Source of the DNA: Desulfobacterales bacterium
GTDB lineage: Bacteria; Desulfobacterota; Desulfobacteria; Desulfobacterales; UBA5852
Direction: 5' to 3'
Assembly (NCBI GenBank): GCA_963674755.2
Contig: CAXXVS010000003.1
Span: 672,001-736,000, forward strand
Length of the DNA: 64,000 nucleotides
Below are positions 1 through 64,000 of the stretch, piece after piece. A program made the position numbers and the translations under genes. The notes below the pieces were generated by a model that worked only from the letters and a program-made list of their open reading frames with translations, did not search any database and was not told where the DNA came from. Position 1 is the first letter of the stretch; each line of letters starts with the position of its first letter.

Positions 1-1
1 C

Positions 2-679
2 AAAAGCCATGCCAACGGGGTGCTCAACCCCAAGGCCCACCTGCGCAAGGCCGTCAGCGAGGAGCAGGTCATGGCCGCCCCCATCATTGCCCACCCTCTG
101 GGCCTGTTCGACTGCTGCGGGGTGAGTGACGGGGCGGCCTGCGCCATCGTGACGACTCCCGAGATCGCCGCCAAACTGGGCAAGAAGAATATCGTCTCCG
201 TAAAGTCCCTGCAACTGGCCTTAAGCAATGGGGAGGAGATGGGGTACAACGACTGGGACGGGGAGCATTTCGTCACCACCAGCAAGGCCAGCACGAAGGC
301 CTACCAGGAAGCCGGCATCGCCAATCCCCGGGAGGAGATCAGCATGATGGAAGTGCACGACTGCTTTTCCATCACCGAGCTGGTGACCATGGAGGACCTG
401 CATATCTCCGAGCGGGGCCGGGCCGTATTCGACATCATGGACGGGTTCTACGACCGGGACGGGCAGGTGCCCTGCCAGGTGGACGGGGGACTCAAATGCT
501 TCGGCCACCCCATCGGCGCCTCCGGCCTGCGTATGCTCTATGAGATGTACCTCCAGTTCCACGGCCGGGCCGGGGAGCGCCAGCTGGAAGATCCCAAATT
601 CGGATTGACCCACAACCTGGGTGGCTTCCCCCAGATGAACGTCTGCTCGATTGCCATCCTGGGGCGCTATGGGGCTTAG
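2..679 (+). CDS. Thiolase / acetyl-CoA acetyltransferase (SCP2-type), 5' part outside window
   Basis: Frame open from window start; motifs DGAAC, EVHDCF, GHPIGASG, HNLGG. Confidence 0.9.
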   Translation, partial: KSHANGVLNPKAHLRKAVSEEQVMAAPIIAHPLGLFDCCGVSDGAACAIVTTPEIAAKLGKKNIVSVKSLQLALSNGEEMGYNDWDGEHFVTTSKASTKAYQEAGIANPREEISMMEVHDCFSITELVTMEDLHISERGRAVFDIMDGFYDRDGQVPCQVDGGLKCFGHPIGASGLRMLYEMYLQFHGRAGERQLEDPKFGLTHNLGGFPQMNVCSIAILGRYGA

Positions 680-682
680 ACC

Positions 683-847
683 GTTCATCCAGAAACGGCA
701 TCTTGTGGCCCAGGTTTGCGTTCTCGCGTTTTTGAAATCCTTGACGTAGCCCTAACTACGCGACGCTGACGCTCATACGGCTACGCCGTCGGTTTCAAAA
801 GTGCTGCGGCCTTGGCCTGAACCAAAATCTACCCTTTCTGGATGAAC
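683..847 (+). repeat. Palindromic intergenic element (family B)
   Basis: Perfect terminal IR GTTCATCCAGAAA 683-695 / TTTCTGGATGAAC 835-847; internal CGTAG..CTACG hairpin; shares GGCATCTT, GCGTTCTCGC and GAACCAAAATCTACC with the 37181 copy. Confidence 0.8.
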
Positions 848-993
848 TTCAATTCTATGCGTGTCACCATGAGTGTTGTAATCGTCAATCATTGTGCAAT
901 CGGTTCGAGATGAAGAGGTGAGCATTTTCACAGTGATGTCATGATGAATTCGAGGCAGTATCGTATTACTTTACAGCTGATTCACCGGGAATC

Positions 994-1329
994 TTGAAAA
1001 TGCTGGAAATGACCGTCATACCCGATTCCGCCGTGGCGGACATCTTTGCTTCCAAATGCTGCGGGGGCGGACTGCCGGATCAGAATTTGGAGATCCGGAT
1101 CGCCAACCGGGGCGAGGCGGCCGTTGCTCTCCAGAGCCGCTTCCGGTTGGAGGGGACGGGCGGCCGCCGGATTGCTCCGGGCGAGGTGGCTGCGCTCTAT
1201 GCGGACATGGACCCGGCGCTTTTAGCCAGATTCCAGGTGATCGTTCTATTTGATGATGGTGGCAAGACGCATCGTTTCCCCCTCGCCGGCGGCGCGGAAA
1301 TCCCGGCTGTCCCGGAGAAAGGCGCCTGA
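994..1329 (+). CDS. Hypothetical protein with KCCGGG motif (start may be ATG 1000)
   Basis: ORF ends 2 nt before the next gene; no family recognised. Confidence 0.6.
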   Translation: MKMLEMTVIPDSAVADIFASKCCGGGLPDQNLEIRIANRGEAAVALQSRFRLEGTGGRRIAPGEVAALYADMDPALLARFQVIVLFDDGGKTHRFPLAGGAEIPAVPEKGA

Positions 1330-1331
1330 CC

Positions 1332-1781
1332 ATGCTGCTGACCCCCGAAGAAGCCCAAGCGTTTATGGAGAAACCTTTTGCCTTCGTAGAACGCGCCGGT
1401 GTGAAGGCCGTCGTCATGGAACCCCGGCGGATCAAGCTATGGCTTCCGCTGGAAGGCAATACCAACCACATCGGCTCCATCTATGCCGGCGCCCTTTTCA
1501 CGGTGGCTGAGCTCCCGGGGGGCGCGTTGTTCCTGACCACCTTTGACGTCACACGCTTTTATCCGGTGCTTAAAGCCATGAATATCCGTTACCGGCGGCC
1601 GGCGTTTACGGATGTGACCGTAGACGTTTCCCTGACGGAAGAGGAAGCCCAACGCATCGCCGAGGAAGCCGAACGTCTGGGAAAGTCCGAATTCACGCTG
1701 AACGTGGAAGTCTTGGACGCGGACGACCGCGTGGTGGCGGAAACCGAAGGCATCTATCAGTTGCGCAAGACAGAGGCGTAA
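1332..1781 (+). CDS. Hotdog-fold thioesterase (YiiD/PaaI/DUF4442-like)
   Basis: NTNHIGSIYAGALF motif; acyl-CoA gene context. Confidence 0.85.
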   Translation: MLLTPEEAQAFMEKPFAFVERAGVKAVVMEPRRIKLWLPLEGNTNHIGSIYAGALFTVAELPGGALFLTTFDVTRFYPVLKAMNIRYRRPAFTDVTVDVSLTEEEAQRIAEEAERLGKSEFTLNVEVLDADDRVVAETEGIYQLRKTEA

Positions 1782-1817
1782 CCCGATCACGAACCACCCA
1801 CCATTTTAGAGGTCTCT

Positions 1818-2960
1818 ATGAACATTCTGCAATATACGGCCGAACACGACGCCTTTCGCAACCAGCTGCGCGAATTTCTGGCCAGGGAAGCGATACCCTA
1901 TGCCGACCAGTGGGAAATGGATCGCATCGTTCCCCGGGAGCTTTGGCGCAAGATGGGTCAGGCCGGTTATTTATGCATGGACGTGCCTCCGGAATACGGG
2001 GGGGCGGGGCGCGATTTTCTCTATTCCGTCATCGTGACCGAAGAACTTTCCCGCACGGGCATTACCGGTATTGCCGCCGCCCTGCACAGCGATATCGTGG
2101 TGCCCTATATTTCCGCTTTCGGAACGGAGGCGCAAAAACAGCGTTATCTTCCGGGCTGCATCAACGGTGAGATCGTCACGGCCATCGCCATGACCGAACC
2201 GGATGCGGGCAGCGATCTGGCGAGTGTCCGTACCCTGGCGGAGGAAGACGGCGACATGGTGGTGCTCAACGGCGCCAAGACGTTTATCTCCAATGCCCTG
2301 CTCTGCGATCTGGTGATCGTGGCGGCCCGGGATGCGGATCTCGACAACCCCCACCTGGGGCTTTCCCTCTACCTGGTGGAGGACGGCAGCGAGGGCTTCA
2401 AGCGGGGCCGTCATCTGAAGAAAATGGGATGGCACAGCCAGGACACGGCCGAGCTGTTTTTTACCAACTGCCGGATACCGGCGGCCAACCGTCTGGGGGC
2501 CAAGGGCTACGGATTCATCATGATGATGGAAAAACTTCAGCAGGAACGCATCATCGCGTCGCTGGGGGCGGTGGCGGCGGCCGAGCGGATCATGGAGTGG
2601 GTGCGGGCCTTCTGCGCCGCCCACAAGGAAGGCGACCGCCCCCTGATCAAGCGCCAGGCCGTGCAGTTTGCCATCGTGGAAATGACCACCGAAGTCAAGC
2701 TCGGGCGCACCTTTATCGACAAGCTGGTGGCCGACCACATGGAGGGGCAGAACGTGGTGGTGGAGACCTCCATGGCCAAGTACTGGACCACCGAGATGGT
2801 CAAACGGGTGGCGGACCGCGCGATGGACCTGCTGGGCCCCCACGGCATACGCGACGACCACCCCATCGTCCGGGCCTTCCGGGATGTGCGGGTGATGTCG
2901 ATCTTTGCCGGGACCAATGAGATCATGAAGGGCATTGCGGCCAAATTCATGCGATTATAG
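1818..2960 (+). CDS. Acyl-CoA dehydrogenase (LCAD-like)
   Basis: AMTEPDAGSD, NGAKTFISN, KMGW..QDTAEL, IFAGTNEIMK. Confidence 0.95.
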   Translation: MNILQYTAEHDAFRNQLREFLAREAIPYADQWEMDRIVPRELWRKMGQAGYLCMDVPPEYGGAGRDFLYSVIVTEELSRTGITGIAAALHSDIVVPYISAFGTEAQKQRYLPGCINGEIVTAIAMTEPDAGSDLASVRTLAEEDGDMVVLNGAKTFISNALLCDLVIVAARDADLDNPHLGLSLYLVEDGSEGFKRGRHLKKMGWHSQDTAELFFTNCRIPAANRLGAKGYGFIMMMEKLQQERIIASLGAVAAAERIMEWVRAFCAAHKEGDRPLIKRQAVQFAIVEMTTEVKLGRTFIDKLVADHMEGQNVVVETSMAKYWTTEMVKRVADRAMDLLGPHGIRDDHPIVRAFRDVRVMSIFAGTNEIMKGIAAKFMRL

Positions 2961-3103
2961 CATCCACTCCAGGAATGGTCTTTTTGGCCCTGATCTTCGT
3001 TCTCCTCGGGTTTAGCGGCTGCGGCGTACTGGCGTACGCCTCACCGCAAACCCTCGTCGGGCCTCGATCAGAACCAAAAATCCTCATTCCTGAAGAGGAT
3101 GCT
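2959..3103 (+). repeat. Palindromic intergenic element (family B)
   Basis: AGCATCC..CAGGAATG / CATTCCTG..GGATGCT arms; central GGCGTAC-TGGC-GTACGCC hairpin; 3' half matches module B of the 39354 array. Confidence 0.8.
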
Positions 3104-3217
3104 GGCGGAGCGCGGCGATAATAAGATAATGGTTCGCCTTGCCTGACAGGCAAAGTCAGGTTTGGATAGATTCTTCTCTGACCATGCAACTTTATTGAAG
3201 ATTTGGAGGCGGGAAAA

Positions 3218-5071
3218 ATGGCCCAAGTCATTGCCGATCGCCGGGATGTGGATTTTGTGCTTTACGAGCAGCTGGAGGCCGAAACCCTTTGCGGTCATGC
3301 GGCCTACCGCGAATTCAACCGCAAGACCTTCGACCTGATCATCGATGAGGCCCGCCAGCTGGCTGTCAAGGAGATCCTGCCGACTTTAGCCGAGGGGGAC
3401 CGGGAGGGGTTGCTATTTGAAAATGGGCAAGTGCGGGTGCCGGACTGTTTCCGGCGGCCCTACAAGCTGTTTATCGAGGGGGAATGGACGGCCCTCACGG
3501 CTGATCCCGACCTTGGGGGGCAGGGGCTGCCGTATCTCGTGGCCCAGGCGGTGACGGACTATCAACTGGGGGCCAACTACGCCTTTACTCTCTTCGGTTT
3601 CGGCTGCGTGGGGGCCGGTGAGATGATCGAGATCTTCGGCACGGAGGAGCAGAAGAAGCTTTTCCTGAAGAAGATGTATACCGGACAGTGGGCCGGCACC
3701 ATGGTGCTGACCGAGCCCGAAGCCGGCTCGGATGTGGGGGCCCTGACCACCTCGGCCCGTAAGCAACCCGACGGGACCTATCTGATTGCGGGCAACAAAA
3801 TCTTCATCAGCGGTGGCGAGCACGACCTGACCGAAAACATCATCCATCCGGTCCTGGCGCGCATTGAGGGGGCCCCGGCCGGCATCAAGGGCATCTCCCT
3901 GTTCATCGTTCCCAAGATTTGGGTCAACCCGGACGGTTCTTTGGGGGCACCCAACGACGTGGTCTGCACCGGCATCGAGGAGAAGATGGGCATCCATGCC
4001 AGCCCCACCTGCTCGCTATCCTTCGGCAGCAAAGGGCAGTGCCGGGGCCTGCTGCTGGGGGAGGAGCACCGGGGCATGAAGGTCATGTTTCACATGATGA
4101 ATGCGGCCCGGCTGCTGGTGGGGGCCATCGGTTTCACCAGCGCCTCGGCGGCCTACCTGTACGCCCTCAACTACGCCCGGGAGCGACGCCAGGGGCGGGA
4201 TCTGGAAAAGACCTTCGAGCCGGACGCCCCCCAGGTGCCGATCATCCGCCACCCGGATGTGCGCCGCATGCTCATGTGGATGAAGGTTCACGTGGAAGGC
4301 ATGCGCAGCCTCCTTTACTACGGGGCCCTGCTGATCGACAAGATCAAGTGCGCCGCCGACGATGCGGAACGCGCCTATCACCAGGGCCTGCTGGATTTGC
4401 TGACGCCGGTGATCAAGGCCTACTGCACCGACCGGGGCTTTGAGGTCTGCTCCGAGGCCGTCCAGGTCTACGGCGGCTACGGCTACACCCGGGAATACCC
4501 GGTGGAGCAGCTCCTGCGGGATGTGCGCATCGCTTCCATCTATGAGGGCACCAACGGGATCCAGGCCATGGACCTGCTGGGCCGTAAGATCGGCATGCAA
4601 AAGGGACAGGTCTTCATGAACTTCATGGGCGAAGTCAACCGGATCGTGGCCCGCGCCCGGGAAATAGACGCCCTGGCCGATTTGGCGGACAAGGTGGAAA
4701 AGGCCCTCAACCGGCTGGGCGAAACGGCCATGCACCTGGGGCAGACCGCCATGAGCGCACAGTTCCGCACAGCCTTCGCCCATGCCACGCCGTTCCAGGA
4801 AACCATGGGGGACGTGGTCATGGCCTGGATGCTGCTCTGGCGGGCCGTCGTTGCCGCGCCGCAGTTGGAAACGCTGCTGGCGGATCTGGATGAAGATGCC
4901 CGGCAGGAAAAAATCGCCAGCCATAGGAACGCCGCTTTCTACCACGGTCAAATTCTCTCGGCGCGCTACTTTATCAACAGCCTGCTGCCCGTAACCCACG
5001 GCAAGATGGACGCCATCCTGGCGACCGAAACCGCGGTGGTGGCTATGCCGGAGGCCGGTTTTGGCGGCTGA
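3218..5071 (+). CDS. Long acyl-CoA dehydrogenase (~617 aa, FadE5/DmdC-like)
   Basis: GTMVLTEPEAGSD, GNKIFIS, EEKMGIH, IYEGTNGIQAMDL; GGAGG upstream of ATG 3218. Confidence 0.95.
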   Translation: MAQVIADRRDVDFVLYEQLEAETLCGHAAYREFNRKTFDLIIDEARQLAVKEILPTLAEGDREGLLFENGQVRVPDCFRRPYKLFIEGEWTALTADPDLGGQGLPYLVAQAVTDYQLGANYAFTLFGFGCVGAGEMIEIFGTEEQKKLFLKKMYTGQWAGTMVLTEPEAGSDVGALTTSARKQPDGTYLIAGNKIFISGGEHDLTENIIHPVLARIEGAPAGIKGISLFIVPKIWVNPDGSLGAPNDVVCTGIEEKMGIHASPTCSLSFGSKGQCRGLLLGEEHRGMKVMFHMMNAARLLVGAIGFTSASAAYLYALNYARERRQGRDLEKTFEPDAPQVPIIRHPDVRRMLMWMKVHVEGMRSLLYYGALLIDKIKCAADDAERAYHQGLLDLLTPVIKAYCTDRGFEVCSEAVQVYGGYGYTREYPVEQLLRDVRIASIYEGTNGIQAMDLLGRKIGMQKGQVFMNFMGEVNRIVARAREIDALADLADKVEKALNRLGETAMHLGQTAMSAQFRTAFAHATPFQETMGDVVMAWMLLWRAVVAAPQLETLLADLDEDARQEKIASHRNAAFYHGQILSARYFINSLLPVTHGKMDAILATETAVVAMPEAGFGG

Positions 5072-5384
5072 TTCCCTGTACCGGCGGCCTTGAGTTTCCG
5101 ATTGGGGAACGGGCCCTTTGATCCGCATTGCTCGGACGTGCTCCACCGCAACCCTGACCAACGTCGTTCGACACCTTTTGCTGCATGTCCCTGGTGAGGG
5201 GGCTCTTTCAGGCGTGGCGCTCCGGCTGACGATGCCGGAAAGGGCCTTCTTCCCACCCCGTTCACGGGTGACAGACGCCCCAACGTTGTAACCCCATCCG
5301 CCCCGGGACGTCCTGTTTTTAATCCCCTGCGGTCTTCTTCCATACTAAATTCTGTAATTTTCATGCCTTAGCCGGACTTCGGAT

Positions 5385-5411
5385 TAAAGCCGTCCGCAAA
5401 ATGACCGATAA
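5385..5411 (+). promoter_or_regulatory. Putative sigma28 (FliA-type) promoter
   Basis: TAAA-N15-ACCGATAA vs consensus TAAA-N15-GCCGATAA, 115 bp upstream of ATG 5527. Confidence 0.55.
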
Positions 5412-5526
5412 GGGAAGCAGATGCCGACCCCTGGATGGACCGTCGCGGCCCGGATCGCGCGGGTGATTTACGATTCCCGGAAAGCGGCTCAACGTGTCAG
5501 GCAACCCCATATGATGTGAGACCTAG

Positions 5527-6912
5527 ATGCCTTTCGTGCACTTGATATTGGATGCGGAGGATTCCCCCGACGGTGGCGGGATGGATGAGGTGCTGTATCC
5601 TTCCCTGGAGGCGTTTCGTTCCGCCGGCATTACGGCCACCGGTTTTATGGTGGACACACGCGATGTGCAACGCGCCGAAGCGGTTGTACGAGCGTTGCGC
5701 ACGGACCCGGCCACCTACCTTTTGCCGATTTTTCTATCGCGGGATTTAGGTCCCCGCCTGGCCGCGCTGTGCGACGGCATACCTTCCGGTCAACAGGCGC
5801 GTGACGACCGCATGCAGCGCCTGCGGCATCGGATGCAGAAGCTTGCGCCCGAGGTGGAGCGGCAGGACCAGGATTTTCGTCTGCTGGCCTATTTATACTG
5901 TCGTCCCGAAACGGTCCTGGCCCCGATCGAGGATTGGCAGCAACGCGCCATCTACACCTATCCCCTCGCCGAAGTGCTGGCCGACGAAGGCAACCAGGCC
6001 GGCCCCTGGCTGCGACAGCTCGTCGAACGTCGCTATCTGGAACCCGCCCGTCTCGTAGGCCGGGTACGGCATTGCCCCACGTGTGAAGGCTGCCATCATA
6101 ATTACGTCGACATTTGTCCCCATTGCACCAGTATTGCCATTGCGGCCAAGCCGTTCCTGCACTGTTTTACCTGCGGCCATGTGGCCCCGGAGGAGACCTT
6201 TATCAAGGAAGGGCGTCTGGTGTGTCCCCATTGCCGGGCCAAGCTGCGTCATATCGGGGCCGACTATGATCGTCCGATGGACAACTACGCCTGCCAGGAT
6301 TGCGGCCAGAGTTTCGTGGAGCCCAATGTCGTCGCCCAGTGCCTGGGCTGCGGGGCGCGCAACGATCCTGACAAACTCATCCCGGAAGATATCCATACCT
6401 TCCAGCTGAGCGAGCGCGGCCGATCGGCCGCACGTACCGGGAGCCTGGAAGATATCTACGCCCTGTTGGACGATCTCAATTACGTGCGAACGCCTTACTT
6501 CGAATCCCTGGTGGACTGGCTGCATGCGCTTTGCCGGCGCTATGATGAAGAGGTCTTCAGCCTGCTGGGAATCCGTCTGAAGAATATCGAAACGCTTACC
6601 GATCGGCTGGGGCGTCATCGGACGGCCCAATTGATCGACGCCTTCGCGGTGCGCCTACGGGAGTCCATCCGTCTCACCGATTTGACCACCCGCGCCAGCA
6701 AGCGCAATCTCTGGATCCTGCTGCCCAAAACCGGGGCCGCCGGCCGCGATATCCTGAAGTCGCGGATTGTCGAGCTCAAAAAACAGACCCGCCAGGAGGA
6801 AGACGTGGCGCTCGAATTCGACGTGGTGGCCTACACCGCACCGGATGACATGCTGCCGGACGAGCCGTCCCGTCTGACCATGGCGCGCATCATGGGAGGG
6901 GAGGCCGCATGA
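5527..6912 (+). CDS. Degenerate REC + multi-CxxC Zn-ribbon (TackOD1-like) + degenerate GGDEF protein; putative c-di-GMP effector
   Basis: Six CxxC pairs (CPTC, CPHC, CFTC, CPHC, CQDC, CLGC); C-terminal GGDEF-like fold with RLTD (RxxD) but ASKRN in place of GGDEF. Confidence 0.75.
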   Translation: MPFVHLILDAEDSPDGGGMDEVLYPSLEAFRSAGITATGFMVDTRDVQRAEAVVRALRTDPATYLLPIFLSRDLGPRLAALCDGIPSGQQARDDRMQRLRHRMQKLAPEVERQDQDFRLLAYLYCRPETVLAPIEDWQQRAIYTYPLAEVLADEGNQAGPWLRQLVERRYLEPARLVGRVRHCPTCEGCHHNYVDICPHCTSIAIAAKPFLHCFTCGHVAPEETFIKEGRLVCPHCRAKLRHIGADYDRPMDNYACQDCGQSFVEPNVVAQCLGCGARNDPDKLIPEDIHTFQLSERGRSAARTGSLEDIYALLDDLNYVRTPYFESLVDWLHALCRRYDEEVFSLLGIRLKNIETLTDRLGRHRTAQLIDAFAVRLRESIRLTDLTTRASKRNLWILLPKTGAAGRDILKSRIVELKKQTRQEEDVALEFDVVAYTAPDDMLPDEPSRLTMARIMGGEAA

Positions 6913-8246
6913 CGGAAATATTGCGCCAGGCGGCTGAAATGCTCCTCCAACTGCTGCTCAGCCCCTTCAACCAGGGCTTTTGGGAGTTCATCCTCAAGTT
7001 TATCCCCTATGTGGTGTTTTTCGAGCTGCCCATCTACCTGTTGATTTTTGCCGGCATCGTGCGCTACGTGCTGCGCCGCTACTGGCGTGTACCCATACGG
7101 CGGCCCTACCGGCCCATGGTCAGCTGCCTGATCACCTGCTATGCGGAGGGCCGCGAGGTGGCATGTACGATCCGGTCCCTCTCGGAGCAGCTCTATGAGG
7201 GGGCCATCGAAATCATCGCCGTGGTGGATGGGGCCGCCCGGAACACGGCCACCCTGGAAGCGGCCCTGGATCTGACCGACATGGTGAATGCACGGCACGA
7301 CCGTCGCCTGACGGTCCTGCCCAAATGGCAGCGCGGCGGTCGGGTGTCCGCCCTGAATGCCGGCCTGAATATCGCCAAGGGATCGGTGGTCATGGCCCTG
7401 GACGGCGACACCTCTTTTGACAACACCATGGTGGCGTGCGCCGTACGGCATTTTGTGGACCCCAATGTGATCGGGGTAGCCGGCTGTCTGCGGGTGCGCA
7501 ACGCCGGGCGCAGCATTGTCACGCGCCTGCAGGCCATCGAATACATGCTCTCCATCCATGCCAGTAAGGTGGGGCTGAGCGAATTCAACATCGTCAACAA
7601 TATCTCGGGCGCCTTCGGGGTGTTCCGGGCGTCTTTCCTGCGGGCCATCGGGGGCTGGGACAGCGGCACGGCCGAAGACCTCGACATCACCCTGCGCATG
7701 AAGAATTATTTCGGCCGCCATCCGAATCTGCGGATCCGCTTCGAGCCGGAAGCCGTAGGGCACACCGACGCCCCGGAGACCTTGCGGGATTTTCTCAAGC
7801 AGCGTCTGCGCTGGGACGGGGATCTTTTCTACCTTTACGTGCGCAAGCATTCCATGAGTTTCACCCCCAATCTTCTGGGCTGGCGCAATCTCATCATGCA
7901 GCTATGGACCGGTATGTTTTTCCAGCTTGTGATGCCTTTCGTGATTCTGGCCTACACCCTTTACGTCATGGTGTTCTACCCACCGGCCTGGGTGCTGGCC
8001 GTGTGGGCTCTGGTCTATCTCTTCTACCTGGCGGTAACGCTGGTGTTTTTCATTATGTACATTGTTTTTCTGTCCGAACGGCCGGGACCGGATCTCAAGC
8101 TGGCGGTCTGGCTGCCGCTAGTGCCGATATTTACGTTCATCACGCGCATCTGGTGCGGTGTGTCGACCCTCAATGAAGGGCTTTTACGATCCCATCTGGA
8201 CTCCACCATGGCGCCCTGGTGGGTTTTGCGAAAGACCAAGTACTGA
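6909..8246 (+). CDS. Processive GT2 glycosyltransferase (PgaC/IcaA/chitin-synthase-like)
   Basis: DGD (DxD), TAED, QRLRW (QxxRW); N- and C-terminal TM helices; ATGA overlap with upstream gene. Confidence 0.92.
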   Translation: MTEILRQAAEMLLQLLLSPFNQGFWEFILKFIPYVVFFELPIYLLIFAGIVRYVLRRYWRVPIRRPYRPMVSCLITCYAEGREVACTIRSLSEQLYEGAIEIIAVVDGAARNTATLEAALDLTDMVNARHDRRLTVLPKWQRGGRVSALNAGLNIAKGSVVMALDGDTSFDNTMVACAVRHFVDPNVIGVAGCLRVRNAGRSIVTRLQAIEYMLSIHASKVGLSEFNIVNNISGAFGVFRASFLRAIGGWDSGTAEDLDITLRMKNYFGRHPNLRIRFEPEAVGHTDAPETLRDFLKQRLRWDGDLFYLYVRKHSMSFTPNLLGWRNLIMQLWTGMFFQLVMPFVILAYTLYVMVFYPPAWVLAVWALVYLFYLAVTLVFFIMYIVFLSERPGPDLKLAVWLPLVPIFTFITRIWCGVSTLNEGLLRSHLDSTMAPWWVLRKTKY

Positions 8247-10450
8247 TGGATTCAGGTTATCGTCATAGGGTGGCTCTTGTTTGCGGGCATATGGGGTTTT
8301 TCTTCGCCTTTTTTCTGGTCCTGTGTGTGCCGACGGCCGCCTTGGCCATGGAGACCCTTTCCTTGACGGAAATGGAGGCCGCCATCGCGGATGCCCCTCC
8401 CGTTTTGGTGGCGGCGGCCGCCCTGGAAGAAAGCCTTGCCCGTCTCGAAAGGGAGCAGGCCGCCAGCGGTTTGCAGATCCTGGGAAGCGGCGGCACGGGA
8501 TACTACAGGGAACCCACCGACGAAAACCAGGTGCGGGACTACAATCAGGCTTTTGGCCGGCTGTCACTGCGCTACCCCCTCCTGGGCACGCGGGATCAGG
8601 AGCGGTTGGACATCCTGGCCGCGGAAGCCGGGACCTGGGAGCGGCGCCAAAAGATGGCGGCGGCGCGTTTGACCGGTCTCAAGGTCCTGCGGGAAGCGTA
8701 TGTCCGCTACTGGGGCGGGGCCCGCCGTCTGGCCCTCGGCAGGGCCTTCCTGGAGGATCGGGCCTTGGTCGTCCAGGCCCTGGAAAAACGCCGGCGGGAA
8801 GGCTTTCTGCTGGATGCCGATCTGCAGGAGGTCTTGTCCGCCTTTGATCTGGCCGAGCGGCAGATGGCCAACGACCGTGCCGACCGCAAACGGGCGTTGG
8901 CCATCATCAATCTCCTGATGCGCACCCATTATTCCGCCTTCCACTGCCTGCCGCCGGTGCTGCCCCCCTCCTGCCGGGACGAGGATCGTCTGGTGGCCGC
9001 CATCTTGGATGCCCACCCTGAGATCATGCGGCTGCGCGGACGGGTTGACGAAGAGATGGGGGTCCTCAAGCTGAATCCCCTGAGCGACCTGGAGGCCCAC
9101 GCCGATTTGACGGGGTACGCCTCCCAGGATTTCCCGGTCGGGGAATCCGGCTATGGGGTGGCCCTGACCTTCCATTTTCAGATGCCGGCCGATATCGGCC
9201 AGGCGGTTTCGGCCCGCCGCCGCATGGCCCGGGCGGCCTTGCGGCAACGGCAGTTGGAACTGGAACAGCGCAGCGGCGAGCTGTTGGCCGAGGCCCGCGA
9301 GGCCTTGGCGCGTGTCGAGGCGGCCCGCGGCAACGTGGCCTTTGCCCGTCAACGAACCCGAACGGCATTGGAGCGCCTGCGGGAGAATACGCTGCGCAGA
9401 GGATTTCTGTCCGGCGATACGATCGAAACGCTGCAGCAGAGCCGATTTCGCTATTACCAGGCGGCCCTGGATCTGGTGGAAGCCGAGGTTCTCCAATTGG
9501 AGGCCCAGTCCAATCTGCTGCAATTCGGTGCCGGCGACTGCGGCGCGCTGGAGACCGCCCTGGCCGACTGGTCAGCGGATTCCGTCATCCCCAACGATCC
9601 TGCCTCTCCCGAATGGCTGGCCTGGCCCAAAGCCGCGCCCGATGACGGAGAAAAGACACCTCCGGTGGCGTATGCGGCATCCTCGGACGACATCGGGGTC
9701 TACCTCTGGCAGAGCAATGCCCTTTTGGCGTCGGAGGCCGGTCGTCCGGATTTTTGGCGCAGGCTGCGGGAAGCCGGGATCAACCGCCTGCTGATATCCC
9801 TCGACAGGGAACAGATCCGCAGGGCGGCCACCCCTGCCGGCGCCGGGCGGGTGCGTCGCTTCATTGCCGACGCCCATCGGCAAGGCGTCGCGGCGGACCT
9901 ACTGCTTGGAGAACCGAGCTGGATTTTGCCGGGGAAGCGGCGCGACCTTTTGGCCATCGTGCAGTCGCTGGAAGCCCTGCCGTTTGACGGGTTGCACCTG
10001 GATCTCGAACCGAACCAGCTGGACCCGGCGCTTTTTTCCGAAGAATACCTGTTGGCTCAGCTGGTGCGAACCATCGCCGCGGTGCAGCGGGTGAGTCCTT
10101 GGCCCGTGGGGCTCAGCGTGCATCCGCGCTATCTGGAAAAGAGCAACTTCAACTTTTGTCTGGGCTGTGCCCTGAGCAATCTCGACCTGGCCGAGGTGGT
10201 TCTCATGATCTATGTGGCGACACCGGAGCAGGCCGCCGACCGGGCGGCGCCGCTTATTGAGGCTTATCCGCAGATCCCCTTTTCCATTGCGGTCAGTGTG
10301 GAACCCTTTGTGGAGGGCGGCGCCAGCTGGGCGTCCATGGGACGGCGCAAGGTGCGTGAAGCGGGGCGCCATCTCTCCGCGGCCCTGGGTCACCATCTGA
10401 AACAACTCATCGTCCAGTCCTGGAGCGACTGGGAGCGGATGGTCCCATGA
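8246..10450 (+). CDS. TolC-like outer-membrane factor fused to C-terminal glycoside-hydrolase-like TIM barrel
   Basis: Signal peptide; helix/strand pattern of OEP repeats over ~430 aa; Pro-rich linker; FDGLHLDLEP motif; TGATG overlap at 8244-8248. Confidence 0.7.
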   Translation: MDSGYRHRVALVCGHMGFFFAFFLVLCVPTAALAMETLSLTEMEAAIADAPPVLVAAAALEESLARLEREQAASGLQILGSGGTGYYREPTDENQVRDYNQAFGRLSLRYPLLGTRDQERLDILAAEAGTWERRQKMAAARLTGLKVLREAYVRYWGGARRLALGRAFLEDRALVVQALEKRRREGFLLDADLQEVLSAFDLAERQMANDRADRKRALAIINLLMRTHYSAFHCLPPVLPPSCRDEDRLVAAILDAHPEIMRLRGRVDEEMGVLKLNPLSDLEAHADLTGYASQDFPVGESGYGVALTFHFQMPADIGQAVSARRRMARAALRQRQLELEQRSGELLAEAREALARVEAARGNVAFARQRTRTALERLRENTLRRGFLSGDTIETLQQSRFRYYQAALDLVEAEVLQLEAQSNLLQFGAGDCGALETALADWSADSVIPNDPASPEWLAWPKAAPDDGEKTPPVAYAASSDDIGVYLWQSNALLASEAGRPDFWRRLREAGINRLLISLDREQIRRAATPAGAGRVRRFIADAHRQGVAADLLLGEPSWILPGKRRDLLAIVQSLEALPFDGLHLDLEPNQLDPALFSEEYLLAQLVRTIAAVQRVSPWPVGLSVHPRYLEKSNFNFCLGCALSNLDLAEVVLMIYVATPEQAADRAAPLIEAYPQIPFSIAVSVEPFVEGGASWASMGRRKVREAGRHLSAALGHHLKQLIVQSWSDWERMVP

Positions 10451-11553
10451 AAGTACGGTTTCGATCCCCCAAACAGCAGGCACCGGAGCGCGAGCAGGGG
10501 ATGCGCGTTTCCTATGCGCCCGCCAAACGTGTGATGGCACGCTGGCGCTGGTACCTCATTTTGATTTTGGTCTCCCTGCCGCTGATCTACCTCGTCGGTC
10601 AGATTTTGTACGGCTGGCTGATCGTTTCGGCACCCGGCTATGTGACATTGCGCAAGACCCCGGTCAACAGCCAGATCGCGGGCGTCCTGCTGGATATTGA
10701 GGTGCGGACCGGCGAAACCGTGTCGGCGGGGGCGGTGCTGGCCCGGTTGCAGAACGCGGCCATGGACAGCCGCGAGGCCGTATTGACGGCGGAGCGCGAG
10801 GCCCGGGAGAAGGCTCTTGCCGCAGCGCCGAAACTTTCTTTCGACCCCGACCGGATGCAGCGTCGGTTGTCGCTGGCGGCTGAAATGGTCGCCTACCGGC
10901 GGCGCAACCGGGACGATGTGCAATTTCTTTTCGAACAGGGGGCCGCCACCCGCGCCGAACTGCAGGCGGCCGAAAACCAGTTGCACGAAGCCCTGCTCAA
11001 TTACGAAAACGTGGAAGCCGATTTGGGCCGAATGCAGGCTCAAATCGTGCGCGCCTCGGCCACAGGCGAGGATGAGCTCGTCCAGCTGCAGGTGGTGCGG
11101 GCCGAACTGGCGGCTTTGCACCAGGCCCGCGAGGCGCTCATCCTGCACAGCCCATCCGCCGGCCGGGTGTTGGAGCTCCTGGCCGAAGCGGGCCAGAGTC
11201 TCGCGCCGGGTGATCCGATTCTCTTGCTGGGCGATACCTCCCAACCGGAGATCATGGCCTACCTGGACGCCCGATACGCGGCTTACGCCAACAAGGGCCA
11301 GCCGGTGACGGTGCAGTTTCAAAACGGACATAAAGCGCCCGGTGTCGTGATTCGTGCCCCTGAAATAACACGACGTCTGCCGGCCGCCGTCAGTTCCCCC
11401 ATGGGCTCCCGGGAGAATCGCCTGCTGGTGCCGATCCAACTGTTGCCCGGCGGGACGCCGGAACCCCTTGTGGAAGGTCTTCCGGTAACGGTTCGCTTTC
11501 CTTTTCGTTTCTTCCCGGATGCCGGCAACGGCGGCCTTGCCATTTCCCCCTAG
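10447..11553 (+). CDS. HlyD-family periplasmic adaptor (membrane fusion protein)
   Basis: One TM, lipoyl half-motifs (VNSQIAGVLLDIEVRTGETVSAGAVLARL; LHSPSAGRV..GQSLAPGDPIL) around a coiled coil; ATGA overlap. Confidence 0.88.
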   Translation: MKVRFRSPKQQAPEREQGMRVSYAPAKRVMARWRWYLILILVSLPLIYLVGQILYGWLIVSAPGYVTLRKTPVNSQIAGVLLDIEVRTGETVSAGAVLARLQNAAMDSREAVLTAEREAREKALAAAPKLSFDPDRMQRRLSLAAEMVAYRRRNRDDVQFLFEQGAATRAELQAAENQLHEALLNYENVEADLGRMQAQIVRASATGEDELVQLQVVRAELAALHQAREALILHSPSAGRVLELLAEAGQSLAPGDPILLLGDTSQPEIMAYLDARYAAYANKGQPVTVQFQNGHKAPGVVIRAPEITRRLPAAVSSPMGSRENRLLVPIQLLPGGTPEPLVEGLPVTVRFPFRFFPDAGNGGLAISP

Positions 11554-11635
11554 TTCCCTTAGAGCTAAACAAACCTTCGTTTCCAGCGGTTCCCATCGCA
11601 CGAACCCTTTTTTCTTGCCAAGAGGATTGCTGCCC

Positions 11636-12553
11636 ATGAATGCCGCCACGCCCATGTTCGAAGACGCCGTGCCCCTGCCCGACTGGCTCACCCATGAATT
11701 CCCCTTCCGGCGGCGTCTGTTCCGCGGGGGCCGATGGGCCATGCACTTCGTGGACGAAGGCGAGGGGCCGGTGGTGCTGATGCAGCACGGCAACCCCATC
11801 TGGTCCTTCTTGTGGCGCAAGGTCATCCGGCTGTTGGCGGACGAGAGGGTCCGCGTGATCGCTCCGGATATGATCGGACTGGGACTGAGCGACAAGCCCC
11901 GTGAAGCGGGCCTGCACTCCCTGCGGTTCCATGCCCTGAACGTAAGCCGGCTCGTCCAGGCCCTCGATTTGCGGGATGTGGTCATCGTGGGCCAGGACTG
12001 GGGCGGCCCCATTCTGGGGCTGATGGCCGCCTGGCACCCGGAGCGTGTGGCCGGTGCGGTGTTTGCCAATACCGGCCTTTCCGCGCCGCGGAAAAAGCGG
12101 CCCTTGTCGTTTTTTCATCTATTGTCCCACCTTCCCCTGGCCAGCACGCTGCTGTTCAAGGGGGCCAACTTCCCGCTGCGTATGTTGCACCGGGTTCAAG
12201 GCGACCCCGCCAGCATCGGACCTCTCGAACGGCAAGCCTATCGCTGGCCGTTAAAAGCCTGGCGGGACCGCACCGCGCCACTGGCCCTGGCCCGCCTGGT
12301 GCCCACCGGCCCCGACCACCCCACCGCCCACGACCTGCGCAAGATCCGCGTTTGGGCCGAGGCTTTTACCGGACCGGTGCGTCTTGTCTGGGGTATGGAG
12401 GATCCTATTCTGGGCCGCGCCCTGAAAAATATGCGGGGTGTTTTCCCCACGGCCCCGGTCACCGAGACCCGGGCCGGACATTTTCTGCAGGAAGAAGTCC
12501 CCGATGTTTTGGCGGAAGCGATTCGGGCCGTCCTGAAGGCGCGGAGACGATGA
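11636..12553 (+). CDS. Alpha/beta hydrolase, haloalkane dehalogenase-like
   Basis: HGNPIWSFLW, APDMIGLGLSDKP, QDWGG nucleophile elbow, GHFLQE. Confidence 0.9.
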   Translation: MNAATPMFEDAVPLPDWLTHEFPFRRRLFRGGRWAMHFVDEGEGPVVLMQHGNPIWSFLWRKVIRLLADERVRVIAPDMIGLGLSDKPREAGLHSLRFHALNVSRLVQALDLRDVVIVGQDWGGPILGLMAAWHPERVAGAVFANTGLSAPRKKRPLSFFHLLSHLPLASTLLFKGANFPLRMLHRVQGDPASIGPLERQAYRWPLKAWRDRTAPLALARLVPTGPDHPTAHDLRKIRVWAEAFTGPVRLVWGMEDPILGRALKNMRGVFPTAPVTETRAGHFLQEEVPDVLAEAIRAVLKARRR

Positions 12554-12900
12554 TCGCCTTGTGACCCCAAGACAATTGATTTATGGGGACTGCCGGTAAA
12601 ATTTTGACGCAGCCGATAGGGATTTGACCGATCCGGCAAAATCTTCCCCCGCGGCCTCATGGTTCACCCACCCCCCCTCAAATGCTGACAGATGGGCCGG
12701 TTTTCATGGCCTATGCCGGAAAACGGCAGTCATAAAAGGCAATCGCGCGCGTTCTGGGTTGCGGTCGATTGGCCGTCAAGCATTCGTCCCCCATCGCTTG
12801 TCGATCACGTATTGGTGTTGGCAAATTTATTGCATAACGGCATAGTGGAAGGCGATTCAAGGCCGCTGCCACCTTAATCTCTAATTCGATTGTTGCTGCC

Positions 12901-15108
12901 ATGAGCCGAAAAGCGCTGAACATCACCATGACGAGAAACACCGCGTTTGCGCGGCACCGCCATCTTGTCGCGGCCGCCGGATTAGCGTTTGCCATTGCCG
13001 TTGTTACGGTCCACTCGGCCTGGCGCGGCGCCGACAAACCGGCGGGAACCTTTTTTGCCTTGGCAGCCCTTGCGGCGTTGCTGATCATTGTCGGCCTGGT
13101 GATATTCCGACTGTGGGCCGCCAACCGAACCTTGTCTACTGCGTTGGACCAGCAAACAACGGACCTGTTGCAAGCCAACGCCAACCTGCGGGCTGAAATC
13201 GACGAACGGCGCCAGGCGGAGCTGGCCCTGATGCGTTACAAGTCGCATCTCGAAATCCAGATCAAGGCCGGCACCTGCAACCTCCAGAAAGAGGTCATGG
13301 ACCACCGCCAGGCCCGGGAGATGCTCAGCGAATACCATCTGGCGCTGGAAGCCTCCGATGAGATGGTCACGGTCCTGGACCGCCGTTACATCTTCCGTAT
13401 GGTCAACGACGCCTACCTCAAGCGGCGCAGGACGGCCCGCGAGAAAATCATCGGCACCTCCATTGTCGATGCCATCGGCGAGGACGCCTTCCATGCCATC
13501 AAGCCCCATCTCGAGGCCTGCTTCCAGGGGGAAGTGGTGGAATATGAAATGGTGCGGGAAAACCATACCATGGGGAAGCGCCACCTGCTCGTGCGCTACT
13601 ACCCGGTCCGTTCCGCCTCCGGCCGCGTCAACCGCGTGGTGAGCGTGATCAAGGACATCACCGCCGTCAAACGGGCCGAGGAGGACCGTGAACGATTGTT
13701 CAGCCTGTCCATCGATCCCATTTGCGTGGCGGACTTCAACGGGTATTTCAAGGATCTCAATTCGGCCTGGACCCGGGTTCTCGGTTGGTCCAAGGAGGAG
13801 CTGCTCAGCATTCCCTGGTTTTCCTTCGTGCATCCCGACGATGCCGCCGCCACCGAAGCTGTTGGACGCAAACTCACCGCGGGCGAATCCGTCCGGGATT
13901 TCCGCAACCGGTATGTGGGCAAGGACGGCCGTATCTGTTGGCTCGAGTGGAATGTGACCCCCGACGTCCAGGAAGGGCTCATTTACGCCGTAGCAAGGGA
14001 TGTGACCGATCAGATCAAATCCCAGGAGAAGATCAAACTCAACGAAGAACGGCTGCAATCCCTGCTGAAGCTGAGCCAGATGAGTAGTGTGAGCGATGAA
14101 AAAATTCGCGCTTACGCCCTCGAAGAGATTGTACGCCTGACCCGCAGCAAGGCGGGCTACCTGCATTTTGTAAACGAGGAAACCCAATCGCTTGAGCTGG
14201 TGGCATGGTCCAAGGACGTCCGGCAGGCCTGTCGGGCGGACAAGACCCGTCATTATGCCCTGGACAAAGCCGGTGTGTGGGCCGACAGTGTCCGCCTGCG
14301 CCGCCCCATCATTCACAACGATTTCCAAAATGTTCCCGACAAGAAGGGCATGCCCGCAGGGCATTTCCCCATCCATCGCCATATGAGCGTTCCGGTGATG
14401 GACAACGGCCGCATCGTGGCCGTGGCCGGAGTGGGCAACAAGGAAACGGATTACAACGAATCGGACGTCAACCAATTGACATTGTTCATGACCAGCATGT
14501 GGTCCATCATCAAACAGAAGCGGGCCCAGCAGATCCTGAAGAAATACTCCATGGAGGACGGCCTGACCGCTCTGGCCAATCGCCGTCGTTTCGATGCCGC
14601 TCTGGAGAGCGAGTGGCAGCGCGCCATGCGGGAGCAAAAGCCCCTGGCCCTGATCATGATGGATATCGACTATTTCAAAGGCTTTAACGATATCTACGGC
14701 CACCAGGCCGGTGACGATTGCCTGAAGAAGGTGGCGGCCTGTCTGCGGAAGAATGTCCGCCGGGCCGGCGATCTGGTGGCGCGCTACGGCGGCGAAGAAT
14801 TCGTTGTGGTATTGCCCAACACCGATCTGGCGGGCGGGCGCGAGGTGGCCGAAACCATGCATCGCACGGTACGGGACATGAAGCTCCGTCATAAGGGCGC
14901 CCGCGGGCGGGATTATTTGACCATCAGCGCCGGCGTGGCCTCCGGCATCCCCAGGCAGGGGCGGGGGGCGGCTGAACTGCTGGAAAAGGCGGACCGGGCC
15001 CTATACCGGGCCAAAGGGGCCGGACGCGACTGTGTCAAGTCTGATGCGGGATCTACTGAGTCGCCTGGCGGACAGCCGGAGCGGATGCCGGCGGCCAACT
15101 TCGGGTAA
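12901..15108 (+). CDS. Diguanylate cyclase (2 TM-PAS-PAS-GAF-GGDEF)
   Basis: DGLTALANRR, DIDYFK, GHQAGD, RAGD I-site, RYGGEEF, ADRALY; start may be 12928. Confidence 0.93.
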   Translation: MSRKALNITMTRNTAFARHRHLVAAAGLAFAIAVVTVHSAWRGADKPAGTFFALAALAALLIIVGLVIFRLWAANRTLSTALDQQTTDLLQANANLRAEIDERRQAELALMRYKSHLEIQIKAGTCNLQKEVMDHRQAREMLSEYHLALEASDEMVTVLDRRYIFRMVNDAYLKRRRTAREKIIGTSIVDAIGEDAFHAIKPHLEACFQGEVVEYEMVRENHTMGKRHLLVRYYPVRSASGRVNRVVSVIKDITAVKRAEEDRERLFSLSIDPICVADFNGYFKDLNSAWTRVLGWSKEELLSIPWFSFVHPDDAAATEAVGRKLTAGESVRDFRNRYVGKDGRICWLEWNVTPDVQEGLIYAVARDVTDQIKSQEKIKLNEERLQSLLKLSQMSSVSDEKIRAYALEEIVRLTRSKAGYLHFVNEETQSLELVAWSKDVRQACRADKTRHYALDKAGVWADSVRLRRPIIHNDFQNVPDKKGMPAGHFPIHRHMSVPVMDNGRIVAVAGVGNKETDYNESDVNQLTLFMTSMWSIIKQKRAQQILKKYSMEDGLTALANRRRFDAALESEWQRAMREQKPLALIMMDIDYFKGFNDIYGHQAGDDCLKKVAACLRKNVRRAGDLVARYGGEEFVVVLPNTDLAGGREVAETMHRTVRDMKLRHKGARGRDYLTISAGVASGIPRQGRGAAELLEKADRALYRAKGAGRDCVKSDAGSTESPGGQPERMPAANFG

Positions 15109-15270
15109 AAGCCGCGCCGCCTGCCGACAAGGAGCCCCTGCGGTAGCTCTGACCAAATCAGGATTATCCTTAACAGGAGATTTGCCGGGATCCCGGATAG
15201 CGCTTTAAGGGGCTCGGCCAAATAGGATTGTCCACGGACGTTTGAAGTCCGTTTGGACATGGAGGCCATC

Positions 15271-15462
15271 ATGATGTTGACGGATATGGAACTGATGCAC
15301 CAATATGCTAAAGACGACAGCCCCCAAAAGCGGCTGGGTCGACAGCGCCTGCTGGAATCCTGGATCGCGGCCGGTTGCCTGACACCGGAAGAGACGCACG
15401 AAGCCGGCCGGGTGCTCAAATTATTGCGCGAACGGGGGTGCAGGACAAAACGCGCTGCCTGA
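15271..15462 (+). CDS. Small hypothetical protein
   Basis: GGAGG at 15261-15265 before ATG; 63 aa. Confidence 0.5.
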   Translation: MMLTDMELMHQYAKDDSPQKRLGRQRLLESWIAAGCLTPEETHEAGRVLKLLRERGCRTKRAA

Positions 15463-15602
15463 CACACGGATCGAACAGCTCCGGTCGGCCGGCGTCCGGG
15501 CGATCGGCAGCCTTCCCACCTATCTCTGATTAACGCTCTCCCTTACCCAAAGGATTGCCCCTCTGTCGATGAAGACCCGACGCAGACGCTCTCTTCGCAA
15601 TC

Positions 15603-16457
15603 TTAGTTGAGGGCCTTGACGGACACGATCCAGGGCTCGAACCGGCGGCCATAGGCCAGCGCGATGTCGTAGCGCGGGGGGGCGTCGGCCTCCCTCCGGG
15701 AGCGATCCTTCGCTATAAGGGCATCCAGCAGCTTGCGCTGCGCCAGGGGTACATGGATATCTTCCACACTGAGCCGCTGGATATAGCCCTGCACCCGCCG
15801 GCGATGCTTTCCGTAATCGTAAGTCAGCTTGACCAATCCCCGGGCGATGATAAAGCGTGCCCGGTCGGCAAAGGTTTCCCGCAAGCGGGCCGGATCGCGG
15901 CCGGCATCCACGGCAAAGAGGCGGGAGGCGCTGATGCGTTCCCTTTCAAGGCGTTTAGCGGCCTTGTCAACCGTTTCCTGCCGCTGTTGGTCGGTGCGGT
16001 CGGCACGGAGCCGGTCTTTCGCACGGGCGAGCGCCTGTTCCGCCCGCCGGAGCGCTTCCCGATAGGCCGGGCCGTTGTTTTCCAGGACGATGAAAACCGC
16101 TTTGGGAAGCGGCGTCCTGGTTCGGTTGCCGTCCGTTTCAAGACCGGGATCGGCGTTGATTTGAAAGCCCAGGGCGGCCAGCTTGTCGGCGGTGAGCCAG
16201 GCCGGATAGCCCCAGGAACGGTAGGGCGCATCGTCTTCTTCCGCGCCCAGGACCCGCCAATCCACATGGAGGGCCAGGCCGCTGTCTTCCTCATTGCGGT
16301 AATACGGCAGCGGCAGCTCCCTTTCACTGAGGGTGATCAGGGTTTCAGGCGTTCCGGACCGATTGTAGGCCACCCCGGCCAGGACCGCGATGTTGGTAGC
16401 GACCAGCACGGAAAAGCCCAAGGCAAACAGACCCCGCGGCGACCATAGCCATTTCAT
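15603..16457 (-). CDS. DUF4824-like protein
   Basis: N-terminal TM then VAYNRSG..LSERELPL, SRLFAVDAG, AYGRRFEPWI; ATGA overlap with upstream gene. Confidence 0.75.
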   Translation of the reverse strand: MKWLWSPRGLFALGFSVLVATNIAVLAGVAYNRSGTPETLITLSERELPLPYYRNEEDSGLALHVDWRVLGAEEDDAPYRSWGYPAWLTADKLAALGFQINADPGLETDGNRTRTPLPKAVFIVLENNGPAYREALRRAEQALARAKDRLRADRTDQQRQETVDKAAKRLERERISASRLFAVDAGRDPARLRETFADRARFIIARGLVKLTYDYGKHRRRVQGYIQRLSVEDIHVPLAQRKLLDALIAKDRSRREADAPPRYDIALAYGRRFEPWIVSVKALN

Positions 16458-17530
16458 GCGGGCACCTCCTGACGTGACCGGCTGACGGCACGGCGCAGCC
16501 GCTTGAAGATCAACAGCATCAAAATGGCGGTCAGACCGATCACCAGAAAGAAAAGATATTTGGGCATCCAGTCCCACCACCAGTCGTAGAATTTGGTGTA
16601 GAGGAAAATCGTGAAAAAGACATTGCCCGTGTTCACCACGTCGGGCCACCCGCGTTTAATGCCGACCCAGATGGCGGCCCCACTGACAAGAAAACCCACG
16701 ACCTGGTAGATGGCCTCGACAGCATCCCTGTCAAGATTCAGATAACTGACGGCCCCCCAGTTGGCCAGGATCAGGACCGGAATGAAAAACAGCAGTATGG
16801 CAAAGACGCGGTAGATCGCGGCGAACCCGGAAAAGCGGTGGTGGGGTATCAGGGGCGCCAGGAACAGCAGAACGGCAACCGGGAAGAAGTTTTCCGGACG
16901 TTCGCCGAAATAGATCCAGTAGCACCCGCTCCAGGTGCCGGTCTTGGCGGACAGGAAGCCGGCCAGACTGATGATGCCGAAGGCCAGCAGCAGACGCGCA
17001 TCGGCGGCGTAGGCCAACAGGAAGGCCAGGACGGCCCATACCAGGAAGGCGTTTTCCGAAGGGGTCATGTTGAAGATCTGCCCGAACATGGAAAGATTCA
17101 GGACGAAGCAGGCCAGACTCACCAGGCCCAGCAGTTTGGCAAAATAGCCGGTCTTTTCCCGTTGTGAAACGCTCATGGTGACGGCCAGCGCAAGCAAGGG
17201 GGCGGCCATGAGAATCAGCACCTGGGTGCGGGTGCCGAAGCGTCCCCAGAATTGGTAGAAAAGGAAGAACACGCTGGCGGCCAGCCCCAGGGCGCCCAGG
17301 AAGGAGGCGATTTTCATCCCCAGGCTGAGCTGCTTTTCGCGGCGGTCGGTATCGATGTCGTAGGCGGACGACAGCCCGGCCAACAGGTTCGTGTGGTAGT
17401 CGGCAAGGGCGGTCCGCTGGCTGTCGCTGAGGGTGAGCACCTGTTCGCCCTCGACGATGGCCAGTTCAGACCGGAAAGATGCAATCTGGTCGGCCCTTTG
17501 CTGGGCTTCGCTTTTGGAACGGATCGACAT
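16454..17530 (-). CDS. DUF2157-like integral membrane protein
   Basis: About 10 TM helices; FGQIFN motif; coupled to downstream gene. Confidence 0.75.
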   Translation of the reverse strand: MSIRSKSEAQQRADQIASFRSELAIVEGEQVLTLSDSQRTALADYHTNLLAGLSSAYDIDTDRREKQLSLGMKIASFLGALGLAASVFFLFYQFWGRFGTRTQVLILMAAPLLALAVTMSVSQREKTGYFAKLLGLVSLACFVLNLSMFGQIFNMTPSENAFLVWAVLAFLLAYAADARLLLAFGIISLAGFLSAKTGTWSGCYWIYFGERPENFFPVAVLLFLAPLIPHHRFSGFAAIYRVFAILLFFIPVLILANWGAVSYLNLDRDAVEAIYQVVGFLVSGAAIWVGIKRGWPDVVNTGNVFFTIFLYTKFYDWWWDWMPKYLFFLVIGLTAILMLLIFKRLRRAVSRSRQEVPA

Positions 17531-17702
17531 GGACGGGTCCTTGTGAATTCGATAGTGGTATGCCGGATCGATACGCGCTGGAGAAGCGTATCCTCCTCAT
17601 TGATTTGATGAAAACCCGATCCCTTGCGTTATGGGCTTCCATGATCGGCACAAAGTCGACAACGTCGGCGGTCATTTCGATTTCTCGGCGGCTCGGAATC
17701 CG

Positions 17703-18143
17703 TCAGGATCCCAACAGGCACTTCCCGTGGGGCGTTTCCCGGTCATAATAGCGTGCCTCGATGAGGGTGCCCTCCGGGTCGCGAAAATAGATCGAAGTCC
17801 CCGTCCCATGGGCTCCCCATCGGGGAGCCGGGCCGTCTTCGAGGGGAATGTTATTGGATTGCAGGCGTTCCAACAATGCTTCCCAGTCCTGCTGCTTCAA
17901 GACCATGCAGAAGTGATTGAGATGCCCCCTGCCGTGGAAGCCCGCGCCATCCGGCGACCACATCCGCTTCGGAAACAGGTCGATGATGGTATCCGCATTC
18001 ATACGGACTGAAGGAAAAGGCACCTGGCCGGCCCGGTATTCTTCCAGCCTTTCCGTTGCCAGCCCAAGAAGACCGGAATAGAAAGCAACCATCGCTTCGT
18101 CATCTTCAACGTTTAAAACAATGTGATCCATCGTGCATTCCAT
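17703..18143 (-). CDS. VOC/glyoxalase family protein
   Basis: MDHIVLNVED..FY, NHFC, SIYFRDPEGTLIE. Confidence 0.9.
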   Translation of the reverse strand: MECTMDHIVLNVEDDEAMVAFYSGLLGLATERLEEYRAGQVPFPSVRMNADTIIDLFPKRMWSPDGAGFHGRGHLNHFCMVLKQQDWEALLERLQSNNIPLEDGPAPRWGAHGTGTSIYFRDPEGTLIEARYYDRETPHGKCLLGS

Positions 18144-18283
18144 ATGCTTCTCCCCCAAAAGATGATTTCAGGATCCCCAATCGCAACTATGCGGGTGGCC
18201 GTGTGATGGTTTATCCCCTTCACGGGGCGGCGTATGCGCGGCCGGCGTTCTCCCTGAAGGCCGCCTTGCCAGGCAGAATTTCC

Positions 18284-18721
18284 CTACGTGCCGAGGTGCT
18301 CCTCGATCTGATCGAGATGCATCTTGCGATGGCGGCAGCGATAAACGCGCCACTGGTCGTCGGTGTGTTCGATTTGGGCGATCATGTCATCGTCGGTGTC
18401 TTCCAGTTCCCGGTCGACGGCTTCGGCGCAGGCCACGGCCAGTTCGGCGGCCGCGCGCGGCGCCAGCGTTCGCCACAAGGGCAGCAGGGCTTCATTGGTA
18501 ATGTCGATATCGATAGGTGAGGGTTCCACAACGCCGGTCTGCTTCCATTTGCGGATCAGGGTGAGGGAGCGCTGGTCCCAAAAGGCCAGATGGGCCAGGG
18601 CGATGGCCACCGTCCAGTCCTCGCCCAGGGGGATATTCAGTTGTTCTTCGGTCAGTCTTGCGGCAAGGGAACGCAGCCGTTCGCGCTCCCGGCGGTTTTC
18701 TTCGATGAAAGGTCGGTCCAC
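18284..18721 (-). CDS. DinB-like / maleylpyruvate-isomerase N-terminal four-helix protein
   Basis: WTVAIALAHLAFWD and H-x3-H-x2-Q; AGGAGG before GTG. Confidence 0.75.
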   Translation of the reverse strand: MDRPFIEENRRERERLRSLAARLTEEQLNIPLGEDWTVAIALAHLAFWDQRSLTLIRKWKQTGVVEPSPIDIDITNEALLPLWRTLAPRAAAELAVACAEAVDRELEDTDDDMIAQIEHTDDQWRVYRCRHRKMHLDQIEEHLGT

Positions 18722-18794
18722 GGTATCTCCTCCTTCTCTGGTGGCGGCCCCGGTGCGGTTCGACCGATCCGGGATGCTGTTCGCTAAATGGTCT

Positions 18795-19045
18795 CTTCCT
18801 TTTCTTTCACGGGAAAGAAAAGGAAGCTAAAAGAAACCGCCCGCGTCCCGCTTAATCCTGCGCGTCGTCGCGGCGACCGGAGGGTGCGGAAATTCGCTTC
18901 GCTCAAACAGTCCGCACCCTTTAATCCGCCCGCCCCGCCGATGCTCGGCGCGGGACAAAGGGAAATACGAAAACCAAAGGCTAAAAGCCTTTTTTATGCC
19001 CCCTTCGGGGTGGGCTTTTAAGCTCCCCTGCTATACGGGGGAGAC
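18795..19045 (+). repeat. ~250-bp structured intergenic element (family C)
   Basis: 23-bp core GATGCTCGGCGCGGGACAAAGGG (18940-18962) identical at 21909-21931(-) and 23473-23495(+); shared GTCCCGCTTAA.CCTGCGCGTC and terminal hairpins. Confidence 0.8.
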
Positions 19046-19059
19046 ACGCTCCATCAATA

Positions 19060-19455
19060 TTAACCGACGTCCACCATATCGGCGCCCTTTTCAAGGAGAA
19101 GTGCCTTGAGTACCGAACGGTGGCAGCGAGCCTCGTCCTTGCAGTAGCACCCCACCGAGAAGTTGGTCTGATGGGACAGGGCGGCCAGCAGATCCAGGGT
19201 GCGGGAGTTTTCGGGCGTCGCCATCTCGGCCCGATACTTCCTTTTGAACGCCAGCCACTCCTTGTCGGTCTTGGCGCCTTGCCCCAACTTCATGGTTTCC
19301 GGGCTGGGAGACAGATTGGGAAACCAAACGTCGTACCAGTTCTGCGAACTGAATTCGGTCTTGGGCACTCCCCGGGGCGGGCGCCGGACCGTGCCGATGC
19401 GCAGGCCCTCCCCCTCGACCCGGTCGCTACCCAGTCTCAAGACGCGTACCGCCAT
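19060..19455 (-). CDS. DUF488 (YeaO-like) protein
   Basis: TVRRPPRGV, W..LSPS, CYC..E.RCHR; AGGAGG RBS. Confidence 0.85.
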   Translation of the reverse strand: MAVRVLRLGSDRVEGEGLRIGTVRRPPRGVPKTEFSSQNWYDVWFPNLSPSPETMKLGQGAKTDKEWLAFKRKYRAEMATPENSRTLDLLAALSHQTNFSVGCYCKDEARCHRSVLKALLLEKGADMVDVG

Positions 19456-19521
19456 GGTTGCCTCCTTCTGATGGATTCGAAGTCGATATCGAAAAACCCT
19501 GCAGATTTTTCGATAAATATC

Positions 19522-19755
19522 TCATGTTCTGTCATCTTTTTTTAGTCTTTTGATCATTTCAGAAAAACTGATGAGAGGTTCGTCCCCCCTTTCCTAAATC
19601 GCTGAAATATTCTCTGCATCTTCCGCAAGGGCCTCTTTGACGGCTGTATTCACTATCTCGGAAATGGATCTATATGGTGCTATGGCTTTTAACTTCAAAG
19701 CGTTATGTAATTTTGGGTCGAAATACACGGTTGCACGCCTTGTGGGTGTTGCCAT
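19522..19755 (-). pseudogene. CopG/RHH-type antitoxin-like gene with in-frame TAG at codon 54
   Basis: Hand translation MATPTRRATVYFDPKLHNALKLKAIAPYRSISEIVNTAVKEALAEDAENISAI*ERGDEPLISFSEMIKRLKKDDRT; TAG at 19596-19594. Confidence 0.75.
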
Positions 19756-19768
19756 AACAGGCCGTGGC

Positions 19769-19888
19769 TAAACGGCGCCTCAGGCCGAAATGCGGTGTTG
19801 CCGCCCTCGCGAAACTGCTCACAACCCTGATGGTTGCTGCGCATTTCGCATCGGACGGCGCCTTGCCTTTCGACCTGATGCTTGTTTA
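19769..19888 (+). repeat. Palindromic intergenic element (related architecture to families A/B)
   Basis: Imperfect IR TAAACGGCGCCTCAGGCCGAAA / TTTCGACCTGATGCTTGTTTA; inner GCGAAA/TTTCGC stem; left end recurs at 25361-25387. Confidence 0.7.
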
Positions 19889-20383
19889 TCAACAGCCTGA
19901 TAATCTGCCGTCACCGATGGCATGGATGGTCCGTTTCTCTTTGCGTGAGCGGTCGCAATACGCCGCGACGCCTTCGAGGACAAGGATATGGTGCTTGTTA
20001 ACAATGTCGATGACCTTGCATTCGAGATTGGCCAGACATTCCTTGATCAGGGGTGAGCGAACATGTTTGCCCTTCACCGGCGTCAGACGAAATTTTTCAA
20101 ATTTGTCCGTATCGGCGCCCGAACACGTTCCGATGCCGACCACCTGATCGATCAAGTCAAGCGTGGGAATGGCAATGACGCATTCCCTGGATTTGCGAAG
20201 TGCCGTATAGGAGTAGTTCCAGGGCCCGGTGGTTATGGCAAAGCGCGGCGTAAAGTCCACCACCATGGTCCAGGAGATGGTCATGATGTTGTGCTTCTCA
20301 CCATCGTGTGTCGTCACCAGGACCACCGGTCCTGATTCGATCAGCGTGAAGGCTTTGTTGGTTAGCATTTTTCTCATAGCCAT
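19889..20383 (-). CDS. Flavin reductase-like protein, possibly 3' truncated
   Basis: GPVVLVTT..NIMTISW, IGTCSGADTDKF, PLIKECLANLECKV; start 20383 or 20377. Confidence 0.8.
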   Translation of the reverse strand: MAMRKMLTNKAFTLIESGPVVLVTTHDGEKHNIMTISWTMVVDFTPRFAITTGPWNYSYTALRKSRECVIAIPTLDLIDQVVGIGTCSGADTDKFEKFRLTPVKGKHVRSPLIKECLANLECKVIDIVNKHHILVLEGVAAYCDRSRKEKRTIHAIGDGRLSGC

Positions 20384-20551
20384 GGGCGCTTTCAGGAGCT
20401 TTTCCAAACGGACATGCTATGCGGTGTAAACGAAGCATAGGGTAGTTTGGATCCGAGCGAGTTTCTTGATTACAGGACGGAAGATAGATTCAATTACTTT
20501 TCCGATCTACAGGAGAAGTTTTTCCCTTGACAACCGAAGGCCATATAGATG

Positions 20552-21046
20552 TTATGCGTTTCGTTCCTCAACTTGAATATTAAACCCTTCACTTTGTTCC
20601 GGCTCTTGAAAATACTTGGTTACTTCATTGAACATTGACTCAGTGTCATAGATAGCCCTTTCTGGTAACTCTAATCGCCTTTTTTCAATTTGTTTTAGAC
20701 AAATATCATCGCTCACATTGAGGTAGATAAGTTCGTTTGGGGCATTAGCTTCAGAAATAAGTTCTTTAAACCATTTTCGTTGATTTACAGTATTTGCTGG
20801 AAAATCCATTACAACATCTGTACCCGTTTTCAGTATATTCACAACATGCGCCTTAATTAGCGGTTTCAATAAAGATGAATAATGGAGATAATCTGCAAAT
20901 GAAGTGATTTGACTGGGGTAAAGTGCCGACAACCATTCGTCCTCAGAGATCAGTACAGCATTGCGATCCTGAGATACTTGCTTTGATTTTGTTGATTTTC
21001 CAGCTCCCATCTTTCCAGAGAACAATATCAATGTTCCTATTTTCAT
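20552..21046 (-). CDS. P-loop kinase / AAA_33-like ATP-binding protein (AT-rich)
   Basis: Walker A GKMGAGKST, ISEDEW, VVMDFPANT; TAAGGA RBS; much lower GC than flanks. Confidence 0.85.
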   Translation of the reverse strand: MKIGTLILFSGKMGAGKSTKSKQVSQDRNAVLISEDEWLSALYPSQITSFADYLHYSSLLKPLIKAHVVNILKTGTDVVMDFPANTVNQRKWFKELISEANAPNELIYLNVSDDICLKQIEKRRLELPERAIYDTESMFNEVTKYFQEPEQSEGFNIQVEERNA

Positions 21047-21379
21047 TTTTTGTCCTTATTATGCATGTTGCATGATAATAACATCGTAAAATTATCTTGA
21101 GACAGTTGCGGCATACTTCGCAAAAGAAACAGGCCCGTTTCGGGCTCATATTTTATGTCAGTGGGCCAAAACAGAAGGCGCCCGAAAAGGGGAGATTTTT
21201 GCCGGCTTGGATGGTGCGGAAAAGTCGACTGCACGCTACCACGGCGGGTATGGCTTGTAAAGGGGAGTGGTTGGCGCAGCAGCGCTTCAGGGGAAGGTTA
21301 TGGCAGCGGGCCTTTGAGCAGAAGCGCACCGCCAAGAAGCGTTGATGAATCCGTAAGAAACCACCGAAAGAGCGGTTTT

Positions 21380-21444
21380 GTCATCCCTGCGGAGGCAGGG
21401 AGCCAGACTTTTTTGCTCTGGACTCCCGGCTTCGCGGGAGTGAC
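21380..21444. repeat. REP/RPE-like palindrome
   Basis: GTCATCCCTGCGGAGGCAGGGAGCCAG...CTGGACTCCCGGCTTCGCGGGAGTGAC, two inverted hairpin units. Confidence 0.7.
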
Positions 21445-21491
21445 GATAGGAGTCTTTTTACGGCACCATCTGGCGTTCACAAAAGACGACC

Positions 21492-21782
21492 TCATTGCAC
21501 CGTTCCGGCATAGGTGCCGGCTGCCTTGAGGGATGCCACCATCGCTTCCGGTGTTATTACGTCAGGGTCGTAGGTCACGGTGTTGATCTCACGCCCCCGG
21601 CGCCATCCGCGGGTGACCTCTTTCACGCCGTCCAGCCCGTCCAGGGCTGCCTTGCCCACGTCGTATCAGTGGACGTAGAAGGTGATCTCGGACAGGGGCG
21701 CATCGGCCCGGGCCGGGGCCGCCGCCCACGCGACGATCCCGGCCAGAAGCAGCAGCGTTGTCAGTATGCGTATTCTTTTCAT
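21492..21782 (-). CDS. Putative secreted selenoprotein, miniature MsrA-like fold (Sec39)
   Basis: MKRIRILTTLLLLAGIVAWAAAPGRADAPLSEITFYVH-U-YDVGKAALDGLDGVKEVTRGWRRGREINTVTYDPDVITPEAMVASLKAAGTYAGTVQ; UGA at 21668-21666; AAGGAGG 9 nt upstream; aligns with adjacent MsrA on both sides of the UGA. Confidence 0.8.
21633..21649 (-). promoter_or_regulatory. Candidate bacterial SECIS hairpin
   Basis: mRNA CAGCCC-UGGAC-GGGCUG: 6-bp stem starting 17 nt after UGA, G at loop position 2. Confidence 0.65.
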
Positions 21783-21824
21783 AAGCCATTTCCTCCTTTA
21801 TAGGCCGCGCGTGATCCCGGGTGA

Positions 21825-22085
21825 GTCTCCTCCCGCATAGCGGGGGGCCTCAGGAAACCCCCTCGAAGAGGGTTTGAAAACAGTTTTTGAGGTTTTGGTT
21901 TTGGATTTCCCTTTGTCCCGCGCCGAGCATCCCGTCTGCGGGCGGAAAAGACGCGGCGACCTGCTTGTCCGCCGAAGGCTTGCCGCAGGCGGGACGCGCA
22001 GGGTTAAGCGGGACACGGGCGTTTGAAGCCTGTCACGCCGAGGCGTGATTGCTTCCGTTTTCTTTCACGGGAAAGAAAATGAAGG
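21825..22085 (-). repeat. ~260-bp structured intergenic element (family C), inverted copy
   Basis: Reverse-complement similarity to 18795-19045 incl. 23-bp core and TTTTCTTTC-N4-GAAAGAAAA hairpin. Confidence 0.8.
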
Positions 22086-22164
22086 ATCCAATTGATGTAA
22101 AGGCACCCTGGATCGGTAGAACCTCTCCGCGTCCTCCACCACAGGTGGAGGGCTTAGATCGAAA

Positions 22165-23310
22165 CTAGTTGAACAGCTTCGCAAATTGCCCATAGCCGTC
22201 CTTTGCCAGATCGGCCTGGGGGACGAAGCGCAAGGCCGCCGAGTTGATGCAGTAGCGCAGACCGGTGGGCTGGGGCCCGTCGTTGAAGACGTGACCGAGG
22301 TGGGAATCGGCGTGCTTGCTGCGGACTTCGGTGCGCACCATGAAGAGGCTGCGGTCCTTCTTTTCGACGACGTTCTCCGGCACCAGGGGCCGGGTGAAGC
22401 TGGGCCAGCCCGTGCCGGACTCGAATTTGTCCGTGGAACTGAACAACGGCTCGCCGGAAACGATGTCCACGTAAATCCCGGGCGCATGGTTGTCCCAGTA
22501 GGCGTTGTTGAAGGGCGGTTCGGTGCCTTCCTTCCGGGTGACCTTGTACTGCATGGGGGTCAGCTGTTCACGCAGCTGGGCGTCGTCAGGAATGGTATAC
22601 ATGGTCTTGTCCGCAGCGGCGGTCATCTTGTCGGGTTTCATTTCCTGCATATCGGATGTCATGGTCATATCGGGCACCTCTTTGCTCCAGGTTTCTTCTA
22701 AAAATTGGTCCCGTCCGGATCGCGAACGATACCATTTATAGCGGATCGGGTTTTTCTTGTAGTAGTTCTGGTGATACTCCTCGGCCGGGTAGAACGGTCC
22801 CGCGGGTTCGATCAGGGTCACGATGGGCTTGTCAAAGCGGCCGGAGGCGGCCAGCTTTTCCTTGGTGGCTTCCGCCAGCCGGTGTTCTTCTTCATTGCCA
22901 TAGAAGATGGCGCTTTTGTACTGGGGGCCCCGGTCCACGAACTGTCCGCCGTCGTCGGTGGGATCCACATGCCGCCAGAAGACATCCAACAGCTGGGCAT
23001 AACTCACCTTCGTCGGATCGTAGATCACTTGGACGGCCTCCACATGACCGGTGCGGCCGGAAGACACCTGCTCATAGGTGGGATTGACCTCTTTGCCGCC
23101 GGTATAGCCCGAGATGGCGTCAATGACGCCGTCCACCTTTTCGAAGTCCGACTCCGTGCACCAGAAGCATCCCCCGGCGAAGATGGCCGTGCGGGTCATG
23201 GCCGGGCCGGGCTTCATAGCCGGGTTGTCGCTTGTATCCATGCTGCGCACCTGGTGGTAGCCCACCAGGATCGCAGCGATTGCCAATGTGGTTATGATCA
23301 GGTTTCGCAT
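22165..23310 (-). CDS. msrAB: Exported bifunctional peptide methionine sulfoxide reductase MsrA-MsrB
   Basis: Signal peptide; [17 protein letters not shown] (MsrA); [23 protein letters not shown] (MsrB); GAGGTG before ATG 23310. Confidence 0.95.
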
Positions 23311-23415
23311 CAGACACCTCCCTAAACGATGGTGTTTATTCAGATGGTCGGCAAGTCCTGTCTCAGGCGCCGCTTTTTCATGGTGATAGAGTAAGGCTTG
23401 AAAATGTAGGTGTCT

Positions 23416-23442
23416 TAAAGGGAATGTAAAGATCGCGTAAAG
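23416..23442 (-). promoter_or_regulatory. Putative OmpR/PhoB-family binding site upstream of msrAB
   Basis: TAAAG at 23416, 23427, 23438 (exact 11-bp period). Confidence 0.5.
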
Positions 23443-23454
23443 ACTGGCGCATGT

Positions 23455-23545
23455 GCAGCCGGCCGCATCGCCGATGCTCGGCGCGGGACAAAGGGCAATC
23501 AAAAACCAAAAACACAAAAACCGAATTCAAGCCTGCTTGAAGGGG
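23455..23545 (+). repeat. Partial family C element
   Basis: 23-bp core at 23473-23495 followed by the same A-rich tract as the other copies. Confidence 0.7.
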
Positions 23546-23551
23546 GTTATC

Positions 23552-24631
23552 CTATGTCTCCGGCGGTGTGACAGGCAGGGTCAGGTGGATCTGGAAGCGC
23601 CCCTCCTCCAGGGTGGCGGAAACCTTTCCGCCGTGGGCTTCCACCAGTTCCTTGACAATGGCCAGTCCGATGCCGGCCCCGCCGTGTTGCCGCGAGCGGG
23701 ATTTCTCGCCGCGGTAGAAGCGCTCGAACAGATAGGGCAGGTCGTCGGCCACGAGCCGGTCGGCGCGGTTGCCGTAGTCGATGCGCACCTGATGGTCATC
23801 CCCTGTCAGGCGGATCTCGATGCGCCCCCCGGCCGGCGAATAGCGGACCGCGTTGTCGGTCAGGTTGCGCATGACCCGGGCCAGGCGGCGCCGGTCCCCG
23901 GCCACGATCAGCGGGCTTTCCGGGAGGTCCACGTTAACGGTGACGGACTTCTCCTCCATGGTGCGGGCAAAGGGCGCCAGGGCGGTCCGGATGATGTCTG
24001 TCAGGTCCGTGGGCGCCAGATCGAGCCGGCCGTGGGCCGCATCGGCCCGGGCCAGCTGCAGAACGTCTTCCACCAGCTCGGCCAGTCGCAGGGTTTCCGT
24101 CTGCAGCAGGGTGAAGGTTTCCTTGGAAAAGGGCAGCACGCGGTCGTCCAGGGCTTCCAGGTAGCCGCGGATATTGGTAAGGGGGGTGCGCAGCTCGTGG
24201 GCCACGTCGATCATCAGGGTGCGGCGCAGGCGTTCGATGGCCTCCAGGCTGGCGGCCATCTGGTTGAAGGCCTGGGCCAGCTGGCCCACCTCGTCCCGGG
24301 AACCGACCGGCACCCGGGTGCCGAAATTCCCTTCGGCGATTTCGCGCGAGATGACGGTCATGCGGGAGAGGGGCGCCAGGACGCGCCGCATCATGAGAAA
24401 GCTCAGCAGCACGGCCAGGGCTACGGCCCCGGCAAACGCCCACAACAGATAGCGGTGGATGGCGCTTACGAACATGGCGTGGGCCGGCCTGGGCGAGATG
24501 TTGTACTTCTCCATGAGGGTCACGAAATAGCCCGCCGCCAGGGTGTCGATGGAAAACCAGACGATGACCATGGCAAAGCAGATGACGATCAGGTGGATGG
24601 CCAGCAGCTTGAGGATCAGGTAGCGCTTCAA
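23552..24631 (-). CDS. Sensor histidine kinase (2 TM-HAMP-HisKA-HATPase, BaeS-like)
   Basis: DVAHELRTPL, NLTDNAVRYS, FERFYR, GAGIGLAIV; TTG start 14 nt after the RR stop. Confidence 0.93.
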   Translation of the reverse strand: MKRYLILKLLAIHLIVICFAMVIVWFSIDTLAAGYFVTLMEKYNISPRPAHAMFVSAIHRYLLWAFAGAVALAVLLSFLMMRRVLAPLSRMTVISREIAEGNFGTRVPVGSRDEVGQLAQAFNQMAASLEAIERLRRTLMIDVAHELRTPLTNIRGYLEALDDRVLPFSKETFTLLQTETLRLAELVEDVLQLARADAAHGRLDLAPTDLTDIIRTALAPFARTMEEKSVTVNVDLPESPLIVAGDRRRLARVMRNLTDNAVRYSPAGGRIEIRLTGDDHQVRIDYGNRADRLVADDLPYLFERFYRGEKSRSRQHGGAGIGLAIVKELVEAHGGKVSATLEEGRFQIHLTLPVTPPET

Positions 24632-24645
24632 GGCGTGTTCCCCCC

Positions 24646-25338
24646 CTATTCCTCGGAATCGGCAAAGCGGTAGCCGATGCCCCGGGCGGTGAGGATGTAG
24701 CGCGGCCGGGACGGGCGGGGCTCGATTTTCTGGCGCAGCTTGTTGATATGCACGTCCACCACGCGCTCGATCACCACGGCCTCGCCCCGGGGATAGAGCC
24801 GGTCCAGGAGCTCGTCCCGGGTGAAGATCCGGCCGGGGGCGCCCATGAGGGCTTCCAGCAGGGCGTATTCGTGGGGCGTCAGGCTGACCGTCTCGCCCTT
24901 GACCTGCAGCCGTCGCTTCTCCAGATCGAGCCGGATATCCCCGTGGGCACGCTGTTTCCCTGGGCGGTCCGCGGAGGGCGCCGTCCGGCGCAGGATGGCC
25001 TTGACCCGGGCCATCAGCTCCCGGGGGCTGAAGGGTTTGACCACGTAGTCGTCGGCCCCCAGGGTGAGGCCGGCCACCCGGTCGATTTCCTCCCCCCGGG
25101 CGGTGAGCATGATGATGGGGACCTCGGAGGCCTTGCGCAGCTGCCGGCAGACCTCCCAGCCGTCCATATCCGGCAGCATGAGGTCCAGGATGACCAGGCT
25201 GGGGGCCTGGCGGCGGGCCTGGGCCAGGCCCGCGGGCCCATCCCCGGCGGTCAGGGCGCGGAACCCCTCCCGTTCCAGATAAAGGGCTACCAGAGCGGCG
25301 GTATTGTGATCGTCTTCGATGACCAGTACGGTTTGCAT
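24646..25338 (-). CDS. OmpR-family response regulator
   Basis: VIEDD, LDLMLP, GADDYVVKPF, VDVHINKLRQKIE, RGIGYRF. Confidence 0.95.
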   Translation of the reverse strand: MQTVLVIEDDHNTAALVALYLEREGFRALTAGDGPAGLAQARRQAPSLVILDLMLPDMDGWEVCRQLRKASEVPIIMLTARGEEIDRVAGLTLGADDYVVKPFSPRELMARVKAILRRTAPSADRPGKQRAHGDIRLDLEKRRLQVKGETVSLTPHEYALLEALMGAPGRIFTRDELLDRLYPRGEAVVIERVVDVHINKLRQKIEPRPSRPRYILTARGIGYRFADSEE

Positions 25339-25467
25339 GGTCGCCCTCGCAGGCCGCGCATAAACGGCGCCTCAAGCCGAAATGCGGCTGCCGTTGGAAT
25401 CTTGTGATGTATTCTCGGTACCTCCCCACCATAAAGATGGTTGGGATGGAATGCAAACGGGCCGCAG

Positions 25468-25881
25468 CTAAGGCAGCATTTTCAGAAGATCGGAAAGGCT
25501 GATCACAAACTGGCCCACCCCATCGTGGAGATAGATGCCGATCTGGGCGATCAGGCGATAGGCCAGGGCGAACTGGGCCAGGGCCCATCCGGCGATGGTG
25601 AACTGGCTGACACTGACCAGGCCTATGCCGAACTGCGACAGGGTAACCCCCCCGCAGGCAAACTGCCCGATGGCGATGACACCCCGGGCCACCACCGGTA
25701 CCCGGTTGGGGCGGTATTTGAAGGAGACATGCACCAGGGGCCATCCCAAAAAGGTGGCCTGGGTCTTGTATTCGAAGCCGTAGCCGTCCCATTGCGGCTT
25801 GGCCGGATAAGGGGCTCCGCAGTTGGGGCAGGCCATAGCGTCAGACGCGACCGGATGCCGGCAGGATCGGCAGGGGGTCAT
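25468..25881 (-). CDS. Zinc-ribbon hypothetical membrane-associated protein
   Basis: CRSC..CPNCG; VARGVIAIGQFACG Gly-rich C-terminus. Confidence 0.75.
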   Translation of the reverse strand: MTPCRSCRHPVASDAMACPNCGAPYPAKPQWDGYGFEYKTQATFLGWPLVHVSFKYRPNRVPVVARGVIAIGQFACGGVTLSQFGIGLVSVSQFTIAGWALAQFALAYRLIAQIGIYLHDGVGQFVISLSDLLKMLP

Positions 25882-25899
25882 TATTCCCGATGCTCCTCA

Positions 25900-27039
25900 C
25901 TAATATAGTTCATATTTAACCAGCCGGCCGTCCAGGCCGCCCGTGGCCAGAGGCTTCTTCCAGGAGGGCTTCAGGCCCATGTTTTTGATATAGGCGCGTT
26001 CGCCGAAGTAGATAAAGGCCGTGGACCGGCGGCAGCGTTGTTTGAGAAAATCCCCCAACCGGCGGTAGAAGGCGGGCAGATCTTCCCCCTGGCTTAACCG
26101 GATGCCATAGGGCGGGTTGCAGACGATGACCTTGTCTTCGATAGCCGGGATGTCGAACGCGTCCCGCCGCTCGATGGTGATGTGGTGGTTGCGGGTGATG
26201 GCGTCCGCATTGGTACGCGCGGCCCGGACTGCGGCCGGGTCCAGATCGCTGCCGCTGATGAGGCCCGGCGGCGTCAGGACACGCTGGTTGAGCCCTTCCC
26301 GCTTGACCTGCTGCCACAGGGTATCTTTGAAGCCGGGAAGATGTTGGAAGCCGAAATGCTCCCGCAGAATCCCGGCCGGGGTGCCGGAGGCCGCCATATA
26401 GGCCTCGCACAGGAGGGTGCCGGATCCGCAGAAGGGATCCACCAGGGGGCGGCGGCCATCCCATTCCGTCAGGCGAATGACCGCTGCGGCCAACGTTTCC
26501 ACCATGGGCGCGGCGACCGTCGCGCGGCGGTAGCCCCGGCGGTGCAGGGAGCCGCCCGAGGTATCCAGGCTGATGGTGGCCTGGTTTTTTTCGATATGCA
26601 GATTGAACCAGATGTCCGGGCTACGGGTGTCGATGGAGGGGCGCCGGCCGGTGCGCTGGCGGAAGTAATCCACTACCGCATCTTTAAGGCGCAATCCGGC
26701 GAACTGGGAATGGGTGATGGCGCTGTTGGCGACCGAGGCGAAGACGGCGAAGGTGCGGTCGGGATCGAGAAAGTCCTCCCATCGGATGCCGGCCGCCCGC
26801 CGGTAGAGCGCGTCATCGGACGGACAGGGGAAGGTAACCAGCGGCGCCAGCACGCGGCTGATCAACCGGGATTGGTGGTTGATCCGGTAGAGGACCTCGG
26901 GGGCCGCGTTGAAATGAAGGCCCCGGTAGGCGCTGCTGACCGCCGATGCGCCCAGGGCATCCAGCTCTGCCGCGGCCAGGTCTTTGATATCGTTGGCCAC
27001 CTGGGCGAAATAGCGATTTGTCTTTTGATAGAGATACAT
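25900..27039 (-). CDS. THUMP-domain RNA m2G methyltransferase (RlmL-like)
   Basis: SLHRRGYR, APMVETLAA, DPFCGSGT, NPPYG. Confidence 0.92.
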   Translation of the reverse strand: MYLYQKTNRYFAQVANDIKDLAAAELDALGASAVSSAYRGLHFNAAPEVLYRINHQSRLISRVLAPLVTFPCPSDDALYRRAAGIRWEDFLDPDRTFAVFASVANSAITHSQFAGLRLKDAVVDYFRQRTGRRPSIDTRSPDIWFNLHIEKNQATISLDTSGGSLHRRGYRRATVAAPMVETLAAAVIRLTEWDGRRPLVDPFCGSGTLLCEAYMAASGTPAGILREHFGFQHLPGFKDTLWQQVKREGLNQRVLTPPGLISGSDLDPAAVRAARTNADAITRNHHITIERRDAFDIPAIEDKVIVCNPPYGIRLSQGEDLPAFYRRLGDFLKQRCRRSTAFIYFGERAYIKNMGLKPSWKKPLATGGLDGRLVKYELY

Positions 27040-27192
27040 GCGCCCCCGGGTTGTTCGAACTAGTTGAATGCAGCGTGCGACCGGCTGCGGTAATTCTTGT
27101 CAGTTGTATAAGTATATCAGACGACAGGGAGGCATGCCAAGGCAGGCGTGTCTGGATCGACCACTGATCTCAGCGGAACGGGTCCGGACGGT

Positions 27193-27381
27193 CTACTGCT
27201 CGTAGAAGATCCGGTAAGGGTGGCGATACTGGTAGACATAGGCCACACCGTCCGTGGTGTCGATGAGGAAATAATCGTAGTCGATACCCCTGGCTTCAAG
27301 CAGGGTTTTTACCACGTCGTAGCTCATGTGGTTCAGGTCGGTGACCCGGTACACCAGTCTGTAGGGGTGTTCCCGTTTCAT
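27193..27381 (-). CDS. Small Tyr-rich hypothetical protein
   Basis: GAAGGTGA before ATG 27381; 62 aa; YRHPYRIFYE. Confidence 0.6.
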   Translation of the reverse strand: MKREHPYRLVYRVTDLNHMSYDVVKTLLEARGIDYDYFLIDTTDGVAYVYQYRHPYRIFYEQ

Positions 27382-27726
27382 GCGATCACCTTCTTTCACT
27401 TATAATATAGGCATTGCATGGGTCGGATGCACACAACGGCAACGCCCGGATGGGGCGGTGCCTGACATTTGATCCAAATCCGCCGCTTTGGGCGGAGGGC
27501 CCCCCCTGTGGGCCTCATAGCGCCGGGTATCGCCGGAAACCGGAGTCCCAAAGGAAAATTGACCCGCGAAGCCGCATCTGCTATCGGGGTGATCATCTGC
27601 CGACCCGATACCGCCCGGGCCGCATGACGGACCCATTTTCAACCTCGAGACCGGACCACGTGCCGAACGCCGCCCCCGCCCGCCACCCTTGGGCGATATT
27701 GCCGGAAGGGGCCGAAAGGGTTTCCC

Positions 27727-28398
27727 ATGAGCGATGACTACCGCCGCATCGCCCCCTGGTACGATGTGTTGCTCGGTCCTTTTATCAGATCGCTGCGCCC
27801 CACGGGCTTCCGCCTTTTCCGGCCCGGACGGCATACGAACGTGCTGGAGGTGGGCTGCGGCACGGGCATGCAGCTGGCCCTTTTCAGGGCCCAGGGCTGC
27901 CGCGTAACGGGTATCGACCTGTCCACGGCCATGCTGCGGGTGGCCCGCGCGCGTCTGGACCGGGGCACACTCGTATGCCGGGGCGATGCCGCCCGCCTGC
28001 CCTACCCGGCGGAAACCTTCGATCTTGTCATGGCGACCCTGGTCCTGCACGAGATGGATCCGGCCGTGCGGTCAGCCGTGGTGGAAGACATGCTGCGGGT
28101 TATAGGGCACCATGGCCGGCTCGGCATCATCGACTACCACCCGCAGCCCCGCCCCTCGTTGAAGGGAGCCGTGGCAAGCGGCATCATCCGCGGCATCGAG
28201 CGGGCCGCCGGGCGGCGGCACTATACCAACTTCCGTCATTTCCGCGCGGCTGGAGGCATCCCCGGACTGGCCGCCCGCCACGGATTGCATATCGAGGGCT
28301 GCCAACAGGTCAGCGGCGGCAATATCGGCATCTACCGTTTGCGCCGAATGCCGCCGGGAGAAGGACCTGAAATGCAAAAGGCCCAAGGCGAGCAATGA
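27727..28398 (+). CDS. Class I SAM-dependent methyltransferase (UbiE-like fold)
   Basis: VLEVGCGTG, GIDLS..ML, GDAARLPY..FDLV. Confidence 0.9.
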   Translation: MSDDYRRIAPWYDVLLGPFIRSLRPTGFRLFRPGRHTNVLEVGCGTGMQLALFRAQGCRVTGIDLSTAMLRVARARLDRGTLVCRGDAARLPYPAETFDLVMATLVLHEMDPAVRSAVVEDMLRVIGHHGRLGIIDYHPQPRPSLKGAVASGIIRGIERAAGRRHYTNFRHFRAAGGIPGLAARHGLHIEGCQQVSGGNIGIYRLRRMPPGEGPEMQKAQGEQ

Positions 28399-28462
28399 TG
28401 ACTTCCACTCATCCGTAGCCGGATGTTAACCCTCAGGGAAAATGGTTCAAACAGGAGACACC

Positions 28463-29566
28463 ATGACGTCCAAAGTCTATTTCTGGAATCTGCGCACGTC
28501 CATGAAAATGCCCTATGACAAGCGGATCAAGAAGCTGATCAAGCGGGCGGGCATCTTTGCGGCCATCACGTCCAGGGAACTGGTGGCGGTCAAACTCCAT
28601 TTCGGCGAGGCCGGCACCACCGCTTTCATCTCACCCCTGCAGGTGGCCCCCATCGTGGCCCTCATCAAAAAAACCGGCGCCAAGCCGTTTCTGGCCGACA
28701 CCAATACCCTCTATCAGGGCCAGCGTTTCGAAGGGGTCTCCCATGCCCTGGTGGCGGCCCGGCACGGCTTCGATCCCAACATTATCGGGGCCCCGGTGGT
28801 GATCGCCGACGGCCTGTGCAGCGGCAACGCCCGGGAGATTCCTTGCAAAGGCCGGCATTTCGAGACCTGCAGTATCGCCGGCGACATTGCGGACGCCGAT
28901 GCCCTGGTGACCCTCAACCATTTCAAGGGGCATCTCCTGGCGGGCTTTGGCGGTGCCCTGAAGAACCTGGCCATGGGGTGCGCCACGGTCCAGGGCAAAA
29001 TGCAGCAGCACTGCGGCCTGGGGCCGAACCTGATGTCGAAGAAGTGCACCGGCTGCGGATCCTGCGTGGCGGCCTGCCTCTACGGAGCGCTTGCCCTGAA
29101 AAAGAAGAAGGCGGCCATCGACCGGGAGCGTTGCGTGGGCTGCGGCGCCTGCATGCACGCCTGCGAATTCGGGGCCCTCATGATCGACTGGAAGGCGGAC
29201 ACGCCGGTATTCCTCGAACGGCTGGTGGAATATGCAGCGGCGGCCTTGGCCCCCCATCCCAAGACCGCCCACATCACATTTGTGACGCATGTCAGTCCCG
29301 GTTGCGACTGCGAGGGGCATTCGGACGCGCCCATCTGCCCGGACATCGGGGTGCTGGCCTCCAACGATCCCGTGGCCGTGGACCAGGCTGCCCTGGACAT
29401 GGTGAACCAGGCCCCCCCGTCCTACCCGAGCGCGCTGCCCAAAGATCTGGCCGCCGGCGCCGACAAGTTCAAGGCCCTCCATGCGGACGTCGACGGGACC
29501 TACGCCCTGGACTATGCCGAAAAACTGGGCCTGGGAAGCCGGACCTACGAACTGGTTCAATCCTGA
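28463..29566 (+). CDS. DUF362 protein with 2x[4Fe-4S] ferredoxin domain
   Basis: KLHFGE, HFKGH..GGALKNL, two CxxCxxCxxxC, GCDC, DPVAVDQA; AGGAGA RBS. Confidence 0.9.
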   Translation: MTSKVYFWNLRTSMKMPYDKRIKKLIKRAGIFAAITSRELVAVKLHFGEAGTTAFISPLQVAPIVALIKKTGAKPFLADTNTLYQGQRFEGVSHALVAARHGFDPNIIGAPVVIADGLCSGNAREIPCKGRHFETCSIAGDIADADALVTLNHFKGHLLAGFGGALKNLAMGCATVQGKMQQHCGLGPNLMSKKCTGCGSCVAACLYGALALKKKKAAIDRERCVGCGACMHACEFGALMIDWKADTPVFLERLVEYAAAALAPHPKTAHITFVTHVSPGCDCEGHSDAPICPDIGVLASNDPVAVDQAALDMVNQAPPSYPSALPKDLAAGADKFKALHADVDGTYALDYAEKLGLGSRTYELVQS

Positions 29567-29709
29567 CATTTCAACCCCCGGCCGACCCCGGTCCTGACGG
29601 CGGGCGTCGGCCAGGGGGTTGTCGATGGCGAAAACAATGCCCATTTCTATTCAGGCAGACCGCTGGGGATTTTGCCGCCGGACATGAACCCGCAATCAGG
29701 GAGGCGATC

Positions 29710-30243
29710 ATGGTGGAATCGAATCCGTTGTCAGGTTTTGCGATTGTAGCCGGAATGCCATCGGAAGCGCTGGCCGAGATGGGGCGGCGGACGACCGTCA
29801 AGACCTTCGGGGCCGGAGACGTCCTTTTTGAGGAGGGCGTCCTGGCGACCGAGCTCTACGGCCTCCTGGAAGGCGAGGTCACCCTGAGCCTGGTTTTCCA
29901 GGACCGGGTGCTCAAGGCGGATGTCCGCCACGAGGAATACGTGCACAAACGGGTGGAAGTGATCGAGCAGGAAATGGTTTTCGAGACCATCGAGCCCGGT
30001 GAGATTTTTGCCTGGTCGGCCCTGATTCCCCCCCACCAGCTGACCGCCACCGCCCGCTGTACCGTACCCACGCGGGTGGTGGCCTTGCCGGCCGAGGACC
30101 TGGAGGACATTTTAGCGCGCCATCCCGAGGCCGGCGGACTGTTCATGAAGCATCTGGCCGAAGTGATCGCCCGGCGGCTGCGGCAGCGCACCGACAAGCT
30201 CATCGCAAGCTGGTATCAGGCCTTCGGGGAGGAGCGCCTGTGA
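29710..30243 (+). CDS. Stand-alone cyclic-nucleotide-binding-domain protein
   Basis: GDVLFEEG..LYGLLEGEV..PGEIFAWSAL..TATA; GGAGG before ATG 29710. Confidence 0.8.
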   Translation: MVESNPLSGFAIVAGMPSEALAEMGRRTTVKTFGAGDVLFEEGVLATELYGLLEGEVTLSLVFQDRVLKADVRHEEYVHKRVEVIEQEMVFETIEPGEIFAWSALIPPHQLTATARCTVPTRVVALPAEDLEDILARHPEAGGLFMKHLAEVIARRLRQRTDKLIASWYQAFGEERL

Positions 30244-30267
30244 GGGCGATCCGGCAGGGAGCCGGCT

Positions 30268-31104
30268 TTGAACGGAACTGAAACGGACGCCTGGGCCCCC
30301 CAGGATTTCGCCGATCTGCAGACGGCCGTCGGGCTGCTGGAACGAACGCCCTTCATCGCCCGCCTGACGCATTTCGCCGGGCAGCCCATCGAAAAGATGA
30401 TGACCACCCTGCCGCAGCCGGTCGCCGCGGGTGTTCACGGCGCGGTCCGGGCCACCGTGACCCGCTTGCTGGGTCTGGCCCTGAAGACCATGGACGGAAG
30501 CGCCCACCCGAAGCCCTCCCGACGGCTCCATAAAATGGCCGGCGGCCTGAGCGGCGCCGTGGGCGGGGCCTTCGGCCTGTCCGCGCTGGCCGTCGAGTTG
30601 CCCCTTTCCACCGCCATCATGCTGCGCGCCATTGCCGCTATCGCCCGCAGCGAGGGGGAGGATCTGGCAACGGTGGAAAGCCGCCTGGCCTGCCTGGAGG
30701 TTTTCGCCCTGGGGGGACGGGGTTCAGCGGACGATGCGGCCGATACCGGTTATTATGCCGTGCGGGCTTCCCTGGCCAAGACCTTGAGCGAGGCCGCCCA
30801 GTATATCGCCCGCAAGGGGCTGACGGATAAGGGCGCCCCGGTGCTGGTGCGCCTGATGACCCAGATCGCTTCCCGGTTAGGCGTCCTGGTTTCGGAAAAA
30901 GCGGCCGTCCAGGCGGTGCCTGTTATCGGGGCGGCCGGCGGGGCGGCCATCAATCTGCTGTTCATCGATCATTTCCAGGACACCGCCCGGGGGCATTTCA
31001 TCGTGCGCCGTCTGGAACGGACGTATGGGAAAGAAGCGGTGCAGCACGCTTACCATGAACTGCGCCGGTTCGGCGCAGCATCATCCACCGAATCCCCGGA
31101 ATGA
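30268..31104 (+). CDS. EcsC family protein
   Basis: ELPLST.IMLRAIA.IARSEGED, VPVIGAAGGAAIN, HFIVRRLER. Confidence 0.85.
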   Translation: MNGTETDAWAPQDFADLQTAVGLLERTPFIARLTHFAGQPIEKMMTTLPQPVAAGVHGAVRATVTRLLGLALKTMDGSAHPKPSRRLHKMAGGLSGAVGGAFGLSALAVELPLSTAIMLRAIAAIARSEGEDLATVESRLACLEVFALGGRGSADDAADTGYYAVRASLAKTLSEAAQYIARKGLTDKGAPVLVRLMTQIASRLGVLVSEKAAVQAVPVIGAAGGAAINLLFIDHFQDTARGHFIVRRLERTYGKEAVQHAYHELRRFGAASSTESPE

Positions 31105-31122
31105 GGATCGAAAGGAATCCCC

Positions 31123-31668
31123 GTGCGCGTGGCATTGTGTATCATCATGCTGGTTTTGGGCGGATGTGTCGCCGTTCCGGATGGTGTCGAACCGGTGCGG
31201 GAATTCGAACTGGTCCGCTATCTGGGGCGCTGGTATGAGATCGCACGCCTGGACCATTCTTTCGAAAGGGGGCTCACCCGGGTGACGGCCGACTACAGCC
31301 TGCGGGAGGACGGGCGTGTGCGCGTCCTCAACCGCGGCTACCGTCCGAAGGAGGACCGCTGGGAGACCGCCGAGGGGGTGGCCGATTTCGTGGGCCCTTC
31401 GGATGTGGGGCGCCTCAAGGTGTCCTTTTTCGGACCTTTCTACGGTGCCTACAACATCATCGCCCTGGATAAAGCCCACTACGGCTATGCATTGGTGTGC
31501 GGCCCGGATCGATCCTATTTGTGGATTCTATCCCGGGAGCCCCGTCTGGACCCGGCCGTGTTTGAAGATCTTGCGGGTCGTGCCCAAGACCTGGGGTTCG
31601 CTGTTGAGGCGCTGATCCGGGTGAATCAGGAACCGGTTGACCGCACCCGGGCTGGCGATCAATTTTAG
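31123..31668 (+). CDS. blc: Bacterial lipocalin lipoprotein
   Basis: Lipobox LGGC; YLGRWYEIARLDHSFERG, LKVSFFGPFYG, YLWILSR. Confidence 0.92.
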   Translation: MRVALCIIMLVLGGCVAVPDGVEPVREFELVRYLGRWYEIARLDHSFERGLTRVTADYSLREDGRVRVLNRGYRPKEDRWETAEGVADFVGPSDVGRLKVSFFGPFYGAYNIIALDKAHYGYALVCGPDRSYLWILSREPRLDPAVFEDLAGRAQDLGFAVEALIRVNQEPVDRTRAGDQF

Positions 31669-31718
31669 TTCATGGATCCCTTTTGGACACTGCCCGGGGA
31701 CGGCAGGTAAGGCGCTCT

Positions 31719-33776
31719 CTATGGGCGGCCCGTCGTATTCTCCGCCAGGCTGGTCATGGCGGTCTGAATATAGGCGTTAAGCTCTTTTGACATTTCCCGG
31801 GTCCGCTGTTCATCATGGACGGCTTCCGCCCGGGGTGCGGGGTAAAGCTGATAGGTGCTGAGGACGAAGCGATCGTCCTGGGTCCGGGTCAGCACATAAT
31901 CGCCTTTGATGAGCGCCGTGGTCTGATCGCTTCCGGACGGCTTGATGACGCCGAACCCGGGATCGTCAGCCGGCAGCGCCAGCAAGTCGCGCCCCCAGCA
32001 TTGATGAACAAAGGGCTGGCCCAGCAGGCCGACAATCGTGGGCACCAGATCCACCTGGGTTCCGACAACGGAGGTCCGGCTTCCGTAGGCTTCGCGGATT
32101 CCCGGTCCGATCAGCAGCAGCGGCACATGGTACATCAGGATATCGATGCCGGCCAGCTGCTTTGGTACGCCGAAACCGTGGTCGCCGGTAATGGCAAAGA
32201 GGGTGTCGCGGTAGTAGGGTGATTTTTTAGCCGCTTTGAAAAACCGGCCCAGCGCCCAGTCCGAATACTTCATGGCCGTGAGGTGTTCCGCCAATGGACC
32301 GGTATCCGCCGGCAGGGGATCGAAGGGCAGGGGGGACGGCAGCACATAGGGCGTGTGGTTGGACAGGGTTTGCAGGACAGCGAAGAAAGGCTGGTTTTGG
32401 GCGGCCTTGTCTAGCTCGGTCAGGGCCTTGTCGAACATGTCCTCGTCGGACACCCCCCAGGTGGGATTGACGACTTTGGGATTGCGGTAATCCTGCCGGC
32501 CGACGAAGCGGGTCATGCCCTGGTTGCGGAAAAAACCCTCCTGATTGTCCCAGGCGAAATCCCCGTTATAGACGTACAGGTCGTTGAAGCCCCGTTCTTT
32601 CAGCAGAACGGGCAGCCCGGAAAAGGCATTGCTCCCCTGGGGCTGCTGCATCAGGTATTCATGGCCGGGAAGGTTGGGGAAAGAGGCCAGCGAGGCAAAC
32701 ATGCCCTGGTGGGTGTGGGTGCCGTTGGAAAAAAAGTGGTCGAATAAAAGCCCTTCCCGGGCCAGTTTGTCAAATTCCGGGGTAACGCCGTAATCCCGCT
32801 GCAAGGCGCCCACGAATTCAGCCGAAAAGCTCTCCATGATGATCACGACCACATTCTTGATGCGGTTGGGGGCCAGCTTGGATACCGGGCGATGCTCGCG
32901 CAGAACCGCATACCGGTCGGGATCGAGCAGCTTGTCGCGTCCGGTCACCAGCATGCCCCGCGTGACGGCGGTCGCTTCGTCACGGGGCAGGGCGCGCAGC
33001 CATTTCTCCCCTTTTTTTTGGCTTTCGACATCTTCCACGGCCTTGGCCAGCGTGAAGGTGCCGTTCAGGCTGAGGTGATTCGCGAAGGTGTTGGAACTGA
33101 AGTAGGCATCGCCCCATCGCAGGGGGGGGCCGGACCGCAGGGTTCCCCGGGCGCCGGTGACACCGAGCAGAACGACCAGGAGAAACGCCAGAATGTGAAC
33201 CGCGGGGCGATAGGCAGGCCGCAGCCGCTTACCGTAGGCGGGGACATGCTTGTTCACCAGCAGCAGGCCGCCCATGTACAAACTCCAGAGAAAAGCGCAC
33301 AGCAGGAGATAGCGGACCACCGGGAAACCGAACCACAACATTTGCAGAACGGTCTTTGGATCCTCTTTCAGGTACTGAAAAGCGATGCTGTTCAGCCGGG
33401 CATGAAATTCATGGTAAAAATCCAACTCGGCAATGCCGAGAAAAATGCAGACGGCGCCGCAGAACCCCAGCCAGTACAGGCAAGCCCTGCGCCATCCGGC
33501 GCTGACGGGAAAAAGGAGCATGAAGCCGAGGGGCAGCATGCAGTAGCAGACGATGATCAAATCGAAACGCAGGCCCACCCCAAAGGCCGTGACCAGGCTC
33601 GCGGTGGGAATGTCAGCGGTCAGATCGAAATTGCGATAAAGCAGCAGCGCCCTGAGCAGCGAAAAGGTGACCAGGAAAACCAACGCGCATCCGAGCAGAA
33701 ACAAGATCTGGGTGCGTACCTCTTGAAAGGGCGTTATCCCTTTTTGGGGGGTACGATTCTCTATTGATGGCATCAT
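31719..33776 (-). CDS. LTA synthase / phosphoglycerol transferase family sulfatase
   Basis: About 5 N-terminal TMs; IIMESF, GTHT, TLSNHTPY, GDHG. Confidence 0.9.
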   Translation of the reverse strand: MMPSIENRTPQKGITPFQEVRTQILFLLGCALVFLVTFSLLRALLLYRNFDLTADIPTASLVTAFGVGLRFDLIIVCYCMLPLGFMLLFPVSAGWRRACLYWLGFCGAVCIFLGIAELDFYHEFHARLNSIAFQYLKEDPKTVLQMLWFGFPVVRYLLLCAFLWSLYMGGLLLVNKHVPAYGKRLRPAYRPAVHILAFLLVVLLGVTGARGTLRSGPPLRWGDAYFSSNTFANHLSLNGTFTLAKAVEDVESQKKGEKWLRALPRDEATAVTRGMLVTGRDKLLDPDRYAVLREHRPVSKLAPNRIKNVVVIIMESFSAEFVGALQRDYGVTPEFDKLAREGLLFDHFFSNGTHTHQGMFASLASFPNLPGHEYLMQQPQGSNAFSGLPVLLKERGFNDLYVYNGDFAWDNQEGFFRNQGMTRFVGRQDYRNPKVVNPTWGVSDEDMFDKALTELDKAAQNQPFFAVLQTLSNHTPYVLPSPLPFDPLPADTGPLAEHLTAMKYSDWALGRFFKAAKKSPYYRDTLFAITGDHGFGVPKQLAGIDILMYHVPLLLIGPGIREAYGSRTSVVGTQVDLVPTIVGLLGQPFVHQCWGRDLLALPADDPGFGVIKPSGSDQTTALIKGDYVLTRTQDDRFVLSTYQLYPAPRAEAVHDEQRTREMSKELNAYIQTAMTSLAENTTGRP

Positions 33777-34004
33777 GCAACCACTTCTAATTAGGATTAA
33801 CGATAACAAAGGGATTATGACGCGATATCCACAAAAGGTTTACTTATATTGTATGGATAATGATGACAACATGATCTGCAGATTATCTTTTGGCAATATA
33901 CCCGGCATGGCCCGGCTATGAAAATGGAAAGGGGGAGGCTTTTTCCGATCGTGACCGAGCAGGAACCGGTTGACCGCCGGCCGGCCGGCAGGCATGATGG
34001 GCGT

Positions 34005-34688
34005 ATGCTGTCCACCCCATTTGACGACGATGCCTGCCGCGATGGCCTTCGGGAACGGATTACCGCCAACCTGCGCCGTTTCACGGTGTGCGCCAAGAAC
34101 GGCCCTGCGAAACGGCGGGCGGCCGTGGCCGTCACGGTGGTGGAGGCGGGCCACGGGGCGGAGGTCGACGGCCTGCCCCGTCATCCGCAGTGGGATACCC
34201 GCGCCGCGGTCGTCCTGACCCGCCGGGCCGCCGGCCTGCGCCATCATGCCGGCCAGTGGGCCTTTCCCGGCGGACGCACGGAGGATGGGGAGCGACCGGA
34301 AGAGGCAGCATTGCGGGAACTTGCCGAGGAGGTGGGGCTGCAATTGACCTCCGACCGGATCATGGGCCACCTGGATGATTTCACCACCCGCTCCGGTTTC
34401 ACCATTACGCCGGTGGTGGTCTGGGGCGGCCCCGTACGCCGGCTGACGCCCAACCCCGGGGAAGTGGCCTCGGTGCATCGCATTCCTGTCCAGGAATTGA
34501 TGCGGCCGGATGCGCCCATCCTCGAGTCCATTCCCGCCAGCCGGCACCCCGTGCTCCTCATGCCGGTAGGACGCAGCTGGATTGCCGCCCCCACGGCCGC
34601 CATCCTTTACCAGTTCCGTGAAGTTGCGATCCGGGGCCGCGCCACCCGCGTGGCCCACTACGAACAGCCCTACTTTGCCTGGCGATAA
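34005..34688 (+). CDS. Nudix CoA pyrophosphatase
   Basis: LTRRA..LRHHAGQWAFPGG, ALRELAEEVG. Confidence 0.9.
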   Translation: MLSTPFDDDACRDGLRERITANLRRFTVCAKNGPAKRRAAVAVTVVEAGHGAEVDGLPRHPQWDTRAAVVLTRRAAGLRHHAGQWAFPGGRTEDGERPEEAALRELAEEVGLQLTSDRIMGHLDDFTTRSGFTITPVVVWGGPVRRLTPNPGEVASVHRIPVQELMRPDAPILESIPASRHPVLLMPVGRSWIAAPTAAILYQFREVAIRGRATRVAHYEQPYFAWR

Positions 34689-34739
34689 ACGCCGCGGCGT
34701 CGTTTCCCAAAACCCTTTCACAAGGGACGACGGTTGGCC

Positions 34740-36200
34740 ATGGGTGACCAGATTACGATTTCCCTCTGGCTATTTCTCCTCCTGCTAGTGGTGGCCTTAA
34801 TCGCCGTTCTCGATCGGGTGTTGATTCCCAGCACGCGGTGGTTCCTGCGCCGGCGGATCAACCGCGTGATCGATGAAATCGGAACCCGCCTGGACATCGA
34901 GATCCGTCCCTTTCAGCTCACCAAGCGCCAGGTGCTCATCGACCGGCTGGCGTTCGATCCCCTGGTTATCGAGGCCGTCCAGGAGTATGCCCAGGCCAGC
35001 GACATGCCCCTTGAAGTCGTACAGAAAAAGGTCATTGGCTATGCTAAGGAAATCGTGCCCTCCTTCAACGCCTATCTGTATTTCCGCATTGGCTACTGGG
35101 TGGCCAAAAAAATCGCGCGGCTGCTTTACCGGGTGCGTGTGGGCGTGATCGAAAACGAGGCTTACCGCACCGTCGATCCCGACTCAACCGTCGTTTTCGT
35201 CATGAATCACCGCTCCAACATGGATTATATCCTGGTTGCCTTTCTGGCCGCCGAGCGCACCACACTGTCCTATGCGGTGGGGGAGTGGGCCAAGATTTGG
35301 CCCCTGCATATGCTCATCCGGGCTATGGGGGCTTTTTTTGTCCGTCGCAGGTCGGGCAATCCCCTCTACCGGCGGGTGTTGGAGCGCTACATCCACATGG
35401 CCACCCGCGAGGGGGTCTGCCAGGCCGTCTTCCTGGAAGGCGGCCTCAGCCGTGACGGACGTCTGCGTGAGCCCAGGCTGGGACTGGTGGACTACATGCT
35501 CCGGGGGTACGATCCGGGCCGGGACCGGGACATCGTTTTCATCCCGGTGGGCATCAACTACGACCGCACCCTGGAGGACCGCAGCCTGTTGCGGGCCCTG
35601 GACCCGGAGATCCCAAAACGCAGCGGATGGTTCGTGATACGGACCACGGTTCGGTTCATCACCCGCAGCCTGGTCCTGATGGTCTTGAGCCGCTGGCGGC
35701 GTTACGGCTACGCCTGCGTCAACTTCGGCACCCCCCTGTCGGTGCGGACCTACTGCCGGGAACAGAACCTGCAATTCAACACCTTGCCGCGATCCGAACG
35801 TTTCCACCAGGTTGAGCGGTTTTGCCGGCGCATCATGCGGGCGATCGCGGATGAAGTTCCGGTGCTGCCGGTCTCCTTGGTCGCCAACGTTTTTCTGGAT
35901 GCTCGTGGGGAGGGTATGGACATCCTGGAGATCGAGCGGCGTATCAACCGGATGCACAGCGCCCTCGCCAGGCGGGGGGCGCCGGTTTTCGAGGTGCTCC
36001 GGAGCACCCGGGCCCGGGTGATTTCCGAAGCGCTCCGCATGCTGTTGCTGCGGCGTCTCGTGACGGAGGATCATGGCGTGTTCCGGGCCGTGCCTGAAGA
36101 AAGGGCGGTTATTGCCTACTATGCCAACGCCATTGCCCACTGGTGGGATGCACCTGCTGCGGCAGAGGCCTCCAAGGAATCGAGGAAACCAGCACCATGA
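34740..36200 (+). CDS. Glycerol-3-phosphate acyltransferase (PlsB-like)
   Basis: NHRSNMD, GAFFVRR, FLEGGLSRDG, IPVGINYD. Confidence 0.9.
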   Translation: MGDQITISLWLFLLLLVVALIAVLDRVLIPSTRWFLRRRINRVIDEIGTRLDIEIRPFQLTKRQVLIDRLAFDPLVIEAVQEYAQASDMPLEVVQKKVIGYAKEIVPSFNAYLYFRIGYWVAKKIARLLYRVRVGVIENEAYRTVDPDSTVVFVMNHRSNMDYILVAFLAAERTTLSYAVGEWAKIWPLHMLIRAMGAFFVRRRSGNPLYRRVLERYIHMATREGVCQAVFLEGGLSRDGRLREPRLGLVDYMLRGYDPGRDRDIVFIPVGINYDRTLEDRSLLRALDPEIPKRSGWFVIRTTVRFITRSLVLMVLSRWRRYGYACVNFGTPLSVRTYCREQNLQFNTLPRSERFHQVERFCRRIMRAIADEVPVLPVSLVANVFLDARGEGMDILEIERRINRMHSALARRGAPVFEVLRSTRARVISEALRMLLLRRLVTEDHGVFRAVPEERAVIAYYANAIAHWWDAPAAAEASKESRKPAP

Positions 36201-36700
36201 CAGAATTGACGATCGTCAACGGGTATCGCCCGGGGGCCATCGGCCGGGTGGCCCAGCTGCACGGCGAATACTACCACCGCCAGTGGGGATTCGGCCTGTT
36301 TTTCGAAGCCAAGGTGGCCACCGAATTGGCAGCTTTTTTAAGCCGCTGCGACGAAACCCGGGACGGCTTCTGGACGGCGGAGGCCAATGGACGGGTGGAA
36401 GGCGCCATCGTCATCGACGGCCAGGACGCGTCCGGGGCCGGGGCGCACCTGCGGTGGTTCATCGTGTCCGACGTCTTGCGGGGCCGGGGGGCGGGCCATC
36501 GTCTCCTGGAAACAGCCATGGATTTCTGCCGCCGGAAGGGGTATTCTAAAGTGTATCTGTGGACTTTTGAAGGCCTGACGGCGGCGCGCCATCTCTACCA
36601 CAAATATGGGTTTGCCCTGGCAGAGCAGCGCCGGGGCGCCCAATGGGGTGTTACGGTCCATGAGCAGCGGTTTGTCTGGTCCGGCACGCCCGAGCACTGA
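36197..36700 (+). CDS. GNAT N-acetyltransferase
   Basis: AHLRWFIV..RGRGAG, ARHLY.KYGF; ATGA overlap. Confidence 0.9.
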   Translation: MTELTIVNGYRPGAIGRVAQLHGEYYHRQWGFGLFFEAKVATELAAFLSRCDETRDGFWTAEANGRVEGAIVIDGQDASGAGAHLRWFIVSDVLRGRGAGHRLLETAMDFCRRKGYSKVYLWTFEGLTAARHLYHKYGFALAEQRRGAQWGVTVHEQRFVWSGTPEH

Positions 36701-36741
36701 TGCGGCGGGGCGCGGCCGACACCAAAGAGGAAGGATCACCA

Positions 36742-37182
36742 ATGAAATTGCGGGCGTGCGGGTCGCTGCTGACCTTGCTGCTGCTCCTGTCGGGATGCGG
36801 ATTCAGCGACAGCCGGGAAGCGGCCGCCGAAGTGATGGAACAGTATTTTACGGCCATCAAGGGGCAGGATTATGCTGCCGCCATGGTTTTTTATGCGGAC
36901 GGCTTTTTCGCGGACGCCTCCCGGCAGGAATGGGAGGCCCAGCTGCGGCACTACAACCGCCGGCTCGGCGACCTTGAATCCTATGAGGCGGTCAGTTGGA
37001 ATGTCCAGAAACATGCGGGATCCAACGCGGGCACTTTCGTGCGGGTCATTTACAAGACCAGCTACTCCCGCCATCCGGCGGTGGAGCAGTTTATTCTGAA
37101 GAAGACGCAGGACGCGTACCGGATCGTTGCCCACCGGATTCAAGCCGAAGCGATGCCGCAAGGGGAGACCCAATTCATCTAG
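36742..37182 (+). CDS. Hypothetical lipoprotein (NTF2-like)
   Basis: Lipobox LSGC; GAGGAAGGA upstream. Confidence 0.75.
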   Translation: MKLRACGSLLTLLLLLSGCGFSDSREAAAEVMEQYFTAIKGQDYAAAMVFYADGFFADASRQEWEAQLRHYNRRLGDLESYEAVSWNVQKHAGSNAGTFVRVIYKTSYSRHPAVEQFILKKTQDAYRIVAHRIQAEAMPQGETQFI

Positions 37183-37379
37183 TGTCCCTCCAGAGACGGC
37201 ATCTTTCGATCCCGGCCGGCGTTCTCGCCTCCTGTCGGTCCTCGGCGTAGCCGGGCTACGCCTGTGGGCGCCAGTCGGCTGCGGTTTGTCGAACACCGAT
37301 GTGTTCAGCGACCAGATGTGAAATCCCGCGCTGTGCGGCGGGAGCCGGAACCAAAATCTACCATCGCTGGAGGGGCACT
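37181..37379 (+). repeat. ~200-bp palindromic element (family B, long form)
   Basis: AGTGTCCCTCCAG / CTGGAGGGGCACT arms; GGCGTAGC-CGG-GCTACGCC hairpin; inverted homologue at 46314-46510. Confidence 0.85.
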
Positions 37380-37446
37380 GTTTACGCATGCGTAAAAGGG
37401 CGCGCATATCGGTACGCAGTTACAGCAAGCCCAGGGAGCGGATGGC

Positions 37447-37734
37447 ATGACGACCATGGACTGGACGGCCATCATTGTGATGGGCGCCGCGGCGGTGGTG
37501 ACGGCGATTTCCTTTGCCCTGATCGCCAACACGCTTTTCGAACACGGCCTGGCCGACCGCAACCACCCTCCCGCAAACATCCTTACCCTTTACAAGCGAT
37601 ACCGGCACCACATGCGGTCCACGACGGGAGACGCGCCTATCTTTTTGTGGATCCACATGGCGGCGGCCGGCAGTTTCATCGGGGCGGGTGTGGTCTATAT
37701 GCGGGTGCGTTTGGTCTTCAATTGGACGTTTTAA
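37447..37734 (+). CDS. Small 2-TM hypothetical protein
   Basis: Two hydrophobic segments; GGAG upstream. Confidence 0.55.
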   Translation: MTTMDWTAIIVMGAAAVVTAISFALIANTLFEHGLADRNHPPANILTLYKRYRHHMRSTTGDAPIFLWIHMAAAGSFIGAGVVYMRVRLVFNWTF

Positions 37735-37777
37735 GGTGCGGGTCGGCGCTCCGGACAACCACCAAAAGGATAACATC

Positions 37778-38845
37778 ATGAAGCGGGTACTGATCGAACC
37801 AGCCGACTACGGGAGCGTGGGCCAGGTCGTGGACCGGGTCTTCGACTGCTTTCCCCTGCCAATAACGGGCAAGAAAGTGCTCATCAAACCCAATGTGCTG
37901 CGGGCCTCCGAAGCCCGCGAGGGAATCGTCACCCACCCGGCCGTTCTGGAAGCTGTCGTGCGAAAAGTGCAGTGCATGGATCCGGCCGAGATCGTCGTGG
38001 GGGACAATCCGGGCCTTTTCAGCTACGGCGACAATGAAGCGAGCTTCCGCAAGACGGGGCTGATGGCGGCGGCCCTGGGCTGTTACCGCAATATCGGCAA
38101 CGAAGGCGTCACGGTGGATTTCAACCCGGACTTCATGCCCCGTGTCAGCGTGTCCCGGGCGGTACTGGAAGCCGATGTCGTCATCAGCCTGCCCAAATTC
38201 AAGACCCACGGCCTGACGGTGCTGACCGGCGGGATCAAGAACAGCTACGGCATTCTGCCGGGCGCCCAAAAAGCCATGCTGCACCGGATCGCCGGGAGTC
38301 CGGAGCGGTTTCACGAGCTGGTGGTGGAGGTGTTCAAGCTGCGCGTCCCGGACCTTTTCATCCTGGACGCCGTGGTCGGCATGGAAGGCAACGGGCCTGC
38401 TTCCCCGGAGTTGCGGGACATCGGCCTGATCCTGGCGGCCGACAACGCCGTGGCCCTGGATGCGGTCATGGCGGTCATGATGGGAGTGGCGCCGGAACGG
38501 CTGGGGTTTTTACGCAAGGCCCGAGCGGATGGGCTCGGTGACTACGACCTGGCGACAATCGACATTATCGGCGCGCTGGAGCCGCTGCCGGACTTCAAAT
38601 TGCCTCCCCTGAGCGGATCCGCCATCCAGGACAACGCCGCCGCCCAAGGTTTCATCGCCGAGCGGACCCGGCTGCGGCCCAAGGCCGACCCGGCACTGTG
38701 CACGGGTTGCGGCACCTGCGTCGACCAATGCCCGGTCGGGGCCCTTTCCATGCCGGAGGACCTGCCCGTGGTGGATGCCGATACCTGCATCACCTGTTTC
38801 TGCTGCCAGGAAGTCTGCCCGGAGAAGGCCATCGCCCTGGCGTGA
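37778..38845 (+). CDS. DUF362 protein with C-terminal 2x[4Fe-4S]
   Basis: KPNVL..THP, PKFKTH..TGGIKN, GMEGNGP, two CxxCxxCxxxCP. Confidence 0.9.
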   Translation: MKRVLIEPADYGSVGQVVDRVFDCFPLPITGKKVLIKPNVLRASEAREGIVTHPAVLEAVVRKVQCMDPAEIVVGDNPGLFSYGDNEASFRKTGLMAAALGCYRNIGNEGVTVDFNPDFMPRVSVSRAVLEADVVISLPKFKTHGLTVLTGGIKNSYGILPGAQKAMLHRIAGSPERFHELVVEVFKLRVPDLFILDAVVGMEGNGPASPELRDIGLILAADNAVALDAVMAVMMGVAPERLGFLRKARADGLGDYDLATIDIIGALEPLPDFKLPPLSGSAIQDNAAAQGFIAERTRLRPKADPALCTGCGTCVDQCPVGALSMPEDLPVVDADTCITCFCCQEVCPEKAIALA

Positions 38846-39022
38846 GGGGTCTGAAGGATTTCGGGGCCATAAAGCACAAAGAATTCAATGGGTTAATGGG
38901 GTCATAGGTCTATGGAAAAAAACCGCTTAAATCCTGTCCAGATAAGTCATGCTGCCAGAGGCGTTGTCAAAACGGCATTCCGTATTAGGCTAGGATAAAA
39001 CGTTTACGAAAGGAAAGCCGCT

Positions 39023-39355
39023 ATGTCCGACACTTCATCCACGGCCAAAGGGGTGCCGTTTGATGCCGCCCGCCACGTGGCCTATATCGAGGGCGCGGTG
39101 GTCAGCAAGACCCTCATCAAGAAAGAGACCGGCAACGTTACCCTGTTCGCTTTCGAGGCGGGGCAGGGCTTGAGCGAACACACGGCGCCCTTCGACGCCC
39201 TGGTCCACATCCTGGACGGCGAAGCCCGGATTACCATCGGCGGGGAGGCCCAGACGGTGACCGCCGGCCAGATGATCATCATGCCGGCGGACGTGCCTCA
39301 CGCGCTGCAGGCGGAGAAGGCGTTCAAAATGCTGCTCGTCATGATCCGTGGCTGA
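39023..39355 (+). CDS. Cupin domain protein
   Basis: LSEHTAPFDA..ILDGE..MPADVPHAL. Confidence 0.92.
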   Translation: MSDTSSTAKGVPFDAARHVAYIEGAVVSKTLIKKETGNVTLFAFEAGQGLSEHTAPFDALVHILDGEARITIGGEAQTVTAGQMIIMPADVPHALQAEKAFKMLLVMIRG

Positions 39356-40192
39356 CGGAGGCGTAAAATGCCCGATCTCCGCGTTACGCGCCTCCCTCGT
39401 CACTGCGGCGTACCGGTGTACGCCTCGCTCCTCCGGAGGCGCAAGCCTTGATCTCGACCATTTTACGCCTCCGTCCGAGGTGATTGGCCTAGATTGGGAT
39501 TAGGGGGCACATCGGGTTCGGCGGCGGCGGCGTACGGGCGTACGCCTCACCGCAAACCTTCGTGCGGCCTTGGTCAGGTCCAAAAATCCTCATTTCTGAA
39601 TCGGATACATACGGTGCCTAAGTGGAGGGATGGAAAGGAAAGCATATCGGGGGCGTAAAATGCCCGATCTCCGCGTTACGCGCCTCCCTCGTCACTGCGG
39701 CGTACCGGTGTACGCCTCGCTCCTCCGGAGGCGCAAGCCTTGATCTCGACCATTTTACGCCTCCGTCCGAGGTGATTGGCCTAGATTGGGATTAGGGGGC
39801 ACATCGGGTTCGGCGGCGGCGGCGTACGGGCGTACGCCTCACCGCAAACCTTCGTGCGGCCTTGGTCAGGTCCAAAAATCCTCATTTCTGAATCGGATAC
39901 ATACGGTGCCTAAGTGGAGGGATGGAAAGGAAAGCATATCGGGGGCGTAAAATGCCCGATCTCCGCGTTACGCGCCTCCCTCGTCACTGCGGCGTACCGG
40001 TGTACGCCTCGCTCCTCCGGAGGCGCAAGCCTTGATCTCGACCATTTTACGCCTCCGTCCGAGGTGATTGGCCTAGATTGGGATTAGGGGGCACATTGGG
40101 TTCGGCGGCGGCGGCGTACGGGCGTACGCCTCACCGCAAACCTTCGTGCGGCCTTGGTCAGGTCCAAAAATCCTCATTTCTGAATCGGATAC
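39354..40192 (+). repeat. Tandem array, 292-bp unit x ~2.85 (family A module + family B module + spacer)
   Basis: GCGTAAAATG recurs at 39361, 39653, 39945; units nearly identical. Confidence 0.97.
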
Positions 40193-40359
40193 CGAAGGTG
40201 CCATACATTGCTCATCCGCCCGGGGGTGATTCCCGATCGATGATGATCAGGGGGATACCGTGGGGCGGTTCATCGGCTAGGCCAGCGGCAGGGCCTTGAC
40301 GCGCGGTCCCACAAACATACTAACCGGTCGTCCAAAGAACAACAGGGAGGGTTACCTTT

Positions 40360-40848
40360 ATGAAATGGCATTGCGGCCACTATCTGGCCATCAGCGCATC
40401 CTTGTTTTTGATCTGCTGCGCCGGCGGGTCCCGTTCCGAGGCCCAGCCCTCCGCTGTCCTGGATTCGGCCGGGCGGCTCCCGCCCTGCCCGTCCTCCCCC
40501 AATTGCGTTTCCACCCTGGCCCAAGATCCGGAGCATCAGATGGCGCCCCTGCCCTACCGGATCGATCGGGCAACATCGCGTCATCTGATCATGTCCATCG
40601 TCGGCGCCATGCCGCGAACCACCCTGGTGGTCGATGAGGACCACTACCTGCACTACGAGTTTCGTTCCCGGGTGTTCGGGTTCGTGGACGATGTGGCATT
40701 TGTGTTCGACGATGAAGCGGCGCTCATTCAGTTTCGTTCGGCCTCGCGCACCGGCTATTCGGATTTCGGGGTCAACCGCAGCCGCATGACCGCCATCAGC
40801 GAGGCTTATCAAAGTGCACCCCTCGCTTCAGCGGGCAACCCTTCCTGA
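40360..40848 (+). CDS. DUF1499 protein
   Basis: PCPSSPNCVST, FGFVDD, RSASRTGYSDFGVNR.R. Confidence 0.9.
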   Translation: MKWHCGHYLAISASLFLICCAGGSRSEAQPSAVLDSAGRLPPCPSSPNCVSTLAQDPEHQMAPLPYRIDRATSRHLIMSIVGAMPRTTLVVDEDHYLHYEFRSRVFGFVDDVAFVFDDEAALIQFRSASRTGYSDFGVNRSRMTAISEAYQSAPLASAGNPS

Positions 40849-40866
40849 AAAAGGGAAGCGGCGGCG

Positions 40867-41055
40867 ATGACCTATAATTTCGATCCCGAGCGGTGGTACG
40901 CCAACGAACAGGACGCCCTGGAACGGGCCCTTCGCGCGGGCCGGCTGGACCGGTCCGCCTACGAAGCGGCCTTGGACCGGCTTCAGCAGCGAGTCGATGA
41001 TCTCTGGGACCGGCTGGACGGCAGCTATCGGCTGCCCGGCGGCGGGAACGATTAG
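40867..41055 (+). CDS. Small hypothetical protein
   Basis: MTYNFDPERWY..RLDGSYRL; fits operon spacing. Confidence 0.7.
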   Translation: MTYNFDPERWYANEQDALERALRAGRLDRSAYEAALDRLQQRVDDLWDRLDGSYRLPGGGND

Positions 41056-41071
41056 CAGGGGGGCGCACGCC

Positions 41072-41761
41072 GTGACGAGAAAGAGGGGCGATTATCTTCC
41101 CCGAATCATAATGGGGCTAATGGCGGCGGTCGTATGTCTCGCGGGCCGTCAGGCGACGTGCGAGGATTTCAGCAGCCGCCTGGCCCGGGCCGCCCTCGAA
41201 CGCATCCGGCATCGGGTGGTGTACGACGGGTCCTACTATCGGATCGCCTATCCCGGCGGCGACGTGCCAGCCCATGTGGGGGTCTGCACCGACGTTGTGA
41301 TCCGCAGCTACCGCGCCCTGGGCGTCGACCTCCAGCAGGCGGTGCACGAAGACATGGTCCGGCATTTTGCCGCCTATCCTTCCCGGCGCATTTGGGGTCT
41401 TAGTCGCCCGGATTCCAACATCGACCATCGGCGGGTACCCAACCTGCAGGTATTCTTGGCCCGCAAGGGAACCGTGCTGCCCGTGGCAACCCGTCCGGAC
41501 GCCTACCAGGCCGGCGATCTGGTGACCTGGATGCTGCCGGGCGGCTTGCCCCATATCGGGATCGTGGCCGATCGTCGCACCGCCGACGGCGTGCGGCCCC
41601 TGATCGTCCACAATATCGGTGCCGGTCCCCGGCTGGAGGATATGCTCTTCCGCTACCCCATTACAGGCCATTACCGCTACCAGCCGGATGATCCTGCCCT
41701 GCCGGCGGCCTCCGTCCCCTTACGAACGATACCCGCAGCCCCCATGGGAGATCCATCATGA
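41072..41761 (+). CDS. DUF1287 (YijF-like) protein
   Basis: YPGGDVP..GVCTDVVIRSYR, NIDHRRVPNL, HIGIV, HNIG; start uncertain (41072 GTG or 41111 ATG). Confidence 0.9.
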   Translation: MTRKRGDYLPRIIMGLMAAVVCLAGRQATCEDFSSRLARAALERIRHRVVYDGSYYRIAYPGGDVPAHVGVCTDVVIRSYRALGVDLQQAVHEDMVRHFAAYPSRRIWGLSRPDSNIDHRRVPNLQVFLARKGTVLPVATRPDAYQAGDLVTWMLPGGLPHIGIVADRRTADGVRPLIVHNIGAGPRLEDMLFRYPITGHYRYQPDDPALPAASVPLRTIPAAPMGDPS

Positions 41762-42144
41762 GCGAAGCCCTATTCTGGCTTTACCTGACCAATGCCGTGC
41801 TGCTCATCGATCACGAGATCGATTCGGCCTACTGGCAGGAGTGGAACCTCTTTCATCTGCCGGGCGGCATTGCAGGCTTCCTTCTGCTGCATTTGCCGCT
41901 GCTGCTGGTCATCCTGTACGGTCTGGCGGCCGTCGCCCGGCAGCAGCCTTCGGCCGCCTGGTTTTCACTCCTCTTGAGCGCCGGCGGCGTGTTTGCCTTC
42001 GCCATCCATACCTATTTTCTCAAAAAGGGCCGGCAAGAATTCAACCAGCCGGTATCCAAGTTCATTCTATGGTCAACGCTGCTGGTTTCGCTCTGCCAGA
42101 TGGCACTGACTGTTCTTTATCTATCCCGCGGGGCGGCGGCGTGA
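41758..42144 (+). CDS. Small membrane protein (DUF6713-like)
   Basis: HEIDSAYWQEW motif, about 4 TMs; ATGA overlap. Confidence 0.7.
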   Translation: MSEALFWLYLTNAVLLIDHEIDSAYWQEWNLFHLPGGIAGFLLLHLPLLLVILYGLAAVARQQPSAAWFSLLLSAGGVFAFAIHTYFLKKGRQEFNQPVSKFILWSTLLVSLCQMALTVLYLSRGAAA

Positions 42145-42247
42145 CGCCCCATCCAGCAGTGCGAATTCTCCAGAGACAGCGTGTTTTGGATGCGGACCGG
42201 CCGGCGTTTGCGCATCGTGCGCCTGTGGGGGATTGAGAGAGGGGTCC

Positions 42248-43123
42248 ATGGTCCAGGATATTCGCGATAAGCCCGCCATCGGTCACGAGGATGTGGTGGG
42301 GCTCAATTTCATCCGGGCGGAGAGCCCCTATCTTTTTCGGCGCCATTTCCGGCAGGGGCTCCGGTCCCATATCATGGAGATCCTGCAGCGATCGGACGTG
42401 GCCGCCGAGAATGGGGGCATCGTGGTGGACGGGGTCCGCCGGTTTCCCCGGGCCCGGCCCGATTTCATGCTGCGCATCTTCCGGGCCCGGCTGCAAACCC
42501 TGGAACAGGCCCTGGCGGAGATCGGACGGGTCAAGGTGGTGGAGACCTTTCTGGGGCCGGACTGCATCGCCGAATCCTGTGAATTCCTGGTGGATTATCG
42601 GGGACCCGCGGGATGCGGCATCATGCTGTGTGGTTTCCAGGCCTACACCGAAGGCGAGATATTGGATCCGTGGGGTTTGCTGGACCACGGCCCGTTGTTT
42701 CCAACCCTGTACCAAAGCCTTCACAAGGCCGGCGAGCGTTCCGGGGCCCATCGGCGAGACTGGATCCGCACCGCGCAAGGCAAGGGGCGGCACTTTATTC
42801 AGGCGGTCAAGCGGATGATCGCCGAGGTTCGCCATGTCCCGGATCTGGCCGGTGCCGGCAACATCGTGATGACCAAAGCCGGTCAGGTCAAACTCGTGGA
42901 TATCAACAATATCTCTCCGGTGGTCTTTGGTGACGAAATTTTCCTGGACGACAAGGGCTACCCGGTGTGCGACAAGTCCATCGAAGCCCTTGCATTGCTG
43001 GAGCAGAAAGTCACCGGGCAAGCCACCGCCGGGGACGAGGAGCCTTACCGCTTTTTTCTCGCGCCCGAACGCCGGCGGCGGGTGAAGCACCAGGAGGAAT
43101 TGTTCTACCGCCCGGATTCCTGA
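42248..43123 (+). CDS. Hypothetical protein with protein-kinase-like motifs
   Basis: VPDLAGAGNIVMTKAGQVKLVDINN resembles catalytic loop DLxxxN plus metal-binding Asp. Confidence 0.6.
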   Translation: MVQDIRDKPAIGHEDVVGLNFIRAESPYLFRRHFRQGLRSHIMEILQRSDVAAENGGIVVDGVRRFPRARPDFMLRIFRARLQTLEQALAEIGRVKVVETFLGPDCIAESCEFLVDYRGPAGCGIMLCGFQAYTEGEILDPWGLLDHGPLFPTLYQSLHKAGERSGAHRRDWIRTAQGKGRHFIQAVKRMIAEVRHVPDLAGAGNIVMTKAGQVKLVDINNISPVVFGDEIFLDDKGYPVCDKSIEALALLEQKVTGQATAGDEEPYRFFLAPERRRRVKHQEELFYRPDS

Positions 43124-43333
43124 CGCGTTTGAACCCCCCCCGGTATCGTCGCCTCCGCTTTACGCCATGCCATCGCGGCCGCGTTTTGCGCCGGCCGCCC
43201 CCCGGCCGCCCGGCCGTTTGGCCTGACAGGATTTGACAGGAGGGCTGACGGAAAGTGTCAGTATTTCGACGGGGTTGGCTCTATCACAATCTTAACTTAT
43301 CGGAATAAAAACAAATTTCTTTTTGGCAACCTG

Positions 43334-43349
43334 TGGCATGGAAGTTGTA
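43334..43349 (+). promoter_or_regulatory. Possible sigma54 -24/-12 promoter
   Basis: TGGCATGGAAGTTGTA (GG-N10-GT; -12 C mismatched); dyad CTGAC-N7-GTCAG near 43245-43261 and AT-rich tract upstream. Confidence 0.3.
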
Positions 43350-43531
43350 TCAGTTTCCCCCGGGCATCTCCTTGGCATGCAATTCAATCTGTTTCACCCC
43401 TGACACAACAATCAAACGTGTGCACGATCCGATCGAAGAGGCCCGACCCCGGAACCATCCCCAGGGGTCATGACAGCTGCCGTTTTCCCGGAGGATCACG
43501 TGAATTTCCGGCCGCAAGAGGAAATGGAAAA

Positions 43532-44485
43532 ATGAAGCACCGCATTTGGCTCATCGTGTTGGCATTCACCTTCCTGGGCGCAGGCGCTAGCGGCGCCGAA
43601 ACCATCCAGCTGAAGGACCGCAACCGGATCTCGGCCCCGGTCATCAAGGAGTCCGCCGACCTTGTCTATGTGGATCTCGGTTTCGATATTCTTAAAATTC
43701 CCCGCACCGCCATCGCCAGCATCGACGCCCCCGGGGTGTCCGCCGCGCCGGCACCGCCGACCGCACCCACCGGGAGCAAAGGGCTCTATACCCTCGGCAA
43801 TCCGCAGGTATACTCCACCGTGGAGGGGGTTCAGGCCTTCGGTCCGGCTGTGGTGGTGGTCAAGTCGCCGGCCGGATTGGGGTCGGGCTTCATCGTGCAT
43901 GAGGACGGCTACCTCATCACCAATTTCCATGTGATCGAGGGGCAGAAGCATTTTACGGTAACCCAATTCGTTCAGGCGGGGGCCGAGCTCAAACGCGTCA
44001 TTCACAAAAAGATTCGCATCGTCGCCCTGGATGCCTTTCATGATCTGGCCGTGCTGCAGATCGAGGATGAGCACGAGACGCCCTTTCCGAAGGTGGTGCT
44101 CAGTCTCGATGAACCGGTCTACGGGGAGAGCATCTTCGTTATCGGCAACCCGGCCGGGCTGGAGCGCACCGTTACCGAAGGCATCCTGAGCCACACGGGA
44201 CGGCTTTTCGAAGGCAGCCTGTACCTGCAACTCGACGCCTCGGTCAATCCGGGCAATTCCGGCGGCCCGCTGTTCAACAGCCACGGCCAGGTCATCGGCG
44301 TGGTCAATATGGGCAGCCGGGTCATGCAGGGACTCAATTTCGCCATCCCGGTGCGGCATGTGACCTTTCTCCTCGATCATGTCGAAGCCTACGCCTACGA
44401 CACGAGCAATTCGGAATCCGGTTTCGTCTATGTGTCGGCGCCCCCCAACCCCCTCAAACACCAAGAAGAGGCCGCCCATGAATAA
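43532..44485 (+). CDS. Secreted trypsin-like (S1C) serine protease without PDZ
   Basis: Signal peptide; GSGFI, TNFHV, DLAVL, NPGNSGGPL. Confidence 0.92.
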   Translation: MKHRIWLIVLAFTFLGAGASGAETIQLKDRNRISAPVIKESADLVYVDLGFDILKIPRTAIASIDAPGVSAAPAPPTAPTGSKGLYTLGNPQVYSTVEGVQAFGPAVVVVKSPAGLGSGFIVHEDGYLITNFHVIEGQKHFTVTQFVQAGAELKRVIHKKIRIVALDAFHDLAVLQIEDEHETPFPKVVLSLDEPVYGESIFVIGNPAGLERTVTEGILSHTGRLFEGSLYLQLDASVNPGNSGGPLFNSHGQVIGVVNMGSRVMQGLNFAIPVRHVTFLLDHVEAYAYDTSNSESGFVYVSAPPNPLKHQEEAAHE

Positions 44486-46280
44486 GCTGCGACCATTTGC
44501 TGTTTCCGTTCTCACCCGACTCCTGGCAGTACTGGCGATCATATTTCTGGCGGCCTGCAGCGGGGGACCCGAGCAGGACAACCGGCCGCGCATGGCGCGT
44601 CTCGACCTTGTAACCGATGCGGATATGGTCGTGCACTGCACCGGCACCGCAGCCCTGTTGAGCGCCATTGAAACGTCTCCCCTGGGCCGTTTCTGGAGCA
44701 GTCCGGAGATGGAGGCCTTTCGCGACGGTCGGGACCTGAAGGAAGAATTGCGGCGGGCCCTGGTTGATCAGTCAGACGGGGACAATGCCGCCAAAATCCA
44801 GGAGATCTATCTGGAAGAGATAAAAATGCTGCGCGGTGAGGTCGTTCTGGGATTGGACTTCGCCGATTACGACGGGCAACCGGCCGTCACCCTCGTTGCC
44901 GCCATGAGCGAAGCGGATCACAAGCGCAGCCTCGAAATGGACACCCTTCTTTTTAAGCTGGAAGATGTGGAAACCATCAAGGCCAGCGAAGACTTCCGGG
45001 GCACGACCCTTTACACCTATATCCGCAAAGAAGACCAGGGCGATCGCTTTCTCTACCAGGCTTTTTATGAGGGCACGCTTTTGGCGTCGGAAGACCGGGG
45101 CTGGCTGGAACACGCCCTGCTGCAGTTGAAGGAAACCCCGGCCCGGGAGCCGGAGGGCTCCCCCGAGCTGACCCTGACGGCCAAGGCCGGCCTCATGGAC
45201 CGGCTGCAGTCCCTGCTGGCGGAGCGGGCGGCCGAAGAGGAATCCCCGGTGGATCCGCTGACGGTCGTCAAGAGCCTGGGGCTCGATGCGATCGGGGATG
45301 TCCGCCTGACCCTCGCCCTGCAGAAAGACCAGGCCGATATGGGGTTTCAGGTGGCACGGCGCGGCGAGTGGAACCGCGGGCTGATGGTCCTGATTCCCCC
45401 TGAGCCGGCCCCGCTGGATTTCCGCTTGGCCTACGTCCCCCGGAATGCGGCCAGCTATCAGGTGGCCCGCCTGGACCTGAATGCCTTCTGGACGCAGGTG
45501 CCGGAAATCCTGCGGCAGATCTCACCGGAATTTCAACTGCAGTTCAATATGGGCGTGAACGCGGCCGGCGGCCTGATGGACATCAATGTCAACGAAGATC
45601 TTTTCAACAATCTGGACCGGCTGATCTTCACCTATACCTGCCTCGAAGACGACCGGCAGCAATTTCTATACGGCCTGAAGGTCAAAGACAGCGATGCCAT
45701 GACGCGCACCCTGAATAAACTTTTTGCCGAGCACTCCCCCATCGTGGCGCAGCTGGGGGATTTCTACCGTCCGACCGATATCCAGGGGCATATCATTCAC
45801 ATGATCCAGTTCCCCCTGCCCGCCGTCGAGGGGGGGGTGCCGGTTTACAGCGACGTCGGTTTGACGGTCGTCGATCGGGCCCTGATCATCGGCCAGGGCG
45901 ATTTGCTGGTGGAGTATGTCCAGGCGGCCGTGAACAACCAGGGCCGGCCCGAATTTTACGAGCAGCCGGCCTTCAAGGCCATGCTGGCCCGAATTCCAGG
46001 TGATGCCTGCAGTTACGGCATGAGCGATCTGTCCGCCTACATGCGGTTTTACGTGAACCAGATGCGCACGGCCATGGTCCAGGCCGCCACCCCGGCCAGC
46101 AGTGATGGTGATGATGACCGGAAGTCCAATCCCTGGGGGGCCCTTTTTAAGGATTTCGACGTCGACAAGCTGCCGTCGGCCGAGGTCATGGCCCGCTATT
46201 TCGGGGTCAGCGATGGCTACAGCGTCATGGACACGGCCGGTTTCCGGTCCGTGATGACGATGCGCTATCCGAATCAATAG
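44478..46280 (+). CDS. Large hypothetical lipoprotein (DUF3352-like)
   Basis: Lipobox LAAC; 8-nt overlap with protease gene. Confidence 0.75.
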   Translation: MNKLRPFAVSVLTRLLAVLAIIFLAACSGGPEQDNRPRMARLDLVTDADMVVHCTGTAALLSAIETSPLGRFWSSPEMEAFRDGRDLKEELRRALVDQSDGDNAAKIQEIYLEEIKMLRGEVVLGLDFADYDGQPAVTLVAAMSEADHKRSLEMDTLLFKLEDVETIKASEDFRGTTLYTYIRKEDQGDRFLYQAFYEGTLLASEDRGWLEHALLQLKETPAREPEGSPELTLTAKAGLMDRLQSLLAERAAEEESPVDPLTVVKSLGLDAIGDVRLTLALQKDQADMGFQVARRGEWNRGLMVLIPPEPAPLDFRLAYVPRNAASYQVARLDLNAFWTQVPEILRQISPEFQLQFNMGVNAAGGLMDINVNEDLFNNLDRLIFTYTCLEDDRQQFLYGLKVKDSDAMTRTLNKLFAEHSPIVAQLGDFYRPTDIQGHIIHMIQFPLPAVEGGVPVYSDVGLTVVDRALIIGQGDLLVEYVQAAVNNQGRPEFYEQPAFKAMLARIPGDACSYGMSDLSAYMRFYVNQMRTAMVQAATPASSDGDDDRKSNPWGALFKDFDVDKLPSAEVMARYFGVSDGYSVMDTAGFRSVMTMRYPNQ

Positions 46281-46313
46281 CGGCCTTTGGAAGAGGCGGC
46301 AGCTGTTTAAGGA

Positions 46314-46510
46314 GTGCCTATCTATAAATGGTAGATTTTGGTTCCTGGTCCCGCCGCACAGCGCGGGATTTCGCATCTGATCCGTATATACATCGGTGTT
46401 CAACAAACCGCCGCCGACGGGCGCCCACAGGCATAGCCCGGCCACGCCGAGGACCGACAGGAGGTGAGAACACCGCCAGAGGCCAAAAGATGCTATTTAT
46501 GGATGGGCAC
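46314..46510 (-). repeat. Family B long element, inverted copy
   Basis: Reverse complement aligns end to end with 37182-37378; arms GTGCCTATCTATAAAT / ATTTATGGATGGGCAC. Confidence 0.85.
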
Positions 46511-46617
46511 GGAGTTCCTTGCGGGGTGAAAATACACCGAAGTGCCCCCGGGGCCAAAGCGGGTGGGGCGTGACCGTCGATGGACGGCCAATTTTACAGA
46601 CACAGGGAAAGCAATTC

Positions 46618-48831
46618 ATGCGAAACACCATTGTTGCCATACTGACCGGTTGCATCCTGCTGGTTTTTCTTCCCCCGCATGCGGATGTGCGCGCGGCCTC
46701 CCGGGCCTTCGGCTTCGGCGATCGTGAAATCTATGAATTCAAGGATGACACCTCACAGTTGCAGATTGACGACCTCAATGGGGACGGCTTCGACGATATC
46801 GTTTTCCTGAACAACCACATGTCCCGCATCGAGGTGCTGATCCGCAAACCCGACCGACCGAACGTGGCCGAGGACGGCCTGCCGGCCCTGGCAGACGCCT
46901 TCGGTTCGGCGGGTTTCCTCTTGGATCAGAAAACCGCCCAGCTGGAGGTGCTGGATCTCAACGGCGACCATCGCCCGGACATCCTGACGGCCGGAACCCA
47001 TCGCGGCCTGCGGATCTACCTTCAGGATCCCGCAGGGCGCTTCGGCAATGCCATCTCGCCCGCCGTGAAACAAACCGATCAGCTGATGGGGGTCAGGGCG
47101 GCCGATTTTGACAATGACGGGTATCCCGACATCCTGGTCGGCCGCCGCCGGTATGCCGAAATTCTGTACAACGACGGCCGCGGGCGTTTCCGGCGGCGTC
47201 TGACCATCGACTATACCGCCCCGGAGTGCGAGGGGGTGATGACCGGCGATTTCAACGGCGACGGGCGCCAGGATATCCTGCTGCGCTTTCCCGAAGAACA
47301 GCTTCCCCTGCGCCTGTTCCTGGGGCGTCCGGAGGGCGGCTTCGGCTGGGAGCATCCCCTGGAGACGCCTCCCCTGGGTACGCTGAAGCCGATTGCACTG
47401 GCCGATCAGCCGGCCGATCAGCTCCTGGCGATACTCAAAAATGGCGTGAACATTCACCACTACGAACTGGCCCGGGAGGCGTCCGGTACCCTCTGGGACG
47501 CCTCCGCGCTGGCCGCACTCCGCCTGGTGGCACCCGGCACGGGCGGCAAGATCCCCCTGTCATGGGCCGTTGCGGATTTCAACGGCGACGGCCGCAGGGA
47601 CTACGCCGTCAGCGCGCCCGAACTTTCCCGCATCATGATTTACCCGGGCGGTGATCAGGGCCTGAATCCCGTCCCCCAGGCCGTCAGCACCCTGCACCGC
47701 ATCAAATCCATGGGCGTCGACAACCGTGGCGACCTCTATGTCTTCAGCCCGGAGGAAAACGCGATTGCCTGCCATCCGGCTGGCGCCGCCACGGCCTTCC
47801 CCGGTTTCATCGATCTGGAAGGGACGCCTCTTTTGATGGCGCTTTCCCCATATAATCAGGGGGTTTTCACGATCCTCAAGCGTAAGCCCGATCGCCTGTA
47901 TTTTTGCTGGGCGGACCGCGGCGGCGAGAAGCGCACCGTGCCCCTGAAGATTCCTGCCGACCAGATCCCCGATGCCATGCGCATCTTTCCTGTTTCAAAG
48001 GGCCAGTGGGGCGTCGTATGTTTTTTCCCGTTAAAAAAGCCGCTGATGCATCTATGGAGCGGTCGCAAGCTGACGCCGGTGTCCGAAAAACAGCTACGGG
48101 CCCTGGGCGTCGGCCTGACCCCGGAAGACATCAGCCCGGTCGGCCTGCCGGATGCGCCCGGCGTTATCATCAACGAGGGCCAGGCGGCCAGGCTCTACCG
48201 CTTCAAGGCGGGGCAATTCGAGATCGAACGTCAATTCAGCTTGCCGGATGAAAACGCCGACCTGAAATTCGGCGTCATGGCCCAGGGACCCGCCGCCGCG
48301 CCGGGCTATCTGTTTTTCAACAAGCACGGCAACGAGCTCTGCTGGTTTTCCCAAGACGAGACGCAGCCTACGTTGTCCGTGGCGCTGGCCGACGACTTCC
48401 CGGAGATGGCCGGCATCGTGCCCCTGAATGAAGAAAAGGAAGAGGGCTTTTTACTGCCCGGCCGGACCGAGACCCGCTGGGTGCAGGCGGATGCGGCCCC
48501 TTACCGTCTCAAGACCATCAGCGGCTACACCAGCCGTGCGGAAAATCCCAAACTCTGGAATCTCTACCCCCTGACCCTCGGCAACCCACCCCGGCCCATG
48601 GCCGCCGCCCTGGACGCCAAAAACGCCTCGATGGAACTGATGTCGTTCCGGGAGGGGGCTCTGACGGAAGAACTCAGTTTCAAAGTCTTCCAGGGGCCGC
48701 AATTCAACCGGGATGAAAAGGGCTGGTACTACGAACCCCGGGAAGTGGCCTCCGGCGATTTGAACGCCGACGGCCTGATGGACCTGGCCATCCTGGTCCA
48801 CGACAAGCTGGTGATTCATCTGGGGGAATGA
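46618..48831 (+). CDS. Secreted FG-GAP/VCBS repeat beta-propeller protein
   Basis: Signal peptide; six D-[LF]-[ND]-x-D-[GH]-x-x-D repeats. Confidence 0.88.
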   Translation: MRNTIVAILTGCILLVFLPPHADVRAASRAFGFGDREIYEFKDDTSQLQIDDLNGDGFDDIVFLNNHMSRIEVLIRKPDRPNVAEDGLPALADAFGSAGFLLDQKTAQLEVLDLNGDHRPDILTAGTHRGLRIYLQDPAGRFGNAISPAVKQTDQLMGVRAADFDNDGYPDILVGRRRYAEILYNDGRGRFRRRLTIDYTAPECEGVMTGDFNGDGRQDILLRFPEEQLPLRLFLGRPEGGFGWEHPLETPPLGTLKPIALADQPADQLLAILKNGVNIHHYELAREASGTLWDASALAALRLVAPGTGGKIPLSWAVADFNGDGRRDYAVSAPELSRIMIYPGGDQGLNPVPQAVSTLHRIKSMGVDNRGDLYVFSPEENAIACHPAGAATAFPGFIDLEGTPLLMALSPYNQGVFTILKRKPDRLYFCWADRGGEKRTVPLKIPADQIPDAMRIFPVSKGQWGVVCFFPLKKPLMHLWSGRKLTPVSEKQLRALGVGLTPEDISPVGLPDAPGVIINEGQAARLYRFKAGQFEIERQFSLPDENADLKFGVMAQGPAAAPGYLFFNKHGNELCWFSQDETQPTLSVALADDFPEMAGIVPLNEEKEEGFLLPGRTETRWVQADAAPYRLKTISGYTSRAENPKLWNLYPLTLGNPPRPMAAALDAKNASMELMSFREGALTEELSFKVFQGPQFNRDEKGWYYEPREVASGDLNADGLMDLAILVHDKLVIHLGE

Positions 48832-49049
48832 AAGGCGTCTTCTTGCGAAGCGAATTCGCTATCGGTAGCGACGACATTAACCCACCCCCCGAATTTCTCC
48901 CATTTACGGCGGCAAGCGATCCTCTTTTTCTCCTTCGCTTGCCGCCGTTTGTCTTGTTCGGTTTCCATACAGACTGAATCAATATGTTCATAGGATAAAG
49001 TGCCCCAAGGGTAGAAATTCTCGTAAAATTTGGATTTTTGCGGGGATTT

Positions 49050-50153
49050 CTATTCCATGCGCCGCTTGAACAGCCACGCCGCAGCCGTCAGGGTCACCAT
49101 GGCGATGATCACCATGGGCAGGGTGTTGGAAAGCACATCGGCCAGGGGCATGTCCTTGAGGAAGACGCCCCGTACGATGATCAAAAACCAGCGCAGGGGA
49201 TTGATCAGGGTGAATTCCTGCAGCCAGGGAGGCATGTTTTCGATGGGGGTGGCGAAGCCGGACAGGATGATGGCCGGCGGCATGAAGACGAAGGCCCCCA
49301 GGATGGCCTGCTGCTGGGTCATGCAAAGGCTGCTGATGAAAAGACCGATGCCCACGATGGCGAACAGGAAAACCACCAGGGCGCCATAGAGCAGGAGCAG
49401 GGAGCCCTGGAAGGGAATCCGGAAGACGAAGATGGCGATGGCCAGCAGCAGCGAGGCCGAGCACAAAGCCAGGAAGTGGGCCGGCAGGGCCTTGCCCACC
49501 AAAATCTCGGTGGGCTGCAGGGGCGAGACCAGGAGCTGCTCGAAGGTGCCCATCTCGCGCTCCCGGGCCACGGACAGGGCGGTGAGGGTGAGACTGATCA
49601 CCGTGGCGAGGATGCAGATCAGGCTGGGCACGGTATACCACAGAAATTCCAGGTTGGGGTTGAACCAGTTGCGCGTCTCCAGGACGACCGGTTGCGGGGG
49701 TGATCCAGGGCCGCGCTCGGTCAGGTAACTTGCCAGGATGCGCTGGGCATAGCCCCGCACGATCTGGGCCGTGTTGGTCTTGCGGCCGTCCAGGAGCAGT
49801 TGCACCGCGGTGGGCCGGCCGTCGGCCAGGCGCCGGGAAAAGTCCACCGGCACGACGAGGACGGCCAGCACTTCCTGGCGGTCCAGGAGCGGCTTGATCT
49901 GGGCCTGGCCGGTCAGGGGAACGATCCGGGAGAAAGTTTGCGCTTCGTCGAAACGCTGTACCAGCTCCAGGCCCGCCTTGCCGCTGTCGAGATTCAACAC
50001 CCCCAGATGGATGTTTTTGGCCTCCATGGTCATGGCGAAGGAAAAGACGAAGATCTGGATGACAGGCGGCACCATCAGCACGGTGCGCGATTTGGGGTCC
50101 CGCAGGATATTGAGCAGTTCCTTGATGATCAGGGCTCTGAGGCGCGCCAGCAT
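49050..50153 (-). CDS. ybhR: ABC-2 permease
   Basis: LIIKEL..LRDPKSR, WFNPNL, SVAREREMGTFEQLLVSPL. Confidence 0.9.
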   Translation of the reverse strand: MLARLRALIIKELLNILRDPKSRTVLMVPPVIQIFVFSFAMTMEAKNIHLGVLNLDSGKAGLELVQRFDEAQTFSRIVPLTGQAQIKPLLDRQEVLAVLVVPVDFSRRLADGRPTAVQLLLDGRKTNTAQIVRGYAQRILASYLTERGPGSPPQPVVLETRNWFNPNLEFLWYTVPSLICILATVISLTLTALSVAREREMGTFEQLLVSPLQPTEILVGKALPAHFLALCSASLLLAIAIFVFRIPFQGSLLLLYGALVVFLFAIVGIGLFISSLCMTQQQAILGAFVFMPPAIILSGFATPIENMPPWLQEFTLINPLRWFLIIVRGVFLKDMPLADVLSNTLPMVIIAMVTLTAAAWLFKRRME

Positions 50154-50161
50154 GGGGATCG

Positions 50162-51310
50162 CTACTCCAACCGTTTGGGGGTTTTTTTAAGGGTCAGGGC
50201 AAAGAGCAGGCCGCCCAGCAGCAGAAGCACCAGGATGTTGGTCCGCATCAGGGCCCAGATGTCGCCGGCTAGAAACAGGGCCCGCAGATTGGTGACAAAG
50301 TAGCGGGCCGGGATGATCTGCGCCAGCCGCCGGATGATCCAGGGCATGGAGGCGATTTCGAAGACGAACCCCGAGAGGATGAAGGCCGGCAGAAAGGCGG
50401 TTACCAGGGCGGCCTGGGAGGCCACGAACTGGTTGCGGGTGATGGTGGAAATCAGAAATCCCTGGCCGAGGGCCGCCAGGAGGAAGGCCGCCGAGGCCAG
50501 GGCCAGGGCCAACACGGAGCCCCGGAAGGGGATCCCGAAGAGGAAAATGGCCACGGCCGTGCAGATCGCCATGGAGGCCATGCCGAGTACAAAATAGGGC
50601 ACGAGCTTGCCGAAGATGATTTCCGGGGCGCTCAGGGGTGTGGCCAGCAGCGCTTCCATGGTGCCCCGCTCCCACTCCCGGGCCACCACCAGGGCGGTGA
50701 GCAGGGTGCCGATGATGGCCATGATGATGGCCAGCGAGCCGGGAACCAGGGAGTTGCGGCTGTCGAGCTCGGCATTGTAGAAGAAGCGCGCCGCCAGATC
50801 CACGGCGGGCGTGGAAACCTGCCCGGCCTGCCGCCTTTCCTGAATCAGCCAGTCGGCCAGGGTCCCTTCCGCATAGTTGGCCACATAGTTGGCCGTGTTG
50901 GTTTCGCTGCCGTCGGTGATCACCTGGATCCGGGCGGTGGCGCCCGGGGTCTGGAGGGCGCGGGAGAAATCCTGGGGGATGACCACCAGGCCGCGCAGGC
51001 GGCCGCTGACCACCTCGGCCTCCAGCGTGTGCCGGTCGAGGGCGATCCGGGTATTGAAAAAGGGGGTGGCCTGGTAGGCGGCCGCCAGGCGGCGCGCCTG
51101 CGGAGCGGTATCTTCCAGGACGACGCCCAGGCCCACCTGGCGGGCATCCAGGGAGACTCCGTAGCCGAAGAGAAAGAGCAGGATCAGCGGCAGGACGAAG
51201 GCGATCATGATGCTGCTCGGGTCGCGCACGATCTGAAGGCTTTCCTTGATGATCAGGGCTTTCACCCGCCGGGCGCGGCCGGCACGGAAATGAGGATGCG
51301 TGGGCTTCAT
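50162..51310 (-). CDS. ybhS: ABC-2 permease
   Basis: KESLQIVRDPSS, VAREWERGTMEALL; ATGA overlap at 51307-51310. Confidence 0.9.
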   Translation of the reverse strand: MKPTHPHFRAGRARRVKALIIKESLQIVRDPSSIMIAFVLPLILLFLFGYGVSLDARQVGLGVVLEDTAPQARRLAAAYQATPFFNTRIALDRHTLEAEVVSGRLRGLVVIPQDFSRALQTPGATARIQVITDGSETNTANYVANYAEGTLADWLIQERRQAGQVSTPAVDLAARFFYNAELDSRNSLVPGSLAIIMAIIGTLLTALVVAREWERGTMEALLATPLSAPEIIFGKLVPYFVLGMASMAICTAVAIFLFGIPFRGSVLALALASAAFLLAALGQGFLISTITRNQFVASQAALVTAFLPAFILSGFVFEIASMPWIIRRLAQIIPARYFVTNLRALFLAGDIWALMRTNILVLLLLGGLLFALTLKKTPKRLE

Positions 51311-53034
51311 GACAGGCCGTTCTCCCGGTCTTCCGAGTGTTCGATCAAAGCGATGAAAGCGTCTTCCAGGGTGGGGTCGGGTTTCTCCAGGGTGCGGGCT
51401 TCCGCCTTCAGGTGGTCCGGCGAGCCTTCGGCAATCTTGCGGCCCCGGTAGATCAGTCCGATCCGGTCGCAGTATTCGGCTTCGTCCATGAAATGGGTGG
51501 TGACCAGCACGGTCACCCCTTTTTCCACCAATCCGTTGATGTGGTTCCAGAACTCCCGCCGGGTGATGGGGTCCACCCCCGAGGTGGGCTCGTCCAGGAA
51601 AAGGACGTCCGGGCGGTGGATGACGGCGCAGGCCAGGGCCAGACGCTGCTTGAAGCCCAGGGGAAGCTCGGCGGCGGAGTGTCCCAGAAAGGGGTGCAGG
51701 TCGAACGCCGCCACCATGGCGTTGACGGCTTTTTTCTGGTCTGCGCCCCGCAGGCCATACACCCCGGAGAAGAACAGCAGGTTCTGCCATACCGTGAGAT
51801 CACCGTAGAGGGAGAACTTCTGGGCCATATAGCCCAGACGGGAACGGGCCTTGGAAGCGGCCTTGCCCAGGTGCAGCCCGACCACGAACCCTTCGCCGGC
51901 GGTGGGTTTGAGCAACCCGCACATCATCTTGAAGGTGGTGCTCTTGCCGGCCCCGTTGGGTCCCAGCAGACCGAAGATTTCCCCCCGGCGAATGGCGAAA
52001 CTGTTGTCCTCCACCGCCGTAAACGATCCGAAGCGCTTGGTCAGGCCCCGGGCTTCCACGACGGGTCCGTCGCTGTCCGGGCGGACGGGCATTTCCTGGG
52101 CCAGGGCCGAGCCGCCGCCGGGGCCGCCGCCCAGCAGATCGATAAAGGCGTCTTCGAAGCGCGGCGCCACCGGCACCACCTGTGCTCCGGTCCCGCCGCC
52201 CAGCGCTTCGGGGGTCGGCCGGGGGGCGGATTCCGCCAACAGCAGCCGCAAGGCGGCGCCCTGCACCACGCCGTCGCGGATTTCAGGGCGTTCCAGAATT
52301 TTGGCCAGCACCTGGCGCCGGTGGTCTTCGGGTATGCCCCGCAGCTGAAAGACGCGCCCTTCCACCTGGCTGGTCAATTGGTCGGGCCGTCCGGCGAACA
52401 GCAGACGGCCTTTGTTGAGCAGGAGCACGTGATCGCATTGTTCGGCCTCGTCCAGATAGGCCGTGCTCCACACGATGGTGATGTCTTCGTCCAGCATTTC
52501 ACGGACCATCCGCCACAGCTCCCGGCGGCTTAAAGGATCCACACCCACGCTGGGTTCGTCCAGCAGGAGCAGGCGGGGTTTTTTCATCAGGGCGCAGGCC
52601 AGGCCGAGTTTCTGCTTCATGCCGCCGGAAAGCTGCCGCGCCAGCCGTTTCTGGAAGGGAGCCAGGCCGGTGAAGGACAGCAGCCGTTCGAAGGTGGCCT
52701 GTCGTTCCGCACGGCGGATATGGCGTAGATCGGCATAGAGCCTCAGGTTTTCGATCACCGAGAGGTCCTCATAGAGACCGAAACGCTGGGGCATGTAGCC
52801 CATGACGGCGTGCAGGGCCTGGCCGTCCCGCACCGAATCCAGTTCGTCGTAGCTCACATGGCCCTCGGTGGGCACCAGAAGGCCGCCCATGAGACGCAGG
52901 AGGGTCGTCTTGCCGGCGCCGTCCGGTCCCACCAAACCGGTCAGGCGTCCCGGATGCAGCCGGGCCTCGATGGCATCCAGGGCCGGCCGGGACATGCCCG
53001 CAAACTGCTTGGTCATGGATGAGATGGTCAGCAT
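51307..53034 (-). CDS. ybhF: ABC transporter ATP-binding protein, duplicated NBD
   Basis: GPDGAGKTT, LSGGMKQKL, GPNGAGKST, LPLGFKQRL. Confidence 0.92.
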   Translation of the reverse strand: MLTISSMTKQFAGMSRPALDAIEARLHPGRLTGLVGPDGAGKTTLLRLMGGLLVPTEGHVSYDELDSVRDGQALHAVMGYMPQRFGLYEDLSVIENLRLYADLRHIRRAERQATFERLLSFTGLAPFQKRLARQLSGGMKQKLGLACALMKKPRLLLLDEPSVGVDPLSRRELWRMVREMLDEDITIVWSTAYLDEAEQCDHVLLLNKGRLLFAGRPDQLTSQVEGRVFQLRGIPEDHRRQVLAKILERPEIRDGVVQGAALRLLLAESAPRPTPEALGGGTGAQVVPVAPRFEDAFIDLLGGGPGGGSALAQEMPVRPDSDGPVVEARGLTKRFGSFTAVEDNSFAIRRGEIFGLLGPNGAGKSTTFKMMCGLLKPTAGEGFVVGLHLGKAASKARSRLGYMAQKFSLYGDLTVWQNLLFFSGVYGLRGADQKKAVNAMVAAFDLHPFLGHSAAELPLGFKQRLALACAVIHRPDVLFLDEPTSGVDPITRREFWNHINGLVEKGVTVLVTTHFMDEAEYCDRIGLIYRGRKIAEGSPDHLKAEARTLEKPDPTLEDAFIALIEHSEDRENGLS

Positions 53035-53304
53035 GCGGTGCGACTTTCTTTAAAACGGCCGTTTGTTTTCAAGGCTGAATTCGCCTTGCGTAACCATCCG
53101 GCGTGGTGAAAGGGCCGGGGGTTCAAGGATCCACGGTACCAATCGATTTCCCGATTCTGGGTGTAATTACATCAATTGGTTACTTCATTTGGGTTATTGT
53201 CTTTTAGACCCCGATTTCGATTTTCAAACAAAAAAACTTAAAAAAGGGGCGGCGTAGGGGGGTGAAATTCGGGAGTTTGCGCCGTTCACGCGACCCCTTG
53301 GACC

Positions 53305-54339
53305 CTATCCGCTTGTCCCACCCTGGCCCCGTTCGGGCGGCGGGTTTTGGGTTTCCAGCTCCACAGTGACCGGCATGCCCTGGCGCAGGCCTTCATCCGG
53401 GTTTTCGGTCACCACCCGCAGACGGAAGACCAGGTCGGTGCGCAGGCGGGGGGTTTCCACATTCTTGGGGGTGAATTCGGCTTCCGGTGAGATAAACCCC
53501 ACATGCCCCCGGTAGGGATGGCCCGGGCGGCTGTCGGTATAAATCCGGGCCGGCATCCCCGGCCAGATTTTTCCCAGTTGCGGCTCGGGCACATAGGCCC
53601 GGATCCAGACCGGATTGTTCAGCGACAAGGTCGCCACGGTCTGGCCGGCCGCGACGATGGCTCCCTGTTCCACCACCCGGGTCAGGAGCACCCCGTCGGC
53701 CGGAGCGATGATCGCGGTGTCCCCCAGGCGGATACGGGCCTGTTCCAGGCGGGCCTCGGCCTCGGCCAGTTGGGAGCGCCCGGCGGCGATATCTTCTTTC
53801 CGAAAGCCCTCCAGGGCCAGGGCCAGGGCCGCGCGGGAACTGGCCAGCCGGGCCCGGGCGGCGTCGCGGCCGGCCTGGATGTCATCGAAGGCCTGTCGGG
53901 AGATGGCATTGACCTTCACCAGGGCACGGTTGCGCTGAAATTGTTCTTCTAGGGCCTTCAGGGAGGCTTCGGCTTCTGAGACCTGGGCCCGGGCCTGGCG
54001 GATCTCCTGGGGGCGGGTGCCGTTCAGCAGGCGGGTCAGTTCGGCATCGGCCCGGTCCCGGGCGGCTTGGGCCAGGGCCACTTCGTTTTCATAGGGTACG
54101 CGGTCCAGCAGGGCCATCTGCTCACCCTGGCGAACGGCATCCCCCTCTTCGAAGAAAAGCGTTGCCAGGCGTCCGGCCACCCGGAAGCCCAGGTCCACCT
54201 TGCGGATGTCCACATTGCCGTAAAGCGTGAATTCCGTTCCGTTTGCGGCCGCCTGGTCGCGCTGCCAGGTGCGGTAGCCGTAAACGCCGCCTGCAATAGC
54301 CGCAGCAAGCACCACGAGTATGATGATTTTTTTCTTCAT
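53305..54339 (-). CDS. ybhG: HlyD-family adaptor
   Basis: LYGNVDIR.V.LGFRV.G, AEFTPKNVET..LRTDLVFRLR. Confidence 0.9.
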   Translation of the reverse strand: MKKKIIILVVLAAAIAGGVYGYRTWQRDQAAANGTEFTLYGNVDIRKVDLGFRVAGRLATLFFEEGDAVRQGEQMALLDRVPYENEVALAQAARDRADAELTRLLNGTRPQEIRQARAQVSEAEASLKALEEQFQRNRALVKVNAISRQAFDDIQAGRDAARARLASSRAALALALEGFRKEDIAAGRSQLAEAEARLEQARIRLGDTAIIAPADGVLLTRVVEQGAIVAAGQTVATLSLNNPVWIRAYVPEPQLGKIWPGMPARIYTDSRPGHPYRGHVGFISPEAEFTPKNVETPRLRTDLVFRLRVVTENPDEGLRQGMPVTVELETQNPPPERGQGGTSG

Positions 54340-54356
54340 GCGGATCGATCCTTTGA

Positions 54357-55019
54357 TCAGGTTTTCCGGGCGGCCATGAAGTCGAGGGCTGCCATGGCGC
54401 GCGAGAAGACGGTTTGCTGGATTTCAGCGATTTCCTGGGCCGTATAGCCTTCCATGCCGACCCGGCGCATGACGGTGGCCCGGCCGGCGCGCCAAACCAT
54501 GACCTGGCCGATGAAGAGCACGGCTTGCAGGCTGCACTGCCGTTCGTCGGTCTCTCCGGTGATGGCGGCGATCAAAATGGCGAAAGCGTTGAGAATGCGT
54601 TCCATTACCCGTGGGTAGATCACGTCAAAAGCCGCCGAGGGCGCCATCTGTTCCCGCAGGATGATCTGGGAATACGGCATGGTGCCGGGGTCGCCGCACA
54701 TCACGGTCACTATGGTGGAAAGTCCATTTCGCAGCAGGTCGCGTGCTGTTTCGGCATCCAGACTTGTTTCCGCCAAATCCTGGATTTTGGTCAGAAACGG
54801 ATCGAGCCGGGTGCCGAGAACATCAGCGATATGCTCGACTGCGGCCAGATAAAGCCCCTCCTTGTTGCGGAAGTAATAGGGGATGGCCGAGAGGTTGACC
54901 CGGGCCTTGTCCGCCAGCATGCGGGTGGTAGTGGCATTGAACCCGTTGGCCGCGAAAATGTCGATTGCCGCCTGAATCAGGCGCTCCCGGGCATCCGGTT
55001 TGGTGTCAGATTCGGTCAT
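54357..55019 (-). CDS. cecR: TetR-family regulator, CecR/YbiH-like
   Basis: TetR HTH (AIPYYFRNKEGLY), LREQMAPSAAF; heads a ybhGFSR-like operon. Confidence 0.85.
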   Translation of the reverse strand: MTESDTKPDARERLIQAAIDIFAANGFNATTTRMLADKARVNLSAIPYYFRNKEGLYLAAVEHIADVLGTRLDPFLTKIQDLAETSLDAETARDLLRNGLSTIVTVMCGDPGTMPYSQIILREQMAPSAAFDVIYPRVMERILNAFAILIAAITGETDERQCSLQAVLFIGQVMVWRAGRATVMRRVGMEGYTAQEIAEIQQTVFSRAMAALDFMAARKT

Positions 55020-55051
55020 GGTGGGCTGTCCTTTCGGATGAAGTCCGCCAG

Positions 55052-55090
55052 ATAATAATTCATACGTTTGATTAAGTCAAACGTATGAAT
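55052..55090 (-). promoter_or_regulatory. Sigma70 promoter overlapped by perfect 14-bp inverted repeat (TetR operator)
   Basis: Minus strand TTGACT-N17-TATTAT; ATTCATACGTTTGA-N5-TCAAACGTATGAAT at 55058-55090. Confidence 0.85.
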
Positions 55091-55849
55091 AAAATATTGA
55101 CGATATTCGGCATTCCCCGGTTATACACAACCCGATTCACCGGCTTCAAAGCCTGTGATTCATCCCTCCCCATGTGCCGGGCAAATCACAAACATTCTGG
55201 TTTTAATATGGGGTATGGCCCCTATTCGGTTGCCCACCGGCAAGGATGTGCGTGGTCATGTCCTGTACCCGAGCATTCTCCTATAGGAGCGTCGGACAGG
55301 GTGCCTATCAGGCGCATATGGTATGAGTTCCGGGTCCGACCTCCAAGTGCTCATGGTCGCAAAGGTTGATCGCCCCTGTCATAAAGGATTCCTGTTCGCC
55401 GAAAACGCTTTAAGTGTAAGCTCAAAAGTGCTATGGGCAGCGTGATGCATGCTGCGGTCGAAGCACTGTTGATCTAAGGGAAAAGTACTTCTGCCTCCAT
55501 TCGTCAGCTTCAAAGCCGGTGATTCGTCCTTTTGCCATCCCCAAGTGCTGGGACAACTCACAGACCCATTGTTTTCGAAAATTTATGGTTACACCCGTTG
55601 CGGACAAGCCACGCCGGTGTTGTGTTGCCGATGGCCTTTGTTGCTCGGCGCATTGCGGAGAACTTTCGTGGCACCCATGGCATGGAGGTGCCGGGTCACA
55701 ACCGCATTGGCGAAAGGCGACAACAATGGATGGAAGCTAGTATGGCGGCGGCTCTTCTGTTGTCCAGCGAGTTGTCGCACGAATAGGAATATATGCGGTT
55801 TAGCAAAGGATGTATGGGAGAAACCAGACATCAGAAAGAGGAGGGGAAT

Positions 55850-57108
55850 GTGTTGAAAGCGCTTATGATTCGGGTGAATGTGATTGCTCTTGTTGTCATT
55901 GTGTCTCTATTATTCGGTGCCGGTCCCGGAGAAGCGTCGGAAGTCAGCAATGCGGAAATCCTGAAGCGGCTGGAAGCGATGGGGCAGCGAATTCAGGCGA
56001 TGGACGCCGAGATCAAAACCCTCAAACAGGAAAACAAGGAACTCAAGGCCGAGCTCAAACAGGTTAGCCCGGGCCAGGCTGAGCGCCAACCGGTTGTGGC
56101 GGCCACCGGGGCGGAAGGACCTCCGGTGAACATGACACCTCTGATCGCGGATAAGCCATTCGAGGGGGGCCTTCAGGTAGATGCTGAACTTCTTCAGCTC
56201 ACGGTGGATCAGGATTCCGTAGCCTACGCCGGCTATCTATCCGGCTATACAGCACTACGGCCTCAATCGATGCCGGCCAGAATACGGAGTTTGACGAGAA
56301 TACCGCCTGGCGCTTCGGCCTGTCCTACATTGGGCCCACCGGTTGGGACGGAGGCCTGAAATATATGCACTTCAATACCTCGGGGGACAGTTCCCTCGGG
56401 GAGAGAGGCGTGGACAACGACAATGTATGGGTGAACCATCTGGATCGCTCCCTGGCGGACGTCGTCCTAAACAACACCTTTGACGACGGGGTGGCCGATT
56501 ATGCGTCTCAGGATCTTAAAATCGGTTTTGATGTATGGGACGCTGAGCTGGGACATACCTTCCGCACGAGTGACCACACGGCCCTGCGCCTTTTCGGCGG
56601 CCTCCGCCATGTCGACCTGAACAACGACTCTACGATTCAGTACGAAAACTGGGAAAGCGCCCTTCATCAAGTGGCCGTTATCGAGGACCGTCTGGACGTG
56701 GAAGGGTATGGCGCCCGCATCGGCGGTTCCGTTATGTGGGATATTTACGATACCGGTCTCAGCGTCAATTTCGGCTCGGCGCTCTCTCTTGTGTATGCCG
56801 ATTTTGATCTTTCCCGCAGCGACAACTACCAGTCGAGTGCTTCCACAGGCACTACCACAGGCACGCGCAGCATAACTTCGGATACGGAATCCCTGCTGCC
56901 CATCGTCGATATCAATCTCGGCCTGAAATACCGGTACCAATCGTTTTTCGTTGAAGGCGGCTACCTCCTTTCCTACTGGTTCAACGGCGATCGGCAGTAT
57001 CAGGTTGTGGGTCATGACGATGTCGATGACACGACGAGCCCCTACGGTTACGAAAAATCGGACATTAGCTTTCACGGATGGACCCTGAAGGCGGGGGTTG
57101 TATTTTAA
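55850..57108 (+). pseudogene. Outer-membrane beta-barrel porin (Lpg1974/MOMP-like) with N-terminal coiled coil, split by a 1-nt frameshift
   Basis: GAGGAGG + GTG, signal peptide, coiled coil; alternate frame reads STTASIDAGQNTEFDENTAWRFGLSY..GLKY into ORF 56365; terminal beta-signal LKAGVVF. Confidence 0.75.
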
Positions 57109-57363
57109 TATAACAGAAGATAACAACCAAGGCCGATACGCCTGACCATTCAAAGTCTGCTAAGCGTTTGTGCGTTCAAAGACGATACCGATAGGTTAGA
57201 CGCCGTTTTGAAAAGGGGACAGCGGAGCGAGGCACCCGGCTGCTTGTCGCGCTCTGCTGCCCCTGAGCCGTTTTGACGAGCGATAGGAATACGCCGCGCG
57301 GCAGAGGAGGCCGCCGTCGTCTTTTCTTCTGGTGTGCCGCTTCAACAGAAAGGAGCCATTCCA

Positions 57364-57717
57364 ATGAACGTCATCCGATTCGACACGGCCGAAAGCTATG
57401 AGCCCGAGAAGGACTGGAAGCGCATCAGTCTGTGCGGCCAGGCGGACATTTCCATCGAGCACTTCGTGAAACCCGCCGGCCATGCCTCGCCCCGCCACAG
57501 CCATCCCAATTCCCAGGTGCTGATCGTGCTCAAGGGGCAATTGACCATCACCACGGACGAGGACGAACAGACCCTGTCTGAGAACGACGCGGTCTACATC
57601 CCCGGGGACGAACCCCACATCGTCACCAATCCCCTGGACGAGGTGTCGGTGGGGATCGATATTTTTGTGCCGGGGCGGTCGTTCGATTTTTGGTTAAAAC
57701 GCAAGACGGCTTCGTGA
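57364..57717 (+). CDS. Cupin domain protein
   Basis: PRHSHPNSQVLIVLKG..IPGDEPH; AGGAG RBS. Confidence 0.9.
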   Translation: MNVIRFDTAESYEPEKDWKRISLCGQADISIEHFVKPAGHASPRHSHPNSQVLIVLKGQLTITTDEDEQTLSENDAVYIPGDEPHIVTNPLDEVSVGIDIFVPGRSFDFWLKRKTAS

Positions 57718-58411
57718 AACGCCCAATATCTGCGTTGTGCGGCGCCCCTCGTCGCTGCGTCGTACCTGGTGTACGCCTCGCTCCTCAGACCTTGCACGCC
57801 TTGATCTTGGACGTTTCACGAAGCCGTCCGGACGAGGTTTCCGAGGCCCAAATCATGGATCGAGGGGCCATCGCCCAATATCTGCGTTGTGCGGCGCCCC
57901 TCGTCGCTGCGTCGTACCTGGTGTACGCCTCGCTCCTCAGACCTTGCACGCCTTGATCTTGGACGTTTCACGAAGCCGTCCGGACGAGGTTTCCGAGGCC
58001 CAAATCATGGATCGAGGGGCCATCGCCCAATATCTGCGTTGTGCGGCGCTCCTCGTCGCTGCGGCGTACCTGGTGTACGCCTCGCTCCTCAGACCTTGCA
58101 CGCCTTGATCTTGGACGTTTCACGAAGCCGTCCGGACGAGGTTTCCGAGGCCCAAATCATGGATCGAGGGGCCATCGCCCAATATCTGCGTTGTGCGGCG
58201 CTCCTCGTCGCTGCGGCGTACCTGGTGTACGCCTCGCTCCTCAGACCTTGCACGCCTTGATCTTGGACGTTTCACGAAGCCGTCCGGACGAGGTTTCCGA
58301 GGACCAAATCATGGATCAGAGGGGCCATCGCCCAATATCGGCGTTGTGCGGCGCTCCTCGTCCCTGCGGCGTACCTGGTGTACGCCTCGCTCCTCAGACT
58401 TTGCACACCTT
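57705..58411 (+). repeat. Tandem array, 152-bp unit x ~4.5 (family A element)
   Basis: GCCCAATATC at 57721, 57873, 58025, 58177, 58330; 17-bp IR 57705-57721 / 57812-57828. Confidence 0.97.
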
Positions 58412-58545
58412 CAATTGAGCCTGCCTTACCCCGCGAACCCTGCAAACCTTACGGTTGCCAGGTTCGCGGGGGCAAGCCGTCCCTGTTTCGATCAGACCCT
58501 CCGCCTCCCTCATATTTGCTTTTGCAAACTTAAACTAAAAATTCC

Positions 58546-58573
58546 TAAAGAAGTTGCGCCGCATCGCCGATAT
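58546..58573 (+). promoter_or_regulatory. Putative sigma28 promoter of the MCP gene
   Basis: TAAA-N16-GCCGATAT upstream of a chemoreceptor. Confidence 0.65.
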
Positions 58574-58686
58574 CCTGCCTGTCCCACCAGATGGGTGTTC
58601 GGGCCGGGCGTTTCCCGGGCCACCCGCAGGGACGCTCTAAAACCATGCACCGCGGTGCCTTCCATCCCTCAAAGGAGTTTTTAACG

Positions 58687-60579
58687 ATGAAGAAGCGTTC
58701 CCTCAAATTCAAACTGATGATCAGCGGCATACTGATCGTTCTGGTACCTTTAGTCATTACGGGGTTTTTTTCGGTCACCAAATCCTCGCAGGCGCTGCTT
58801 AATTTGGGGAAAAGCAATATCGAACTCACCGCCAAAACGCTGGCCACCACGGTGGATCTGGTGCTTTCCGAAGAGATTAAACTGGTCAATACCCTCGCCG
58901 CCGACCCGGTAACCCGTTCCGCAGCCGAGGCCTATTCCAACCGGGGTCCGGACGGAGCGGCCGCCGAAATCGAGTTGTTGGGCCGCAAGCTCCAGGCGAC
59001 AATGAAGAAAGTCGGCAGCGATTACGAAGGCCTCTTCTTAACCAATACCAAAGGCATTATCATAGCCGACGGTGTCGGCGGAAAACAAAAGGGAATCGAC
59101 CTATCCACTCGGGCCTATTTCAAGAAGGCGATGGCCGGCAAGGAGGCCGTGTCCGATCCGGTCAAATCCAAATTATCCGGCAATCTTATCGCGCCAGTGG
59201 CAGTGCCCGTCTTTTCCGCATCCGGGGAGGTGGTCGGCACCGTGGCGGCCGTTCTGGACATCAATTTTCTGGTGGCGAAAATAACGAGCATCAAAATTGG
59301 CGAATCAGGCTATCCGGTGATCACGAACGACGCAGGCTTGACCGTGGTCCACCCCAACAAAGACCTGATTTTGAAGGTCGATGTGAGTAAGCTGCCGGAG
59401 ATGGCGCCGCTTTATAACGGCTTCAAATCCAAAGCCTTCGGGACGAGCGACTATGTTTTTAAAGGTGTGGACAAGACCGCGGGGTTTGCCGCCTGCCAGG
59501 TGGTGAACTGGCACGTGCTGGCCATCCAGGACCAGGCAGAGCTTTCCGCGGCCTCCCACACCATCCGCAAGGTGATCCTGCTGGTTGGCGCCGCTTTCCT
59601 GGTCCTGACCATATTGGGGGTCCTCTTTTTTGCGGGCTCCATCAGCAAGCCCATCAACCGCATCGTGGCTCTGCTCAATGCCGGCTCCGACGAGGTGGCC
59701 TCCGCTTCGGGGCAGGTTTCGGGGGCCAGTCAATCCCTGGCCGAAGGCGCTTCCGAGCAGGCCGCCGCCATCGAGGAGACCTCTTCCTCCCTGGAGGAAA
59801 TGGCGTCCATGACCCGCCAGAATGCCGACAATGCCGGCCAGGCTGACCAGCTCATGCGCGGCGCCAACGACATCGTGGGTCAGGCCAGCCGGGAGATGGA
59901 GGAGCTGACCACATCCATGGGTGAAATTTCCAAAGCCAGTGAGGAAACCCAGAAGATCGTCAAAACCATCGATGAGATCGCCTTCCAGACCAATCTCCTG
60001 GCCCTCAACGCGGCGGTGGAGGCGGCCCGCGCCGGGGAGGCCGGTGCCGGTTTCGCCGTGGTGGCGGACGAAGTGCGCAATCTGGCCATCCGGGCCGCCG
60101 AGGCGGCTAAAACCACTTCCGATCTGATCCAGAGCACCTCGGGACGGATTCAAAACGGTGCCGGGCTGGTGGAGACCACCAACAAGGCCTTCCGCGAAAT
60201 CGCCGAAGCCAGCGGCAAGGTCAGCGATCTGGTGGCGGAGATTGCCGCTGCTTCCAAGGAACAGGCCCAGGGGGTCGAGCAGATCAACAATGCCATCTCC
60301 GAGATGGACAAGGTGGTTCAGAACAATGCGGCCACGGCCGAGGAATCCGCGTCGGCGTCCGAGGAGATGAACGCCCAGGCCGAGCAGCTCAAGGCGATCG
60401 TGGAACAGTTGGCCACCATCATCTCCGGCAGTCAACAAGCGCGCCCTGTGGTTGCCGCGTCCGCGTCCGGAAGGCCGGTGCGGCCTGCCAATGGGAAGAA
60501 GGCCGGCCATGCTTCGAGCGCTCCGGAAGCGATGATTCCATTTGACGACGGCCACGACGACGCTTTCGGCGATTTTTAA
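58687..60579 (+). CDS. Methyl-accepting chemotaxis protein with dCache domain
   Basis: 2 TMs; RAYF..A..G..VSDP Cache motif; [31 protein letters not shown]-terminal pentapeptide AFGDF. Confidence 0.95.
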
Positions 60580-61149
60580 TCCGCCGGAGGCGGACGAAGG
60601 GCTAATTCCCTGCCGCGTAAGGCGTTACATGGCTTTTACACATACCCCGCTGCTTTGCGGCGGGGCGACCCAATCTCCCCCCGCGGCCGGCGGATGAATA
60701 CAGCGGTATGCTGGATAATCCGCCGGCCGCACCCCGCCTGGGAAGTCATAACGGCATCAGGCACCCCCTTAATGCATTGACAAAGGAAGCCCCCCGGGCT
60801 ATGGGTGCGCAGACATTTCATTACAACCATACCCTTTAACGGGACACGCCATGCAATTCCATACCTCTCTAAAACATATCGCCATCCTGTCGATACTCCC
60901 CCCACCGCCCTGCCGACGCTAAAGCGTTTCGGCCATGGGTCTTTCCTGAACCGCCGTCCTATGGGGCGGATGCGGTCAGGTCATTCATTGCTTAAGCCTC
61001 TCCAGTAAATTGGGCTGCTGACGGACGGGACTGTTTATCCGGCCTTTGGTGCATCCGTGCCGGGTAAACCTCATCTCCGCCCGTGCACGTGCGCTGGACA
61101 GCTCTTTCCCCTGGAGCGGCTTGTTGCAGCAGGTGAAAGGATTGTATCG

Positions 61150-62322
61150 ATGACATCCAAAACAACGGCCTGCGGGCTGTTTCTGGCTATTTTTTTGATG
61201 ATGACCGGGGTGGGGATGATCGTGGCGGTCATGCCCCGGCACTACATTGCGCTGTCCGGCTCGCCCCACACCGTGGGCAGTTTGGCAGCGGCGTTCGCCA
61301 TCACCTATCTCATGGTCCAGCTGGTGGTGGGCCGGCTGGCCGACCGCTACGGGTTCCGGCGGTTTATCATCGCCGGCTATTTCATCTGTGCGGCGGCCGG
61401 CGTTTGCTTCTATATCAGCGCGGATGCGCTCATGCTCATCCTGGGGCGCCTCATCCAGGGCTTCGGCGAAGCGCCGGCCTGGTCCCTGGCGCCGGCGGTC
61501 CTGGCTCTCCAGAACCCGGCCCGGCCGGGCCGTCTGATCGGCGCCTACAGCGCGATATTGCATGTAGGGCTGGCACTCGGTCCTGCTCTGGGGATTTTGT
61601 GCCGCGTCATCTGGCCGGAAGAAAGCGTGTTCGCTGTTTTTGCGGGGTTATGTTTCTGCGGCGGATGGATCCTGATCGGGACCTTCCGGGCGGATGCCCC
61701 CCGCCAGGAGGCGCCGCGCCAGACGTCTTGCCGGTGGCGGCTGCCCAGGGAGGAAACCGCCGGTCGCGCTCTCATGGCAACCCTTTTAGGGGTCGCACTT
61801 TACGGGGCGGGCTATGGAACCTTCCTCACGGTGATTCCCGTCTATCTGCAAGCCGCTAAAGGGTTCGGCGAAACCGGCATCGCGCTGTACTTCAGCGGAT
61901 TCTACGTGGCCATCGGATCGGCGGCGCTGCTGACCGGCCTGCTGGGCGAACGCCTCGGTCAGCGCCGCTTGATGGCGGCCGGCCTGGCCCCGGCGGCCAT
62001 CGCCATGGCCTTCCTGCCGGCGGCCGAAGGTATGGTCCTGCTCGGGCTGCTCTTCGCATCCATGCTGGCCCTGGGCATCTTCGGGATGAGCTCCCTGGGC
62101 TACCTGAATGCCCTGGCAGCCCCGGAGCGCAAGGGCACCTTTTCCGGGTTCTATTTTCTGGCCTGGGGTCTTGGCATGTTCCTGGGGCCCCTGGTGATCG
62201 GCGGCATGGACGCCCTGGCGGCACCGGGAACCGGACTCCAGAGCTACGGCGTTTTCACAGGCCTGTATAGCTTGATTCTCGGCCAAGCGCTGACCGGCGA
62301 GGGGGCGGTCGTCATGGACTGA
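61150..62322 (+). CDS. MFS transporter
   Basis: About 12 TMs; motif A GRLADRYGFR; GRLIQGFG. Confidence 0.9.
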   Translation: MTSKTTACGLFLAIFLMMTGVGMIVAVMPRHYIALSGSPHTVGSLAAAFAITYLMVQLVVGRLADRYGFRRFIIAGYFICAAAGVCFYISADALMLILGRLIQGFGEAPAWSLAPAVLALQNPARPGRLIGAYSAILHVGLALGPALGILCRVIWPEESVFAVFAGLCFCGGWILIGTFRADAPRQEAPRQTSCRWRLPREETAGRALMATLLGVALYGAGYGTFLTVIPVYLQAAKGFGETGIALYFSGFYVAIGSAALLTGLLGERLGQRRLMAAGLAPAAIAMAFLPAAEGMVLLGLLFASMLALGIFGMSSLGYLNALAAPERKGTFSGFYFLAWGLGMFLGPLVIGGMDALAAPGTGLQSYGVFTGLYSLILGQALTGEGAVVMD

Positions 62323-62613
62323 CGGGGTGGCCGCTTGAATCGTCCTATGCAAGGGGGGGGCGGCGCGGCCCCGGCGCCTGTCGCGCAACCGGGACCCGGA
62401 CCGCTGCCGACCGCCAACTCCCGGCTTGACTTGGGCAACCAAACAGATTTATGTCGTTTGCTGAGCGCAGCGGATCCATCTTAGCGGCCCAAGCTTATGG
62501 CGGCATGCCGCCCTGGCCGGTCGATGCGCCTGGTGGACACGTCTGGGATGAAATCCACATCTGGACAACAGAACCTATAGTTTCGTTAATCTTCATGAAA
62601 AGGAGGCTGGAAA

Positions 62614-63582
62614 ATGGCGACGGAAGAAGCTGCGAAAATGAAGCCCCTCTGGCTAGCAATCGAAGAGGAGCTCCTTGCGCTCGGGTCACAGGGACTATCG
62701 GGTGAGGGATCGGAGGCGACGGTGCACAACATCGCTGGCAACCTGGACGGCAAGGGTTACAATGTATCCAAGCACGGCGGCCACCTGCTGCAATTGCGGT
62801 TTGCCCTGGAGGACATGCGCAAGGTCGGCAACCCTCTGATGGAGGATTTCAATGCGGCCCTGAATGCCCCCCTGCTGGAAGACCTGCTGGATCAATATGC
62901 GGCCGCTGACAAGCTGATCCGCAATGTGGGCGAAACCTGGCCCAGGCTCAAACGGGCCGAATGCCGTCCGGTGGTGATCGCCTTTGTCGAGCAGCGCAAG
63001 CTCGACCTGCTCATCGAAAAGGCCCGCGCCATGTCCGGCGACGACGGCATCGAGCTGCTCATCACCGAGAAGGTGGCGCCCGAGGTGATCACCCGCGGCA
63101 TGGAAATTACCGAGGAGAAGCTCAAAGACGTCAACACCGCCATGGAGAAGCGGGCGGCCGAACGCAAGCGGGTGCTGGGCCTGGTGGAGAAGGTCAATGA
63201 CAAGTCCGACGAGGACAAGGTGCGCTACCTGATCGACAACAACGTGGCCGAACCGCTGATTCTCGAACTGGGAGGCGTCGACCAGGCCGCCATCGACGGG
63301 GCCAAAAAGGCCATGGAAGAGGAGCTCAAGGAAAAACAGCGCCTGGCCGAAGAGGAAGCCGCCCGCAAGAAAAAGGAAGCCGAAGGGCCGGCGCTGGAAG
63401 ATATGTCGCCGGATGAGATGCTGACCCACATCGAGGCCATTCGTGAGATCATGGAATTCAGCGACGTGGAGAAAGAAATCCGCACCATGTGCGAGCAGAG
63501 CGCCCTCCCCAAGGCCCTCGTGGACATTGCGGTTTCCGACCCCGCCAAGCTGGACGAGCTGGAAAAGCAAGCGGGAGGATGA
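62614..63582 (+). CDS. Hypothetical acidic helical/coiled-coil protein
   Basis: AGGAGG RBS, strong host-like codon bias; no family recognised. Confidence 0.85.
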   Translation: MATEEAAKMKPLWLAIEEELLALGSQGLSGEGSEATVHNIAGNLDGKGYNVSKHGGHLLQLRFALEDMRKVGNPLMEDFNAALNAPLLEDLLDQYAAADKLIRNVGETWPRLKRAECRPVVIAFVEQRKLDLLIEKARAMSGDDGIELLITEKVAPEVITRGMEITEEKLKDVNTAMEKRAAERKRVLGLVEKVNDKSDEDKVRYLIDNNVAEPLILELGGVDQAAIDGAKKAMEEELKEKQRLAEEEAARKKKEAEGPALEDMSPDEMLTHIEAIREIMEFSDVEKEIRTMCEQSALPKALVDIAVSDPAKLDELEKQAGG

Positions 63583-63690
63583 CGCAAGCGTAAGGCTTAG
63601 CAGGTCTTTTTAGGATCCAAGGGTCCAAGGGTTCCGGGGGCCGAGGGAAGGGCGAAAACTTTCCCCCCTGAACTTTGGGCCCTTGTTGTT

Positions 63691-63999
63691 TTACAAATCG
63701 TAGGCTTCGAACTCGCTGCGGGCGCATTCGGGGCAGAGGCCGTGGCTGAAATCGGCGTCGAAGTTGTTGCGTACGAAGGCTTCCAGCGAGTTCCAGGCGC
63801 CGTTGTCGTCGCGGATGCGGCGGCATTTGGCGCAGATGGGGATCAGGCCTTTGAGGGTCCTGACCTCGGAGAGGGCCTGCTCAAGTTTTTTAATAAGGGT
63901 TTCGCGCTCGGCCTGAATCTGCCTGAGCGCCGTGATATCCCTGACCAGGTGAACGGCCCCGGTCAGGCGCCCCTCCGGGTCGCTCAGCGGGTCGACCGT
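63691..63999 (-). CDS. 3' end of PAS-domain signalling protein with C-terminal CxxC..HxxCPxC Zn-finger (5' part outside window)
   Basis: Hand translation ..GAVHLVRDIT..LKGLIPICAKCRRIRDDNGAW..FSHGLCPECARSEFEAYDL*; absent from ORF track. Confidence 0.85.
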   Translation of the reverse strand, partial: TVDPLSDPEGRLTGAVHLVRDITALRQIQAERETLIKKLEQALSEVRTLKGLIPICAKCRRIRDDNGAWNSLEAFVRNNFDADFSHGLCPECARSEFEAYDL

Positions 64000-64000
64000 G

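Follow-up and report, generated by a model that had tools for sequence, protein, structure and literature searches.

TolC-family outer-membrane channels and HlyD-type adaptors normally serve pumps, and their genes next to that of a glycan synthase, with no pump among them, raise the question of what this channel exports. Such a set lies at positions 5527-11553 of the window, the 64,000-nucleotide stretch of a Desulfobacterales genome analyzed here. It consists of four overlapping + strand ORFs with, in order, ATGA, TGATG and ATGA junctions. An earlier note on this DNA had described four translationally coupled genes for an effector, a QxxRW-type GT2 synthase, a TolC/hydrolase fusion and an HlyD adaptor, with no pump, Wzx/Wzy, deacetylase or TPR-porin. 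The ORFs and their overlaps bear out the coupling, Pfam and NCBIfam domains agree with the inventory, and a scan of the four products against these libraries gave no match to ABC/RND/MFS, Wzx/Wzy, deacetylase or TPR-porin families. Upstream is an ORF resembling acyl-CoA dehydrogenases (by reading of the sequence rather than by domain scan), and downstream are an alpha/beta hydrolase and a PAS-PAS-GAF-GGDEF protein (Pfam). A promoter/terminator scan of 5050-5560 returned 0 sites.

Gene 1 (5527..6912, + strand; 461 aa) is identified by Pfam and by comparison with the mxd locus of Shewanella as an MxdA orthologue, a soluble, predicted c-di-GMP effector with no hydrophobic segment. Its TackOD1 multi-zinc-ribbon domain (aa 112-294; PF18551, 219 bits vs cut-off 32) is matched in 49/49 family members, and a catalytically inactive domain of GGDEF fold (about aa 315-440; Pfam) in 44/49. 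The family profile was aligned with RQSD...YGGEEF of PDB 3ign. In the family alignment (49 sequences), the I-site R382-L-T-D385 (6670..6681, + strand) has an invariant D385 and R382 in at least 90%. The former active-site position that follows reads ASKRN, which excludes an active diguanylate cyclase, and the GG(D/E)EF site is degenerate in every aligned relative displayed. The effector proposed earlier is thus upheld at the sequence level, with the I-site kept and the GGDEF site lost; from sequence and analogy, gene 1 likely binds c-di-GMP. A degenerate REC domain, suspected by eye at the N-terminus, was dismissed, as Response_reg was unmatched in 49/49 members.

Gene 2 (6909..8246, + strand; 445 aa), assigned by motifs, comparison and model, is the MxdB orthologue, a membrane GT2 processive synthase. 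It carries the motifs DGD167, TAED257 and QRLRW302. Hydropathy places one hydrophobic segment near the N-terminus (aa 27-55) and a hydrophobic region in the C-terminal part (aa 328-418). Neither Pfam/NCBIfam nor the model (pLDDT 93) revealed a PilZ or other C-terminal regulatory domain, and the model stops about 20 residues past the last long helix. The closest fold is hyaluronan synthase (HAS; E 6e-16, TMq 0.64), at 15-17% identity, and HAS outranks BcsA by both profile and fold. The best named sequence family is PgaC_IcaA (144.9 bits, E 3e-42), under its cut-off of 422.3; with PgaA, PgaB and PgaD all missing from the unit, gene 2 cannot be classed as PgaC. Motifs and modeled structure together show a processive GT2 with the hyaluronan/chitin/cellulose synthase fold. 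That its product is a GlcNAc-containing polymer is a guess, with slightly more for it than against it.

The small synthase, its compact membrane part, the second NCBIfam match (NodC, 75 bits) and the lack of a co-polymerase such as PgaD or BcsB would also suit a short oligosaccharide or glycolipid. Made by a NodC-like enzyme, or by an Alg8/PgaC-like one of limited processivity, it would be trimmed in the periplasm by the gene 3 barrel and leave via adaptor and TolC as a small molecule or signal. We consider this product unlikely, because the nearest folds are those of hyaluronan synthases, which polymerize and translocate their chain alone, and because control by an I-site effector is usual for matrix polymers. 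The phenotypes of mxd mutants, considered below, argue in the same direction.

Gene 3 (8246..10450, + strand; 734 aa from ATG, or 743 aa from an in-frame GTG at 8219; model pLDDT 91.6) is the TolC-hydrolase-fold fusion. A signal-like hydrophobic N-terminus is followed by an outer-membrane factor, a flexible linker and a TIM barrel. The TolC-family part (8351..9526, + strand; aa 36-427) scores 36.5 bits with Pfam OEP (cut-off 22), and OprJ, TolC and MtrE are its profile matches. Its modeled protomer has four beta strands and long helical hairpins, and compares with E. coli TolC 1ek9 at a Foldseek E of 6e-14 (TMt 0.74); the marks of the TolC/OMF family, i.e., four beta strands and a helical barrel per protomer and OEP repeats, are all present. 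Besides gene 3, this genome contains about 14 OEP genes (29 matches, mostly paired), so gene 3 is a dedicated channel. Contigs from 4/4 sequencing runs, one of which (X1) may have given rise to the window itself, cover 8200-10500 without an indel, unbroken in two cases, so the fusion is not an assembly artefact. The barrel is frameshifted in two near relatives (L001 and P0190) at different places. Phase variation was considered and set aside, as these differing positions and the four indel-free runs make assembly error likelier.

The second half of gene 3 is a glycoside-hydrolase-like (beta/alpha)8 barrel (9692..10438, + strand; aa 483-731), delimited by model, alignment and Foldseek. It has no Pfam match of its own. 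In the model, the fourth of its eight strands (582-586) leads to E588, at the position of the GH18 catalytic Glu, and this strand, with H584-x-D586-x-E588 at its end (9995-10009, + strand; model and alignment), aligns with FDGLDIDLE of chitinase 3ian. Invariant barrel residues are W488, L585, D586, E588, S684 and E686; across a set of 121 barrel sequences, D586, E588 and E686 are invariant (121/121) and W488, R628, M654 and Y656 nearly so. Among the 150 best-matching relatives of the barrel, 121 also have the TolC part. Profile search matched PDB 10yv, a 'putative GH97' (E 4e-5), and 3ian (E 0.31). Foldseek, queried with the whole gene 3 model, in which TolC dominates the ranks, found Cwp19 (E 4e-5), GH18 chitinase 6k7z (E 4e-4) and O-GlcNAcase (E 4e-4), and GH18 forms the nearest named clusters in the Atlas (at 0.90). 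We regard the barrel as a candidate new hydrolase family, its activity being predicted from sequence and model. Alternatively, the barrel could bind the chain to guide or anchor it, or modify it in some other way, with tripartite export itself unaffected. The GH18 motif DxxDxDxE is incomplete (D-G-L-H-L-D-L-E, with His in 110/121), Pfam GH18 gives weak matches in just 3/51 family members, the best score observed for it is 20.4 bits against a cut-off of 29.6, and structural E-values against hydrolases are weak (4e-5 to 6e-4). We nevertheless find such a role very improbable, given that the invariant acidic residues and their nearly invariant companions form an active-site pattern, unlike that of a dead GH18 lectin.

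Gene 4 (10447..11553, + strand; 368 aa) is the MxdC orthologue, an HlyD-type periplasmic adaptor by Pfam/NCBIfam and mxd comparison. A conserved 36-aa cytoplasmic tail precedes one membrane segment (aa 33-60), lipoyl halves, an alpha-hairpin and a beta-barrel. The tail is the best-conserved region of the adaptor (mean 0.58 vs 0.35 for the hairpin). The hairpin tip reads L161-x-x-QGAAT168, and the Arg of R-L-S, the adaptor tip motif, is not conserved in this family.

These assignments link the unit to the mxd operon (PMC3691769, PMC7666153), which we located with published mxd promoter primers. The primer was present in 1/148 genomes of the genus of G681, and a primer core was unmatched in metagenome contigs; 4/4 primer cores tested sit upstream of an operon encoding 462, 442, 351 and 118 aa. 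Gene 1 is 31% identical to MxdA over 430 aa (E 1e-68), gene 2 49% to MxdB over 419 aa (E 3e-152), and gene 4 28% to MxdC over 365 aa (E 5e-29). All three pairs are reciprocal best matches, and MxdA, MxdB and MxdC find their sole matches in this genome at this locus. Since MxdD (118 aa) had no tblastn match in this genome or at 19 other loci, including other Shewanella/Vibrio-type ones, the unit is classed as an mxdABC-type variant, not mxdABCD. With mxdABCD of Shewanella oneidensis MR-1 (SO4180 onward) it shares the A, B and C orthologues, A directly before B, the absence of a pump, and an effector with the same TackOD1, dead GGDEF and RxxD. It differs by the 734-aa TolC-barrel gene between B and C; no barrel was found in the Shewanella-type genomes that were tested. 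In S. oneidensis, the one species for which binding and phenotype are reported, mxdB mutants form no 3D biofilm and mxdA and mxdB mutants do not aggregate (PMC3691769), matrix-type defects that speak against the short product discussed above; MxdA is reported to bind c-di-GMP and to have PdgA and CheY3 as interaction partners (PMC7666153, PMC11395469); and the Mxd polymer is termed putative (PMC3691769, PMC7666153).

The orthology to the genetically characterized mxd operon, and the tripartite models published for BgsAB-TolC and XcsAB-TolC, do not bear out the earlier note, which knew of no characterized system with this layout. For rhizobial BgsAB-TolC, a synthase, HlyD and TolC complex was proposed, and tolC disruption in Sinorhizobium meliloti abolished mixed-linkage beta-glucan (MLG), an alternating beta-1,3/1,4 glucan (PMC13438883). 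As described there, BgsA-BgsB-TolC resembles the present unit in its GT2, HlyD-like MFP and TolC, its c-di-GMP control, which is predicted here, and its lack of a TPR-porin and of a pump. BgsA senses c-di-GMP through its own C-terminal domain, which gene 2 lacks, the effector here being separate; the housekeeping TolC used by BgsAB is unlinked, and the available account describes no fused hydrolase. XcsAB-TolC was modeled for cyanobacterial cellulose (Maeda et al. 2018, via PMC8892547, PMC12430437), a model that, according to PMC12430437, lacks experimental validation and whose genes are unlinked. By description, XcsA, XcsB, XcsC and TolC provide the four functions that are predicted here (synthase, HlyD-like protein, glycanase and channel). 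XcsA is a PilZ-bearing cellulose synthase, unlike gene 2, and in Xcs TolC lies outside the operon and the endoglucanase is a separate protein, whereas the hydrolase-fold barrel is fused to TolC here. The export idea is therefore already published, and the present system belongs to a kind already known. What is new is the gene 3 fusion of TolC with a modeled (beta/alpha)8 barrel whose Asp and Glu at the catalytic position of GH18 are invariant; a search of mainly open-access literature found no description of the fused version, and TackOD1 appeared in an archaeal census.

The unit is an mxdABC-type operon with an extra TolC-barrel gene, and it probably forms a self-contained c-di-GMP-gated machine for polysaccharide synthesis and export. 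Gene 1 would bind c-di-GMP, as reported for MxdA, and activate the synthase, which itself lacks a sensor domain. Judging from its family, gene 2 would polymerize a UDP-sugar and push the chain across the inner membrane; polymerization would supply the energy, so no pump would be needed. By analogy with the BgsAB and XcsAB papers, we infer that the synthase itself is the inner-membrane partner of the tripartite channel. Gene 4 would form the usual adaptor ring, its conserved cytoplasmic tail and membrane helix holding the synthase and its hairpin tip the channel, with gene 3, whose fold is that of TolC, as the outer-membrane tube. Because the TolC C-terminus exits at the equatorial domain, the barrel is likely periplasmic. 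Tethered there, it would probably cut the chain for release, length setting or clearing of strays, jobs done elsewhere by BcsZ, AlgL, PgaB/PelA and XcsC. Against threading stand the need for a single small synthase to seal to a hexameric adaptor and the lack of conservation of the Arg in the adaptor tip motif.

Its layout is not a matter of chance, given that the unit was found at dozens of loci in different phyla. Gene A directly precedes B in 73/73 metagenome loci with upstream room, the TolC gene lies directly behind B in 57/58 informative ones, and all five domains are present in 34 of the 37 loci with full room. The co-occurrence elsewhere that the earlier note had called for is thus supported, and neither sequence-level observation that it named as adverse, a conserved ABC/RND pump or a failure to co-occur, was made. 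The pump question bears on an indirect arrangement, in which adaptor and TolC pair with an unlinked ABC/RND/MFS transporter and secrete a protein (an adhesin, a lectin or the target that the synthase glycosylates), while the product of the GT2 takes a different way out. The usual partnership of HlyD and TolC with pumps and the many efflux systems of this genome would fit, and the authors of the MLG study left an indirect TolC role possible (PMC13438883). Scattered transporters also occur: an upstream, same-strand ABC ATPase at L069, a downstream TetR-adaptor-AcrB set at L143 and divergent ABC genes at L075 and L077. No pump, other transporter or adhesin is conserved among the 101 + 61 flanking ORFs, though, and neighboring transporters mostly come with their own adaptor. 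Translational coupling joins the TolC and adaptor genes to that of the synthase in two gene orders, and the channel bears a fused barrel of glycoside-hydrolase-like type. An indirect arrangement is therefore improbable.

Direct conduction of polysaccharide by TolC is an open question in the available papers on both proposed cases (PMC13438883, PMC12430437). A dedicated TolC whose gene is translationally coupled to its neighbors, the synthase and adaptor genes, and which bears a synthase-specific hydrolase-fold domain, provides genomic evidence for a direct role; the four-gene unit is a compact, directly testable object for such export, and its barrel a handle on the polymer made. Through it, the mxd operon of Shewanella, for which an explanation has long been missing, joins this export class. 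Fifteen A-B-C loci lack gene 3, and the barrel was not found in 5/5 genomes examined that have this arrangement, so it is dispensable there. The Shewanella/Vibrio-type copies form one clade in which gene 3 was probably lost once. They would borrow the housekeeping TolC, as BgsAB does, and we predict that Mxd needs it. More tentatively, and with the balance somewhat against it, the ancestral Mxd may have been a pump-free trans-envelope glycan extruder, the polymerase replacing an ABC/RND transporter. Tethered to its TolC trimer would be three enzymes that process an undescribed polymer and belong to an unnamed family of glycoside hydrolases (GH18-superfamily barrel, H-x-D-x-E). With all its parts encoded by four genes, it would be the first system to allow polysaccharide threading through TolC to be reconstituted and observed. 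In a set of 401 genomes, the barrel domain occurs in 8, exactly the 8 that have TackOD1 and this GT2; a search of genome contigs with the single GT2 returned 4 loci, including one weak match that is unrelated.

The window carries a compact four-gene unit on the forward strand, whose ORFs, coordinates and ATGA, TGATG and ATGA junctions, first described in an earlier note, were borne out on re-reading of the sequence. In Pfam and NCBIfam searches, gene 1 (5527-6912) has a TackOD1 domain and a weak GGDEF match; gene 2 (6909-8246) is a GT2 glycosyltransferase, for which PgaC_IcaA is the best named family (144.9 bits versus a cut-off of 422.3); gene 3 (8246-10450) matches OEP across its first 430 residues; and gene 4 (10447-11553) belongs to HlyD-type families. 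G+C content across the unit (0.61-0.66) is in line with the window, which dips to 0.44 at 20001-21000 and 0.51 at 55001-56000, compared with about 0.61. The part of gene 3 that encodes its C-terminal barrel is frameshifted, at different sites, in two near relatives, i.e., L001 (at about 9915), the closest locus found, whose gene 2 is 98% identical to that of the window, and protein P0190. These frameshifts are probably assembly errors, since no indels over gene 3 were present in contigs from four of four runs. An alpha/beta hydrolase gene (11519/11638-12553, forward strand) lies immediately 3' of gene 4, outside the conserved unit.

Three of the four genes are orthologs of the Shewanella mxd genes. 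In PMC3691769, MxdA is described to affect c-di-GMP levels, MxdB to be a membrane GT2 and MxdC to resemble an efflux pump, while MxdD is a hypothetical protein. One promoter primer from that paper is matched exactly by a single genome among the 148 from the genus of genome G681, and at this locus (L054) all four tested primer cores are found 5' of ORFs encoding 462, 442, 351 and 118 aa. The first ORF product corresponds to gene 1 (31% identity, E 1e-68), the second to gene 2 (49%, E 3e-152) and the third to gene 4 (28%, E 5e-29), and the sole match of each in the genome holding the window is the four-gene locus. MxdD has no match in the unit or elsewhere in this genome, and gene 3 has no counterpart anywhere in L054. 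Compared with the Shewanella operon, the unit has gene 3 as an extra gene and lacks MxdD.

PMC7666153 and PMC11395469, citing Gambari 2019, report c-di-GMP binding by MxdA and give the cyclase PdgA and CheY3 as its interaction partners; PMC5847659 names TackOD1 and assigns it no definite function. In a family alignment of 49 sequences, the GGDEF site of gene 1 is lost, I-site Asp385 is invariant and Arg382 is at least 90% conserved. Gene 1 likely binds c-di-GMP and would switch on gene 2. A PAS-PAS-GAF-GGDEF protein with N-terminal membrane segments and an intact GGEEF site, encoded on the same strand 1.3 kb 3' of the unit (12901-15108), is a candidate nearby c-di-GMP source; it was not a conserved neighbor of the unit in the scanned loci. 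MxdA-like genes stand alone, without a synthase, at three loci of one genus (L072, L073 and L076; genomes G250, G095 and G190), and that of L073 is in two pieces flanking a 453-aa ORF that appears transposase-like by eye. On an alphaproteobacterial plasmid (L033, 5629-6914), two ORFs take the place of gene 1, one with TackOD1 and the other, of 113 aa, GGDEF-like.

The gene 2 model (96 sequences, pLDDT 93) most resembles hyaluronan synthases (E 6e-16, TMq 0.64), followed by cellulose and chitin synthases, and lacks a regulatory domain; a profile search agreed, except that an archaeal mannosyltransferase ranked on top. Gene 2 would make a polymer. The most conserved region of gene 4 is its cytoplasmic tail, and its hairpin tip keeps L161 and T168, corresponding to two of the three residues in the R-L-S motif for TolC binding; this adaptor likely touches both synthase and channel.

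The gene 3 model (121 sequences, pLDDT 91.6, pTM 0.68) has a TolC protomer (1ek9, E 6e-14), which a low-confidence linker of roughly 50 residues joins to an eight-stranded (beta/alpha)8 barrel (residues 483-731). Residues D586, E588 and E686 of the barrel do not vary among the 121 sequences; D586 and E588 align with the catalytic DxE of a chitinase, with His584 replacing the preceding Asp. By profile, the nearest solved barrel is 10yv, a 'putative GH97' (E 4e-5); by structure, the nearest are Cwp19, a GH18 chitinase and an O-GlcNAcase, with E values from 4e-5 to 6e-4. In the Atlas, the matches are 30 clusters without a name, scoring up to 0.96, and GH18 at 0.90. Among 380 representatives (50% identity) carrying the barrel, the best 150 include 121 with the TolC part and 29 without it, some of the latter being fragments and some having their own signal-like N-terminus. 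The barrel would cleave the polymer in the periplasm. Because the synthase is PgaC/NodC/HAS-like and the barrel GH18/O-GlcNAcase-like, there are weak hints of a GlcNAc-containing product.

The unit is real and widespread, and its genes co-occur elsewhere. Among the best 80 of 415 metagenome stretches encoding gene 2 relatives, a set biased to close relatives and not dereplicated, gene 1 is 5' of gene 2 in every one of the 73 loci that offer 400 bases or more upstream; of the 58 loci that offer 600 bases or more downstream, 57 have a TolC gene 3' of gene 2 (the exception is L148, and loci with alternative gene order are left out of this count); all five domains occur in 46 of 80 loci; and the unit is complete in 34 of the 37 with full room. 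The 46 comprise 39 with the window's order and fusion, 3 whose TolC and barrel are encoded separately, and 4 in which gene 3 and gene 4 precede genes 1 and 2. In the window's phylum, TackOD1 scored above the cut-off in 11 of 401 genomes; the barrel occurs in 8 of 401, the same 8 in which TackOD1 adjoins a gene 2-type GT2, and the remaining three, from a single genus, have gene 1 alone. Gene 2 was detected (E 1e-60 or better) in 5 of 301 Pseudomonadota genomes and in 11 of 151 genomes of the order of G681. The four genes are found in identical order in two Pseudomonadaceae genomes and on an Aeromonas caviae plasmid; since this plasmid is mobilizable and the unit on it complete, the unit moves. 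There (L032, 5563-11385; 29 kb) it lies beside recombinase and toxin-antitoxin genes.

The earlier note viewed synthase, HlyD adaptor and TolC as a tripartite polymer channel without a pump. No conserved pump, and no recurring neighbor of any kind, was found by Pfam among 101 of 119 ORFs flanking 21 genome loci or among 61 of 91 ORFs flanking complete metagenome loci (dereplicated at 70%); the neighbors in both sets were unrelated, ORFs being chosen by length, such that genes in GC-rich DNA can be missed. Several single loci count against the pump-free reading: an ABC ATPase gene is immediately upstream on the same strand in L069, divergent ABC genes occur in L075 (with their own adaptor) and L077, a TetR-adaptor-AcrB set is downstream in L143, an ABC importer is upstream in L002, and a pga operon adjoins the unit in L060. 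The L060 operon (4232-6634 and 1027-2277; PgaA barrel, PgaC-like synthase) is directly downstream of genes 1, 2 and 4 on the same strand. Other sugar-related neighbors, each at a single locus (L075 7981-8985, L077 8194-9282, L033 9273-10283, L096 1-1077, L155 2046-3137, L098 11104-12174), include an NAD-dependent epimerase/dehydratase between genes 1 and 2, GalE 3' of gene 4, UDP-glucose pyrophosphorylase, GH3 and an acyltransferase, and possibly hint at lineage-specific polymers.

The statement that no characterised system has this layout did not hold, as three of the genes form part of a described operon and the mechanism has already been proposed in print. PMC13438883 reports that MLG requires tolC and proposes BgsA-BgsB-TolC, leaving an indirect TolC role possible; PMC8892547 and PMC12430437 review an XcsAB-TolC model, which the latter terms unvalidated. 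We found no account in the literature of the TolC-barrel fusion, nor one that presents mxd as a tripartite system, although subscription papers and supplements may hold one.

Fifteen loci, from Shewanella, Vibrio, Photobacterium, Plesiomonas, an alphaproteobacterial plasmid and further relatives, have genes 1, 2 and 4 without gene 3. The barrel was not found in five of five genomes with such loci, which have solely generic TolC-family genes, away from the locus. A quick tree of 45 synthases was built with no support measure other than SH-aLRT, excluding L062 and L065 and taking PgaC, on a long branch, as the outgroup; in it, the 13 synthases lacking gene 3 form a single clade (SH-aLRT 96) nested among gene-3-bearing ones, and gene 3 was therefore probably lost once. 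The gene-3-bearing label of two distant members, L069 and L070, is uncertain because their barrel was found without a significant TolC match. The synthase gene of L062 (genome G724) is broken by one TAG. In L064 (8743-9086) and L066 (9008-9253), short repeat blocks occupy the gap between genes 2 and 4, the position of gene 3 elsewhere.
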